A DNA stretch of 39,748 nt, taken from contig JBEKJT010000001.1 in assembly GCA_050011075.1 (NCBI GenBank), positions 1-39,748 of the forward strand. Reading direction: 5' to 3'. This document shows positions 1 through 39,748 of the stretch, one piece after another (within the stretch, counting starts at the first letter, position 1; the number at the start of each line of letters is the position of its first letter). The translations under genes and the position numbers were made by a program. The notes below the pieces were generated by a model. That model was not told where the DNA came from, ran no database searches, and worked only from the letters and a program-made list of their open reading frames with translations. This DNA is from Thermoplasmata archaeon (GTDB lineage Archaea > Thermoplasmatota > Thermoplasmata > Lutacidiplasmatales > UBA184).

Positions 1-356
1 AGAGTCTCGAGGGACTCGAGACAAAGCGCACCGATGCATGCCACACAGCAGAACAGCCCCGGGCGGAACATAGTCTCTAGGGACGTAGGCACGTTGAGGA
101 GCCCAAACACGGTTTCGCCGGCGGGGACGCGGGTCCCGCACCGACATCGTACAGAGACGGCAGTGCGGGTCACGAAAATGGATGCTGGCGCCATCGAAGC
201 CTGCGCGACTCGTGCCTGGCCTCAGGTCCAGGGAGACAATTTCACCGTCGATTTCCGTTTAGGGGGTTGGGTTTTTGGAGACGGCCGTCGGCTCTCGGTT
301 ACTGACGAACCACAGACCCAATGACTGGCTCCTGCCGCCGCGTTGCTCGCCAGTCG

Positions 357-1487
357 CTAGGTTTGAGGAATCTTTCCACTCCGCACGAAAAGCATCGGTT
401 CCCGGGGACGCTCAGTTGGAATCCTCGAGCTCCGACGAATCGGTCGCTGCGGGACCACTTGGACCTTTCTCACACGGTCTTCCGCCGCACGGCAGTACTT
501 CTCGCTCTGGTCAAAATGGACGAAGTGGCGATTGTTCGCCTTCGCAACGGCAGCAACCGTGCCGGTTCCTCCGAATGGATCCATGATTGTGTTCCCGCGA
601 TAGGTAAAGAAGAGGACTAACCTTCGGATGAGTTCCTCGGGAAACGTCGCGGGGTGGTTGACCAATCTCCGGGTGTCCGGAGGTATCTCCCATACTCCAT
701 CCGACCAGTCCCGAAACTCCTCCGGAGAGATGTCAATCGTGCTGGGGTCGCCCTCGAGTTTCCAACTTTCCTTGTGGAAGACCTCAATGTACTCCCACGA
801 TGGGATGACGTGTGGGTGGCGAGGACTCTTCCAGCTGCCCCAAGCGGTGCGGGGCGCGCTCATATTCTGTTTTGCCCACAGAATCTCGGCCCGATGAGTG
901 AACTTCGCCGCGCGGATATCCCGTGACAAGTCATGGTGGAGGGGCACGAACTCCGCGATTCCAGTCGGGGCGACTTCGAGAGCAAGTCTCCCGCCGCGCT
1001 TCAGTACGCGGAAGCATTCCTTCCAGACCTCGCTCAACCAGAGGCGGTACTCCGAGTACTGGCGTCTGTCGTCGTAATCCGAGTACTCGATTCCCACGTT
1101 GTACGGCGGCGACGTAATCACCATGTGGACCGAATTGCTCGGCACCTTTCGTATCTCCTCGAGAACGTCGCCGCAAGTGATTCGATCGAGCGACCCGAAC
1201 TTTGTGGAAGTGAGAGTTCGTGACTCGGGCTCGGTAACTATTGGAGACGCTGCAGGGCGCAACACAATAGAGTCATCGTCGATATGCGAGGTGAGTCGCT
1301 TTCCGACATACCAAGAGAGCTCCTCCACCTGGCCCTTGGGCAGGATGGCATAGAAGGAGCCATAGTCCGTCCGATCGCTGTGAGATCCAGTCTTCAGTCG
1401 GGTCTTCCAACTGAGGGTCACCGGCTGCTCGCCGGCGACATAGGGCTTCTGGGGCTCCTTCTCCATCGCGCGCTCCGAGAAGGTCAC
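357..1487 (-). CDS. DNA methyltransferase, beta-class N4-cytosine/N6-adenine type (PF01555-like), with an extra ~110-aa N-terminal AbrB/SpoVT-like domain
   Basis: Catalytic motif IV 'VITSPPYNVG' lies upstream of the AdoMet motif I 'IMDPFGGTGTVAAVA' near the C-terminus, which is the beta-class order. The start is GTG 1487 or ATG 1466 (MEKEPQ). The N-terminal 'FYAILPKGQVEELSWYVGKRLTSHIDDDSIVLRP' resembles a swapped-hairpin AbrB domain. Confidence 0.85.
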   Translation of the reverse strand: MTFSERAMEKEPQKPYVAGEQPVTLSWKTRLKTGSHSDRTDYGSFYAILPKGQVEELSWYVGKRLTSHIDDDSIVLRPAASPIVTEPESRTLTSTKFGSLDRITCGDVLEEIRKVPSNSVHMVITSPPYNVGIEYSDYDDRRQYSEYRLWLSEVWKECFRVLKRGGRLALEVAPTGIAEFVPLHHDLSRDIRAAKFTHRAEILWAKQNMSAPRTAWGSWKSPRHPHVIPSWEYIEVFHKESWKLEGDPSTIDISPEEFRDWSDGVWEIPPDTRRLVNHPATFPEELIRRLVLFFTYRGNTIMDPFGGTGTVAAVAKANNRHFVHFDQSEKYCRAAEDRVRKVQVVPQRPIRRSSRIPTERPREPMLFVRSGKIPQT

Positions 1488-1557
1488 CGGCTATAGCTCT
1501 TGAGGTACCCCAGGCTGAAACGGTTAGAGGTGCCTGCGCTTCACCGAGGGCGGCACC

Positions 1558-2484
1558 TCAAAACTTGCCGGTCGCAAGCGCATCGTCAAGAGCGTCAAGC
1601 AACACGTGGAGGCACCGAAGGCAGAGACCCTCGACGTCTATGCGGAAATACGTGCGGATGCGCCCCTTCTCTGCCTCTAGGCTCTGAGCCGAATAGAGAT
1701 CGAGCCGGCGTGCGCTTGGTTTCCACTTCCTCAGGGACTTGAGCGAGCGGAGCATCAACGCGAGGGTAATCCTGTCCTTCTCACTCAATTCGTGGCTGTG
1801 GAACAGTGGAGCGCGATAGGCGATCTCTCGCTCGGCGAGTTCAACCACCCGGCCGTCTAAGGTTAGGTCTACGCCGGGGGTCTTCCTGACTACGTCTCCA
1901 AGGACCTCCAATACCGTGCGCAGAAGGTTTCCTGCCTCACTTGGATAGAGAAGAACCACGTTCAACGGAACGAGGACTCCGAACCAGATCGACCCAGGGT
2001 GCCTGTATAGAATCACGGAACCGGTGGGCAGATGGGCCTCCGGGAATCGGCGGGTCAGCTCCTGTTCAAGATTTGCCGCCTCTTCTTCTGTGACGTGCTT
2101 CTCGACTCGGGGGGAGACAAGTTCACCGAAATACCGATCACGGAGAGCCGCGGCGTCCTGCTGCAGCTCGGCAGGCCGGTCTCTGTACTTGTCGAACACG
2201 CGAATCGTTTCGCGACCGACGTTCGCCAAGCCGCGTCCCGGCTGCTTCAGCGTGAAGATGTTGCCCAGGTGCTGGGAAATCGCTCCGGGGGTTCGGCCCA
2301 GGAGGTCAGCGAGCTCGCGGACCCAAGGGGCCTCTGGACGGTAATTCTGTGTGTCGGGCGGGCACGCCGCGAGAACTAGGGTGACTTCCTCCGCGGTCCA
2401 AAGCTCGCGGTCCCTGGCGGGCGCTCCGGCCCGCGGACGCCGGGTTGCTCCCTTGGGGTTCCCTGTATCGCCGCCTTCATGCAT
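1558..2484 (-). CDS. Hypothetical protein: N-terminal module as in COG3183-type HNH restriction enzymes, followed by an unrecognised ~180-aa C-terminal domain with no HNH motif
   Basis: 308-aa ORF with an ATG start, in an operon with the methyltransferase. 'LWTAEEVTLVLAA...LLGRTPGAISQHLGNIFTLKQPGRGLANVGRETIRVFDKY' follows the W-T-x-EE / GRTPxA..KLxNF..LDP..G..GLxN pattern I know from the N-termini of HNH 'putative restriction endonucleases'. No HNH or PD-(D/E)xK motif is evident afterwards. Confidence 0.6.
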   Translation of the reverse strand: MHEGGDTGNPKGATRRPRAGAPARDRELWTAEEVTLVLAACPPDTQNYRPEAPWVRELADLLGRTPGAISQHLGNIFTLKQPGRGLANVGRETIRVFDKYRDRPAELQQDAAALRDRYFGELVSPRVEKHVTEEEAANLEQELTRRFPEAHLPTGSVILYRHPGSIWFGVLVPLNVVLLYPSEAGNLLRTVLEVLGDVVRKTPGVDLTLDGRVVELAEREIAYRAPLFHSHELSEKDRITLALMLRSLKSLRKWKPSARRLDLYSAQSLEAEKGRIRTYFRIDVEGLCLRCLHVLLDALDDALATGKF

Positions 2485-2511
2485 CCTGAATCACCTGGCT
2501 ATTTGGACGCC

Positions 2512-3105
2512 TTACCGGCCTGGGTTCTTCTCGACCGAAACCAGCGGGTGCTCCTTCTTCCAGTACTCGAGCATCATTAGTGATAAGACCCTGATTTGAA
2601 ACAGACTCGGCTCACAGCGCAGCCCCGCAGGTTGGACATCGCATCCCCCCGGCCCGGCGGCTCCTGTCGGCACGAGCGAGCCGCAATGCGCGCAGTGCAA
2701 GAACGATTGGACCGGAGCCGCCACTGAAGGCGCCGCTACGTTGACCACAACATGGCCGTAATGATCAGCCATCGGTCGAACCTGCTGCCGAGCTCGAGAG
2801 ATCGCGGAGACCCACTCCTCCACGTCCTTCACCTTGTAAATGTGGCCTTGACCAGCAGCCTCGACCCGTAAGGTCGCACGCCCAATGAGCGGCTTGTCCC
2901 TGTGCAGGTTCGAAATCAGATCAAGCCGGACGTCCAGGAATGTCACAAGCTTCTCTCCTCGAACAAGTTCGGTCACGATTCTCTGTTTCTTCCTTCCTTC
3001 GAACACGAGTCGGACCGACGTCAGGGTCAAGATGCCATTGCGGCCCGAGCCACTTTCCGTTCGCTCGGAAAGAATCGTGGCCTCGCCGGGGCCGAGCAGC
3101 GGCAC
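2512..3105 (-). CDS. PH/GRAM-like (bacterial PH-type) domain protein with a degenerate C-terminal Cys-rich segment
   Basis: 'GEATILSERTESGSGRNGILTLTSVRLVFEG...ATLRVEAAGQGHIYKVKDVEEWVSAI' has the bPH/GRAM pattern, followed by 'CAHCGS...GGC...LRC'. The track ORF starts at GTG 3150, but an in-frame GTG at 3105 lies 2 nt after the RHH stop, so I prefer it. Confidence 0.5.
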   Translation of the reverse strand: MPLLGPGEATILSERTESGSGRNGILTLTSVRLVFEGRKKQRIVTELVRGEKLVTFLDVRLDLISNLHRDKPLIGRATLRVEAAGQGHIYKVKDVEEWVSAISRARQQVRPMADHYGHVVVNVAAPSVAAPVQSFLHCAHCGSLVPTGAAGPGGCDVQPAGLRCEPSLFQIRVLSLMMLEYWKKEHPLVSVEKNPGR

Positions 3106-3107
3106 TG

Positions 3108-3263
3108 TCAGGTGCTCCGGGGTGCAAGCGGCGGGTGCTCCTTCTTCCACCGCTCAAGCTTTTCCCGCACGGCCTGTTCGATAAACGCCTGACGGTTCGA
3201 CCAGCCTTCGCTCTCGGCGACCTCGACAATCTGGTCTATGAGAACTTTCGGCAGACGGACCAT
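3108..3263 (-). CDS. CopG/Arc/MetJ-type ribbon-helix-helix DNA-binding protein (51 aa)
   Basis: 'MVRLPKVLIDQIVEVAESEGWSNRQAFIEQAVREKLE' is a classic RHH beta-strand plus two helices. I use the internal ATG at 3263 of track ORF 3108..3428. It is the first gene of the minus-strand cargo operon. Confidence 0.7.
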   Translation of the reverse strand: MVRLPKVLIDQIVEVAESEGWSNRQAFIEQAVREKLERWKKEHPPLAPRST

Positions 3264-3382
3264 AACGGGAGTCCTCTCAGTGGTCTGCTTCTTCCCGGCC
3301 ACGTATCCGAATGCCCCCCCGGGATAGAATCGTTGATATAACAAGGAATCATATGATATCAATAGAAACCTGGTGCATCTTA
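3264..3382. promoter_or_regulatory. A/T-rich divergent control region with inverted repeat TTGATAT-N16-ATATCAA (3333-3339 / 3356-3362)
   Basis: This is the most A/T-rich stretch of the window. It lies between the divergent RHH operon and the integrase operon, contains TATA-like runs (gatataa, atatgatatcaatag), and has a 7-bp inverted repeat suitable as an RHH operator. Confidence 0.35.
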
Positions 3383-3586
3383 ATGACAGCAATGACAAGG
3401 CGCAGTGCGATCTGGACTGACAGGGCAACTGCTCGCGCGTACGTAGAACTTGCGGCCGAGCTCTATAAAGGCAGGGAGATTGAGCGCGAGTCGGCCGGTG
3501 AGGCTGCCAGATTCCTGCTCAGCAAGTTCCGCGTCGAGCGCTCGTCCGTGGCAGTCTCGAGGGCGACGGCGAGGGCGTCCGCATGA
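3383..3586 (+). CDS. Small hypothetical protein (first gene of the integrase operon; start uncertain)
   Basis: ATG at 3383 (MTAMTRRSAIW...) within track ORF 3311..3586. Its stop overlaps the next start (ATGA at 3583-3586). Confidence 0.4.
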   Translation: MTAMTRRSAIWTDRATARAYVELAAELYKGREIERESAGEAARFLLSKFRVERSSVAVSRATARASA

Positions 3587-3828
3587 CGATCATCGTTCTC
3601 ACGTATCCCGGCGTCCAGGAGTGTGGCACCTGTCACGTTTCATCCAGCCGGTGGAACCGCGTGCCCGGCACGAACCTATGCAAGGGTTGCCACTCATGTC
3701 TCACCGTATTTCCCCCAGCCGTCGGTGAGCGACCCGCGGCCGGCGCGCCCTCGGTAGACGAGGCGCCGACGCGCGGGCTCAGTCCGGCCCCGACCGCCGC
3801 GGATGGGCGGCCCCACCCGGGGGACTGA
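3583..3828 (+). CDS. Small Cys-rich (zinc-ribbon-like) hypothetical protein
   Basis: 'ECGTCH...LCKGCHSC' gives CxxC plus CxxCxxC. It has an ATGA overlap upstream and a TGATG overlap downstream. Confidence 0.4.
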   Translation: MTIIVLTYPGVQECGTCHVSSSRWNRVPGTNLCKGCHSCLTVFPPAVGERPAAGAPSVDEAPTRGLSPAPTAADGRPHPGD

Positions 3829-4007
3829 TGCGAGCGGGTCCCCCGTACGGCCCGTTCGTCACCGCCTCCGATCTCCTAAATGACGAGGTCGCGTCGGTCA
3901 CGGACCCGGTCCGCCTGGTTGGTCGGATTCACCAGATCGAAAACCGCGTGCGCGAGCTTGAGGTCGAACACCGGCACCTTCTCCTCAGCCTCGCGACTCG
4001 GCTGTGA
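3828..4007 (+). CDS. 59-aa hypothetical helical protein, below the ORF-track length cutoff
   Basis: My translation is MRAGPPYGPFVTASDLLNDEVASVTDPVRLVGRIHQIENRVRELEVEHRHLLLSLATRL*. Its ATG shares the A of the preceding TGA, and its TGA overlaps the integrase GTG (GTGA at 4004-4007). Confidence 0.4.
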   Translation: MRAGPPYGPFVTASDLLNDEVASVTDPVRLVGRIHQIENRVRELEVEHRHLLLSLATRL

Positions 4008-5002
4008 CCGACTCAGCGGGGACGTCCGCGGACCGGCATCCCCTGGTCCCGAACGGTCGCTTGGAGGACTTCAGGTCGTGGCAGATCGCGCTCGACCATG
4101 CCCTCAGCACCGCGAACAAGAGCGTGAGGTACCTCCGCTTCCTCGAGAGCAAGGGTCTCGATCTCGCGCCGCCCGCGCTCTCCTACGACCGCGCCCTCGG
4201 GTTCATGGCCGAATGGCGGCAGCGCGGGGTGAAGCCCCGGACTCTAAATTCGTGGGTTCGCGAGCTCAACCTCTGGAGTCGGTTCCTGAATCTCGGTTGG
4301 AAGTTGCCGTACTTCCGCCGTCGGTCGGGGCCACCAATCCAGGTTCCCGACCGCGTCCTCGTCTCGAAACTCCTCGGCCTCGCCTACCCGTCCCCGGCGA
4401 CACAGGCTCGCAACCGCGCCATGATCGCGGTCTTCGCGGACGTCGGAATTCGCAGGAACGAACTCGTCAACCTCCAGCTCTCGGACCGCATCCAGCTCGC
4501 GTCGGGCCCGGGGCTCCGGGTCCGCTTCGGAAAGGGCGAGAACGAGCGCGACGTCCCGCTCGACCTCGAGGTCTCTGAGCTGCTAGAACGGTACGTCTCA
4601 ACCTACCGATCGCACTCCCACGCGACTCGCCTGTTTACGACCCAGGTGGGGCCACTGTCATATGGCTACGTCGGAAAGGTCGTGCAGGAAGCCGGAGCCC
4701 GTCTCGGAGCCCCATGGCTGTCATGCCACAAACTGCGTCACTTCGTCGCCGACGTCACGCTCGATGCCGGGATGCCGGTCTCCTCGGTCGCCGAGATCCT
4801 CGGACACAAGCGATGGGAGACGACCCAGCTGTACCGCCAACGCCGGCTCCAGAAAATCCGCGCTGAGGCGGACTTCCGGTCTACTGCTAAATCACGGTCC
4901 ATCTTCGGAGGGAAAATGGGGCAAATCCGACCGAGACTTGAACGGAAAGCGGGAGCCGGCGACGAATCACGCGCGGAGAGGAGTGGGAGCACGGGGATTT
5001 GA
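4004..5002 (+). CDS. Tyrosine recombinase / phage-type integrase
   Basis: Arg-I context 'VGIRRNELVNLQLSD', 'CHKLRHFVA' (H-x-x-R) and 'LGHKRWETTQLY' (catalytic Tyr), with an N-terminal SAM-like domain. The 3' end overlaps the tRNA-Trp 3' end. Confidence 0.9.
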   Translation: MTDSAGTSADRHPLVPNGRLEDFRSWQIALDHALSTANKSVRYLRFLESKGLDLAPPALSYDRALGFMAEWRQRGVKPRTLNSWVRELNLWSRFLNLGWKLPYFRRRSGPPIQVPDRVLVSKLLGLAYPSPATQARNRAMIAVFADVGIRRNELVNLQLSDRIQLASGPGLRVRFGKGENERDVPLDLEVSELLERYVSTYRSHSHATRLFTTQVGPLSYGYVGKVVQEAGARLGAPWLSCHKLRHFVADVTLDAGMPVSSVAEILGHKRWETTQLYRQRRLQKIRAEADFRSTAKSRSIFGGKMGQIRPRLERKAGAGDESRAERSGSTGI

Positions 5003-5144
5003 ACCCCGATATGCGGGTATCTCCGCGCGCTCCAGTCAATCGTCACGGGGACGCTCGGCGCCCCTCCGCAAACCCGTAATCCCAGGGTGACGAATCGTCA
5101 CCCTGACTGGAGCCCGCTGGTCTGCCAGATTAGCCTATGCTCCC
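4984..5144 (-). tRNA. tRNA-Trp (anticodon CCA) with an 88-nt intron at the canonical 37/38 position
   Basis: Hand fold of the minus strand. The acceptor stem is GGGAGCA/UGCUCCC plus A73. U8, A14, G18G19 and A21 are present. The D stem is GGCU/AGACC-type with one C:A mismatch. The anticodon stem is GCGGG/CCCGC and the spliced loop is CUCCAGA. The variable region is AUAU and the T arm is CGGGG-UUCAAAU-CCCCG. Exons are 5144-5107 and 5018-4984. CCA is not encoded. Confidence 0.8.
5019..5106 (-). ncRNA. tRNA-Trp intron with box C/D guide-RNA architecture (C 5101-5095, D' 5068-5065, C' 5046-5040, D 5025-5022)
   Basis: The intron reads UCAGG-GUGACGA-N26-CGGA-N18-GUGACGA-N14-CGGA-GAU. Both guide regions are complementary to the anticodon arm of the host tRNA. 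A tRNA-Trp intron C/D RNA is established in Haloferax and other Euryarchaeota. Confidence 0.6.
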
Positions 5145-5272
5145 TCCGATCCACCCCGGGCGCGCTCAGAGACATATCCTTTGTCGTTCGACCGAAGGGA
5201 GGCGCGGAGCGCGCCCCCGGCACGATTGGGTCCTCACAAGACTTATGAGAAAGAGTGTTTGTCTCAAATCCA

Positions 5273-6280
5273 ATGTCGTTTAACCCCCCCACGCCGCCCC
5301 CTCGCCGGACGGTGCCGCTGGCCTGGGTCGTGGTGATCGTCCTGGTCTTCGCAGGAGTAGGAGTCGCCCTGACCGCGGTCCTGACCGCGCCCTCATCGGG
5401 CTCGACTCCCGGCGCGACCACGGTGACCGACGACCTCGGCCGGACCGTAGAGGTTCCGAGCGATCCGGCCCGGGTGGCGGTCCTCAGCCCGAGCATCATG
5501 GACAGCATGTACCGACTCGGACTGCGAAGCCACGTCGTCGCGGTGGATTGCTACGCCGCGAGTTTCGGAGGACTGTCCGAGGACTACTCCGCGGACCAGG
5601 TCGCCCTCTGGAACCTCTCCTCTTCGATGTGCGTTCAGGTAGGGCCCACGTTCGTCCCCTCGATGCTGGTCGACCTCGCGCCCGACCTGGTCCTCGCGTC
5701 CACGATCGTATCGATCGCCGACGTCGAGGAGATCACGAGCCAGCTGCACGTACCGGTCGTCATGCTCCAGCCCCCGACGATGAGCGGCATTCTGGTGGAC
5801 GTTTCGTTGATCGGGGTGATCTTCGGGGTCGAGGCAGCCGCAGCTGCTCTGAACGGGCAGCTGTCGACGGAGCTCTACGCGGCCACGAACACTACCGCGA
5901 CGGCTTCGGTGTTCCCGTCCGTCCTGCTCACGTACTCGGTCGACGAGAACGGGTACTGGACCTTTGGTCCCGGAACGTTCGGCCAGTCCCTCCTCGAGCT
6001 CACCGGGGCCGTCGGTCTCGGCGCGACGGCCGGCTTCCCGTACCCTGAGCTCTCGCCCCAGCAGGTGCTCTCCGCCGACCCTACCTGGATCGTCTACGGA
6101 GTTGGCTTCGGTTTGAACGAAAGCACGTACGCCTCGGGTCCGGATTGGTCGAACATTCCCGCCGTACAGCAGGGGAACGTTTCCGGGATCGACTCGAATT
6201 GGATTACGGAGCCGGACCCGACCATGGTCCTTCAGGGGATCCCTACGCTCCTCGCGCTGTTTCACCCACCGACGCCCTGA
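5273..6280 (+). CDS. ABC transporter substrate-binding protein, iron-siderophore/cobalamin (FecB/BtuF, PF01497-like) type, N-terminally membrane anchored
   Basis: 'TVTDDLGRTVEVPSDPARVAVLSPSIMDSMYRLGL...VVAVD' is a typical cluster-A SBP N-lobe. An N-terminal TM segment follows the ATG at 5273. The track ORF starts at GTG 5255. Confidence 0.85.
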   Translation: MSFNPPTPPPRRTVPLAWVVVIVLVFAGVGVALTAVLTAPSSGSTPGATTVTDDLGRTVEVPSDPARVAVLSPSIMDSMYRLGLRSHVVAVDCYAASFGGLSEDYSADQVALWNLSSSMCVQVGPTFVPSMLVDLAPDLVLASTIVSIADVEEITSQLHVPVVMLQPPTMSGILVDVSLIGVIFGVEAAAAALNGQLSTELYAATNTTATASVFPSVLLTYSVDENGYWTFGPGTFGQSLLELTGAVGLGATAGFPYPELSPQQVLSADPTWIVYGVGFGLNESTYASGPDWSNIPAVQQGNVSGIDSNWITEPDPTMVLQGIPTLLALFHPPTP

Positions 6281-6360
6281 ACCTCCGACCGGAAACGTAC
6301 GGGGGTCGGGACACGCACGGACCTCGACCGCCGTCGCAGCCCCGCCACCCGGTACGGACC

Positions 6361-7416
6361 GTGGCACTCCTCGCGATCGGCGTCGCGGGAGTGGTCGTGG
6401 GTTCCGTGGTCCTCGAGTCCGTACTGCTGCGCCCCCACCCCATCCCGGCGCTCACCTCGCTCTACATCCTTCTCCATGCCTTCAGCGGAGGTCGTCTGTA
6501 TCCGAACCCCTGCGAGGGGGTTGCTCTCGGACCCGCGGGGTGCCCCGGGGCGGTCTTCATCATCGAGAGCATCGCCCTCCCCGAGATCCTCTTAGCCCTG
6601 ATCGTGGGCGCCGCCCTAGGACTTTCGGGCGGTGCCCTCCAGGGGGTCTTCCGTAACCCGCTCGCGGACCCGTTCCTCCTCGGGATCTCGAGCGGAGGCA
6701 CCCTCGGTGCTGCGATTGTTTACGTCTACCATTTCCGGGAGGCCCAGGCCGACCTCTACCTCCCCCTCTTCGCGTTCCTCGGCGCGGTGGGAACCGGGCT
6801 GCTCATCTTCACGATCGCCCGGGGGCGTTCCAGTTCGGTGGAGACCGTCCTGCTCTCAGGGGTCGCGGTCGCAAATCTCCTGTCCGCCGTCCTCTCCCTC
6901 GTGCTCCTCTCCAATCCGTTCGGAGCGGAACAGGTCACCTTCTGGCTCCTCGGAGGCCTCTCGCTCGCCTCGTGGACCGTCGATGGGATCGCCTTCGGAG
7001 GAGTCCTCGTGCTCGGCACCGTGCTATGCCTGTTCGGGCGCGAGCTCAATCTCCTACAGCTCGGCCCCGAGGTCGCTCAGAGCGCCGGAGTCGATGCCCC
7101 TCGCGTGCGCATGACCGTCATCCTGCTGGCGTCGCTCACGACCGCGGTCGCGGTCGCGTTCACCGGCATCATTGGCTTCGTGGGCCTCGTATCCCCCCAC
7201 ATCGTGCGACGCTTGGCCGGCTCGGACTACCGGGTCGTGCTTCCCGGGGCCGCGGCGGTCGGCGCTCTTCTCCTCCTGGGAGCCAACGACGTGAACGTCC
7301 TGGCATTTCCCTCGTCGTACCTTCCCCTCGGGATCTTCACGGCGTTCGCCGGTGTACCGTTCTTCTTGATCCTCCTGTTGCGGCGGCGGCGGGGAACGCC
7401 GATGGGTCCGGCATGA
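6361..7416 (+). CDS. ABC transporter permease, FecCD/BtuC family
   Basis: 'FRNPLADPFLLGISSGGTLGAA' is the FecCD signature and the protein is polytopic. The listed ORF (from 6145) overlaps the SBP gene. The first in-frame start after the SBP stop is GTG 6361, so the start is uncertain. Confidence 0.85.
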   Translation: MALLAIGVAGVVVGSVVLESVLLRPHPIPALTSLYILLHAFSGGRLYPNPCEGVALGPAGCPGAVFIIESIALPEILLALIVGAALGLSGGALQGVFRNPLADPFLLGISSGGTLGAAIVYVYHFREAQADLYLPLFAFLGAVGTGLLIFTIARGRSSSVETVLLSGVAVANLLSAVLSLVLLSNPFGAEQVTFWLLGGLSLASWTVDGIAFGGVLVLGTVLCLFGRELNLLQLGPEVAQSAGVDAPRVRMTVILLASLTTAVAVAFTGIIGFVGLVSPHIVRRLAGSDYRVVLPGAAAVGALLLLGANDVNVLAFPSSYLPLGIFTAFAGVPFFLILLLRRRRGTPMGPA

Positions 7417-8744
7417 TCGACCGAGAGCCCACCGCCGCGGTCCGTCTGGACGCGGTCAGCGCGGCCTACGGTGCGCGGACCGCCCTCCACGAAATCTCGC
7501 TATCGATCGCTCCGGGCGAGTTTCTCGCACTCACGGGGCCGAACGGCTCGGGCAAGACGACCCTGTTGCGTACAGTCCTCGGATTTCTCGCGCCGACCCG
7601 CGGCCGGGTCGAGGTCCTCGGATCTCGGGTCGACACCCTTTCCCCGCGCGAACGTGCCCGTCGCGTCGCCTGGGTGCCCCAGGACGAACAGGCGCGGGAC
7701 GACGTGCCGCTGCGCGAGTACGTGCTCTACGGACGCTACCCGCACCACGGATGGCTCGAGACCGAGACCGCCGAGGAGCGCCGCCTCGCCGATTCCACTC
7801 TGGAGGCCGTGGGTCTGACGGAACTCGCGGGACAGGGACTGCTCACGATCAGCGGAGGGGAGCGGCAACGCGCGACGCTCGCGCGAGCCCTCGTGCAATC
7901 GACCCCGGTGCTGTTGCTGGACGAGCCGACCGCCCATCTTGACATCGCCCACCAGCTTGACATCCTCGGCCGCGTCCGCGCACTCACCCGCGAACGCAAC
8001 GTGACCGTGATCGCCGCCCTGCACGACCTCAACCTGGCCGCCCGCTTCTCCGATCGGATCGTCGTGCTCTCCCGCGGACGGCTCGTGGCCGACGGTCCGC
8101 CGGCTTCCGTGCTCTCCGAGGAGCTCGTGGCCCGCGTGTGGGGGATCTCTGCCGACCTCCACCGGGAACCCCGGACAGGGATCCCCTTTCTCGTCCCCCG
8201 CCATTTGCTCGCCGACATCCCCTCCGACCGGACCACCCCGACCCTCGGGCCGGTGCATGTGGTCGGTGGGGGCGGCGCGGCAGCTCCGATCCTGCGGGTG
8301 CTCTCGGACGAAGGTTTCACTGTGACGGTCGGCGCGCTCCACCTCCTGGACTCGGACACCGAGACCGCCGAAGCCCTCGGGCTGGCGACGGCGATCGAGG
8401 GGCCGTTCGCGCCGTTGGGACCCCGGGCCCGCGAACGCCACCGACGCCTGCGGTCGGCGGCCCGCGCGATCGTGGTCGCGCCGTTCGTCGTGGGTCCGTC
8501 CAATCTCGCCAACCTCGAGGACCTTCGCGAATCGGTCGATTCCACCCCCACCTTCCTGATCGGTCGGCCCCCGGTCACCGAGCGGGATTTCAGCGGCGGT
8601 CGGGCGACCGAGATCTATCGCGAGCTCCTGCGCCGGGGCGCGACGGAAGTGCCCGACCTAGCGACGCTCTTGCCGCTGCTGCGCCGAACGCTGGGCTCGG
8701 CTCCGCCGAACGGTCGAGGCTCGCCGGCCGGACCCGAGCGATAG
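7413..8744 (+). CDS. ABC transporter ATP-binding protein (FepC/BtuD-like) with an extra ~180-aa C-terminal domain
   Basis: Walker A GPNGSGKTT, signature ISGGERQR, Walker B LLLDEPT and H-loop ALHDLN are all present. The ATG at 7413 overlaps the permease stop (ATGA). The track ORF 6972..8744 carries a spurious N-terminal extension. Confidence 0.9.
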   Translation: MIDREPTAAVRLDAVSAAYGARTALHEISLSIAPGEFLALTGPNGSGKTTLLRTVLGFLAPTRGRVEVLGSRVDTLSPRERARRVAWVPQDEQARDDVPLREYVLYGRYPHHGWLETETAEERRLADSTLEAVGLTELAGQGLLTISGGERQRATLARALVQSTPVLLLDEPTAHLDIAHQLDILGRVRALTRERNVTVIAALHDLNLAARFSDRIVVLSRGRLVADGPPASVLSEELVARVWGISADLHREPRTGIPFLVPRHLLADIPSDRTTPTLGPVHVVGGGGAAAPILRVLSDEGFTVTVGALHLLDSDTETAEALGLATAIEGPFAPLGPRARERHRRLRSAARAIVVAPFVVGPSNLANLEDLRESVDSTPTFLIGRPPVTERDFSGGRATEIYRELLRRGATEVPDLATLLPLLRRTLGSAPPNGRGSPAGPER

Positions 8745-9551
8745 CACATCGAGGGGCGGGGGGTTTGGGACCGCGAACGACGCGAGGAGCCGTGGAAGGT
8801 CGCGCTCGAGGACGAACAGAGTGCTCGGCACGCCGAGTCGTGCGGCCTCCACGCACGTGGTCGCGGGGGCGAACCGGACGATCGCCCGGGAGGTGACGCG
8901 GCGCAGCGTATGGTACGGTTCCAGTCCCTCGGCGGCGAGGACCGCGTTCGGAGCCGGGAGGGCCTCCGCCACTCGCCCCCGGAGTCGGGGGTCCTCGAGG
9001 TCGGCCTCGGAGATCGTGCGCACGGCCACCACGGCCGGCTCGAGCGAAACGATTCCTTCGAGGTTCCCAACCTCCACAAGCTCGCCGGTGCGGGCGGCTC
9101 GCACGGCCTTCCCACGGGACGGGCCGCCCCCCCCGGGACGGGCGGAGAGCAGGCCTTCGCGCAGCTCCAGGGAGACGGGGGCGCCGACCCGGAGCGGGGC
9201 GGTGGCCACGGCGCGGGTCGACCGGATCACGTGCAATCTCGCGATTCGGACCCGGACGTCGTCGGCGAGGCGGGCCAGGGTCCCGTGGAGCCAGGCGACC
9301 CCTTCCACGGTCGGCCGGTATCGGCCCTCGCGCACTTCCACGAGCCCGCGGCGGCGCAACTGGCGGAACGAGTGCGAAGCCGCCTGGACGGTAAGGCCTA
9401 GGCCCTCGGCGACCGGGCGAAGCTGCGTGGGCTCGGTCGTCGCACAGGCGTAGAGGAACAGAAGCTCGGTGACGGAACCGCTGCGCCGTAGGGCCCCGAG
9501 ACCGTCCACGGCCACGAGGGAGCGGTCGGTGGTCGCCATCCCTCCCCGCAC
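8658..9551 (-). CDS. Putative winged-helix transcriptional regulator with an uncharacterised C-terminal domain
   Basis: The N-terminus 'ELLFLYACATTEPTQLRPVAEGLGLTVQAASHSFRQLRRRGLVEVREGRYRPTVEG' looks like a MarR/TrmB-type wHTH. The 3' end overlaps the convergent ABC ATPase gene by 87 nt. Confidence 0.55.
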   Translation of the reverse strand: MRGGMATTDRSLVAVDGLGALRRSGSVTELLFLYACATTEPTQLRPVAEGLGLTVQAASHSFRQLRRRGLVEVREGRYRPTVEGVAWLHGTLARLADDVRVRIARLHVIRSTRAVATAPLRVGAPVSLELREGLLSARPGGGGPSRGKAVRAARTGELVEVGNLEGIVSLEPAVVAVRTISEADLEDPRLRGRVAEALPAPNAVLAAEGLEPYHTLRRVTSRAIVRFAPATTCVEAARLGVPSTLFVLERDLPRLLASFAVPNPPPLDVLSLGSGRRASTVRRSRAQRSAQQRQERR

Positions 9552-9596
9552 CCACCGAGCGAGTACAACAGCTTTGCCGGTGACGGCAAATCCTCT

Positions 9597-11642
9597 TTAC
9601 CGGGCGGTCGCCGCAGGGCGGCGGGAGGTTCGTTCCTCGGCCGACCGCCGTAACTCCCGGACCCGGTCGCGGATGCGGGCGGCCTCTTCGAAGTCGAGCT
9701 GTTCGGCCGCGAGGCGCATCTCCTCCTCGAGATTGGCGAGGAGGAGCGGGAGCCGTCCCTTCCACTTGGGCCCGAGGCCCGAGGTGGAGAGCTCGCCCGA
9801 GGGCGCCGCCTCCTCCGGAGCGAGGAGGGCCCGGACCTCCTTGCGGATGCTTTCGGGGACGATCCCGTGGGCACGGTTGTACTCGAGCTGGGCTTCGCGA
9901 CGGCGCGCCATCTCATGGATCGCGCGCTGCATCGAACCGGTCGTGCGGTCGGCGTAGAGGATGACCTTCCCGTCGACGTTGCGGCTCGCGCGCCCGGCGG
10001 TCTGGATGATCGACGTCTCGCTGCGCAGATAGCCCTCCTTGTCGGCGTCCAGGATCGCGACGAAGCTGACCTCGGGTAGGTCGAGGCCTTCCCGCAGGAG
10101 GTTGATCCCCACCAGGACGTCAAAGCGGCCGAGCCGCAGGTCTCGGAGGATCTCGACCCGCTTCATCGTCTCGACCTCCGAGTGCAGGTACCGGACCTTG
10201 AGCCCGAGGTTCGCGAGATAGTTCGCGAGCTCCTCGCTCGTCGCCTTCGTGAGCGTGGTGACGAGGGCGCGGTCGCCCCGCTCGATGCAGGCCCTCAGCT
10301 CGCGGACGAGGTCGGCGATGTGGCCCTCGAGCGGCCGAATCTCGATGGGTGGGTCGATGAGCCCGGTCGGCCGGATGATCTGTTCGACGAGGCCCTTCGA
10401 CATCTTGCGCTCGAAAGGTCCGGGGGTGGCCGAGACGAACACCGCCTGGGGCACGTGCTCGAGGAACTCGGGGAACTTCAGCGGCCGGTTATCGCGGCAG
10501 GACGGGAGGCGCCAGCCGAACTCGACCAGGTTGTCCTTGCGACTCCGGTCGCCCTTGTACATCCCCTGGAGCTGGGGGACCGTGACGTGGGACTCGTCAA
10601 GGAAGCACAGGAAGTCGTCAGGAAAGAAGTCGAGCAGCGTGTAGGGCGGCTCGCCCGGCTTGCGCCCGGAGAAGTAGCGGGCGTAGTTCTCGACGCCCGA
10701 GCAGTAACCGGTCTCCCGTATCATCTCGAGGTCGTAGTCGACCCGTCCCTTGAGCCGCTGGGCCTCGACGATCTTCTCCTTGCGCTGGAGCTCGGCAACC
10801 CGGATATCGCGCTCTTTCTCGATCTCCGCGAGGATCCCCCGGAGTCGCTCGTCCACGGTGAGGAAGTGGGTCGCCGGGAAGATCGCGAGGTCGCTGAGCT
10901 CGCGCTGCTCCTCCCCGGTCACGGGGTGGAGCTCGGCGATTGCGCTTACGCGGCTCCCATCGAGGATGAGGCGGTGCACCGTCTCGCCCGCGCCCATCAC
11001 GTCGATCGTCCCTCCGCGCACCCGGAAGCGTCCGCGCTTGAGCTCGTAGTCGTTGCGGGCGTACTTCATCCGGACGAGTTGCTCGATCAACGATTGTCGG
11101 GAGATGGTCTGGCCGACCACGAGGTCGACCACCGACGCGCGGTAGTCCTCGGGCGAGCCGAGTCCGTAGATACAACTGACCGACGCGACGATGAGGACGT
11201 CCCGTCGCGACAGCAGCGCCTGTGTCGCTCGATGACGGAGGCGGTCGATCTCCTCGTTGATCGAAGCGTCCTTCTCGATGTAGAGGTCGATCTGGGGGAC
11301 GTACGCCTCGGGCTGGTAGTAGTCGTAGTAGCTCACGAAGTACTCGACCGCGTTGTGGGGGAACAGCGCGCGGAACTCGCTCACGAGCTGGGCCGCGAGG
11401 GTCTTGTTCGGACTGACGACCAGGGTCGGCCGCTGGAGCCGTGCGACCGTGTGGGCCATCGTGAACGTCTTGCCGCTGCCGGTGACCCCGAGCAGCGTGA
11501 CGTACTTCTCGCCCTTCTCGGTTCGTCGGACGATCTCCTCGATCGCCTGAGGTTGATCCCCCTGGGGGACCATGTCGGTCTCGAGCTGGAACCGGCCGGG
11601 GAGCTCGGGGTGCCGGTTCGTCTTAATGGGCCGGGCGGTCAT
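9597..11642 (-). CDS. uvrB: Excinuclease ABC subunit B (UvrB)
   Basis: 'PQGDQPQAIEEIV', Walker A 'GVTGSGKT', helicase motifs and the C-terminal UVR motif 'AAEQLDFEEAARIRDRVRELR' are present. The true start is ATG 11642 (MTARPIK), overlapping the upstream stop. The 175-aa N-terminal extension of track ORF 9597..12167 is off-gene. Confidence 0.95.
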   Translation of the reverse strand: MTARPIKTNRHPELPGRFQLETDMVPQGDQPQAIEEIVRRTEKGEKYVTLLGVTGSGKTFTMAHTVARLQRPTLVVSPNKTLAAQLVSEFRALFPHNAVEYFVSYYDYYQPEAYVPQIDLYIEKDASINEEIDRLRHRATQALLSRRDVLIVASVSCIYGLGSPEDYRASVVDLVVGQTISRQSLIEQLVRMKYARNDYELKRGRFRVRGGTIDVMGAGETVHRLILDGSRVSAIAELHPVTGEEQRELSDLAIFPATHFLTVDERLRGILAEIEKERDIRVAELQRKEKIVEAQRLKGRVDYDLEMIRETGYCSGVENYARYFSGRKPGEPPYTLLDFFPDDFLCFLDESHVTVPQLQGMYKGDRSRKDNLVEFGWRLPSCRDNRPLKFPEFLEHVPQAVFVSATPGPFERKMSKGLVEQIIRPTGLIDPPIEIRPLEGHIADLVRELRACIERGDRALVTTLTKATSEELANYLANLGLKVRYLHSEVETMKRVEILRDLRLGRFDVLVGINLLREGLDLPEVSFVAILDADKEGYLRSETSIIQTAGRASRNVDGKVILYADRTTGSMQRAIHEMARRREAQLEYNRAHGIVPESIRKEVRALLAPEEAAPSGELSTSGLGPKWKGRLPLLLANLEEEMRLAAEQLDFEEAARIRDRVRELRRSAEERTSRRPAATAR

Positions 11643-12469
11643 GGCCGGGGTACCGAAGACCGAAGTTTCCCCCGATAGCCGGAGGGGTCGAGCGATACCG
11701 AACCGAACCCGAGCGATCGCACTTGTCGTTCGACCTCGGAGGCCAAGGGCTCCTGGAGAAGACGGGAGACCTCCTCCGGATCCACTTCGATCCGGGCGTC
11801 GTTCGCCCGCACACGGACGCGCACACGTCGGAACCCTCGGTCGAGCAGCACCGACTCCGCGGCCTCCACCCGGTGCAAGAGGTCCGCCGTGATCGGGTCC
11901 CCGTGGGCGATCCGTGAGGCGAGACAAGCGTCGGAAGGTTGCTCGGAGTTCGGGAGGCGGCGAACCCTTGCGGCCGCTCGAACGTCCGCCTTCGTCCATC
12001 CGGCCCAGAGAAGTGGGTGGGTGAACCCGGCCTCGTTCATCGCCCTGAGCCCCGGCCGCTCGTCCGAAAGGTCGTCGAGATGGACCCCGTCGAGGAACTG
12101 GCGGACGGACCGGGTCGCCCCGTAGACACGGAGCCGGTCGGTCTCGACCGAGCGACAGAAGTAGCACCGGTCGGGCCGGTTCTCCCGGTACTCGGATTGG
12201 ACGAGCGGGTCCACGTCGAGGACCACGTGGTCGATACCCACCGACCGTGCGACCGCTCGGGCCCGTTCCACCTCACGTTCCGAGACGGAAGGTCCCGAGA
12301 GCGTCACGGCGATGGCGCGCGGGCCGAGCGCTTCCCGCGCGAGGGCCGCCACGACCGCGGAGTCCACCCCGCCGGACAGGGCCACCAAGGTCGGCCCGCC
12401 TTCGCGGAGATGGGCGACGATCTCCGCCTCCGAACGACGCGCCGACCCCCCATCCTGAGCCGCGGCCAT
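11639..12469 (-). CDS. PP-loop ATP pyrophosphatase of the LarE / TIGR00268 type (ATP-dependent sulfur transferase-like)
   Basis: PP-loop 'ALSGGVDSAVVAA', 'CYFCR' and the conserved 'SDACLASRI' Cys motif are present. Confidence 0.8.
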   Translation of the reverse strand: MAAAQDGGSARRSEAEIVAHLREGGPTLVALSGGVDSAVVAALAREALGPRAIAVTLSGPSVSEREVERARAVARSVGIDHVVLDVDPLVQSEYRENRPDRCYFCRSVETDRLRVYGATRSVRQFLDGVHLDDLSDERPGLRAMNEAGFTHPLLWAGWTKADVRAAARVRRLPNSEQPSDACLASRIAHGDPITADLLHRVEAAESVLLDRGFRRVRVRVRANDARIEVDPEEVSRLLQEPLASEVERQVRSLGFGSVSLDPSGYRGKLRSSVPRP

Positions 12470-12545
12470 GAGCCCTTGGGGGAGGCGCCCGACCAGTTAC
12501 CGTTTGCGCGCAACTTCCTTAGCGCGTCGTTCGATGAGGTCGACG

Positions 12546-12986
12546 ATGCAGGCCGTGCGGGAAGGGAACCGATGGATGTTACGCCTGGAGGACGGTCAGG
12601 ATCTCTTCGAAACGCTGACGGAATGGGCACGAACGGAGGACATCCGGGCTGCAGTCATCGTCTCGGGGATCGGGATGTTCCGTAGCGCCACGATCGGATA
12701 CTGGGACGGGTCTCAATACCGGCCGCAGGAGCTCACGGTCGCTCACGAGGTCGTCGCCCTTCACGGGTCGATCGCCCGCGCGGACGGGGCCCCTTCCCTT
12801 CACCTTCACGCGGGCCTGGCCGGACCCGACCACCACCTGGTCGGGGGCCACCTCATGCGCGCCACCGTCGGGGTCCTCCAAGAGGTCGTCGTGGAAGTGT
12901 TTCCGGGGCGAACGTTCGGTCGACCCATGGCGGAGAGCTTCGGTCTGCGGATGCTCGACCTCGAATCCGGCCACGAGAGCGGGTGA
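12546..12986 (+). CDS. PPC (DUF296) domain protein
   Basis: 'RWMLRLEDGQDLFETLTEWARTEDIRAAVIVSGIGMF...LHGSI......HLHAGL' follows the PPC/DUF296 pattern. The start is ATG 12546 or 12534. Confidence 0.7.
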   Translation: MQAVREGNRWMLRLEDGQDLFETLTEWARTEDIRAAVIVSGIGMFRSATIGYWDGSQYRPQELTVAHEVVALHGSIARADGAPSLHLHAGLAGPDHHLVGGHLMRATVGVLQEVVVEVFPGRTFGRPMAESFGLRMLDLESGHESG

Positions 12987-13031
12987 CCCGACACACCTTT
13001 CCGCCGGCCCCCGGTCCCGCACGTCCCCTCC

Positions 13032-15890
13032 ATGGAGTCCGACCCGACCTCGTTGCTCGACCGGATCGACCCGCGTCTTGCGAAGGCGATGGCCCTGCGC
13101 GGCATCGTGGAACCGACCGAGATCCAGCAACTGGCCTTTCCGGTCCTCGAAAGCGACGCGGACGCGCTGCTCCTCTCTCCCACCGGCACCGGAAAGACCG
13201 AGGCCGCACTGCTGCCGCTCCTGTCGCGGCGGCTCGCGCAGCCGTCGGACCCGATCTCGATCCTCTACGTCACCCCGCTCCGCGCCCTCAACCGGGACCT
13301 CGAGCACCGTCTCGTGGCCCTGGCCCGAGAGGTCGGGCTCGTCGCGGCGGTTCGCCACGGGGACACCTCCTCGGCCGCCCGCACCGCACAATCGCGTCAC
13401 CCCCCTGACCTGCTGCTGACGACGCCCGAGACCCTGCAGATCCTCCTCGTGGGCCGACATCTCCGGGAAGCGCTTCGCCACGTCCGCACCGTGGTGGTCG
13501 ATGAGGTCCACGAACTGATCGGCTCGGACCGGGGTGCGCAGCTGGCGCTCACTCTCGAACGCCTCGATGCACTCACCGGTGCGAAGGTCCGACGGATCGG
13601 ACTCTCGGCTACCGTCGGAAACCCGGAGGAGGTAGCCCGGTTCTTGTCGCCCGCGCCTAGAACGATCGAGGTGAGGGTCGCGCGCCAACGCCGGACCCTC
13701 GAACTCACTGCCCAGCGCCCGCGCGACGACCGACCTCCGCTGGACGCGGGGCTCGTGCTGGAGCTGAAGGCGGACCCGGTCCTCCTCGGGGGCCTCCGGG
13801 AGGTCGAGGAGGAGATCCGAAGGCACCGGACGACCCTCGTGTTCGTCAACACGCGACCGACTGCGGAAGGGATCGCCGCGCGGATGAACAAGCTCGCCCC
13901 GGACCTCGCGGTCGCCGTCCACCACGGGTCGCTCTCCCGCGAGGTCCGGGAAGAGGCCGAGCACGCGTTCCGGGAGGGACGCCTGAGAGCCCTGGTCGCC
14001 ACGTCCTCGCTCGAGCTCGGGATCGATATCGGTGCGGTCGACCACGTCGTCCAATTCGGGTCGCCCCATCAGGTGGGCCGTCTCGTGCAGCGGGTCGGCC
14101 GTTCGGGTCACCGGCTCGGTCGGACCATACATGGGACCGTCCTCGCATTGGACGACGACGACCTCGAGGAGGCCGCCGTGCTGGCCCGACGGGCCGATGA
14201 GGGTCAGATCGAGCCGGTCGCCTGGCGGACCCGCAATCGGCTCGCGGCCGCCCAACAGATCGTCGCCTCGCTCCGGGCGGAGGGCTCCGTCGACCGCGCC
14301 CAGCTCGTCGCGACCCTCGGGCATGCCGCGCCCGTGCGCGACCTCACCGAGGTCGAGTGGGGCGAGCTGATCGATTACCTGGTCGGACTCGGGCTCGCCC
14401 GCCCCGAGGGGGTTCGGCTTGGCCCGGGCCGCGGTACCCTGCATCGGTTCTACTCTTCGCTCTCGCTCATCCCGGACGAGCGTACCTACCGCCTGCGCGA
14501 CATCGCCACGCGTCGGCTGATCGGGACGTTGGACGAGCGCTTTGTCCTCACTCAGATCCTCGCCCAACCCGAGGAGATCTTCCTCCTGCACGGTCGCACG
14601 TGGAAGGTCGTCGAGTATCGGGACGGCGAGCTCCTGGTCGAGACCGTCCAGGAGATCGGCCAGGAACCGCGCTGGGCCGGCGAGGACCTTCCCGTTCCGT
14701 TCGACGTGGCGCAGGAGATCGGCCAGCTCCGCCGGGTGGGCGACCTCGATCGGTACCCCATCCCCCCCGCCGACCGCAGGCGTCTCGAACAGCGACGGGC
14801 GGCCGCCCTCGCCGCCGGTGCCCTGCCGACCGACCAACGGGTCACGGTGACCGTTCACGGTCGGCTCGTCATCTACGGAGCCTGCTTCGGCACTCGCACC
14901 AACGAGACGCTGTCCCTGGCGACCGCGGGCCTCCTCACGGCCAGACTCGGAGGACGGGTCGACGTCGCGGCGGTCGAGCCGACGTGGTTCGTCCTCGAGC
15001 TCCCGGTGGCCGTCGATGCCGCGACCCTGATCGATGCGTTCCGCATCGAGCCCGCGTCGCTCCGACCTCTCGTGGAGCGACTCGTACCGTCGGGGCTCGA
15101 CTACCGTTGGGTCTTCCTCGCGGTCGCCCGGAAGCTCGGGGTCGTCCCCGAGTCGGCGGACCCGCGCGACCTCCGAACGCTCGAGCCCCTCCTTGGAGCG
15201 AGCCGTACGAACCCGCTCGGGGAGGAGGTCCTCGAGAAGACCCTCCACGACCGGTTCGACGTCGACCACGCGGTCGAAGTGCTCGAGCGGCTGCGGTCGG
15301 GGTCGGTCGAGCTCGCGGCGACCGCCCCGTCGCCCTTGAGCGACGGACCGCTCGAGCGTCTCGAGTGGCGTGGCGTGCCGGACCTTCCGCCGCCGACCCT
15401 CCTCAAGGCGGTGCGCGAGCGTCTCGAGAAGGAGCCGCTCGTCCTGGCCTGCCTGCGCTGCGGTTTCGTCCGCACCACGACCCCCGGCCGCTATCGGAGC
15501 GAAGGAGGGAGCCGGTGCCTGCTCTGCCACGGTTCGCTTTCGGCGGTCCTTTCTCCCCGGCGGACCGAGGACGTCGACCGGCTCGTGAGATACGCCAAGA
15601 GGAAGTGGAAGCCGACCGCTCCCGTCACGGTCGGTCGCGGCGGCCGGAGAGTGCGGAAGGAGAGGGCCCTTCCCGCCGAGACCGAGAACCTGGTACGGTC
15701 CGGTTATACGTCCGCCGAGCTGCTCGCCCATTACGGAGAGCGGGCCCTTTACGCCCTCGCGGCCCGCGGCATCGGGCCCGAGACCGCACGTCGGCTCCTC
15801 ATGCGACATTATCGGGACGACGACGCGTTCTTCACCGAGATCCTGCGCGCCGAGCGGCACTACGCCCGCACGCGTTCGTTCTGGGACTAG
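13032..15890 (+). CDS. lhr: Lhr-type large ATP-dependent DEAD/DEAH (DEVH) helicase
   Basis: 'LLLSPTGTGKTEAALLPLL', 'VVVDEVHEL', SAT-like 'LSATVGN', 'VNTRPTAE', 'HHGSLSRE' and 'VATSSLELGIDIG' are present. The ~950-aa length with a C-terminal DEAD-associated region is typical of archaeal Lhr. Confidence 0.9.
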   Translation: MESDPTSLLDRIDPRLAKAMALRGIVEPTEIQQLAFPVLESDADALLLSPTGTGKTEAALLPLLSRRLAQPSDPISILYVTPLRALNRDLEHRLVALAREVGLVAAVRHGDTSSAARTAQSRHPPDLLLTTPETLQILLVGRHLREALRHVRTVVVDEVHELIGSDRGAQLALTLERLDALTGAKVRRIGLSATVGNPEEVARFLSPAPRTIEVRVARQRRTLELTAQRPRDDRPPLDAGLVLELKADPVLLGGLREVEEEIRRHRTTLVFVNTRPTAEGIAARMNKLAPDLAVAVHHGSLSREVREEAEHAFREGRLRALVATSSLELGIDIGAVDHVVQFGSPHQVGRLVQRVGRSGHRLGRTIHGTVLALDDDDLEEAAVLARRADEGQIEPVAWRTRNRLAAAQQIVASLRAEGSVDRAQLVATLGHAAPVRDLTEVEWGELIDYLVGLGLARPEGVRLGPGRGTLHRFYSSLSLIPDERTYRLRDIATRRLIGTLDERFVLTQILAQPEEIFLLHGRTWKVVEYRDGELLVETVQEIGQEPRWAGEDLPVPFDVAQEIGQLRRVGDLDRYPIPPADRRRLEQRRAAALAAGALPTDQRVTVTVHGRLVIYGACFGTRTNETLSLATAGLLTARLGGRVDVAAVEPTWFVLELPVAVDAATLIDAFRIEPASLRPLVERLVPSGLDYRWVFLAVARKLGVVPESADPRDLRTLEPLLGASRTNPLGEEVLEKTLHDRFDVDHAVEVLERLRSGSVELAATAPSPLSDGPLERLEWRGVPDLPPPTLLKAVRERLEKEPLVLACLRCGFVRTTTPGRYRSEGGSRCLLCHGSLSAVLSPRRTEDVDRLVRYAKRKWKPTAPVTVGRGGRRVRKERALPAETENLVRSGYTSAELLAHYGERALYALAARGIGPETARRLLMRHYRDDDAFFTEILRAERHYARTRSFWD

Positions 15891-16870
15891 CGGACTGCCG
15901 AAAGGCGGGCGACCGACCGCTCGACGACGTCCCGGGGAGCGTCGGTCCGGAACCCCTCGGGCCGAACATGCGTTCGGGCGGCGCGGAAGCCACGAGAACG
16001 GAGATCTACGAGCACGTCGGAGAGCGCGGGCGGCCTCGCGAGCCCGAGATCGCCGGCGAGCCGATTCGCCTCGTAGTAGAAGGGCACATCGACCGTGACC
16101 TCCTCCTTCAGGTGCTCGAGGAACGATCGCACTTCCCCCGGCCGCGCTGCCCCCGTCGGAACGGAAAGGTTCCGGACGAGCTCGGCGTCCATCAACCGCC
16201 CGAGCCAGAACGGGCCATACGGTCCTCGGCCCCCGATGTCGGGCCCGGTCCAGGACGCGGGGTCGATCTTCGCCACGGGGTCGGGCTCGTCGTTCGCAGG
16301 TCCGATGGAGACGTACGCGCGCACGTGGTGGTCCCGGACGTACCCGAGGAGCGGACGGAGAGACCGGCCCCGAACGCGGACCTGCCGGGCAACGTACCCG
16401 AGGAGGACCCGCAGTCCTCCTTCGGGCCCGAGACGACCCCGGATCGGACGCGCGCCGTACCGGCGCTCGCAGGCCGTGGGCTGAGCCCCTGCGAGGACCA
16501 TCATGTCGGTCGCCGTGACGGCGAGCACCCCACCCGGCTTCACCGCGGCGATCGCTGTCGCAAGGAAGGGGACGGGGGTCCCGTACGGGTCGAGGTCGAC
16601 GTAGTCGAACGGGCCGCCGTCGAACGGGTGACGAGCGTCCGCTGCGACGACTCGGACCCCGGGGCGACCGGAGGCGTTCGCTTCGAGAACGTGCCGTGCG
16701 CTCGGATTCGTCTCGGTGAACGTGAACTCCGCGAACGCTCCGGCCTCCACGAGCAGACGGAGTCCACGGACCCCGGTCGCCGCCGTCATCTCCCACCCCG
16801 TCGAGGGAGCCGGTCGCTCACGGAACCACGCCGAGGCGAACGCGACCCCCAGGTCGCGGTCCGCCGCCAT
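15887..16870 (-). CDS. trm1: tRNA (guanine26-N2)-dimethyltransferase Trm1; the ATG-defined ORF appears N-terminally truncated (see findings)
   Basis: 'DYVDLDPYGTPVPFLATAI...GGVLAVTATDMMVLAG...CERRYGA' is the Trm1 (PF02005) core. The conserved N-terminal 'EG...VFYNPAM..DRDL' continues in frame upstream of the ATG. Confidence 0.85.
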   Translation of the reverse strand: MAADRDLGVAFASAWFRERPAPSTGWEMTAATGVRGLRLLVEAGAFAEFTFTETNPSARHVLEANASGRPGVRVVAADARHPFDGGPFDYVDLDPYGTPVPFLATAIAAVKPGGVLAVTATDMMVLAGAQPTACERRYGARPIRGRLGPEGGLRVLLGYVARQVRVRGRSLRPLLGYVRDHHVRAYVSIGPANDEPDPVAKIDPASWTGPDIGGRGPYGPFWLGRLMDAELVRNLSVPTGAARPGEVRSFLEHLKEEVTVDVPFYYEANRLAGDLGLARPPALSDVLVDLRSRGFRAARTHVRPEGFRTDAPRDVVERSVARLSAVR

Positions 16871-16965
16871 GGCCGGGTTATAGAAGACCGCCGCACGTCG
16901 GCGGGGGCCGGGGCCTGGCGTGGTGGCGGGCAGGTAGAGCTCGGTCGCGCCTTCCCGGCTCGGGC

Positions 16966-17523
16966 CTAGTGCGTCTGGCCCGTGATCAGGTGAACGATCT
17001 TGAACGCGAGGAGGTTCTTGTTCACGGGCGTCACTTCGAGCAGGCGTAGTTCGTCCCTCCGTCGGATATCCTGGAGTAGCGGGTTCCGCGACTTCTTGTG
17101 GAGGGTCATCACGATCGACTTCTTGGCGTCCAGCGTATCGATCACGCTCTTCGTGAAGGCGTCGCTTTCGACCTCCATCTTGCCGACCTCGTCGATCACG
17201 ATGACGTCCGCCGACTCGCGCGCTTCGGCGAGGGCGCGCGTGCCGAGTCCTTCGAGCGCGGCGAGGTTGACCCCGTAGCGGCCGGAGCGGACGCGCGACT
17301 TCAGCGACTCGTGCGCGAAGACCTCGTGCTCCTTCGTGAGCCAGTTGGTGATCTGGAAACCGACCCGCCGCTGCTTCTCCACGATCGGCTCGGTGACCAT
17401 GCCGCCGACCACGACGTCCTCTTCCTCGAGCAGTTGGATGATCCGAAGGAGCGTCTGGGTCTTGCCCGAGCCCGGAAGGCCGGTGATGCCGATCTTGACC
17501 GGAGGAGAAAGACGTCGAGGCAT
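16966..17523 (-). CDS. Nucleoside-triphosphatase, THEP1 / NTPase_1 (PF03266) family
   Basis: 'KIGITGLPGSGKTQ' (P-loop), 'VIVIDEVGKME' (Walker B), ~185 aa. Confidence 0.85.
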   Translation of the reverse strand: MPRRLSPPVKIGITGLPGSGKTQTLLRIIQLLEEEDVVVGGMVTEPIVEKQRRVGFQITNWLTKEHEVFAHESLKSRVRSGRYGVNLAALEGLGTRALAEARESADVIVIDEVGKMEVESDAFTKSVIDTLDAKKSIVMTLHKKSRNPLLQDIRRRDELRLLEVTPVNKNLLAFKIVHLITGQTH

Positions 17524-17563
17524 GGAGAACTACAGGAGGCAGGTCCTTCTAGCCGTGGAACGA

Positions 17564-17571
17564 ATAATAAG
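17564..17571 (+). promoter_or_regulatory. TATA-like box (AATAATAA) about 26 nt upstream of the 17593 ATG (leaderless-type promoter)
   Basis: This is the only A/T run in the 17524-17592 divergent spacer. The spacing fits archaeal TATA-to-start distance for leaderless mRNAs. Confidence 0.3.
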
Positions 17572-17592
17572 CCATCGCGCCCCGTCCAAGGC

Positions 17593-18228
17593 ATGCTCGG
17601 TCGTCGCACGCCGGTGGGCGTCCGGCCTCTAGCTTCCGAGAGCCCCGAGATCTACCCTCCGCGGGAGGACACGTTCCTCCTCCTCCCGTTCGCGACGGTC
17701 GCCCTCGGTACGCGCGTGCTGGAGGTCGGCACCGGCTCGGGCGTGGTCGCGCTCGCGGCCGCGCGGTGCGGGGGACGGGTGGTCGCGACCGACCGGAACG
17801 GCCGAGCGCTCCGACAGCTCCTCGGAATCGCGCGGCGCGAACGGCTCGATCTCTCTCCGGTCCGAACGGACCTTGCTCACGGGCTCGGTCGGTTCGACCG
17901 GGTCCTCGTCAATCCACCGTACCTTCCGACCGCTCACGGAGAGGAGGACGCGGACCTCGGGACGCGGCTCGCGCTGGACGGCGGACCCGACGGGTGCCGG
18001 GTCCTGTCCCGGCTCCTCTCCGACCTCCCGGACCACCTCACCGTCGGAGGCGCCGCCTTCGTGGTCGTCTCTAGCGTGCAGGATGCGCCCGGCCTTGCCC
18101 GGGTCCGGGACTTCTGGCGCCAACGCGGGGGGTCCGTCGAGGTCGTATCGACTCGAGCGCTCGAGGGTGAGCAACTCTCGGTCTGGAAGCTCGAGCTCGT
18201 TTCGCCTAACGCGCCCCGGGCCCGCTAG
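17593..18228 (+). CDS. HemK/Mtq2-like N5-glutamine (NPPY) methyltransferase
   Basis: 'VLEVGTGSGVVALAAA' (AdoMet motif I) and 'VLVNPPYLP' are present. The start is the internal ATG 17593 of track ORF 17098..18228, whose 5' part is antisense to the THEP1 gene. Confidence 0.8.
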   Translation: MLGRRTPVGVRPLASESPEIYPPREDTFLLLPFATVALGTRVLEVGTGSGVVALAAARCGGRVVATDRNGRALRQLLGIARRERLDLSPVRTDLAHGLGRFDRVLVNPPYLPTAHGEEDADLGTRLALDGGPDGCRVLSRLLSDLPDHLTVGGAAFVVVSSVQDAPGLARVRDFWRQRGGSVEVVSTRALEGEQLSVWKLELVSPNAPRAR

Positions 18229-19055
18229 AGGTGGCGCTCGGCGTACGATAGGACTGCATCCAGGAAGCGGTGGCCATCCCCGAAGCCGCGTGCCGAGCCT
18301 TCGCGGGTCCAGTCGGGCGACTGGGCCCGGTAGAACGACCGCTCGGGATGCGGCATGAGGCCGAAGACGTTGCCGTTCGGGCTCGCGAGCCCGGCAATGT
18401 TTCCCTCTGAGCCGTTCGGGTTCCACGGATAGGTAGCCGATCCCCCGTCGGGAGAGACCCATCGGAACAGGACCTGTCCGTTCTCTTCGAGCCGGCGCCG
18501 ACGGGCGACCGGGTCGCCTCCGAGCACCAGCTGACCCTCAGCGTGGGCCGACGGGAAGAGGAATCGCGTCCCCTTCGGCGTTCGCCGAAGCGCGGGGAAG
18601 ATCCCCCCCTCCCAGGAGAGGAACGTGGGTCGGCATTCGAAGCGACCCGAGGCGTTGGTCATCAGCACCGCATCCGGGCTTCCGAGCCGGCCGGTCCGAC
18701 GGCCGGGGAGAAGTCCGAGCTCGGTGAGCACCTGGAACCCGTTGCAGATCCCGCCCACGAGGCGACCGCTGCGGACGAACTCCTCGAGCTCGGGACCGAT
18801 CGAGGCGCGAATGCGGGCGGCGAAGATCGCCCCCGCCCGCACGTAGTCGCCCGCGGAGAACCCCCCGGGCACGAACAGGATCTGATAGTCGGAGAGCCGC
18901 CGGCGCTCGACCGCGGAGACGTCCCGGCCCTGGAGCTGCTTCAGGTGGACGACCTCGGGATGCGCTCCGAGGGCTGCGAGCGCGGTCCGCAGCTCGTCGT
19001 CGCAGTTCGTACCTTCGATCGAAAGGATCGCGACCGCGAGGTTCCGGCGGGCCAC
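18225..19055 (-). CDS. purQ: Phosphoribosylformylglycinamidine synthase subunit I (PurQ, glutaminase)
   Basis: 'VPGGFSAGDY', the nucleophile-elbow 'GICNGFQVL' and 'GLMPHPER' are present. Confidence 0.9.
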   Translation of the reverse strand: MARRNLAVAILSIEGTNCDDELRTALAALGAHPEVVHLKQLQGRDVSAVERRRLSDYQILFVPGGFSAGDYVRAGAIFAARIRASIGPELEEFVRSGRLVGGICNGFQVLTELGLLPGRRTGRLGSPDAVLMTNASGRFECRPTFLSWEGGIFPALRRTPKGTRFLFPSAHAEGQLVLGGDPVARRRRLEENGQVLFRWVSPDGGSATYPWNPNGSEGNIAGLASPNGNVFGLMPHPERSFYRAQSPDWTREGSARGFGDGHRFLDAVLSYAERHL

Positions 19056-19101
19056 GGCCGAGCAGCGAGGAGAGCCGCTTAACGGTTCCTCGGGGCGACG
19101 C

Positions 19102-20349
19102 TTACGGCCCGCCTCCCGGACCGAGCGGAGGGTCGAGGTAGTACACGCGGATCCGCTGACCTGCCTTCACGACCCGGCGACCGGGCGGGAGCATCGCGAA
19201 CGCCGTGGCGCCCGAGAGGCTCGTGATGATGGACGAGCCTCGAAACGTTGAGTACGCGCGCCCGCCTTTGAATCGGAGCGGTACGATGGTGGCAAGGCCC
19301 GGGGACGGGGCGGTCGCATCGCTGCCGAGCGTGGCCCACCCCTCGTGCCATCCCGGCCCCGGCCGCCGCCCGATGCGGCGAAGCGCCGGAAGGATCAACC
19401 AATACATGTTCGCGAGACACGAGGTTGGATGGCCGGGGAGTCCGACCACGAGGCGGTCCCCGACCCGGGCCGCGAGGGTCGGTTTGCCGGCGCGCACTGC
19501 GACCCCATGGAACAACAGCGTCCCGAGATTCGGGAGGATCCTGGGGAGATGGTCGCGCTCTCCGACCGAGCTCCCCCCAGTCGCGAGCACGAGGTCGGCG
19601 AACCCGAGCGCTTGCCGGATCGCCGCCTCGATCTGCACCGGGTCGTCGGGCAGCGGCGGCGCGGGTCGGGGGATCCCCCCGGCGGCCCGGACCACCGCGC
19701 AGAGCGTCGCGTTGTTGCTCTCGTAGATCATGCCGGGACGCGGTGGGCTCCCCGGGACGAGGAGCTCGTTCCCGTTCGGAAGGATCGCGACGACCGGCCG
19801 GGCGTAGACCTTCACCTTCGCCACGCCGCAGGCGGCTAGGGTTCCGAGCGCCGTCGCGGTCAGTTGCTCTCCGCGGCGCACCAGGACCGACCCTCGCGGA
19901 AAATCGTGGCCGGGGGTGGATATCCGATCGCCCGGAGCCACTGGTTTGCTCAGCCGGATCGTCCGACCTGACCGCTCGACCTCCTCGAAAATGACGACGG
20001 CGTCGGCGCCACGCGGGATCGCCCCACCGGTCGCGATCGCGACGGTCTCGCCGCGGCCTAAACGTCCGGGGTACGCCTGCTCGGCGAACACTTCGCCCAC
20101 GACCGCGAGCTCGACCGGCCGGGTTCGAAGGGCGCCGCGGGTGTCGGCGGCACGGACGGCATAGCCGTCCCAGGTAGTTCGAGGGAACGATGGAACCGGG
20201 AACGGCGCCCGCACGGTCTCGGCGGCGATCTGGTCGAACGCCTCTTCGACGGGAACCTCCTCGACGCGATCGGTCGGGCGGGCTGCGGCGAGCAATCGTC
20301 GTCGGGCGACCTCGACACTCGTCAATCGGCCGAACGCATGCATCTCCAT
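19102..20349 (-). CDS. moeA: Molybdopterin molybdenumtransferase (MoeA)
   Basis: 'FPRTTWDGYAVRAAD', 'GDRISTPGHDF' and 'LVLATGGSSVGERD' are present. The start is ATG 20349 (MEMHAFGRL). The first 195 aa of track ORF 19102..20934 run antisense/off-frame over the PfkB gene. Confidence 0.85.
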   Translation of the reverse strand: MEMHAFGRLTSVEVARRRLLAAARPTDRVEEVPVEEAFDQIAAETVRAPFPVPSFPRTTWDGYAVRAADTRGALRTRPVELAVVGEVFAEQAYPGRLGRGETVAIATGGAIPRGADAVVIFEEVERSGRTIRLSKPVAPGDRISTPGHDFPRGSVLVRRGEQLTATALGTLAACGVAKVKVYARPVVAILPNGNELLVPGSPPRPGMIYESNNATLCAVVRAAGGIPRPAPPLPDDPVQIEAAIRQALGFADLVLATGGSSVGERDHLPRILPNLGTLLFHGVAVRAGKPTLAARVGDRLVVGLPGHPTSCLANMYWLILPALRRIGRRPGPGWHEGWATLGSDATAPSPGLATIVPLRFKGGRAYSTFRGSSIITSLSGATAFAMLPPGRRVVKAGQRIRVYYLDPPLGPGGGP

Positions 20350-20360
20350 GAACCGACCAC

Positions 20361-21236
20361 CTACGTTGCGTCCTCGATCCATCGCCGGGAAGCCCGCACG
20401 CCGGCGGTGAGGCACTTCCGGAGCGGCTCCCCCTCGAACCAGGCGGCGTAGAAACCGCCCCGGAACGCATCGCCGGCGCCGACGGTCGAGCGCTTCGACC
20501 TCGGCCGCTCGGCCGGAACGTGGACGGTCTCCGTGCGGGAAAAGGCGGTGGCACCGCGCGGTCCCTCGGTCCGAACGACCAGGGGAACTCGCTCGAGCAG
20601 TCCGGACGGGTCGGAGCATCCCGAGTACTCGACCGCCCGCGCGACCTCGCCACGGTTCCCGAAGAATAGCTCGCTGGCCGCGAGGAGCTCGGCGAACTGA
20701 CGCCGCTTCCACCGGTAATGGATCTCCTGGGCGGGGTCGGCCGCCACCCGGAGGCCGTGGGCGCGAGCCGCACGCGCGAGGCGCAGCTGGAACGTCGGGT
20801 CTCCGGTCGTGACGTGCAACCAGGAATACTCGTCGAGCCAGGCGCCGGGGACCCGGGCGCCCCGACCTCCGCCCATAGGTCCCTGGTCGATCAGGGTCCG
20901 CTGCACCCCGCGGCGGTCCTCTAGGATGAAGCACGTCGGAGTGGCCTCAATGGCTACCTGCTCGAGGCCGCGGAGGTCGATCCCCGCGGTGCGGAGACGA
21001 CGGAGGAAGTCTGCCGGGAATTCGCGACCTATGCGCGCGACCAGACCGGTCGCCACGCCGTAACGCGCGGCGACCCGGGCGAGGTTCGCCCCGGTGCCGC
21101 CGAGCTCGACCCTTTGCAGGACGACCGGCACCGTCCGGTCGGCCGCCGGGAACTCATCGACCGTGAGGAACCGGTCGACGTTCACGTGGCCCGAGACCAA
21201 GAGGTCGCGGGGGCGCCCGGAGATCTCGTCGGCCAT
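20361..21236 (-). CDS. PfkB-family carbohydrate/nucleoside kinase
   Basis: The N-terminal 'ELGGTGANLA' (GG motif) and C-terminal 'GAGDAFRGGF' PfkB signature are present. Confidence 0.85.
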   Translation of the reverse strand: MADEISGRPRDLLVSGHVNVDRFLTVDEFPAADRTVPVVLQRVELGGTGANLARVAARYGVATGLVARIGREFPADFLRRLRTAGIDLRGLEQVAIEATPTCFILEDRRGVQRTLIDQGPMGGGRGARVPGAWLDEYSWLHVTTGDPTFQLRLARAARAHGLRVAADPAQEIHYRWKRRQFAELLAASELFFGNRGEVARAVEYSGCSDPSGLLERVPLVVRTEGPRGATAFSRTETVHVPAERPRSKRSTVGAGDAFRGGFYAAWFEGEPLRKCLTAGVRASRRWIEDAT

Positions 21237-21334
21237 CGTGAATCGAGTTTGGTGAATCGCGGGTCCGCTTATCCCTTCGGGAGCGGCCCCGGGCTCGGCC
21301 TTAAGGCGGCCGAGGCCTCACACGCCCGCATCGG

Positions 21335-22429
21335 ATGATCGTCGAGGGGGCGATCCTGGACATGGACGGCCCGCGCCCGGCCTACGTCCGGTTCCGGGAC
21401 GGACGCATCACGGAGGTTGGTCAGCCGGGGACCGACGGCGGTCGGGGACGCGAACACAAGATCCGGGGGATCGTCATTCCGTCCCTTGTCAACGGGCACA
21501 CGCACCTCGGAGACGCCGTCTCCGTCCGAGAGCCGCCCTCCGGACCGGTCGCCGAACTGGTCCGCCCGCCGCACGGCTACAAGTTCCGCGTGCTGGCCGA
21601 AGCCACACCGGGCGCGAAGGTCCGCGCCATGCGTTCTGCGCTCCTCCGAATGGCCCGGGATGGAGTCGGCGCCGTGGTCGATTTTCGGGAGGAGGGACGC
21701 GGCGGCCTCGACCTGCTGCGCACCGCGGCGCTCGGCGTTCCTCTTCGGGTGGTCGCGCTCGGCCGTCCGCTGGCGCGACCGGTCGACCGGGACGAGCTTC
21801 GGGACGTCCTCGCGGCCGGGGATGGCATCGGACTCTCGAGCGCCCGGGACGAGACTCCCGAGACCGTGCGGATTGTGGCCGAGACCTGCCGGCGAGTCCA
21901 CAAGCGGTATGCGCTCCACGCGAGCGAAGCATTCCGTGAGGACCCCGACCGATACTTGCGACCGAAGCCCGACCTCCTCGTGCACCTCGCGAAGGCGACG
22001 TCGGCCGACCTCGAGGCCGTGCGCGACGCGGGGGTCTCGGTGGCGGTCTGTCCGCGCTCGAACGCGCTGTTCGGCCTCCCACCGAACCTCGGGGAGATGG
22101 AACGGGTCGGACTGCGGGTCCTCCTCGGGACCGACAACGCGATGTTCCACGCCCCTTCGATCTGGCGCGAGCTCGAGTTCGCGTACGTCGCGAGCCGGCT
22201 CTGTCGGAGACCGGTGTCGGCCGACTTCCTCGCCCGCTCCGTGTTGGTCGAACCCTGGCGCTGGCTCGGGAATCCCGACGCGGCCCGCGTCGCGCCGGGG
22301 TCGCCCGTCTCTCCCGTCGTGCTCCGGCTCCCTCCGGAGGACCCGGCCTACCAGGTTGTGACGCGGACGACCGAACACCTTATCGTCCGGGGGCGGCCCC
22401 ACGTCGGTCGACCGACCGCAAGGCGATGA
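21335..22429 (+). CDS. Amidohydrolase-family protein (chlorohydrolase/deaminase-like)
   Basis: 'PSLVNGHTHLGDA' is the HxH metal site. The overall amidohydrolase_1 layout is present with 'VLLGTDN' near the C-terminus. Confidence 0.75.
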   Translation: MIVEGAILDMDGPRPAYVRFRDGRITEVGQPGTDGGRGREHKIRGIVIPSLVNGHTHLGDAVSVREPPSGPVAELVRPPHGYKFRVLAEATPGAKVRAMRSALLRMARDGVGAVVDFREEGRGGLDLLRTAALGVPLRVVALGRPLARPVDRDELRDVLAAGDGIGLSSARDETPETVRIVAETCRRVHKRYALHASEAFREDPDRYLRPKPDLLVHLAKATSADLEAVRDAGVSVAVCPRSNALFGLPPNLGEMERVGLRVLLGTDNAMFHAPSIWRELEFAYVASRLCRRPVSADFLARSVLVEPWRWLGNPDAARVAPGSPVSPVVLRLPPEDPAYQVVTRTTEHLIVRGRPHVGRPTARR

Positions 22430-23931
22430 AGAGCGACGAGCTGTTCGCACTGCTGCGCCGACGCGGAGTCCTCTGGCCGAGCGCGGAGATCTACGGCGGC
22501 GCCCAGGGGCTCTACGACTACGGTCCTCTCGGCGCGGCGCTGAAGCGGCGGGTCGAGGAGGCCTGGAAAGCCTGGTTCGTGGGCCTCTCGCACGATTACC
22601 ACGTCATCGACCCGGCCGAGATCCTCCCCGAAGCGGTCGTGCGCGCTTCCGGCCATCTCGAGAACTTCACCGACCCCGAGGTCACGTGCGAGAACTGCCA
22701 CAACGCGTTCCGGGCCGACACGGTCCTCGAGAAGGTCCGGCCCGAGGGCGTCGACGGGCTTTCTCCGACGGAAATCGCCGAGATCGTCCACTCCCGGGGC
22801 GTGAAGTGCCCGAGCTGCGGCTCGACGGCCTTGAGCGTGCCACGGCCGTTCAATCTGATGTTCGGCTTCGACTTTGGGGTGACCGGACGCGAGCGGGTCT
22901 ATCTTCGGCCGGAGACCGCGCAGAGCAGCTACCTCTCGTTCCCCCGCATGTGGGACGTCGGCCGTCGTGCGCTCCCGCTCGGGATCGCGGTCGTCGGGAA
23001 AGCCTACCGGAACGAGATCGCCCCCCGCCAGGTCCTGTTCCGGATGCGGACGTTCACGCAGTCGGAGCTTCAGATCTTCTTCGACCCCGAGGGCTTCCCG
23101 GTGCCGTTCGACCGGGTACGCGAGGAGAAGCTGCCGGTACTCCGGGCCGCGCGCCGGCTCACGGGTTCCGAGGAGGTGGAGCTCGTTTCCGCGGGGGACC
23201 TCGTGGCCACGGGAGGGCTGCCGGAGTTCTACGTGTTCCATCTCGCCCACAGCTACCGGTTCTACCGGGACGTGCTTGGCTTCCCGGCGGACCGCCTCCG
23301 TCTGCTCGAGAAGTCCGACCAGGAGCGGGCGTTCTACAACCGGATCCAGTTCGACATCGAGGCCGACCTCGAGAGCCTCGGCGGCTTCAAGGAGCTCGGG
23401 GCCGTCCATTACCGAGGAGACTACGACCTCGGTCGGCACGGGCAAGGCTCGGGAAGGGACCTCTCCGTCACGCTGACCGGAGGCCGGTCGATCCTCCCGC
23501 ATGTGCTCGAGCTGACCTCGGGGCCCGACCGGAACCTCTGGGCGCTCGCGGACCTCCACCTCGGAAAGGACGGCGAACGGACGCTCTGGCGCCTCCCGCC
23601 TTATCTCGCCCCTGTGACCGCAGGCGTCTTTCCGCTGATCCCGAAGGTGCACGCGGCGTTCGCCCTCCGCCTCGCCGACGACCTCGCGGCCGCCGGGGTC
23701 GACGTCCAGTACGACGACGCCGGGACGATCGGCAAACGGTATGCTCGCATGGACGAGGCCGGAACGCCGTTCTGCATCACGGTCGACGGGGAGACCGTAT
23801 CGGAGGGTCCGAACCGCGATACCGTGACCCTGCGCGAACGGGACTCGAAGGCCCAAAGCCGAGTACCGGTCGGAGTGCTCGCGGGTCGACTCGCGTCCTC
23901 GGCCCGGCCGCCTCACGCGTCCCGGGCCTGA
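22426..23931 (+). CDS. glyS: Glycine--tRNA ligase (archaeal/eukaryotic-type dimeric GlyRS)
   Basis: 'LLRRRGVLWPSAEIYGGAQGLYDYGPLG', 'YLRPETAQ', 'GKAYRNEIAPR' and the C-terminal anticodon-binding 'IGKRYARMDEAGTPFCITVD' are present. The start overlaps the upstream stop (ATGA). Confidence 0.9.
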   Translation: MKSDELFALLRRRGVLWPSAEIYGGAQGLYDYGPLGAALKRRVEEAWKAWFVGLSHDYHVIDPAEILPEAVVRASGHLENFTDPEVTCENCHNAFRADTVLEKVRPEGVDGLSPTEIAEIVHSRGVKCPSCGSTALSVPRPFNLMFGFDFGVTGRERVYLRPETAQSSYLSFPRMWDVGRRALPLGIAVVGKAYRNEIAPRQVLFRMRTFTQSELQIFFDPEGFPVPFDRVREEKLPVLRAARRLTGSEEVELVSAGDLVATGGLPEFYVFHLAHSYRFYRDVLGFPADRLRLLEKSDQERAFYNRIQFDIEADLESLGGFKELGAVHYRGDYDLGRHGQGSGRDLSVTLTGGRSILPHVLELTSGPDRNLWALADLHLGKDGERTLWRLPPYLAPVTAGVFPLIPKVHAAFALRLADDLAAAGVDVQYDDAGTIGKRYARMDEAGTPFCITVDGETVSEGPNRDTVTLRERDSKAQSRVPVGVLAGRLASSARPPHASRA

Positions 23932-23998
23932 CGCCGGTTCCGCCCTCTTTCCATAGCGGGCGAATCTCTTTATCTCGCCGTCGGGTCCCGGCTCGTCG

Positions 23999-24628
23999 AT
24001 GTCGACCGGCGGAGGGTCTCCCCCCGAGCCACCCAGTCACCCGACTCCTCTGGCCGCGCGCCAGTCCCGCTGGATCGGACAGGGGTACGCCGACATCACC
24101 AAGCTGCGCGAGGTCTCCGCCCGGCACGACCGCGCGGCGGGCCGCGCCCAGCAGCGCGCCTCCCGCCTCAATACCAAGATCGAGAAGCTCCGGCATCAGG
24201 CGACGATCCTCCGAGAGAAGAGCCAGCGCGCGCTCGCCGAGGTCCCCGAGATCGAACAGCAGATGAAGCAGCACGAACGGGACATCGAGGCGGCGACGAG
24301 CCGGACCGGAGGCGCTCCCATCGGCTCGGACGTCACGAGCCTCCATTACCGTGTTCGCAAGCTCCAGCAGAAGGTCGTCGACCGCCAGCAGAAAGCTCGG
24401 TCCCTCGAGCTGCGGGCCGCGACCAAGACACAGAAGACCGCAGAACTGAAGGTGAAGGTCGACCGGTACGTCGAGACCGCGCGCCTCGAGGAACAGGAGG
24501 CCGTGGCCTATCGCCAGCGGGCAGACCGTCTGCAGATGGTCACGGAGCAGGACGTCGCTTCGCACCTACGCGAGACCGCGGCCGCGACGAAGGGCACCGG
24601 CGCCGACGAGCCTCCCGGCACGCTATGA
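23999..24628 (+). CDS. Coiled-coil hypothetical protein
   Basis: The protein has Lys/Glu/Gln-rich heptad-like composition ('KIEKLRHQATILREKSQRALAEVPEIEQQMKQHERDIE'). Its stop overlaps the next ATG, and a TATA-like 'ctttatc' lies ~27 nt upstream. Confidence 0.55.
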   Translation: MSTGGGSPPEPPSHPTPLAARQSRWIGQGYADITKLREVSARHDRAAGRAQQRASRLNTKIEKLRHQATILREKSQRALAEVPEIEQQMKQHERDIEAATSRTGGAPIGSDVTSLHYRVRKLQQKVVDRQQKARSLELRAATKTQKTAELKVKVDRYVETARLEEQEAVAYRQRADRLQMVTEQDVASHLRETAAATKGTGADEPPGTL

Positions 24629-25167
24629 AGCTCATCGTCACCGTCGGCATGCCCGGCTCGGGCAAGGACGAGCTCCTCGGCGTGGCCCGTTCCATGGGCC
24701 TCGCGACCCTCAAGATGGGAGACCTGGTCCGCGAGGAGACGCGCCGCCGCGGGCTCCAACAATCGAACGCGAACGTCGCGCGCATCGCGTCCGAGGAACG
24801 CGACAAGCATGGCCTCGGGATCTGGGCCCAGCGGGCCCTCCCGAAGCTTACCGAGACGCGCATGCTCGTCGACGGATGCCGTTCGGACAGCGAGGTCACC
24901 GTCTTCCGCCACAACTTCGGCGACCTCTACGTGCTCGGCATCTTCGCCTCGCCCGAGACGAGACACGAGCGCATGTCGACCCGCGGGCGACCCGACGACG
25001 GGGTCGGTCTCCAGGAGTTCTACGACCGAGACCGCCGCGAGCTCAAGTGGGGGATCGGGAACGCCTTCGCCCTGGCGGACGGGATGCTCCTCAACGAGGG
25101 CACGCTCGACCAGTTCCGGCGCGAGGCCCGGACGACGCTCGAGCGGATCCTCGTCCGCGAAGAGTGA
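24625..25167 (+). CDS. P-loop nucleotide kinase-like protein (archaeal UPF0200 / dephospho-CoA-kinase-like family)
   Basis: 'MKLIVTVGMPGSGKDE' is a P-loop at the extreme N-terminus. The ~180-aa length and 'VDGCRS' fit this family. Confidence 0.7.
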   Translation: MKLIVTVGMPGSGKDELLGVARSMGLATLKMGDLVREETRRRGLQQSNANVARIASEERDKHGLGIWAQRALPKLTETRMLVDGCRSDSEVTVFRHNFGDLYVLGIFASPETRHERMSTRGRPDDGVGLQEFYDRDRRELKWGIGNAFALADGMLLNEGTLDQFRREARTTLERILVREE

Positions 25168-25176
25168 ATCGCGTCG

Positions 25177-25830
25177 CTACTCGTCGTCCATCGCGGTCGG
25201 CACGCCGCCCTCGAGGAGCGAGCGCACCGGTTCGAACCGCTCCCGGTCGACGACGACGGCGACCCGGGAACGCCCGTGCGCGAGCCGGGCGACCTCGCGC
25301 ACGAGATGGCGGTCGCGGGCCCGGGCGAACGCGCGCGAGCCACGGCCGGGCGCGACCTCCCGTTCCCAGGCGAGCGCGTACTCGTCCGGAGTCGACGGGC
25401 TCGGGGGGCTGCGGGAGACGCGGTGCTCGCGCACCGTGCGTCGGACGAGCTCGACGTAGCCGATGTGCTCGGCGAACAGGGAGGCCGAGCGTTCGTCGGA
25501 CGGGTCGAGCGCCTCCACGACCACGGGACGCGTCCGTCCCCAGGCCAGGACGCGGACGAACGAGGGGTTCGGCACTCGGACCTCCCCGAACCGCACGAGG
25601 CCCCGGACCTCGCTCGTCTCGATGGTGGTGAGCGGGACGATCGGTTCGGCCTCGGAGAGTACAAAGTAGTCCGTCAGGCCGCGCATCTCCTCGGCCGACA
25701 GGCCGAGGCCCACCGCCTCGGGTCCGAACGACTCGAGCACCGCGATGGTGCGGTCGGCCTCGGCATTGACCCCGCGGACGGGCGCGACCAGGAGGACCGG
25801 GCCCCCGCGGGGGACCTCGGCCGAGATCAC
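25177..25830 (-). CDS. Hypothetical protein, possibly a degenerate TraB/GumN-like fold
   Basis: The GTG at 25830 overlaps the upstream stop (GTGA). The family assignment rests only on layout ('LLVAPVRGVNAEADRTIAVLESFGPEAVGLGLS', C-terminal 'RDRHLVREV...VAVVVD') and is weak. Confidence 0.45.
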   Translation of the reverse strand: MISAEVPRGGPVLLVAPVRGVNAEADRTIAVLESFGPEAVGLGLSAEEMRGLTDYFVLSEAEPIVPLTTIETSEVRGLVRFGEVRVPNPSFVRVLAWGRTRPVVVEALDPSDERSASLFAEHIGYVELVRRTVREHRVSRSPPSPSTPDEYALAWEREVAPGRGSRAFARARDRHLVREVARLAHGRSRVAVVVDRERFEPVRSLLEGGVPTAMDDE

Positions 25831-26816
25831 GGCCGTTCCCGCTCGGTGATCTCGTCGAGAAGATCGTCCGGGTCTCGGTGACGCCTCAGCTCCTTGGCGT
25901 TGAGGACCGCGAGTCCGCCGATCGAGGGCCGGTGGACGCTCTCCCGGACGACGAACATCGCGTGACCTTCCGCCACGCGAGCGAGGCCTTGCAACATCTC
26001 CGCGCGGTGAAGCGCGGTGCGCAAGCTGCCGATCGCGGCCAGCAAGACGTCGGGGGTCCGGCCCACGGCGTCGAACGGGGCGCGCATCGTGACCGTGACC
26101 TCGAGGCCCATGCCGTCGAGCTGCTGCAGGATCCCGTCCCGCCAAGGGTCGCCGGTCGGCGGAAGCGTGCGCCCCGGGGCGTCCTTCTCGGAGGGGGAGG
26201 AAGCGTCGGTCGCGGGCGCCGTGGCCCGGGGCCGCGGACCGTCGAAGAGGTCCATCGGACGGACGACCGGTTCCCCGAGATACGTCTCGATCCGGTCGAT
26301 CACCGACATCTCGGCTCCGGCACCGTCCTCGTACAGCTGGATCGCCCGGCGCGACACGCCCGCGACGTTCGCGAGCGTTCCCAGCGATAGGCCGTGGACG
26401 ACGCGCAGGGCGCGCAGCCGCTCTCCGTCCACTCGGGCGAACGTGCCTCCCGGGCTCGCGTAGAGGAACGGAGGCAGGGCCTTCTCGAGGAACTCTTGCA
26501 GCGTCTCTTCGGTGATGATCGGGACGCCGTAGCGCGTGTACACGACCCCGGCGTCGAGGTCGGCGGCGCCCGAGGTCTGCCCGATCACGAGGACGATCGC
26601 GGGGAAGAGGTCCCCGAGCTCGCCCAGACGGCGCGCCTCGTCGGCGTCGAGGGCGTCGATGTTCTTCAGGACCTTGACCAGCAGCAGCATCTCATCGCGG
26701 CGGGCGGCCAGGTCGAAACTCGACGGCCGGATGCCGTGGGTATCGGCGACGTAGAATCCCGCGCGCTCGAGAAGAAAACGGATCCGCTCGATCCAACGCT
26801 CTCGCTGACCCGCCAC
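25827..26816 (-). CDS. Archaeal putative HTH-type (XRE) transcriptional regulator with an N-terminal endonuclease-like domain
   Basis: The N-terminus 'RIRFLLERAGFYV...FDLAARRDEMLLLVKVLKNID' and a central XRE HTH 'GLSLGTLANVAGVSRRAIQLYEDG' match the widespread archaeal ~320-aa family. Confidence 0.8.
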   Translation of the reverse strand: MAGQRERWIERIRFLLERAGFYVADTHGIRPSSFDLAARRDEMLLLVKVLKNIDALDADEARRLGELGDLFPAIVLVIGQTSGAADLDAGVVYTRYGVPIITEETLQEFLEKALPPFLYASPGGTFARVDGERLRALRVVHGLSLGTLANVAGVSRRAIQLYEDGAGAEMSVIDRIETYLGEPVVRPMDLFDGPRPRATAPATDASSPSEKDAPGRTLPPTGDPWRDGILQQLDGMGLEVTVTMRAPFDAVGRTPDVLLAAIGSLRTALHRAEMLQGLARVAEGHAMFVVRESVHRPSIGGLAVLNAKELRRHRDPDDLLDEITERERP

Positions 26817-26861
26817 CGTCCGACCCGATAGAAACTACTTACCACTCGTATATAAAGACGT

Positions 26862-27833
26862 ATGCCTGCTCCTCTCGAAAACCCTGGGCTGAGCGCGCTT
26901 CGAGTCCGGGCGGGGTGCGACGAGTTCGAAGCCCGCGTCCCGCGTCGTTCGGATTCTCGCGACGCGAAGCCTCTTGGCCCGGGATGGGTCGGGGGGCGTG
27001 TGGACGTCCGATTGGTCCCGGTCCCCGGTTCCCCCGCACTTCTCCTCGAGCCGGAAGACCGCCGACGCCCCCGAACGCTCGTCGTCTCCGACATCCACCT
27101 TGGGCTCGGAGGCACTCGGGCGCGTCCGGAGGGTCCACCCGAGGGCTCGGCGAACCGCCTCGCCGTGGACCTGGTAGGAATCATGCGCTCCACGCGGGCC
27201 GACGCCCTCGTGGTCGCGGGCGACGCCAAACACCCGATCGTCGGCACGCCGCCACCTCTACGACCCGTCGTGTTCCACTTCTTCGCCCGCCTCCTCGAAG
27301 AGGGAGTCCCGGTGGACCTCGTTCTCGGCAACCACGACGTAGGGATCGCGCCTCATCTGCCTCGGGAGGTAGGGGTGTATCCGGCCGCGGGCGTGATCCG
27401 GGACGGCGTGGGGATCTTTCACGGCCATCGTTGGCCGTCGAACGCCCTCCTGCGCGCCCGCCACTTGGTCGCCGGGCATCTCCATCCGGGCTTCCGACTC
27501 GCCCCGACGGCCGACGATCCCGACGGGAAGCGTCGCTGTTGGGTGCGGGTCGAGATCGCCCCGAGGCCCCTCGGCCCTCGACGGAGCCGCCGTCACGCCG
27601 AGCTCGCGGCCCGCGAGATCGTGGTGCTGCCCGCCTTCCATCCCCTCGCGGGCATCGAGGGATTGAACCGCCATCGACCCGGACGCGGGCGGTCGTTCCT
27701 CTACCAGCGATTCCTGTCGCGCGGGAGCCCCCGGGCGTACCTTCTGGACGGGACCGACCTCGGCCCGCTCCCTACGCCGACGGGACCCGGGCGCCCGCCG
27801 CGAGCGCGGTCCGAACGGCCGCCGGCTCCGTGA
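26862..27833 (+). CDS. Metallophosphoesterase (calcineurin-like)
   Basis: 'LVVSDIHLG', 'VVAGDAKH', 'LGNHD', 'FHGH' and 'AGHLHP' are the full set of metallophosphoesterase motifs. Confidence 0.8.
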   Translation: MPAPLENPGLSALRVRAGCDEFEARVPRRSDSRDAKPLGPGWVGGRVDVRLVPVPGSPALLLEPEDRRRPRTLVVSDIHLGLGGTRARPEGPPEGSANRLAVDLVGIMRSTRADALVVAGDAKHPIVGTPPPLRPVVFHFFARLLEEGVPVDLVLGNHDVGIAPHLPREVGVYPAAGVIRDGVGIFHGHRWPSNALLRARHLVAGHLHPGFRLAPTADDPDGKRRCWVRVEIAPRPLGPRRSRRHAELAAREIVVLPAFHPLAGIEGLNRHRPGRGRSFLYQRFLSRGSPRAYLLDGTDLGPLPTPTGPGRPPRARSERPPAP

Positions 27834-29886
27834 TGGGCGGAGCGCACGAGGTCCCGAAACAGACGAGCGCTCGGGGCTCGGCGGACCCCGAAGGGTCCTC
27901 GAGCTCGGCCGGAAGAGAGAACGGGTCCGGAGGGTGGCCGTCGAATACCCAGACGTTCGGATGCCAGGCACGGCGCGCCGCGGAGAGGAGATCTCGGGCG
28001 CGAGGACCCGCGCCTTCGACCACCACCGTCGCACTCGGAGTCTCAGCGAGCCCGGCCGCGAGCGCCGAGCCGGCGGCGAACAGACCCGAACCACCGATGC
28101 GTGCGGAGACGGGAACCAAAAGCGCGACCGCCCGCTGATGCCAGAGGTCATCGTGGAGCAGCGAGGACAGGCGAAGGAAACCGAGCGCGGCCGCCGCGTT
28201 CGCCGAAAGGTGGGGGCTGTCCTCGAGAGGGTACGACGGCTCGGTCACCCCTCCGACGGAGGGCCCGTCGTAGAGGCGAGGGGAGATGTCCCGGAGGAGG
28301 CCGTCCTCACCTCGGAATTCTCGGTCGACCAGTTCGAGCAGATGGACCGCCGGCGCGAGATAGTCGGGGCTCGCCAGCGCGCCGGCGAGCTCGATGAGCC
28401 CCGCCGCGAAGGCGACCTGGTCCTCGAGGAGGCCGTACCCCTGGGCCCCCGAAGGGTCGAGGCGGTGGGCAACACCGCGCTCGGGGACGTACGCCTCCCG
28501 GAGCAGCCGGTCGGCCGCCTTCCGTGCGTCCGCGAGAACGCTCGCGTCTCCGAGGTACGTCCCGGCACGGGCGAACGCCCCGATGAACCGCCCGTTGATG
28601 TCCGCGTAGATCGCGCGGTCCACGGTCGGGACGGGACGGCGCCCGCGCACGGCGCGCAGCTTCGCGAGCCCCCGGGCCAGCGTCGCTTCCGCGCGTTCGG
28701 GCCGCTCGAGGCCCTGGGCCGCGTCGGCGAGCGGAAGCATTCGGTACAGGACGTTGCGTTCGGGGTCGTGAGGCATGCGCCCGTCGGTCCCTACGCCGAA
28801 GAACCGCGTGATGAGCTTCGCCTCCTCTGGGTCGAGCGCATCCTTCAACTCCGGGCGGCTCCACGTGAAGTACCCTCCGTCGTCCCCCGGAGCGTTGTCC
28901 GCATCCTGGCTCGCCCCGAAGCCCCCGGCCGGGTCGGCGAGCACTTCCCGGACCCAGCCGAGCGTTCCCCGTACGACCTCGGCGAAACGAGGTTCGTCGA
29001 ATCGCTGGGCTCCTTCGACGTAGGCGTTCAGGAGTGCGGCGTTGTCGACCCCCATCTTCTCGAAGTGAGGGATGTGCCAGCCTTCGTCCACCGAGTAGCG
29101 ATGGAATCCGCCGCCCACCTGGTCGTAGAGGCCCCCGTCGGCCATCCTCACGAGGGTCTCCCGAGCGCGCTCGGCGCTCGTGGGGACATTGTGGGCGAAC
29201 GCGTCCCACAGCAGTAGGGAGACGGCGGTCGGATGCGGGAACTTCGGCGCCATGCCGAAGCCTCCGTGGACCGGGTCGTAGCTCGAAAGGATCTCGCCCC
29301 GCACGTTCGCGATGAACATCTCCTGCGGAACGGCGGCCCTTCCCCGGGCGTCCCGCGTGCGCTGGAGCACGCCTTGGATCGCCTGAGCGTTCTCCCGGAT
29401 CCGCTCGGGCTCCTCGGTCCAGAGTCGTGCGACCTCTTTCAACACTCGGCGGAACCCGGGACGGCCGTGGCCGTCCGACGGGGGGAAGTAGGTACCCCCG
29501 AGGAATACCTCCCCCTCGGGCGTGAGGAACCCCGTGAGCGGCCACCCGCCCTCACCGGTGAGCGCACCGACCTGGCGCTGGTAACGTCGGTCGACCTCCG
29601 GATTCTGGTCGCGGTCGACCTTCACCGCGACGAAGTGCTGCTCGAGGAGCCGGCCGACCTCGGCATCCGAGTACGTACCCTCGTCCATCACGTGGCACCA
29701 GTGGCACCAGGAGGCTCCGATGTCGAGCAGGATCGGACGGTGCGTTCGCTTCGCGAGCGCGAACGGCTCGGGGCCCCACGGATGCCAGTCGATCGCCTGC
29801 TCGGCCGCGGCCCGCAGGTACGCCGAGGAGGCGTGGGCCAACCTCGATCCCGCGCGCCGCTCCTCCGTGTCCGATGTTGGAGCCAT
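27772..29886 (-). CDS. Thioredoxin-domain (DUF255) plus six-hairpin glycosidase-like protein, YyaL/SSP411 family
   Basis: 'IDWHPWGPEPFALAKRTHRPILLDIGASWCHWCHVMDEGTYSD' matches the family at ~700 aa. The start is ATG 29886 (MAPTSDTEE). The upstream 274 aa of track ORF 27772..30708 are antisense to psmA. Confidence 0.9.
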   Translation of the reverse strand: MAPTSDTEERRAGSRLAHASSAYLRAAAEQAIDWHPWGPEPFALAKRTHRPILLDIGASWCHWCHVMDEGTYSDAEVGRLLEQHFVAVKVDRDQNPEVDRRYQRQVGALTGEGGWPLTGFLTPEGEVFLGGTYFPPSDGHGRPGFRRVLKEVARLWTEEPERIRENAQAIQGVLQRTRDARGRAAVPQEMFIANVRGEILSSYDPVHGGFGMAPKFPHPTAVSLLLWDAFAHNVPTSAERARETLVRMADGGLYDQVGGGFHRYSVDEGWHIPHFEKMGVDNAALLNAYVEGAQRFDEPRFAEVVRGTLGWVREVLADPAGGFGASQDADNAPGDDGGYFTWSRPELKDALDPEEAKLITRFFGVGTDGRMPHDPERNVLYRMLPLADAAQGLERPERAEATLARGLAKLRAVRGRRPVPTVDRAIYADINGRFIGAFARAGTYLGDASVLADARKAADRLLREAYVPERGVAHRLDPSGAQGYGLLEDQVAFAAGLIELAGALASPDYLAPAVHLLELVDREFRGEDGLLRDISPRLYDGPSVGGVTEPSYPLEDSPHLSANAAAALGFLRLSSLLHDDLWHQRAVALLVPVSARIGGSGLFAAGSALAAGLAETPSATVVVEGAGPRARDLLSAARRAWHPNVWVFDGHPPDPFSLPAELEDPSGSAEPRALVCFGTSCAPPITEPAAVRTALAAGARVPSA

Positions 29887-30042
29887 GAGTGCTAGGGCTC
29901 GGGGCGCCTCTAAAGATTGTCGGGATTCCCGGGGCGGGGGAGAGAAAGGTCCGTGGGTCGCTCCGTAACCGGCTGACCGCCGCGTTACTGCCCCGGTGCC
30001 CGTTATAAGGGCGACCTTGGTGCCGGGCTCGAGGCAGCGCCG

Positions 30043-30798
30043 ATGGAGATGCAACCGGGCCAGATGGCCTACGACCGGGCGATCACGGTCTTCTCGCCGG
30101 ACGGACGGCTTTTCCAGGTCGAGTACGCTCGCGAGGCGGTCCGGCGGGGCGCGACCACGGCGGGCGTCGTCTACACGGAAGGGGTCGTCCTGATCGCCGA
30201 CCGGCGGATCCCCAATCCCAAGCTCGCCGAGGCGTCCAGTCTCGAGAAGATCCATCAGATCGACGAGAACATCGCTTGCGCCACGGCCGGCCTCGTCGCC
30301 GACGCCCGGGTGCTCGTCGACTACGCGAGGCTCGCCGCGCAGGTCAACCGCGTCACCTACTCCGAGCCGATGTCCGTCGAACTCCTCGTGCGCCGGATCT
30401 GCGACTACAAGCAACAGTACACCCAGTTCGGCGGAGTCCGCCCGTTCGGGACGGCGCTGCTGGTTGGGGGCTACGACGACAGCGGCATTCACCTCTTCGA
30501 GACCGAACCGTCCGGCTCGCTCACGAGCTTCAAGGCCGCCAGCACCGGAGGGAACAAGGGCCCCGTGATGGACCTCTTCGAACAGAAGTACCGTCCCGGG
30601 ATCGACCGCGACGCCGCGATCCTCCTCGCGCTCGAGGGCCTGCGGGCTGGTCTGGACGAGGGAGGGAACCTCGGCCAGGTCGAGGTCTGTACCGTCGAGC
30701 GGGACCACGGGATGACCCGGCTCCCCTCGGATGAGGTCCAGAAGTTCGTCGGGCGACTTCCTCCGGCGGGCGGAACGGGTAAGAGCGCCCGCGCCTAG
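30043..30798 (+). CDS. psmA: Proteasome subunit alpha
   Basis: 'YDRAITVFSPDGRLFQVEYAREAV' is the alpha-subunit signature. A TATA-like 'gttataag' lies ~35 nt upstream. Confidence 0.95.
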   Translation: MEMQPGQMAYDRAITVFSPDGRLFQVEYAREAVRRGATTAGVVYTEGVVLIADRRIPNPKLAEASSLEKIHQIDENIACATAGLVADARVLVDYARLAAQVNRVTYSEPMSVELLVRRICDYKQQYTQFGGVRPFGTALLVGGYDDSGIHLFETEPSGSLTSFKAASTGGNKGPVMDLFEQKYRPGIDRDAAILLALEGLRAGLDEGGNLGQVEVCTVERDHGMTRLPSDEVQKFVGRLPPAGGTGKSARA

Positions 30799-30824
30799 GC
30801 CCGCCTCAGCCGGGGCGTGCCCCC

Positions 30825-31520
30825 ATGGTCAAAGTCGAGGATGCCGTCATCGCCCGCTGGGAGACCGGGGGCTCTCGTTTCGAGGTCCTCGTCGACCCGC
30901 AGGCCGTGCAGGACCTGAAGGATGGCAAGGACGTCGACCTCTCCGACAAGCTCGCGCTCGACCAGGTCTTCAAGGACGCGAAGAAGGGCGACAAGATCAG
31001 CGAGGAGCACCTCGAGCGGACGTTCCACACCCGCAATCTTGCGCAGATCGCGAAGCTGATCGTCCAGAAGGGCGAGGTCCAGGTCACGACCGAACAACGC
31101 CATTTGCTCCAGGCGGCGAAGCACCGACAGATCGTCGCGGTGATCGCCCGGAACGCGATGAACCCCCAGACCGGCGCGCCCCACCCGCCCGCGCGGATCG
31201 AAGCCGCGATGACGGAGGCGAAAGTGCACATCGACCCGTTCAAGCCGGTGGACGCCCAGGTGCAGGAGATCCTCGCGAAGCTCCGCCCCCTGATCCCGAT
31301 CCGCCTTGACGTCGCCAAGGTCCGGATCAAGATCCCGGGACAGTTCTATCCGAGGACGATCGGCGAGATCAAGGGTCTTGGGCGGCTCCTGGAGGAGCAG
31401 TGGCTCTCGGACGGCAGCTGGACCGGGGTCGTCGAGATCCCCGCCGGCATCCAGACCGAGCTCTACGAGAAGCTGAGCGCCCGTACGAAGGGAGCCGCCG
31501 AGACCGCTTTGGTTAAATAG
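30825..31520 (+). CDS. SBDS/Sdo1-family ribosome maturation protein
   Basis: 'VIARWETGGSRFEVLVDP...VFKDAKKGDKISEEHL...LIVQKGEVQVTTEQR' fits SBDS, and the gene is in the canonical position after psmA. Confidence 0.9.
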   Translation: MVKVEDAVIARWETGGSRFEVLVDPQAVQDLKDGKDVDLSDKLALDQVFKDAKKGDKISEEHLERTFHTRNLAQIAKLIVQKGEVQVTTEQRHLLQAAKHRQIVAVIARNAMNPQTGAPHPPARIEAAMTEAKVHIDPFKPVDAQVQEILAKLRPLIPIRLDVAKVRIKIPGQFYPRTIGEIKGLGRLLEEQWLSDGSWTGVVEIPAGIQTELYEKLSARTKGAAETALVK

Positions 31521-31557
31521 GATATTCCCGTCGAGCGCCCCCGGTGCAGCAAGAAAC

Positions 31558-32424
31558 ATGTCACGAGGGCATCGGCCCGACCGCCGCCGGCGTGGCCGCG
31601 AGGCAGGATCCTCGCCCGCGTCGGGGGAAAGGGTGCTAGTTCTTCCGGGCGAAGAGATCGCAAGCCACGGCCTGAAACCCGGACCCGGAACCTATCGGGT
31701 CGGCGGCAAGGTCTACGCAAGCATCCTCGGCCTCCTTTCTTCCCGGCCTCCGTTCGTCCAGGTCATCCCCCTTTCGGGACGCTATATCCCCAAACCGAAC
31801 GACGTCGTCATCGGGACCGTCACCGACGTCCAGACGACCTTCTGGCTGCTCAACATCGACGCGCCCCGCTGGGCGCCCCTTCACATGACCGGGACCCCCT
31901 GGAAGGTCGACATCGGAGAATGCGAGCGCTACCTCAAGGTCGGGGACGCGGTCGTTGTCCAGGTCGAGAACCTCGACGCAACCGGGCGGATCGGCGTGAC
32001 GATGAACGGCGAAGGGCTCGGCAAGCTGGAGGGAGGCACGATCGTCACGATCTCCCCGGCCCGCGTGCCCCGCGTCGTCGGCCGCGGCGGCTCGATGATC
32101 CAGACGATCACTCGTCACACCGGCGCCCAGATCGCAGTCGGACAGAACGGCCGGGTCTGGGTCGGCGGCAGCCCCGAGGCGATCCGACGGGTCTCGGCGG
32201 TCCTCTGGATGATCGACGAGGACGGCCAGCGTTCCGGCCTCACCGAACGGGTGGAGAGCTACCTGCTCGCCACGATGCCGACCAACGAGGCCGGAAGCGA
32301 GGAGCCGCGGCGCGAGAGCGCCCATCGCGATGCCCCGGCGGCGCCGTTCGTCGAGGACGACGAAGGGGAGGGGGCTGCGGAACCGGACGACGGTCCCGAG
32401 GAGCCCAATCCCGACCTGAATTGA
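31558..32424 (+). CDS. rrp4: Exosome complex RNA-binding subunit Rrp4 (S1 + KH)
   Basis: The S1 region is 'PKPNDVVIGTVTDV...' and the KH region is 'VPRVVGRGGSMIQTI'. The acidic C-terminal tail and the exact start are uncertain. Confidence 0.9.
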   Translation: MSRGHRPDRRRRGREAGSSPASGERVLVLPGEEIASHGLKPGPGTYRVGGKVYASILGLLSSRPPFVQVIPLSGRYIPKPNDVVIGTVTDVQTTFWLLNIDAPRWAPLHMTGTPWKVDIGECERYLKVGDAVVVQVENLDATGRIGVTMNGEGLGKLEGGTIVTISPARVPRVVGRGGSMIQTITRHTGAQIAVGQNGRVWVGGSPEAIRRVSAVLWMIDEDGQRSGLTERVESYLLATMPTNEAGSEEPRRESAHRDAPAAPFVEDDEGEGAAEPDDGPEEPNPDLN

Positions 32425-32453
32425 TGCGTACCAACGTGTAAGGAGAGAGAACC

Positions 32454-33206
32454 ATGGGAAGCGTAGGAGCGAAAGACGTGCCCGTTCTGCTGAGCCCCGA
32501 AGGCCTGCGGATCGACGGGCGAAAACTCGACGAGCTGCGACCGATCCACATTCGGGCCGGTGCGCTCCACCAGGCCGACGGGTCGGCGTTCGTCGAATGG
32601 GGAGCCAACAAAGTGATGGCGGCCGTCTACGGTCCGCGCGAGGTCCATCCCCGGCATCTCCAGCAGAACAACAAGGCCGTCATCCAGTGCCGCTACAACA
32701 TGGCGGCGTTCGCGGTCGACGAGCGCAAGAGACCGGGCCTCGACCGCCGGTCCCAGGAGATCTCGAAGGTGATCGCGGAGGCGTTCGAGTCGGTCGTGTT
32801 CGCCGAGGAGTTCCCCCGGACGAGCATCGACATCTATATCGAGGTCCTCCAGGCGAACGCCGGCACTCGTTGCGCGGGTCTGGTCGCGGCCTCGGTCGCG
32901 CTCGCGGACGCCGGGATCCCGATGGTCGACCTCCTGCCCGCGGTCGCGGTCGGGAAGATCGGCGGGGCGATCGCCCTCGACCTGCGGAAGGAAGAGGACA
33001 ACTACGGGGAAGCCGACCTCCCGATGGCGCTCGTGCCGCAATCCGGTCGGTTCGTGCTCCTCCAGATGGAGGGCCACATGACCGAGGGCGAGCTCGCCCA
33101 ATCCCTCGAGCTCGGCGTGACGGGATGCCGGGCAATCTACGAGAAAATGAAGGAGGCGCTGCGCGAGCGTTATTCGGTCACGTCGGTGCCGGGAGGTTCG
33201 GCATGA
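32454..33206 (+). CDS. rrp41: Exosome complex exonuclease Rrp41 (RNase PH domain)
   Basis: 'RIDGRKLDELRPI...ADGSAFVEWGANKVMAAVYGPRE' is present. Confidence 0.95.
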   Translation: MGSVGAKDVPVLLSPEGLRIDGRKLDELRPIHIRAGALHQADGSAFVEWGANKVMAAVYGPREVHPRHLQQNNKAVIQCRYNMAAFAVDERKRPGLDRRSQEISKVIAEAFESVVFAEEFPRTSIDIYIEVLQANAGTRCAGLVAASVALADAGIPMVDLLPAVAVGKIGGAIALDLRKEEDNYGEADLPMALVPQSGRFVLLQMEGHMTEGELAQSLELGVTGCRAIYEKMKEALRERYSVTSVPGGSA

Positions 33207-33991
33207 GCGGAGAGGTCGCGGCCGAGATCCGCACTACCCACATCCTCGACCTCGCCGCGGAGGGAAGGCGCCTCGACGGACGCGGGCCCGACGAGTACCG
33301 GAAGATCACGGTCGAACCCGGGTTCGTCGTGTCGGCCGACGGGTCGGCGCTCGTCCACCTCGGAGAAACGACGGTCCTGGCCGGCATCAAGCTCGAGCCG
33401 GGCAAGCCGTTCCCCGACACCCCCAACGCCGGCGTCCTCACGACCAACGCCGAACTGATCCCGCTCTCGAACCCGACGTTCGAGCCCGGTCCCCCGCAAC
33501 CCGGGGCGATCGAGGTCTCGCGGGTCGTGGACCGCGCGATCCGTGCCGCCGAGACGATCGACCTGACCCGCCTCTGCGTCACCCCCGAGGAGAAGTGCTG
33601 GACCTGCTTCACGGACATCCACGTGCTCGACCACTCAGGCAACCTCATCGACGCCTCGCTCCTCGCCGCGGTCAGCGCGCTCGCGCACACGACCGTGCCG
33701 GCGAAGCGCTTCGGCATCGCGGAGGCCGATTACCCGCTCGAGGTCCTTCACCTTCCGATCGAATGCACCTTCGTCCGCCTCGGCGACACGATCGTGGTCG
33801 ACCCGACGTTCGATGAGGAGCAGGCCGCGCAAGGACGGCTCACCGTCGCAACGGACGAGACCGGCCGGATCGTGGCCATGCAGAAGGGGCTGGTCGGCGC
33901 GTTCTCCCCCGACGATGTGAAGGAGATCGCCCGGCGCGCGTTCGTCCATGGCGAACGCCTGCGAGAGGCCGCGAAGGGAGGCGGACCGTGA
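33203..33991 (+). CDS. rrp42: Exosome complex subunit Rrp42
   Basis: 'RLDGRGPDEYRKITVEPG...ADGSALVHLGETTVLAGIK' is present. The ATG at 33203 overlaps the rrp41 stop (ATGA). The rest of track ORF 32597..33991 is off-gene. Confidence 0.9.
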   Translation: MSGEVAAEIRTTHILDLAAEGRRLDGRGPDEYRKITVEPGFVVSADGSALVHLGETTVLAGIKLEPGKPFPDTPNAGVLTTNAELIPLSNPTFEPGPPQPGAIEVSRVVDRAIRAAETIDLTRLCVTPEEKCWTCFTDIHVLDHSGNLIDASLLAAVSALAHTTVPAKRFGIAEADYPLEVLHLPIECTFVRLGDTIVVDPTFDEEQAAQGRLTVATDETGRIVAMQKGLVGAFSPDDVKEIARRAFVHGERLREAAKGGGP

Positions 33992-34257
33992 GCAAGCGTA
34001 CCAAGAAGGTCGGCTCGACCGGCTGGATGGGCCCGCGCTACGGGATCCGGATCCGACGGCGAGTCCTCGAGATCGACCGGGCCCGGGGGAAGGCCTCCGC
34101 CTGTCCCCGATGCTCGACGGCGACCCTCCAGCGGGTCGCGAGCGGGATCTTCGAATGCCGCCGCTGCGGCACACGCTTTGCGTCCAACGCCTACGTCTTC
34201 CAGGCGCCGCCGCCGATCACGCGCACCGAGAAGGGAACCGGGTCTGGTAACGCTTAA
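33988..34257 (+). CDS. rpl37ae: Large-subunit ribosomal protein L37Ae (eL43)
   Basis: 'KVGSTGWMGPRYG...CPRCS...FECRRCG' is the zinc ribbon. The GTG start overlaps the rrp42 stop. Confidence 0.9.
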   Translation: MSKRTKKVGSTGWMGPRYGIRIRRRVLEIDRARGKASACPRCSTATLQRVASGIFECRRCGTRFASNAYVFQAPPPITRTEKGTGSGNA

Positions 34258-34283
34258 ACCCCCCGTTCTGGTCGAGAACGACA

Positions 34284-34418
34284 ATGTTCCGGTGCATTCG
34301 CTGTGGGGAAGCCCTCCCGTCCGACGCGAACCTGTTCGGGGTCCGCTGCGACAACTGCGGCGGCAAGATCTTCACGAAGGAACACCCGAACGTCAAGAAG
34401 GTCCTGAAGGCGCGCTAG
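34284..34418 (+). CDS. rpoP: DNA-directed RNA polymerase subunit P (Rpo12), 44 aa, below the ORF-track cutoff
   Basis: My translation is MFRCIRCGEALPSDANLFGVRCDNCGGKIFTKEHPNVKKVLKAR*. It has a CxxC...CxxC zinc ribbon and sits in the canonical position after L37Ae. Confidence 0.8.
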   Translation: MFRCIRCGEALPSDANLFGVRCDNCGGKIFTKEHPNVKKVLKAR

Positions 34419-34818
34419 GCGCAGCGCCGGCGGGACCGACCGAGCTCTGGACCTCGACCCAGTTGCCGTCCGGGTCCTCGACGAAGCCGATCCAATAGCG
34501 ACCCTCCTCGAGCCACGGCTCGACCGCGACCCGCGCCCCCAGGGCCCGCAGTCGTGCGATCGTCGCTCGGGCGTCCGCGACGTCGAAGCCCAAGTGGTCG
34601 AGACCCTCTCCCGGCACGTAGGGCTTCGCGTAGGGTGAGCTCGGAGGATAGTAGTTGAGCTCGAGCTCAACCTTCGTCACCGGGTCCCGGAGTCCTACGA
34701 AGGTACCCCCGTGGCTCATCGTGCCCCGCTTGCCTTCCTCGAGACCGAGCCCCTCTACGTAGAACCGAATCGAGCGGTCGAGCTCGGTGACCCGGATCCC
34801 GACATACGTCAGCCCCAT
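34393..34818 (-). CDS. VOC/glyoxalase I-family protein
   Basis: 'YVGIRVTELDRSIRFYVEGLGL...LDHLGFDV...GFVEDPDGNWVEV' is present. Confidence 0.85.
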   Translation of the reverse strand: MGLTYVGIRVTELDRSIRFYVEGLGLEEGKRGTMSHGGTFVGLRDPVTKVELELNYYPPSSPYAKPYVPGEGLDHLGFDVADARATIARLRALGARVAVEPWLEEGRYWIGFVEDPDGNWVEVQSSVGPAGAAPSAPSGPS

Positions 34819-34914
34819 GCCACTCCTCGGTAGGCGAATCCGGCCCCCCTCCTAAAATCGTCGCCGTCCGCCGTCGTGCCAAACGTCTAAGCGAGCCCAT
34901 CGCTCGGGGCGGCG

Positions 34915-36261
34915 ATGCCGGGCCCGAGCATCACGTTCCTCGGCGGGGTCCGTGAGATCGGAGGCAACAAGATCCTCATCGAGGATGGGCCCGACCGCAT
35001 CCTCTTCGACTTCGGACCGTCGTTCTCCCCGAAGGTCGAGGAGTACTACGTCGACTACCTCCAGCCGCGGTCGACCAGCCCGGCGAAGGACCTCCTCGAG
35101 TTCGGTCTCCTTCCCCGAGTGGAGGGGCTCTACTCCCGCGAGGCCCTCGCGGACGCCGAGCTCGCGTGGAAGCCCCCCGAGGTCCAGGGGGTCTTCGTCA
35201 GTCATGCCCACGCCGACCATGCCGGGTACCTCGACCTGGTCGACCCGTCGATCCCGGTCTACGTGGGGTCGGGCACGCGGGAGCTCCTCCGGGCGATCGA
35301 GACCTCGACCCTGATGCGCTACGGGGACCACGACTGGCGCATCTTTTCCGACCGAATGCCGGTCCGCATCGGCCGCCTCGAGGTCGTGCCGTTCCCGGTA
35401 GACCACTCGATCCCGTTCGCCTATGGCTTCCTCATCCGGACCTCCGAGGGGACGATCGTCTACACCGGAGATTTCCGCCACCACGGGCCGCGCGCCGCCG
35501 ACACGCACGCGTTCTTCCGCGCCGCCGCCGAGGAACGGCCGGCCGCCCTCCTGATCGAGGGGACCCGCGCCGGCCCGGACCCGCGACGCAACCTCTCCGA
35601 GGACGGGGTCCGCCGCGAAGTCGACCGTCTCCTTGAACATCGACCTCCCCTCGCCCTCGCGTGCACGTACCCGCGAGACGTCGACCGACTCTCGACGCTC
35701 TATGCGGCCGCCCGGGCCGCCGAGCGTTCGCTCGTAGTCTCGCCCCGCACCGCCTACCTCCTGTCGGCGGTCGCCCCGATCTTCCCGGAAGGGACCGTGC
35801 CGGTGCCGGGGAAGTCCGCCGGCCTCGAGGTCTACGGCCGGAAGAAGAAGCGCACGTTCCTCTGGGAGCGACCGTTGCTCGAAGGGGCCCTCACCTCGGA
35901 CGAGGTCCGGGTCGGCGACGGAAAGTACCTCCTGGCCCTCGACCTGATGCACTTCCCCGAGCTGATCGACCTGCGGCCCCCGAAGGGGTCCCCGTTCATC
36001 CACTCGATGAGCGAGCCGTTCAGCGAGGACGACGTGGACGACAAGGTGATGCACAACTGGCTCGACCACTTCGGGCTCGCTTTCCACCAGATGCACGCGA
36101 GCGGCCACGCATCGGCTTCCGAGCTCTTCGAGATCATCCGCTCGCTCCGACCGACCGCCGTCTACCCGATCCACACCGAGCACCCCGAAGCGTTCCGCGC
36201 AGCGGTCGCCGGCGTCCGGTACCCCGAGCTCGGGGCGACGTATCCGGTCTCGGCCCGATAG
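34915..36261 (+). CDS. rnj: Metallo-beta-lactamase/beta-CASP ribonuclease (archaeal RNase J-like)
   Basis: 'ITFLGGVREIGGNKILIE' and 'VFVSHAHADHAGY' (HxHxDH) are present. The ~448-aa length is typical of archaeal RNase J, and 'HASGHAS' occurs near the C-terminus. Confidence 0.8.
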   Translation: MPGPSITFLGGVREIGGNKILIEDGPDRILFDFGPSFSPKVEEYYVDYLQPRSTSPAKDLLEFGLLPRVEGLYSREALADAELAWKPPEVQGVFVSHAHADHAGYLDLVDPSIPVYVGSGTRELLRAIETSTLMRYGDHDWRIFSDRMPVRIGRLEVVPFPVDHSIPFAYGFLIRTSEGTIVYTGDFRHHGPRAADTHAFFRAAAEERPAALLIEGTRAGPDPRRNLSEDGVRREVDRLLEHRPPLALACTYPRDVDRLSTLYAAARAAERSLVVSPRTAYLLSAVAPIFPEGTVPVPGKSAGLEVYGRKKKRTFLWERPLLEGALTSDEVRVGDGKYLLALDLMHFPELIDLRPPKGSPFIHSMSEPFSEDDVDDKVMHNWLDHFGLAFHQMHASGHASASELFEIIRSLRPTAVYPIHTEHPEAFRAAVAGVRYPELGATYPVSAR

Positions 36262-36291
36262 GTTAAGCTCCTTGGCCTCCGTGCGACCCCG

Positions 36292-36972
36292 ATGGCTTCC
36301 GACCGGCTTGCGACGGGGATCCCGTCCGTCGACCGGCTGCTGGGCGGAGGGCTCGAGACCGATTCCCTGACGGAGATCTACGGGGAGGGCGGGAGCGGCA
36401 AGACCCTCTTCTGCCTCGAGGTCGCGCTCCGGGTCGCGCGCGAGGACCGGTGGATCTTCTACGTCGACACCGAAGGAGTGAGCGTCGACCGACTGCGTGC
36501 GGTCGCGGGAGACTCGCTCGACCGGATCCTGAAACGCTTCCTCCTCTCGACCCCCAAGAACCTCGAGGAGCAGGCGCGAGCCGTGGCGACGGCGTGCGCC
36601 CTCGCCCGCGTGGGGAAGCGGCCGGTCGGCCTGATCGTCGCCGATTCCGGGACGCACTACTACCGGCTCTCGCTCTCGGGCCCGGACGAGGACGACGCGC
36701 GACAGGCGCTTGCGGTCGGGGTCGCCGACCTGGTCGCGACCGCGCTGCGCGCCCAAGTCCCCGCGATCCTGACGAACCAGGTCTGGCGGAGCGTGCGCGA
36801 CGGCACGCTGGAGCCGCTTGGCGGCTCCTTCCTGAACCACGCGGCAAAGACGATCCTTCGCTTCGACCGGCTCTCGGGGAATCGCCGACGGGTCGTCCTC
36901 GTCAAGCACCGCTCGCTCCCCGAGGGCACGGCCGACTTCCGCATCACCGGGACTGGGCTCGAAGGCCCCTAG
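36292..36972 (+). CDS. radB: DNA repair and recombination protein RadB
   Basis: 'TGIPSVDRLLGGGLETDSLTEIYGEGGSGKT' is present. The short (~225-aa) RecA-fold protein lacks the RadA N-terminal domain. Confidence 0.9.
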   Translation: MASDRLATGIPSVDRLLGGGLETDSLTEIYGEGGSGKTLFCLEVALRVAREDRWIFYVDTEGVSVDRLRAVAGDSLDRILKRFLLSTPKNLEEQARAVATACALARVGKRPVGLIVADSGTHYYRLSLSGPDEDDARQALAVGVADLVATALRAQVPAILTNQVWRSVRDGTLEPLGGSFLNHAAKTILRFDRLSGNRRRVVLVKHRSLPEGTADFRITGTGLEGP

Positions 36973-37015
36973 CGGATTGAAACGGAGATAAGGGTCCGGA
37001 CGCCTTCCCTCTACA

Positions 37016-37669
37016 ATGACCGTGGTCGACTACGCGGACGTTCCGACGCCGATCGGTACGTTCCGCGTCGTCTATCAGGGCGCAAGCGTGCGCGTCGTTG
37101 ACCTGCTCGAGAGCGGCGTCGCGCAGACCGGCCTTCCCCCCGGAGCGATCCGACACAAGCCACCGTTCCCGCAGGGAAGTCCGCCCCGCCAACTGCAAGA
37201 GTATTTTCGCGGCAAGCGGGCCGATTTCGAGGTCGAGACTGACCCGGATTCCGCCTCGGCGTTCGACCGTGCCGTCTGGAAGGCCCTGTGCGCCGTCCCC
37301 GCCGGGCGCACCCTGACATACGGGGAGCTCGCCCGACGGGCGGGCTTTCCGGGGGCCGCCCGCGCGGTCGGGGGCGCGATGCACCGCAACCCGATCCCGA
37401 TCGTCATCCCCTGTCATCGGGTCATCGGCGTCGGAGGTTCGATCACCGGCTACGGTCTCGGCCTCTGGCGCAAGCGATGGCTGCTCGACCACGAGGGGGC
37501 GTGGCCGATCCGTTCCCGATCGGCCGCCGGTCCGCGGCCGCGGGGCCAGCGGACGCTCGACTACCTCTCCGCGCCACCGGCCGGGACTCGGCGCCCCTCC
37601 AAAGTTACCACAAAGCGTAGTAGCTTCTATCCCGCCGCTTCACAACCTACTACAGCCCGCAGTATGTAA
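37016..37669 (+). CDS. ogt: Methylated-DNA--protein-cysteine methyltransferase (Ogt/MGMT) with a ~60-aa low-complexity C-terminal tail
   Basis: 'TYGELA...GAARAVGGAMHRNPIPIVIPCHRVIG' contains the PCHR active site. Confidence 0.85.
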   Translation: MTVVDYADVPTPIGTFRVVYQGASVRVVDLLESGVAQTGLPPGAIRHKPPFPQGSPPRQLQEYFRGKRADFEVETDPDSASAFDRAVWKALCAVPAGRTLTYGELARRAGFPGAARAVGGAMHRNPIPIVIPCHRVIGVGGSITGYGLGLWRKRWLLDHEGAWPIRSRSAAGPRPRGQRTLDYLSAPPAGTRRPSKVTTKRSSFYPAASQPTTARSM

Positions 37670-37712
37670 TTCGAAATCGAGCGTGCACAACCTACTACGA
37701 ATACCGTAGCTT
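37616..37712. repeat. Short-repeat cluster: CACAACCTACTAC x2 (37641-37653, 37686-37698), inverted CGTAGTAG (37616-37623), GTAGCTT x2 (37620-37626, 37706-37712)
   Basis: Read directly from the sequence. The cluster straddles the ogt stop and the start of a ~300-nt stretch with no convincing ORF. Confidence 0.6.
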
Positions 37713-37979
37713 GTCGGCAGTCTCGGAGGCGCGTGCGCGCTCATCGTGGTCTTCGGCGAGAATGCGAGCCTGTGAGTCACCAGAGGGCCATTCGAATCCC
37801 GGGGGCGGCCATGACTCGATAGAGGTCGCCGACCGTAGCGGGGGCGTCTCGTCCGAGGGTCGCCACGACCTCGAGGCGGGCCCAGCGCGGCCGACGACGT
37901 CGCAGGAATCAGCGCTCGGAGATACCCATCCGAGAAACCACCGTCCGCAAACCATTATGCGGAGCGTTCTCGTGGATTG

Positions 37980-39275
37980 ATGCACATGGTAGGAGTCCTC
38001 TCGCAGGTCCCAAATCCCGCGAGTCAAAGTTCGTTTTCTTCCGCAAGTGCGGTCCTTCGCCACCTCCCGCCGGTGCGCCTGGCGTGGATCTTACTGGCGG
38101 TTCTCGGGGGCTACGAGAGCTACTACCTCTTCGGGCTGGGCGTGACCTCACTCATCGCCCTGCCCCTCATCGCCGGAGTCGTCGACCTTGTGTTCCAGAT
38201 GGTCCGGTTCCCCCGCCTACGGTTTCCGGACGCCGCTCTCGTCACGGGGCTCTTCTTGGCGGTCATTTTCCCTCCGACCGCGCCGATCCTTCTAGCCGGC
38301 GCCTGCACCTTTGCCGCCGTCGGGCTGCGACACGCGCTGCGCTCGCAGGGTCGACCGTGGCTCAACCCGGCCGCGACGGGGGTTGTCGTAGGGGCGGTCC
38401 TCTTGGGCCTGGCTCCGGCATGGTGGGTGGGGATCGGACCGTTCGGTGAGCTCCTGATGCTCGCCCTAGGCGCCCTCCTCCTCGTTCGCAGCCCAAGTTC
38501 CTGGAGGCTACCGGTTATCTTTCTCCTGACCTACGGGATTCTCGCGGTGGTCCAGCACGTGGTCGTCGGCGCCACGACCGACCCGCGGATACTCTTCCTC
38601 CAGGTCGCTGACCCTTCCACCCTCTTCTTCGCCCTCTTTCTGATGCCGGAGCCCCGGACGGCGCCCGGAGCCTCTCATCTCAAGGTCCTCTATGCCGGCA
38701 CGGTCGGAATCTCCGCCGCTTTCTTGCCGCTCTTCCTGCCGTCCCTCGGGCTCTTCGCAGCCCTCCTCGGAGGGAATCTGCTCGCCGTCGTTCTGCGTCG
38801 TCGGCCCCATGTGGCGACTGACCGCGCGTCCGCAGCGACCCGGCCGCAGAGCGGAAGGGCCCGGCGCGCGGCGGCCCTCGCGGCTCGACCGACCCGCCGT
38901 GCTCCCAACCGGTGGCCTGTCACCTACCGGGTGACCGCTGGAATCCTGGTGCTGGTGGTACTGGTCGCGGTGGTCGGACTCACGCCGGTCTCCCCTTCCT
39001 TCGCTCCAATCGTGAAGGTGACCCCGCCAGGAGGGGGAGGAGGCGTTACCTCGGCCTGTCGGACCGACAACCCCTCCATCCCCACCTCGGAGCTCTCCGC
39101 TCTCCACAAACTCCTTGGCCCTTCGGTGATCCTTTCCTACGACTCAAGTACCGGGGTCGTGCGATTCTACGACCCGGTGAACCAAGTGACGGTCGTCGAG
39201 TCGGACCTATACGAGGACTACGGTTTCGCGGAGTTCAACGGGGACGACTACGCGGTGAGCGGCTGCTCGCCATGA
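37980..39275 (+). CDS. RnfD/NqrB-family-like polytopic membrane protein with a C-terminal extracytoplasmic domain
   Basis: 'FPDAALVTGLFLAVIFPPTAP...GRPWLNPAATGVVVGAVLL' and 'FFALFLMPEPRTAP' parallel the RnfD/NqrB motifs D.SA.vTGlLlAl.lPP, fNPA and mxTDPxTsP. The start is TTG 37977 or ATG 37980. Confidence 0.65.
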   Translation: MHMVGVLSQVPNPASQSSFSSASAVLRHLPPVRLAWILLAVLGGYESYYLFGLGVTSLIALPLIAGVVDLVFQMVRFPRLRFPDAALVTGLFLAVIFPPTAPILLAGACTFAAVGLRHALRSQGRPWLNPAATGVVVGAVLLGLAPAWWVGIGPFGELLMLALGALLLVRSPSSWRLPVIFLLTYGILAVVQHVVVGATTDPRILFLQVADPSTLFFALFLMPEPRTAPGASHLKVLYAGTVGISAAFLPLFLPSLGLFAALLGGNLLAVVLRRRPHVATDRASAATRPQSGRARRAAALAARPTRRAPNRWPVTYRVTAGILVLVVLVAVVGLTPVSPSFAPIVKVTPPGGGGGVTSACRTDNPSIPTSELSALHKLLGPSVILSYDSSTGVVRFYDPVNQVTVVESDLYEDYGFAEFNGDDYAVSGCSP

Positions 39276-39318
39276 GCAGGGGCGGTCACTGTGGTCGGTG
39301 TCGCGCCCGCGTTCATCG

Positions 39319-39337
39319 ACGCGAAACGCTTTCGCGT
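39319..39337 (+). terminator. Perfect 8-bp stem / 3-nt loop hairpin (ACGCGAAA-CGC-TTTCGCGT) downstream of the membrane-protein gene
   Basis: Seen in the sequence 44 nt after the stop at 39275. There is no long oligo-T tract, so terminator function is speculative. Confidence 0.2.
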
Positions 39338-39472
39338 AGTGGAAGCCCGCAGCCGTTCTCAATCGGGAGGATTCCCCTGCGGTCGACCGACCACTTTTCG
39401 GCTCCGGCGGGTGGGGTCTTTGAGAATCCCGTCCCATCCTAACACGAGGAGTCAAGACCGAGGAAAGCTCCC

Positions 39473-39748
39473 GTGACGTTCTCGCTGATTGGCAGCGTCG
39501 TCGACATCATCACCACAATCCTGACGACGGTCGGCTTGCCCGGTCTGTTCGCACTGATGGTGGTCGAGAGCATCGGGATACCCCCCATTCCCTCCGAGGT
39601 CGTCCTCCCGTTCACCGGCTTCCTGGTCGCCGAAGGGACGTTCTCGCTCGGGGGATCGCTCGCGGTCGCGTTGGCCGGTGGGCTGGTGGGTTCGTTCACT
39701 GCCTACGCCATCGGCCGTTGGTGGCGCGAACGCATCACCGGGCTCGGC
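39473..39748 (+). CDS. DedA/SNARE-associated family membrane protein (5' fragment, runs off the window)
   Basis: My translation from GTG 39473 is VTFSLIGSVVDIITTILTTVGLPGLFALMVVESIGIPPIPSEVVLPFTGFLVAEG... It contains the DedA 'vEs.giP.PsE' motif. It is not in the ORF track because it has no stop in the window. Confidence 0.75.
   Translation, partial: MTFSLIGSVVDIITTILTTVGLPGLFALMVVESIGIPPIPSEVVLPFTGFLVAEGTFSLGGSLAVALAGGLVGSFTAYAIGRWWRERITGLG

Follow-up and report, generated by a model that had tools for sequence, protein, structure and literature searches.

The window, i.e., the whole stretch of DNA analysed (39,748 nt), is the entire contig of one Thermoplasmata MAG. Four minus-strand ORFs lie near its left end and encode an RHH protein, a protein earlier described as PH-like, a 308-aa protein (hereafter the partner), and a DNA methyltransferase; the gaps of 2, 27, and 70 nt between them, reported by a sequence-only reading of this DNA, were recovered. 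The features of the region are collected in Table 1.

Table 1. Features at the left end of the window, in positions of the whole stretch.
Feature	Position	Strand	Basis
Beta-class SPPY DNA methyltransferase	357–1466 (ORF reaches GTG 1487)	−	PF01555, 3.5e-40; PADLOC MTase_II, 2.8e-63
Conserved spacer with the methyltransferase's own promoter	1467–1557	−	Spacer alignment across loci
Degenerate site GGTCACC (+ strand spelling)	1482–1488		
TATA-like CTATAG, ~27 nt before ATG 1466	1491–1496		Spacer alignment
Intact RGGTACCY palindrome of the window spacer	1504–1509		Spacer alignment
Degenerate site GGTGCC (+ strand spelling)	1529–1534		
308-aa partner protein	1558–2484	−	170 relatives in profile search; no Pfam, NCBIfam, PHROG, or PADLOC family
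Passenger gene ("PH-like"), ~165-aa protein with C-terminal zinc ribbon	2512–3105	−	Three-frame translation, alignment with 10 homologues
Direct repeat copy 1, original 3' tail of an RHH-type ORF, encoding ...WKKEHPLVSVEKNPGR and stop	2539–2572		Repeat search
RHH (CopG-type) protein, 51 aa, first gene of the local operon	3108–3263	−	PF01402, 23.2 bits (cut-off 20.5); NCBIfam YlcI/YnfO_N, 2.8e-5
Direct repeat copy 2, within the 3' end of the present RHH gene	3126–3159		Repeat search
Putative divergent A/T-rich control region; inverted repeat TTGATAT (3333–3339)/ATATCAA (3356–3362)	3264–3430		Read from sequence; function predicted
XerA-like tyrosine integrase of the element	4004–5002	+	PF00589, 7.6e-22; NCBIfam recomb_XerA_Arch, 1e-27, under the equivalog cut-off
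tRNA-Trp (anticodon CCA), intron of ~88 nt	4984–5144	−	Rfam RF00005, 42.1 bits, E 1.9e-6; anticodon from sequence reading

The G+C content is 58–63% across positions 1–4000 and 65–72% in the remaining window. The 3' end of the integrase gene overlaps the tRNA-Trp gene, which ARAGORN did not call and which is the probable integration target. A tyrosine integrase, an adjoining tRNA, and a shift in G+C are the features of a tRNA-integrated element that are seen here, the contig ending before the far end, where the second att repeat would lie; the region is a lower-G+C, putatively integrated element. A further conserved gene of the module was sought by tblastx against all related loci in positions 1–356 and 3264–4003; neither contained one, and this possibility was dropped.

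Among the four genes, only the partner and methyltransferase genes are conserved together. The partner adjoins a PF01555 methyltransferase in loci L001–L005, L008–L013, and L015–L017 and on contig P0027, and wherever the flanks of a related locus can be read, in about 15 lineages and down to 24% identity, its neighbour is an orthologue of the methyltransferase of the window; the single exception, L014, belongs to the most distant subfamily and is a contig of 1.9 kb. When the N-terminal domain of the methyltransferase was used as the query, the partner was present in all seven informative loci. Partners of paired loci are 24–65% identical, and methyltransferases 52–81%; the methyltransferase is therefore the more conserved of the two, as M commonly is relative to R. 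The neighbours of the pair in related loci include transposases, resolvases, GmrSD, a D5 primase, and ThiF/BilD_N (Bil-type) genes, a set such as is commonly seen on mobile elements and in defence islands. Two loci, L022 and L023, are 99.93% identical, and one of their four differences is a CAG to TAG nonsense change in the partner gene, with the methyltransferase intact. The conserved unit is a mobile two-gene module of uncultured archaea; the suggestion of an undescribed module of restriction–modification (R-M) or defence type is supported for this pair, which no library names, and not for the set of four genes.

The catalytic motifs TSPPYN (motif IV) and DPFGGTGT (motif I) of the methyltransferase were read from the sequence, and the N-terminal position of the former gives the order of the beta class, in agreement with the earlier assignment. 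The closest relatives in the PDB are 2zie (TTHA0409) and the N4-cytosine methyltransferases 8s9n and 8s9m, and the product is probably N4-methylcytosine. We take ATG 1466 as the most likely start, because the orthologues align from residue 8. The best-conserved part of the enzyme is the TRD region (86–95% in close orthologues, 54–73% in distant ones). The N-terminal domain of ~72 aa is also conserved, and the proposal that it is AbrB-like fared less clearly: a comparison with AbrB/MazE gave an hhalign probability of 79% over 34 columns against five reference sequences, and Pfam returned no match even at E ≤ 10, so that the domain may be AbrB/MazE-like. A search of the plasmid collection with the methyltransferase returned only a 33% identical Calditerrivibrio methylase, which is uninformative.

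With the start at ATG 1466, the spacer between the two genes is ~91 nt long and contains a separate conserved promoter. The four genes are therefore not driven by one promoter only, contrary to the proposal of a single divergent A/T-rich promoter for all of them. In the spacer promoter, two RGGTACCY palindromes, most often 24–25 bp apart, enclose a TATA-like box. Upstream of the methyltransferase, 24 of the 24 loci containing the junction have two GGTACC sites around or next to such a box, and none of the five loci without the junction has a pair of this kind; the spacer of the window holds one intact palindrome, together with two degenerate sites. In all orthologous loci, the six central bases of RGGTACCY stay the same and the flanks vary. 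From this invariant core and the best-conserved TRD, we infer GGTACC as the sequence recognised by the module. Avoidance of GGTACC was also considered as evidence for a restriction target and was dropped: the host part of the window contains 8 sites where about 10–12 are expected and shows no depletion, and in the pooled flanks of related loci, where the site stands at 0.40 of the trimer expectation and ranks sixth among 64 palindromes, the deficit loses its significance under an order-4 model.

The partner gene has a GGTGA Shine–Dalgarno-like motif 6 nt before its ATG. In the AlphaFold model, the protein consists of an HTH domain (residues 28–121), a ferredoxin-like beta-alpha-beta-beta-alpha-beta domain (126–201), and a helical domain (203–304) with a CxxC motif at 288–291. 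The HTH module has homologues in the N-terminal part of HNH_2 endonucleases (profile positions about 20–112), and its comparison with a 249-aa HNH protein of Neisseria gonorrhoeae gave an hhalign probability of 97.5% (E 5.9e-12), which supports the earlier attribution of the N-terminus to the COG3183 type. In the pheS-pheT locus, a known R-M site (PMC7973814), the neighbours of the Neisseria protein are a Vsr-like ORF and a fragment of a C5-methylase. In other proteins, the module precedes HNH_2, NOV_C, DUF4268, kinase, and helicase domains, and some of the module-plus-HNH proteins have no adjacent methylase.

The C-terminal half of the partner matched no family, non-defence families included, and, as the sequence-only reading had noted, the protein has no nuclease domain recognisable in Pfam, NCBIfam, PADLOC, or PHROGs. 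A Pfam scan of 32 family members and 10 more divergent relatives gave HTH matches only; PF13391 and PF01844 were matched in none of the 32, and a match to HTH_38 recurs in seven. The HTH is the most strongly conserved region, outside which the only near-invariant residues across the family are R115, R126, E128, Y160, G164, S165, G169, and C288/C291, with a single conserved acidic residue among them. No conserved nuclease motif was found in the family. The beta elements at 126–171 were examined as a His-Me finger, GIY-YIG, or PD-(D/E)xK core, and these readings were rejected, since the required His, Tyr, and Asp-Glu-Lys positions are not conserved; the hairpin at 158–171 has no conserved His.

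Structure comparison gave a similar picture. The AF2 model has a pLDDT of 88.7 and an earlier shallow model one of 74, and in Foldseek neither had a match in the PDB or BFVD better than E ~0.2; for the former, nothing surpassed E 0.24. The weak matches were ACT, NikR, and IlvN-type regulatory ferredoxin-like domains, none of them nucleases. The HMM profile of the family had no match among PDB sequences, tblastn with the partner against the plasmid and phage collections had none, and a scan of IMG/VR found no relative. The ~170 detectable relatives are annotated as hypothetical only.

In several respects, the pair resembles type II R-M systems with a beta-class N4/N6 methyltransferase, such as those of the PvuII and BamHI type: two adjacent, co-oriented genes lie on mobile DNA and stay linked across lineages, L014 excepted, the methyltransferase is the better conserved of the two and has a promoter to itself, a palindrome of 6 bp goes with the module, and a variant occurs in which the partner is knocked out and the methylase is intact. 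It differs from them in that the partner has no PD-(D/E)xK, HNH, GIY-YIG, or PLD signature and its confidently predicted fold matches nothing solved. Unlike R-M systems controlled by C proteins, it has no HTH C-protein or C-box, and the upstream gene is an RHH gene that is not conserved except for a remnant in L003. With the COG3183/PF13391 (HNH_2) endonucleases, the partner shares an N-terminal HTH module of ~100 aa ahead of the effector domain; where these enzymes have the HNH beta-beta-alpha-metal domain, the partner has a ferredoxin-like plus helical domain of ~190 aa that is unrelated to it.

The spacer promoter also has known counterparts. In the methylation switch of the CfrBI type, and where methylases of the SsoII, EcoRII, and MspI type carry an N-terminal DNA-binding domain, sites or operators lie in the methylase promoter. 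In the present module, the palindromes likewise overlap the core promoter of a methylase with an extra N-terminal domain of DNA-binding type; the differences are a promoter of the archaeal TATA type and an extra domain that may be AbrB/MazE-like instead of an HTH.

On this basis, we give about even chances to the view that the two genes form a type II-like R-M pair on mobile DNA, with GGTACC as the target and an effector of a kind not recognised so far. A promoter of its own, placed in the 91-nt spacer, would drive the gene of the beta-class SPPY enzyme, probably an N4-cytosine methylase, and the palindromes around the TATA box would let either the methylation state or a DNA-binding domain of the module set the expression of this enzyme; the possibly AbrB-like domain of the methyltransferase and the HTH of the partner are the candidate binders. 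The partner, expressed in the window behind the local RHH regulator, would be the restriction (effector) subunit, binding DNA through the HTH module common to HNH restriction enzymes and acting on DNA that does not carry the methyl mark, and its ferredoxin-like plus helical C-terminal domain would occupy the position of the nuclease in these enzymes. Against this R-M reading count the missing nuclease signature, the missing solved counterpart of the fold predicted at a pLDDT of 88.7, the undepleted GGTACC in the host part of the window, and the module-plus-HNH proteins that have no methylase beside them. A further reading can be put forward only tentatively: the ~190-aa C-terminal domain might be a new effector fold for methylation-coupled defence, either a nuclease or glycosylase with an unseen active site (perhaps R115, R126, E128, Y160, and S165) or a non-nucleolytic one, working together with an m4C methylase that is specific for GGTACC and whose own mark would be sensed by its promoter. 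If the partner is a restriction subunit, it would add a new catalytic fold to the short list that restriction enzymes use and possibly a new archaeal enzyme of the GGTACC type; to our knowledge, few defence systems are recognised in archaea.

The strongest conservation of the partner lies in the HTH and operator-like palindromes lie near the gene, and therefore a transcription factor fits as well. The partner would then resemble archaeal Lrp-type proteins in having, after the HTH, an ACT/RAM-like domain for ligand binding or oligomerisation, and would bind the RGGTACCY palindromes and so control an orphan methylase serving to protect or mark the element, with no restriction involved. The recurrent HTH_38 matches, the position of the invariant palindromes around the TATA box of the adjoining gene, the regulatory nature of the weak Foldseek matches, and the absence of both catalytic motif and nuclease fold all favour such a regulator, and orphan m4C methylases, e.g., of GTAC specificity, are persistent in archaea (PMC10609329). 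The order of HTH and ferredoxin-like (RAM/ACT) domains and the operator-like palindromes at a neighbouring promoter are shared with Lrp/AsnC-type regulators; these, however, show no sequence or significant structural match to the partner, which has an additional helical domain of 100 aa and, on mobile elements, a methylase as its obligate companion. We nevertheless regard the regulator, the main rival of the R-M reading, as rather unlikely: the pairing persists over deep divergence whichever gene is the query, the loci are defence islands and mobile elements, the methylase already has an extra N-terminal domain of DNA-binding type of its own, the HTH module is elsewhere fused mainly to nuclease effectors, and palindromes whose 6-bp core never varies although their flanks do look more like an R-M target than like an operator. 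It should be noted that the RGGTACCY-TATA-RGGTACCY promoter offers a clean, testable case of archaeal gene regulation of the R-M type under either reading.

Less probable still is a reader–writer or addiction module that has no nuclease, in which the partner would read the methylation of GGTACC and act as a non-nucleolytic effector, e.g., by blocking replication or transcription, leading to post-segregational killing or an epigenetic switch. HNH_2 enzymes of the TagI kind, whose structure is among those solved for this group, are modification-dependent, their N-terminal domains reading the modification, and the solitary module-plus-HNH proteins and the missing nuclease motif of the partner are consistent with this view. 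It is weakened by the homologue in Neisseria, which belongs to a classical R-M locus. If the partner is not a nuclease, its obligate pairing would indicate a non-canonical coupling of methylation and effector on archaeal mobile elements.

That the RHH, PH-like, partner, and methyltransferase proteins all act as one new defence or abortive-infection system, as their tight same-strand packing behind the divergent promoter might suggest, is very improbable in view of an RHH gene that is not conserved and a PH-like gene that is frameshifted, bracketed by a duplication, and absent from all other related loci. All four same-strand genes were found where the sequence-only reading had placed them, and its calls of a CopG/RHH regulator and of GTG 3105 as the start of the PH-like gene were correct, the latter because all 10 homologues begin with MPLLGPGE. 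The ATG of the RHH gene is preceded by AGAGGA at a distance of 9 nt. In the related loci, all that is left of the RHH gene is a C-terminal tail in L003.

The PH-like gene is a passenger and not part of the module. Among 12 members of its family, none had a Pfam PH or GRAM match and one had a Vps36 GLUE match at E 0.21, whereas zinc-ribbon matches were found in 11. Its homologues occupy housekeeping neighbourhoods, one of them adjoining the PolD, purA, and PGK genes. In three-frame translation and alignment, the ORF of the window is frameshifted at the C-run 2645–2650 relative to all 10 homologues, and the restored frame would stop at 2612–2614. All 10 homologues end in CxxC-x13-CxxC; in the window copy, the frameshift removes the second CxxC and so destroys the C-terminal zinc ribbon. 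A sequencing error is unlikely, because other contigs yield a second variant of the sequence, slightly different, that has the same frameshifted tail.

A 587-nt segment with the passenger gene is bracketed by the duplicated RHH 3' tail, whose two copies of 34 nt are 82% identical (19 nt exact) at a spacing of 587. A recombination event that duplicated this tail would have inserted the frameshifted zinc-ribbon passenger between the RHH and partner genes. In L003, the same RHH tail closes the ORF immediately upstream of the partner gene.

The unit that is conserved at this locus is a pair of genes, which encode the 308-aa protein (hereafter the partner) and the adjoining methyltransferase. The partner has 13 close homologues, and a profile search returned 170 relatives at E ≤ 1e-3, about 38 of them at E ≤ 1e-10. 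The DNA flanks of relatives 24–65% identical to the window protein were fetched, and wherever these flanks were readable (comparison loci L001–L005, L008–L013 and L015–L017 and the P0027 contig) a PF01555 methyltransferase adjoins the partner gene; the sole exception is L014, a 1.9-kb contig that belongs to the most divergent subfamily. From residue 8 on, N-terminal extension included, the methyltransferases of the paired loci are 52–81% identical to the window enzyme, and they form one lineage. Their conservation always exceeds that of the partner, with identities to the window of 77% vs 64% in L001, 56% vs 39% in L013, and 52% vs 29% in L017. A search of metagenome contigs with the N-terminal domain of the methyltransferase yielded 8 new loci, 7 of them informative, and the partner was present in 7/7.

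Features of the window and of the partner model
Feature	Position	Strand	Basis or remark
Methyltransferase ORF	357–1487	minus	
308-aa ORF (partner)	1558–2484	minus	
197-aa ORF (PH-like)	2512–3105	minus	
RHH ORF, 51 aa	3108–3263	minus	
XerA-like tyrosine integrase	4004–5002	plus	PF00589, 7.6e-22
tRNA-Trp with intron	4984–5144	minus	Rfam, 42 bits
Partner model: five-helix N-terminal domain	residues 30–121		AlphaFold2
Partner model: beta-alpha-beta-beta-alpha(-beta) unit	residues 126–201		AlphaFold2
Partner model: helical domain	residues 203–304		AlphaFold2

The methyltransferase matches PF01555 and has its motifs in the beta-class order, with SPPY (the form of motif IV usual for N4-cytosine enzymes) ahead of the AdoMet motif; among solved structures, its best relatives are TTHA0409 (2zie) and the N4-cytosine methyltransferases 8s9n and 8s9m. 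Its N-terminal domain of ~72 aa (LSWKTR...YGSFYxILPKGQVEEL...LVLRP) is kept in all orthologues and has no Pfam match. Against a small AbrB/SpoVT/MazE reference alignment, hhalign gave a probability of 79%, and an AbrB-like identity is plausible but unproven.

The partner family is unnamed in the libraries and the literature searched, and the NCBI label is hypothetical; against Pfam, NCBIfam, PHROG and PADLOC the 308-aa protein gives no family match apart from a weak HTH signal over residues 55–73, and HTH_38 matches 7 of 32 family members. With the AlphaFold2 model (pLDDT 88.7, pTM 0.84, 32-sequence alignment) as query, Foldseek returned no PDB or BFVD match at E < 0.2, and the weak matches are regulatory domains with a ferredoxin-like fold (ACT, NikR and IlvN types). 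Conservation in the family centres on the HTH signature ELADLLGR(S/T)PxA(I/V)S..(L/F)GN; R115, R126, E128, Y160, G164, S165, G169 and C288/C291 are conserved outside it, and no nuclease active site can be recognised among these residues. Homology links the N-terminal module to the N-terminal part of ~250-aa HNH_2 endonucleases, and so bears out the sequence-only reading, in which the partner had been said to retain a COG3183-type enzyme's non-catalytic half. The C-terminal domain, by its position, takes the place of a nuclease. In other proteins the module also precedes NOV_C, DUF4268, kinase and helicase domains.

The same module aligns, with 97.5% probability, to a 249-aa HNH protein of Neisseria gonorrhoeae (L030, NZ_CP119142.1), where the pheS–pheT interval encodes, at 2950–4741, a Vsr-like ORF, a C5-cytosine methylase fragment and this HTH-module + HNH protein. 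The Neisseria pheS–pheT interval is a documented R-M locus (PMC7973814). The accession is labelled a plasmid, yet at 2.17 Mb it is of chromosome size.

Orthologue alignments place the methyltransferase start at ATG 1466, not GTG 1487, which makes the spacer between the two genes ~91 nt long, with 85–94 nt in close relatives. The DNA sequence of the spacer is conserved and includes a TATA-like box (TTAAGT, TTAAAT or, in the window, CTATAG) ~27 nt ahead of the start codon, a distance that fits a leaderless archaeal transcript, and the box is accompanied by two RGGTACCY palindromes. Their centre-to-centre spacing is 24–25 bp in most loci, 21 bp in L013, and 10–11 bp in L017, L025 and L029, and depending on the locus they flank the TATA box or both lie upstream of it. 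A pattern search found exactly one palindrome pair, or else two that overlap, in 24/24 loci containing the partner–methyltransferase junction (~15 distinct lineages) and in 0 of 5 loci without it. The spacer holds a separate, conserved promoter of the methyltransferase. In the window, one of three possible GGTACC sites in the region 1482–1534 is intact, the central one at 1504–1509, and the flanking positions are degenerate (GGCACC and GGTGACC), unlike every related locus, where at least two sites are kept; regulation may be altered or decaying here.

The 6-bp GGTACC core is invariant and its flanking bases vary, and the target-recognition region is the best conserved segment of the methylase (86–95% in close orthologues, 54–73% in distant ones), which suggests that GGTACC is the methylase target, sensed by the promoter. 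An operator role of the palindromes, for the partner HTH or for the methylase N-domain, is equally compatible with the data, and genome-wide GGTACC avoidance gave no decisive backing for GGTACC as the target. In the aligned L001–L012 spacers, a CCGTTTC(A) block lying between site 1 and site 2 is conserved as well, and in several loci it makes an imperfect inverted repeat, GAAACNG...CNGTTTC, with site 1 inside; it may be a partner-gene terminator or a second operator.

We give a roughly even chance to the reading that the two genes are a mobile type II-like R-M pair, in which the partner would be the effector, acting through its uncharacterised domain, and the methylase would be autoregulated through the GGTACC sites in its own promoter. 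The main rival, clearly less probable, casts the partner as a transcription factor dedicated to an orphan methylase, and it draws on the centring of conservation on the HTH, on the operator-like palindromes adjoining the partner gene, and on the lack of a catalytic signature. The R-M pair is favoured over this regulator by the obligate pairing seen from both the partner and the methylase sides, the better conservation of the methylase, the nuclease-rich fusion partners of the HTH module, and neighbours of mobile or defence type (IS transposases, resolvases, a D5-type primase, GmrSD with a Dam-type methylase, ThiF/BilD_N). It is also favoured by a natural knockout of the partner gene: between L022 and L023, contigs that are 99.93% identical with 4 differing positions, one difference, CAG to TAG at L022 982–984 and the same position of L023, is a nonsense codon in the partner gene, and the methylase is intact. 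A second SNP lies 11 nt from this codon. A lesser rival, which we regard as rather unlikely, is a nuclease-free module of the reader or addiction type.

Putative restriction genes without assignment are commonplace beside methylases, and the pair as such therefore belongs to a known kind. Less ordinary are the confident predicted fold without a structural neighbour, the strict pairing of the partner with a single methylase lineage, and the invariant palindrome–TATA–palindrome promoter.

In L015/L016 (3418–6999) the methylase is flanked by two partner-family paralogues of 323 aa and 332 aa, with ThiF/BilD_N and UvrD-PDDEXK_1 genes close by, a defence-island context. Immediately upstream of the partner gene in L011 (4890–5864) and L023 (1906–2880), and absent from the other loci, is a 324-aa ORF with a D-Y-V-L...VVEAK motif typical of PD-(D/E)xK (HsdR_N/Mrr-like) nucleases.

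The PH-like and RHH genes are local additions to the pair. All 10 homologues of the PH-like gene begin MPLLGPGE, which confirms GTG 3105 as its start, and all terminate in a CxxC-x13-CxxC zinc ribbon; zinc-ribbon profiles match 11 of 12 family members. In the window copy, a frameshift in the C6 run at 2645–2650 removes the second CxxC, still readable in another frame (MRCPTCGAAL*, stop at 2612–2614). The 197-aa product as annotated therefore closes with an unrelated tail, in which the former RHH C-terminus is reused. Since a second variant, 99% identical and from other contigs, carries the identical tail, the mutation is real. One homologue has PolD small subunit, purA and PGK genes for neighbours and no methylase near it, and the gene, a passenger, is missing from every other partner–methylase locus examined. 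It is bracketed by a 34-nt direct repeat (2539–2572 and 3126–3159; 82% identical, 19 nt exact, 587 nt apart), both copies of which encode WKKEHP at an ORF end, and which resembles a scar left where a cassette entered the RHH 3' end. In L003, an ORF with a WKKEHP-type tail stops 3 nt before the partner gene. On the simplest reading, the partner gene would at first have been directly preceded by the end of an RHH-type ORF, and a recombination event would then have brought in the zinc-ribbon gene and duplicated the RHH 3' end. The RHH gene exceeds its Pfam threshold and was not found at other partner–methylase loci. That all four genes form one restriction/defence-type module behind one divergent promoter, as first proposed from the sequence, is largely refuted by the absence of the PH-like gene elsewhere, its frameshift and bracketing repeat, and the lack of conservation of the RHH gene, and we consider it very improbable.

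The physical description in that proposal, of four same-strand genes with short gaps on a lower-G+C integrated element, was correct. The window is the entire 39,748-bp contig of a Thermoplasmata archaeon MAG. The gaps are 70, 27 and 2 nt from the methyltransferase toward RHH, and G+C is 58–63% in the first 4 kb and 65–72% elsewhere in the window (locus tags ABSB97_). The integrase ORF overlaps the tRNA 3' end by 19 nt, and the integrated element extends past the left contig end. The anticodon reads CCA, hence tRNA-Trp; ARAGORN did not call this tRNA and Rfam alone detected it, because of the ~88-nt intron. The intron sits at the canonical 37/38 position, holds a perfect 10-bp hairpin (CAGGGTGACG/CGTCACCCTG) and contains a second GTGACGATT. 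The first host gene past the tRNA, 5255–6280 (+), resembles the PGF-CTERM-anchored substrate-binding protein of an ABC transporter; its match to NCBIfam TIGR04281 (3.6e-31) falls short of the equivalog cut-off.

Follow-up and report, generated by a model that had tools for sequence, protein, structure and literature searches.

The window analysed here is a stretch of 39,748 nucleotides from a Thermoplasmata archaeon. Near its start, two genes follow each other on the minus strand: one for a protein under study, here called X, and, downstream of it, one for a DNA methyltransferase, with a short control region in between (Table 1). The open reading frame of X proposed in the initial annotation was confirmed on the minus strand with its length of 308 aa, and both peptide stretches quoted there were present in the translation. 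X is a real, conserved gene, as 13 full-length relatives were found with 51–65% identity and with conservation over the whole length.

Table 1. Features of the X–methylase locus (positions in the window; residue numbers refer to X).
Feature	Position	Strand	Basis or remarks
Gene X	1558..2484	(-)	308 aa; open reading frame and translation; methylase-associated protein under study
N-terminal module, aa ~22–119	2128..2421	(-)	Five helices; homologous, by profile comparison, to the N-terminus of HNH_2 nucleases
Helix-turn-helix core, aa 53–80 (ELADLLGRTPGAISQHLGN)	2245..2328	(-)	Weak HTH_38 and HTH_5 matches at aa 55–73
Ferredoxin-like beta-alpha-beta-beta-alpha-beta unit, aa 125–201	1882..2112	(-)	AlphaFold secondary structure
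Helical bundle, aa 203–305	1570..1878	(-)	pLDDT 81–97; holds H229 and C288-x-x-C291
Control region between X and methylase	1482..1557	(-)	Sequence; 11-locus alignment
GGCACC	1529–1534	(-)	Control region
GGTACC	1504–1509	(-)	Control region
TATA-like CTATAG	1491–1496	(-)	Control region
GGTGACC	1482–1488	(-)	Control region
Partner DNA methyltransferase	357..1487	(-)	Beta-class N6_N4, TSPPYNV and FGGTGT motifs; open reading frame of 376 aa
AbrB/MazE (SpoVT)-like N-terminal domain of the methylase (LSWKTR...GSFYAILPKGQVEEL...IVLRP)	1233..1418	(-)	12-orthologue alignment

A profile of the X relatives, run against 1.84 billion cluster representatives, retrieved 170 proteins at E ≤ 1e-3. Of the 170, about 40 were full-length X relatives, with identities down to ~20%, and two alignment-based word-index searches added few further members. 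The hosts of the family are archaea: L004 and P0126 came from Thermoplasmata MAGs, and genes for archaeal RNA polymerase, L7Ae and NusA were present at locus L002. No relatives were found in viral contigs, plasmids or phage records. When X and its C-terminal domain were compared with Pfam, NCBIfam, PADLOC, PHROGs and PDB sequences, both as single sequences and as profiles, only weak helix-turn-helix matches were obtained. The structure of X was modelled twice with AlphaFold. With 13 close sequences as input, the model was mediocre (pLDDT 73.5), and Foldseek found no match for it; with 18 more diverse sequences, it reached a pLDDT of 84.5 and a pTM of 0.80. X is a two-part protein, composed of an uncatalogued helix-turn-helix module and a family-specific ferredoxin-like/helical domain.

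In the model, the N-terminal module is all-helical and has no wing. Its helices span residues 31–40, 53–62, 66–80, 91–100 and 104–119, with a classical helix-turn-helix at residues 53–80, in which R64 is invariant (33/33). This part of X had been likened to the N-terminal half of HNH putative restriction endonucleases, and the likeness was recovered by profile methods: hhalign of the X family against 15 HNH_2 proteins gave a probability of 99.1% and an E-value of 6.6e-19 over 98 columns (X residues 22–119), the alignment ending at residue 119. The pattern W-T-x-E-E...L-Y...E-L-A-x-L-G-R-T-P-x-A-V-x-x-K-L-x-N...G-L is common to both groups. As judged from the profiles, the relationship is one of true homology and not of chance. 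No Pfam model spans the module, and no solved structure in PDB contains it; the fusion proteins match there by their HNH part only, which is closest to VcaM4I (6yex, E 4.8e-16) and TagI. The PADLOC 'HNH' model touched residues 48–108 of X weakly (E 0.02), and weak matches to HTH_38, HTH_5, Myb and wHTH recurred among the module-bearing proteins. The module had no similarity to the SRA, EVE/PUA, DpnI-type winged helix or HARE-HTH sensors.

More than 100 of the profile matches covered profile positions ~20–110 only. The Pfam content of 105 such module-only matches was diverse: HNH_2 (PF13391) was found in 30, protein kinase in four, DUF4268 and NOV_C in two each, and MTaX1 and a helicase C domain in one each, and 47 of the 105 proteins were no longer than 160 aa. 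The module is therefore not peculiar to restriction enzymes, as its earlier label had implied, and is predicted to be a promiscuous DNA-binding domain. Its recognition helix is conserved over the whole superfamily. A widespread, uncatalogued and putatively DNA-binding module of ~95 aa fronts many 'HNH endonuclease' annotations and is recombined elsewhere with kinases, other nuclease-type domains and the new C-terminal domain of X.

The C-terminal half (residues 120–308) matched nothing in Pfam, NCBIfam, PADLOC or PHROGs, either alone or across 28 diverse members, and nothing in PDB by profile. The models PF13391 and PF01844 gave no match in X even at E-values up to 1, and none in the 28 C-terminal domains. 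In the AlphaFold model, the ferredoxin-like unit is built from a strand (126–130), a helix (133–150), two strands (158–161 and 167–171), a helix (174–195) and then a short beta element. Foldseek searches with the model returned nothing better than E 0.25 in PDB, where the matches were generic ferredoxin/ACT-like, and a best value of 0.26 in BFVD. As modelled, the C-terminal domain is without a detectable relative of known structure. With Pfam, NCBIfam, PADLOC, PHROGs, PDB and Foldseek all empty, the initial annotation was right in seeing no HNH, PD-(D/E)xK or other known motif here, and profile and Foldseek searches did not assign this half to any known nuclease or non-defence fold. A PD-(D/E)xK core runs alpha-beta-beta-beta-alpha-beta, with D...(D/E)xK on strands 2 and 3; no such arrangement of residues was present on the predicted strands of X, and no such enzyme was returned by Foldseek; the strands PRVEK, ILYR and IWFGV carried no conserved acidic/lysine pattern. 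Other candidates, suggested by motifs seen by eye, were dropped: GIY-YIG, because of a different strand order and of F in place of Y160 in 7 of 37 members; the HEPN motif Rx4-6H, as R224 and H229 are not conserved; and HUH and beta-beta-alpha-Me, as the hairpin has no conserved His.

Conserved residues were mapped across 37 diverse members. In the C-terminal half, R126 (35/35) and E128 (34/35) sit on strand 1, and G169 (34/37) lies in the hairpin Y160...G164-S165...G169; R115 (35/35) lies just upstream, in the helix that closes the N-terminal module. Y/F160, G164, S/T165, C288 and C291 are common. Conserved polar residues are few in this domain, and E128 is the only near-invariant acidic one. 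C288 and C291 are kept or lost as a pair, and H, D or E stands at position 229 in all 28 members that have both Cys, which suggests a possible metal site formed by (H/D/E)229, C288 and C291. The earlier idea of a recognition module coupled to a new effector or adaptor thus stood in part: the shared module and the new domain are there, but the labels 'sensor' and 'effector' say more than weak helix-turn-helix matches and few conserved residues allow.

The partner methyltransferase matched PF01555 (3.5e-40) and the PADLOC model MTase_II (2.8e-63), and its TSPPYNV and FGGTGT motifs are invariant in 12 orthologues. Among solved structures, it is closest to 2zie and to the N4-cytosine methylases 8s9n/8s9m, and it is probably of the N4-cytosine (m4C) type. 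Translation probably begins with the ATG at 1464–1466. An N-terminal domain of ~70 aa, with invariant W27, K28, R30, G43, S44 and P50, is conserved in all 12 orthologues; PF04014 (MazE_antitoxin) was matched by three of the 12 (best 3.7e-6), and a weak match was among the precomputed results for L037. Viral homologues of the methylase (n = 80; identity ≤41%), which served as a negative control, had neither the AbrB domain nor X.

X is followed by an orthologous beta-class methylase on the same strand in 12 loci (the window, L001–L005, L009, L013/L014, L016/L017, L037, L039 and L040). Order, strand and a spacing of 70–90 nt are kept in all 12 while the flanks differ, and X and the methylase are the only genes conserved across the loci; the 212-aa open reading frame, ribbon-helix-helix gene and integrase of the window had no counterparts in the others. 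The methylase orthologues are 48–77% identical, while X falls to ~20–65% in the same loci. The pairing is conserved over deep divergence. Genes for integrase, transposases, GmrSD, Mrr, Eco57I-like proteins and D5 primase flank the cassettes, and that of the window lies in a stretch of 58–65% GC, compared with ~70% GC elsewhere, with a tyrosine integrase adjoining. We regard X and the methylase as a two-gene DNA-modification cassette that is compact, moves horizontally and occurs mainly in Thermoplasmata archaea. The most informative context of X, namely the downstream methylase and its GGTACC-studded promoter, was absent from the initial annotation.

Eight further loci (L006–L008, L010–L012, L015 and L018) carry X without the methylase. 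These proteins of ~325 aa form essentially one clade, and their neighbours are AIPR, GmrSD, SLFN-type helicase or Eco57I-like genes. (H/D/E)229, C288, C291, Y160 and G169 are lost in 8/8 methylase-less and kept in 12/12 methylase-linked X proteins, a correlation between loss of the triad and loss of the methylase that rests on essentially one clade.

The likely methylase start codon lies ~27 nt after the TATA-like box. Each locus has two to four perfect GGTACC palindromes within the 70–130 nt that follow the stop codon of X, usually 24–25 bp apart. In total, 28 were counted in 12 × 150 nt, compared with 0.19 per kb in the remaining sequence of these loci (~83-fold; Poisson P ~1e-43). A GGT(A/G)CC site just 5' of the TATA-like box is invariant in the alignment of 11 loci, and further GGTACC sites lie downstream of the TATA box, either ahead of the start codon or within the first codons. 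Read from these elements, the predicted methylase promoter is leaderless-type and bracketed by GGTACC palindromes. Such arrays were found neither at the 80 viral methylase homologues nor at the methylase-less X loci or the loci with module-HNH_2 proteins, so they belong to the methylase. No GGTACC was seen upstream of X itself, where a shared motif was looked for by eye only. The arrays may be the methylase's recognition site, an operator of its AbrB domain, or both. GGTACC is recognised by KpnI and Acc65I. The window contained 10 GGTACC sites (5.8 ± 2.3 expected), with the cassette on a recently acquired island, and the 12 loci together contained 26 (21–38 expected); avoidance of the site in host DNA, which would support a Type II system but is not obligatory for one, was seen in neither. 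A literature search for a GGTACC m4C methylome in archaea gave nothing useful. GGTACC is a specific prediction for the recognition site of the cassette. A methylase fused to an AbrB/MazE domain and expressed from a TATA box that 6-bp palindromes enclose would make an archaeal control design.

The closest comparison for X is with HNH_2 (PF13391) proteins of ~250–290 aa, which start with the same ~95-aa module and, like X, occur in restriction or defence neighbourhoods. P0057–P0162, a Hymenobacter yonginensis plasmid protein (WP_270129552.1) and a protein of the Neisseria gonorrhoeae pheS–pheT locus were used as examples. They carry a beta-beta-alpha-metal nuclease domain (H-I-x-P-W ... N-G-L), whereas X has instead the ferredoxin-like and helical domain, which is known from this archaeal family only; X is also tied to one particular methyltransferase, while most HNH_2 proteins are not. 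Because the module is shared but the defining nuclease domain is missing, X is not a member of the HNH_2 family. Two identifications were rejected: R.NmeDI (351 aa) is a different protein from the Neisseria module-HNH_2 protein, and two 372/150-aa neighbour pairs are not a C5 methylase and Vsr but a dehydrogenase and a cytochrome c.

PvuII and BamHI (m4C) are Type II cassettes with beta-class amino-methyltransferases. The X cassette resembles Type II restriction-modification systems in being two-gene, same-strand and mobile, in a methylase with an SPPY motif IV that is closest to N4-cytosine methylases, in a partner that evolves faster than the methylase, and in a 6-bp palindrome tied to the system. 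An adjacent methyltransferase with intact catalytic motifs is present, as in Type II systems. Unlike their endonucleases, X has no PD-(D/E)xK, HNH, GIY-YIG, PLD or half-pipe domain, and no recognisable endonuclease fold or active site was found in it with Pfam, NCBIfam, PADLOC, PHROGs, PDB or Foldseek; no site avoidance was seen either. In Type II systems, endonuclease and methylase share one target sequence, which methylation protects; here GGTACC, taken from the promoter arrays, is the candidate for such a site. The methylase itself calls to mind M.SsoII and M.Ecl18kI, which have an N-terminal helix-turn-helix and repress their own promoters, and CfrBI, which has its recognition site in the promoter. 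As in such systems, the partner of X has an extra N-terminal DNA-binding domain and a promoter packed with a short palindrome, the candidate operator; it differs in that the domain is of the AbrB/MazE type instead of helix-turn-helix and the promoter is archaeal, with a TATA box and leaderless spacing.

We tentatively favour a reading in which a small mobile cassette of Thermoplasmata archaea works in the manner of a restriction-modification system, with X as its restriction/effector partner. GGTACC would then be the sequence that the system recognises or, at the least, the operator of the methylase; on accumulating, the methylase would throttle its own promoter. X would bind DNA through its helix-turn-helix module, and its C-terminal domain would act on unmodified DNA, with the R126-x-E128 strand and the (H/D/E)229/C288/C291 site as putative working residues. 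That would make X the restriction/effector subunit, its C-terminal domain standing where the relatives have their HNH domain. The role of X as this partner is supported by the deep, exclusive synteny with the methylase in a mobile cassette, by the nuclease-type domains that the module fronts elsewhere (HNH_2 in 30/105, DUF4268 and NOV_C), and by the putative metal site, which is missing from the X proteins that have no adjacent methylase. Since the methylase has an AbrB/MazE-like domain and GGTACC arrays and could thus regulate itself, X would not be needed as a regulator; regulation of this kind is typical where timing is important. Our confidence falls somewhat short of even because neither a catalytic site nor a nuclease fold was found and no avoidance of the site was seen. 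Against a restriction role stand a confident model (pTM 0.80) without any Foldseek match better than E 0.25, empty PDB and Pfam profile searches, E128 as the sole near-invariant acidic residue, host DNA in which no avoidance of GGTACC was seen, and a recognition helix conserved across the module superfamily, unlike a determinant of sequence specificity. A further point against it is the survival of the methylase-less branch in defence islands, which shows that proteins like X can function on their own.

The main rival to this restriction/effector reading, although rather unlikely, makes X a transcription factor: as a large functional analogue of controller proteins, it would bind the control region ahead of the methylase gene and set methylase expression, the cassette being a regulated orphan methylase. 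The ferredoxin-like (ACT/RAM-like) domain would then mediate oligomerisation or the sensing of a ligand, as in Lrp-type regulators of archaea. The canonical helix-turn-helix at residues 53–80 fits a regulator, as do the weak ACT/ferredoxin-like matches, the only ones given by the beta-alpha-beta-beta-alpha-beta unit, the scarcity of conserved polar residues in the C-terminal domain, the elaborate operator-like promoter immediately downstream of X, and the 47/105 module-bearing proteins of ≤160 aa, which have the size of plain DNA-binding proteins. The arrays, however, track the methylase and not the module, being absent from methylase-less X genes, from module-HNH_2 genes and from upstream of X, and the methylase already bears a DNA-binding domain of its own. 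The module is fused elsewhere to nucleases and kinases and not to ligand-binding regulator domains, and neither Lrp/AsnC nor any other regulator family was matched by X. With Lrp/AsnC proteins, which join a winged helix-turn-helix to a beta-alpha-beta-beta-alpha-beta RAM domain, it shares the overall layout only (helix-turn-helix, linker helix, ferredoxin-like unit); it has an extra helical bundle of 100 aa and sits in a mobile cassette rather than a metabolic operon, AsnC_trans_reg and HTH_AsnC gave no match, and Foldseek returned only generic ferredoxin-like structures (E 0.25 or worse). C proteins, for their part, are ~80–100 aa long with an Xre-type helix-turn-helix and palindromic C-boxes upstream of their own gene, whereas X has 308 aa, no Xre-type Pfam match and no GGTACC upstream.

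It is improbable that X is a non-catalytic reader or adaptor of methylation state. Its module would then sense whether the sites of the methylase are modified, and its C-terminal domain would relay the signal, for instance by recruiting other factors, by blocking them or by acting on the methylase. In this view, the same sensor would have its modification-dependent (Type IV-like) counterparts in the HNH_2 fusions. The HNH_2 domains attached to the module are indeed closest to the modification-dependent VcaM4I and to TagI, and the module-HNH_2 loci mostly have no adjacent methylase, which is likewise mostly missing next to modification-dependent enzymes (Helbrecht et al. 2024, PMC11037411). One module protein is fused to MTaX1, potentially involved in telling modified DNA apart (Aravind and co-workers, PMC10853773); the recognition-helix conservation across the superfamily suggests a common ligand, and methylase-less X adjoins GmrSD and AIPR genes. 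The layout of an N-terminal DNA-reading domain and a C-terminal effector also recalls VcaM4I (EVE-HNH, 6yex), TagI (SRA-HNH, 6ghs) and the wH-HNH modification-dependent enzymes (PMC11037411). Those enzymes, however, combine EVE/PUA, SRA or winged helix domains with a nuclease, while X has an all-helical module unlike these sensors, or DpnI-type winged helix and HARE-HTH, no nuclease, an output domain of no known type and a methylase next door. Type IV enzymes pair a known sensor with a nuclease, usually with no adjacent methylase; X has a methylase beside it in 12 loci, and only the divergent methylase-less clade fits that context. Vsr or C5-methylase neighbours at some HNH_2 loci fit ordinary restriction-modification equally well. 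Finally, X could be an unrelated mobile-element gene hitch-hiking with the methylase, so that their adjacency would be meaningless. One X clade does occur without methylase, but in 12 loci whose flanks differ, and in which X drops to ~20% identity, the two genes keep their order, strand and 70–90 nt spacing, which makes this very unlikely.

Within the favoured restriction/effector reading, a more specific version is doubtful: the C-terminal domain would be a previously unknown restriction catalytic domain, with the R126-x-E128 strand and an (H/D/E)/CxxC metal site. A helix-turn-helix module that is joined to HNH in bacteria would deliver it to DNA, and an m4C methylase with a fused AbrB domain, reading GGTACC sites in its own promoter, would restrain it. 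If true, the domain would join PD-(D/E)xK, HNH, GIY-YIG, PLD and half-pipe as a further type. To our knowledge, little is known experimentally about restriction-modification in Thermoplasmata. What we propose is a cassette that resembles restriction-modification systems and in which both the partner domain and the control layout are new. The C-terminal half of X offers a clean candidate for a novel domain with an effector or restriction role, in a minimal two-gene cassette that is easy to clone.

The N-terminal module of the X family, a helix-turn-helix domain of about 95 aa shared with HNH_2 nucleases, was present in every member seen here. Two members appeared to lack it, namely P0013 (254 aa; L002 7776-8765) and P0126 (239 aa; L040 236-1159), both from loci that pair X with a beta-class methylase, but both were gene calls truncated at the N-terminus, and a complete module is encoded in-frame upstream of each. 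HATPase_c_3 (Hsp90/MORC-like ATPase) genes were located near X in two unrelated loci (L001 6030-7724 and L007 1-1615), and the Pfam entry 'wHTH-Hsp90_Na associated' was weakly matched by three module-bearing proteins; the proximity and the matches may be a coincidence.

The control region between X and the methylase was aligned for the window and the X-methylase loci L002-L005, L037, and L039. In most loci, the invariant GGTACC was preceded, at a distance of 5-7 nt, by a second conserved element, CGTT(T/G)CA, so that the putative operator is a composite of the two. The window also carries a 14-nt direct repeat that contains GGTCACC, a version of GGTACC lengthened by a single base. The GTG that starts the methylase ORF is overlapped by one copy, and the other is 66 nt into the coding region; they may be additional operator copies.

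The methylase and X belong to a stretch with a GC content of 58-65%, vs ~70% elsewhere in the window. The stretch looks like an integrated element with its left end beyond the window; a tRNA gene was not detected anywhere in the window. The product of its 212-aa ORF has a Cys-rich C-terminal stretch (CAHCGS...GGCD...LRCE), matched no entry of Pfam, NCBIfam, PADLOC, or PHROGs, and had no homologue in any of the fetched loci. A 34-nt direct repeat brackets this ORF and encodes the WKKEHP tail that the 212-aa ORF shares with the ribbon-helix-helix gene. Its 17-nt exact core (minus strand, TGGAAGAAGGAGCACCC) was also found in L003 (3107-3123), 38 nt upstream of X. Since the repeat brackets the ORF and the identical 17-mer precedes X in L003, the sequences suggest that either the 212-aa gene entered between an upstream small gene and X or a segment was duplicated there.

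Features of the window and of two loci encoding the module and HNH_2 domains
Feature	Position	Strand	Details
Low-GC stretch	window 1-~5000		methylase, X, 212-aa ORF, ribbon-helix-helix gene, tyrosine integrase
14-nt direct repeat	window 1413-1426, 1479-1492		GA(G/A)GGTCACCGGCT
CGTT(T/G)CA element	window 1516-1522
212-aa ORF	window 2512-3150	minus
34-nt direct repeat	window 2539-2572, 3126-3159		82% identity; brackets 212-aa ORF
Ribbon-helix-helix gene	window 3108-3428
XerA-like tyrosine integrase	window 4004-5002	plus
Vsr locus with split module and HNH	L034 2970-4217		module (97 aa) and HNH domain (162 aa), separate overlapping ORFs
L121	NZ_CP119142.1, 370365-379081		Neisseria gonorrhoeae

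Among loci encoding module-carrying HNH_2 proteins, Vsr homologues were present in 6 of 16 (L034, L025, L027, L028, L029, and L036), several of which may share the synteny of one lineage. The split ORFs of L034 adjoin Vsr, a MutH/Sau3AI-like gene, and a NucS_C-like gene. The L121 sequence is a chromosome listed as a plasmid in PLSDB, where it is without annotation; in its pheS-pheT interval, an intact module-carrying HNH_2 protein of 249 aa is encoded together with Vsr and a 133-aa fragment of a truncated C5 methylase.

Follow-up and report, generated by a model that had tools for sequence, protein, structure and literature searches.

The tRNA-Trp intron of a lineage of soil and peat Thermoplasmata archaea is a conserved variant of the intron-encoded box C/D guide, with a predicted C-G pair at 3b:3n of its internal kink-turn

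The intron of Haloferax volcanii pre-tRNA-Trp guides the formation of Cm34 and Um39 and accumulates as a circular RNA (Clouet d'Orval 2001; Singh 2004), and a guide of this kind is also found in Pyrococcus (sR50). The H. volcanii precursor has been described as adopting two competing conformers, of which one serves guidance and the other splicing. Grosjean et al. 2008 (Additional file 4, our source for the H. volcanii box sequences) list five haloarchaeal tRNA-Trp introns with UGACGA or GGACGA as boxes C and C′, and the partners of these boxes are CCGA or CUGA, giving C.C or C.U. The two bases concerned occupy 3b:3n, a variable position of the kink-turn that sets its folding behavior: Watson–Crick pairs, C-G in particular, block ion-induced folding, and archaeal box C/D motifs are strongly biased toward U:U at this position, together with G:C at 4b:4n. 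A natural C-G at 3b:3n occurs in Kt-15 of Haloarcula marismortui, which binds L7Ae and is not folded by Mg2+ alone, yet this is a "complex" kink-turn of the ribosome and not part of a guide. The tRNA-Trp introns of Thermoplasmatales and Methanomassiliicoccales, which are the closest in sequence to the intron described here among the matches listed, possess RUGAUUR as box C, CUGA as D′, UGAUGA as C′ and AUGA as D, with 12-nt spacers, a terminal stem, U.U at 3b:3n, and the AUGA box D placed 2 nt after the guide.

Here, we analyzed a 39,748-nt stretch of genomic DNA from a Thermoplasmata archaeon (the window), in which direct reading of the minus strand revealed a pre-tRNA-Trp(CCA) gene at 5144..4984. 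The gene matched the Rfam tRNA model end to end (71/71 positions, 42.1 bits, E = 1.7e-07 in a permissive run), with a 92-nt insertion in the anticodon loop. At the gathering score, the Rfam run found nothing at the locus, neither a tRNA nor a C/D family; no C/D family of Rfam matched even at E ≤ 10 across window positions 4700–5400, and ARAGORN detected no tRNA at the locus. The intron interrupts the gene one base 3′ of the anticodon CCA, the CCA end is not encoded, and no second copy of the tRNA 3′ end, as an integration repeat would leave, lies within the window. The 88-nt intron (5106..5019) reads UCAGGGUGACGAUUCGUCACCCUGGGAUUACGGGUUUGCGGAGGGGCGCCGAGCGUCCCCGUGACGAUUGACUGGAGCGCGCGGAGAU, and its position i corresponds to window coordinate 5107 - i. 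The features are as follows, with counts taken from a 139-sequence alignment of orthologues described below.

4984..5144, minus strand: intron-containing tRNA-Trp(CCA) gene (5′ exon 5144..5107, 3′ exon 5018..4984), from the Rfam tRNA model
5109..5112, minus strand: anticodon-loop bases C32–C35 (CUCC), which supply the 5′ strand of helix H (central, 4 bp) and belong to the D-side guide target; paired with GGAG (i83–86) in 139/139
5019..5106, minus strand: 88-nt intron at the canonical 37/38 site, read directly, with boundaries that fit an hBHBh′ motif
5083..5105, minus strand: hairpin h′ (i2–i24, CAGGGUGAC-GAUUC-GUCACCCUG), supported by covariation; includes the claimed "C box" at 5095..5101
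5077..5082, minus strand: GGAUUA (i25–30), putative descendant of box C; N-G-A follows the hairpin in relatives
5069..5076, minus strand: D′ guide CGGGUUUG (i31–38), complementary to C35–G42 of tRNA-Trp, N+5 = C39
5065..5068, minus strand: box D′ CGGA (i39–42), non-bulged strand of the predicted internal kink-turn; C and A invariant, second position G in 138/139
5048..5064, minus strand: C-helix of the predicted internal kink-turn (i43–59, GGGGCGC-CGA-GCGUCCC), supported by covariation
5040..5047, minus strand: 3-nt bulge C60 G61 U62 plus GACGA, the latter invariant in 139; box C′ GUGACGA is i61–67
5026..5039, minus strand: D-side guide UUGACUGGAGCGCG (i68–81), complementary, but for one G.G mismatch, to C28–G37 and the first intron bases
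5021..5025, minus strand: CGGAG (i82–86), invariant; CGGA is a putative box D and GGAG the 3′ strand of helix H

A first-pass annotation of this DNA had described the intron as GUGACGA-26-CGGA-18-GUGACGA-14-CGGA. This layout is exact, with GUGACGA at i6–12 (5101..5095) and i61–67 (5046..5040), CGGA at i39–42 (5068..5065) and i82–85 (5025..5022), and spacings of 26, 18 and 14 nt. A count over both strands of the 39.7-kb window gives 12 copies of GTGACGA, and about 0.013 copies are expected per 88 nt of one strand; two copies within the intron are therefore not an effect of base composition.

Relatives were collected by two pattern scans. The genome scan fixed exon bases only (GGGCTCCAR, ACCC and the T-loop), leaving box and guide positions free, and the metagenome scan left the box positions free but required the intron to start with TCAG and its D-side guide to contain ACTGGAGCG; each returned at least 120 loci. 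Together they yielded at least 150 loci and at least 139 distinct pre-tRNA cores with the architecture of the window, a sample of the clade that does not exhaust it. Among the loci, 33 derive from metagenome-assembled genomes titled "Thermoplasmata archaeon" (including UBA184), and the remainder from JGI soil and peat contigs. The alignment (A1) comprises the window and 138 other distinct orthologues, and the automatic parses cover 135 sequences. Across the 150 loci, the exons are near-identical and the introns widely divergent, although the latter keep a length of 84–93 nt, ends identical to those of the window intron, and a shared plan. The 5′ half of this plan consists of U, a variable CAG...CUG hairpin, NGAWW, a GGGUCUG-type guide and CGGA; the 3′ half consists of a second variable hairpin, an NRU bulge, GACGA, then NUGACUGGAGCGCG, CGGA and GAG. 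Both hairpins covary: two-sided changes were counted in 209 cells of the 139 sequences, compared with 58 in column shuffles, and none of 500 shuffles reached the observed value. Over the whole structure, 95.5% of cells are paired in these sequences, and only 41–53% once the 3′ partner is slid by 1–3 columns.

The intron guide is a conserved variant, in a lineage of soil and peat Thermoplasmata archaea, of the known intron-encoded box C/D guide, and its earlier assignment to this type holds, as it is homologous to the Haloferax/Pyrococcus case. It shares with H. volcanii the host gene, the 37/38 site, the BHB motif, two antisense elements directed to the anticodon arm, the internal D′-stem-C′ arrangement and a D′ guide whose N+5 falls on position 39, and with haloarchaea generally a C for U at the fifth position of box C′ (UGACGA). 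The partner boxes differ, D′ and D being CGGA (C-G) in the window compared with CUGA or CCGA (C.U or C.C) in haloarchaea. In contrast to H. volcanii, the window intron lacks a terminal stem, its box C is degenerate, its box D overlaps the splice helix and stands 4 nt rather than 2 nt after UGGAG (N+5 on C32, not C34), and its length is 88 rather than 103 nt. The introns of Thermoplasmatales and Methanomassiliicoccales have in common with it the UCAGG start, the GGGUC-type D′ guide and the D guide UGACUGGA, and GGAUUA, which follows the hairpin in the window, is the counterpart of the Thermoplasmatales box C UGAUUA. The window clade is set apart from them by a hairpin inserted before box C, by the loss of AUGA and of the terminal stem strand, and by C-G in C′/D′.

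The splice motif was read directly and follows the same design as in H. volcanii. The anticodon stem G27–G31/C39–C43 (5 bp) is followed by bulge 1 (A87 U88 A38), by helix H, in which C32 U33 C34 C35 face G83 G84 A85 G86, by bulge 2 (A36 G37 U1), and by a distal arm formed by the 9–10 bp hairpin i2–i24. By this reading, the precursor forms a canonical hBHBh′ substrate whose two cleavage sites fall where they are expected, and all elements of the BHB that flanks the 37/38 intron of tRNA-Trp(CCA) are conserved. Two of the four claimed boxes lie inside it, the 5′ GUGACGA in the 5′ strand of h′ and the GGA of the 3′ CGGA in helix H.

The remaining two boxes belong to the internal module. In 130/135 automatic parses, the C-helix starts directly after the A of D′; the other five comprise the outlier L052, whose D′ is CUGA, and four sequences in which D′ is still CGGA but a mismatch breaks the stem. 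The helix ends 3 nt ahead of the GA of C′, and its sequence is free to vary as long as it pairs, with two-sided changes in 5/6 pairs and 97.6% of cells paired over the 139 sequences. Of the three nucleotides that precede the invariant GACGA, the last is U in 134/135 and the middle one G or A in 135/135. The proposed kink-turn comprises the sheared pairs G63.A42 and A64.G41, followed by C65-G40 (3b:3n) and G66-C39 (4b:4n); -1b:-1n is C:G and 4b:4n is G-C in 139/139, and 3b:3n is C-G in 138/139. At the sequence level, C′/D′ thus possesses the Watson–Crick C-helix, 3-nt bulge, G.A/A.G pairs and NC helix of a standard kink-turn, and it provides the internal C′/D′ K-turn or K-loop of an archaeal C/D guide, with the variant C-G replacing U.U at 3b:3n. 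A well-formed standard kink-turn made of D′ (CGGA), a 7-bp stem-loop, the CGU bulge and C′ (GACGA), with C-G at 3b:3n, is accordingly a well-supported prediction. Pairing C′ across the 14-nt guide to the 3′ D box was rejected as an alternative, since it leaves a weak C-helix. Published rules hold that metal ions alone do not fold a C-G kink-turn, which means that folding of C′/D′ would need protein; by analogy with characterized kink-turns, it should bind L7Ae, with protein required for folding as is the case for U.U in the box C/D context. The first-pass annotation had placed a C-G pair in place of U-U in both the C/D and C′/D′ motifs, and this stands for C′/D′, whose kink-turn is conserved across the lineage, but not for C/D, whose 5′ box is not conserved.

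Outside the clade, the 3b:3n pair varies. The C′/D′ state of the outgroup introns that we recovered is mostly U.U, with A.C (CCGA with UGAAGA) at 7 or more loci, A.G in L081, G-C in L050, A-U in L115, C.C in L090 and L099, C.U in L047, L052 and L066, and C-G in L093 and L110. L052 has the exons and hairpin plan of the clade yet pairs CUGA with UGACGA, and looks like an intermediate. With UGACGA, CUGA and CCGA occurring in mixed combinations beside other states at 3b:3n, the change appears stepwise, and the path to C-G probably ran from U.U through C.U at a position that tolerates variation. The first-pass annotation had taken the double change as a compensatory pattern, which overstates the case, since relatives and haloarchaea pair UGACGA with CUGA or CCGA and other tRNA-Trp introns carry A.C, A.G, G-C or A-U. 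Nor is GUGACGA new as a box, as the annotation had suggested, being present already in Additional file 4 of Grosjean et al. 2008. By contrast, CGGA as D′ or D is absent from that file, and we found no description of such a box, or of a lineage-wide C-G C′/D′ motif, in the literature examined.

The two putative guides are directed to adjoining parts of the anticodon arm. In relatives, the D′ guide forms 7 or more contiguous pairs with the spliced tRNA in the register N+5 = C39 in 108/135 sequences, and the pair at N+5 is lost in 10/135; its length of 7–8 bp compares with about 10–12 nt for archaeal guides. The D-side guide is complementary to its target at 13/14 positions, with N+5 on C32 and C34 at N+7 from the sole available D-like box. 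Its ACUGGAGCG segment was preset in the metagenome pattern, but it is also constant in the 34 clade sequences of the genome scan (the window included), where it was not imposed. With exons that do not vary among the 150 loci, guide-target covariation is uninformative, and neither the change U69 -> A nor that of the last intron base is compensated. The helix formed in cis between exon and D-side guide is the minimum free energy structure of the precursor (-82.2 kcal/mol, z = -4.98) and is also selected by RNAalifold. The cloverleaf-plus-BHB fold has -62.6 kcal/mol when drawn by hand and -68.8 kcal/mol with the remainder refolded under that constraint.

At the ends of the intron, the canonical arrangement has largely gone. 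A terminal box C and box D joined by a terminal stem are not found: no pairs are possible between i1–5 and i86–88 to close the claimed C/D pair, and what remains is a degenerate NGAWWA and a CGGA within the splice helix. A C-helix drawn instead from the 3′ hairpin strand to i86–88 was likewise rejected, as it offers just C22-G86 and C20-G88. Immediately 3′ of the hairpin, N-G-A is present in 99/135 sequences and a GA within 8 nt in 131/135; by column, G occurs in 105/139 and A in 121/139, with variable neighboring positions. L118 reads GUGAUGA at this site and L086 reads GGAUGA. GGAUUA is thus probably a degenerate descendant of an ancestral box C, which is UGAUUA in Thermoplasmatales. The spacers have changed as well, with mostly 10–11 nt from the post-hairpin GA to D′ compared with about 15 nt in canonical guides (a value derived from the 12-nt spacer), only 7–8 nt from the box C remnant to D′, and 14 nt rather than 12 from C′ to D.

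For the 3′ CGGA, a role as box D and the role of GGAG in helix H overlap, so that a kink at D and the BHB substrate are mutually exclusive, and D, if it is used, would act before the BHB forms or after excision. Helix H leaves C82 outside, and this invariant base can pair with G27 in the guide-target conformer. Since GGAG is needed with CUCC for splicing and C82 may be held by G27, conservation of the 3′ CGGA is not attributable to a kink-turn. The element stands 4 nt past CUGGAG, compared with 2 nt in other archaea, which places N+5 on C32 and not on C34. In L052, the gap from CUGGAG grows to 7 nt while the distance of CGGA from the splice site is unchanged, which suggests that the 3′ CGGA follows the splice site rather than the guide.

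Taken together, these comparisons make it fairly probable that the intron is a lineage-specific C/D guide with an intact internal module, C39 as its target, and a derived and degenerate terminal motif. On this explanation, L7Ae would bind the C′/D′ kink-turn and induce its fold, Nop5 and fibrillarin would assemble on the bound kink-turn, and the D′ guide, paired with positions 35–42 of tRNA-Trp, would direct 2′-O-methylation of C39. The downstream guide UUGACUGGAGCGCG would pair with positions 28–37 and the first intron bases, thereby opening the anticodon stem. The ancestral box C would survive only as the conserved GA after the 5′ hairpin (GGAUUA). If the D box is used at all, this would most plausibly be by the excised circular intron acting in trans, with N+5 on C32; within the circle, CGGA, GAGU, the hairpin, UG and NGA may form a K-loop-like unit.

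The strongest competitor, which we regard as a real but lesser possibility, limits methylation to the C′/D′ kink-turn and the D′ guide (C39), makes the 3′ CGGA purely a splice strand, and has the downstream guide unfold the anticodon stem in cis or stabilize the precursor. In its favor, CGGA shares its bases with the GGAG of helix H, its gap from CUGGAG is inconstant (4 nt in the clade, 7 nt in L052, 2 nt elsewhere), box C is degenerate, the terminal stem is absent, and the cis exon/guide helix is the minimum free energy fold by the margin given above (-82.2 compared with -62.6 and -68.8 kcal/mol). However, the conservation of the post-hairpin GA amid variable neighbors points to a surviving kink-turn strand, and C82 is invariant outside helix H, though pairing with G27 could account for that.

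A bolder possibility, which we consider improbable, is that the terminal C/D motif was rebuilt around the splice site, with the GA of the D box lying in the BHB helix, the splice hairpin serving as C-helix and the anticodon stem as a third arm. Such a motif would resemble a k-junction, i.e. a kink-turn with a third helix on its non-bulged strand, as known from the TPP riboswitch and DUF-3268. The precursor offers the corresponding strand topology, in that the GA strand after the hairpin, the hairpin itself as C-helix, the 3′ CGGA and the stem of the anticodon arm could be arranged in this way. The likeness is one of topology only, and L7Ae does not fold the k-junctions tested to date. If it were true, the RNA would either assemble the methylation RNP or be recognized by the splicing endonuclease, as a strict either/or switch, and with box D displaced by 2 nt the target of the second guide would have moved from the wobble base C34 to C32.

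The two-motif arrangement of the first-pass annotation, in which C (i6–12) and D (i82–85) form a second C-G kink-turn beside C′/D′ and the hairpin is incidental, fares worse and is very unlikely. It draws on an exact 9-nt duplicate in the window, GUGACGAUU, at i6–14 and i61–69, on a K-loop that the circularized intron could build from CGGA, a 9-nt linker and UGACGA, and on the GUGACGG kept by L184 and L208. These two loci are the nearest relatives among the matches listed, and they carry GUGACGG at the 5′ box site itself, so that a single base change near the loop has made the apparent perfect box. At that site, the full GUGACGA is present only in the window (1/139), GA at i8–9 in 70/139 (50%) and GACG in 11/139 (8%), and several relatives, e.g. 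L022, L079 and L118, have no GA anywhere in the hairpin. Instead, the positions of the 5′ box covary with the 3′ strand as a stem: h′ displays two-sided changes in 6/9 pairs over the 139 sequences and is predicted independently by RNAalifold. No C-helix can form between i1–5 and i86–88, and the C–D′ spacer would be 26 nt. On this evidence, the 5′ GUGACGA is one strand of the splice hairpin and not a box. The comparison of related introns that had been called for finds C′, D′ and D conserved and rejects the claimed 5′ box C: judged by the alignment, three of the four boxes are genuine conserved elements, and the fourth is a lineage-specific coincidence inside a stem. What had been taken for a second box C is thus part of the splice hairpin, and too much had been read into the covariation. 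Least credible of all is a vestigial intron that guides no methylation and keeps its conserved segments for precursor folding and splicing only, a notion in line with the non-canonical spacer lengths, the absence of a growth effect on intron deletion in H. volcanii and a degenerate D′ guide in about 7% of relatives, but at odds with the invariant GACGA and CGGA of C′/D′, the exact 3-nt bulge and the freely covarying stem beside it, features that splicing does not need because the BHB uses only i1–24 and i83–88.

The established picture of tRNA-Trp intron guides is unchanged by this locus. What the lineage adds, if the predicted fold is correct, is a natural guide kink-turn with C-G at 3b:3n, lineage-wide and represented by more than 130 distinct sequences. 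Since 3b:3n decides whether a kink-turn folds alone or depends on L7Ae, this series is suited to testing the folding rules in the box C/D context. It further suggests that an intron-borne guide can keep its internal half whole even when its terminal half has eroded or become merged with the splice motif, a point of relevance to what archaeal C/D RNPs minimally require and to how methylation and splicing interact.

At the kink-turn position where the internal C' box faces D' (3b:3n), the tRNA-Trp introns among the loci listed from our pattern scan carried several different predicted pairs. A Thermoplasmata group (L021, L023, L033, L044, L067, L083, and L094) combined D' CCGA with C' UGAAGA, giving A.C, while single relatives among the loci listed displayed UGAGGA with CCGA (G-C; L050) and UGAAGA with CUGA (A-U; L115). 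Judged from the box sequences, 3b:3n of the internal motif is evolutionarily labile.

Position 4b:4n was altered in the box C/box D motif. Box C RUGAUUR accompanied box D AUGA in L010, L028, L030, L046, L054, L078, and L089, and likewise in the Methanomassiliicoccales loci (among those listed), and the predicted 4b:4n pair is therefore U-A, not the canonical G-C. At the sequence level, this replacement of G-C by U-A is a clean covariation, which was visible earlier for Thermoplasma and Picrophilus in Additional file 4 of Grosjean et al. 2008.

The opposite order of the two guides was observed, among the loci listed, in introns from Altiarchaeota (L019, L045, and L075), Undinarchaeota (L026), and Micrarchaeota (L038 and L114). 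From 5' to 3', these introns contain UGGAGCG-CUGA, a hairpin, a box that reads GUGACGA or GAUGAAGA, a GGGUC-type guide, and AGGA or AAGG, and the C34 guide is therefore located upstream of the internal D-type box.

One outlier, L052 (L052:1230-1340), has its exons and hairpin plan in common with the window's clade. Unlike the clade, however, its D' is CUGA, its C' is GAUGACGA, and 7 nt separate CUGGAG from the 3' CGGA. Comparison of its D' guide with tRNA positions 38-42 revealed no evident complementarity. L052 may represent an intermediate stage in evolution, or else a copy that is decaying.

Within positions 1-5002 of the window, two ORFs were identified:

357..1487, minus strand, N6/N4 DNA methyltransferase
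4004..5002, plus strand, tyrosine integrase (PF00589)

The last 19 nt of the integrase ORF overlap the tRNA-Trp gene at the gene's 3' end. Given this arrangement, the methyltransferase ORF, and the lower GC content of positions 1-5002 (59-62%, compared with about 70% across the remaining window), this segment looks like an integrated mobile element with tRNA-Trp as its attachment site. Since a search across the window found no second copy of the tRNA-Trp 3' end, the putative element's far end would lie outside it.

ARAGORN reported zero tRNA genes in the window and Rfam at the gathering threshold reported nothing, both missing tRNA-Trp at 4984-5144, probably because of its 88-nt intron. The automated annotation of genomes like this one may be missing tRNA-Trp.
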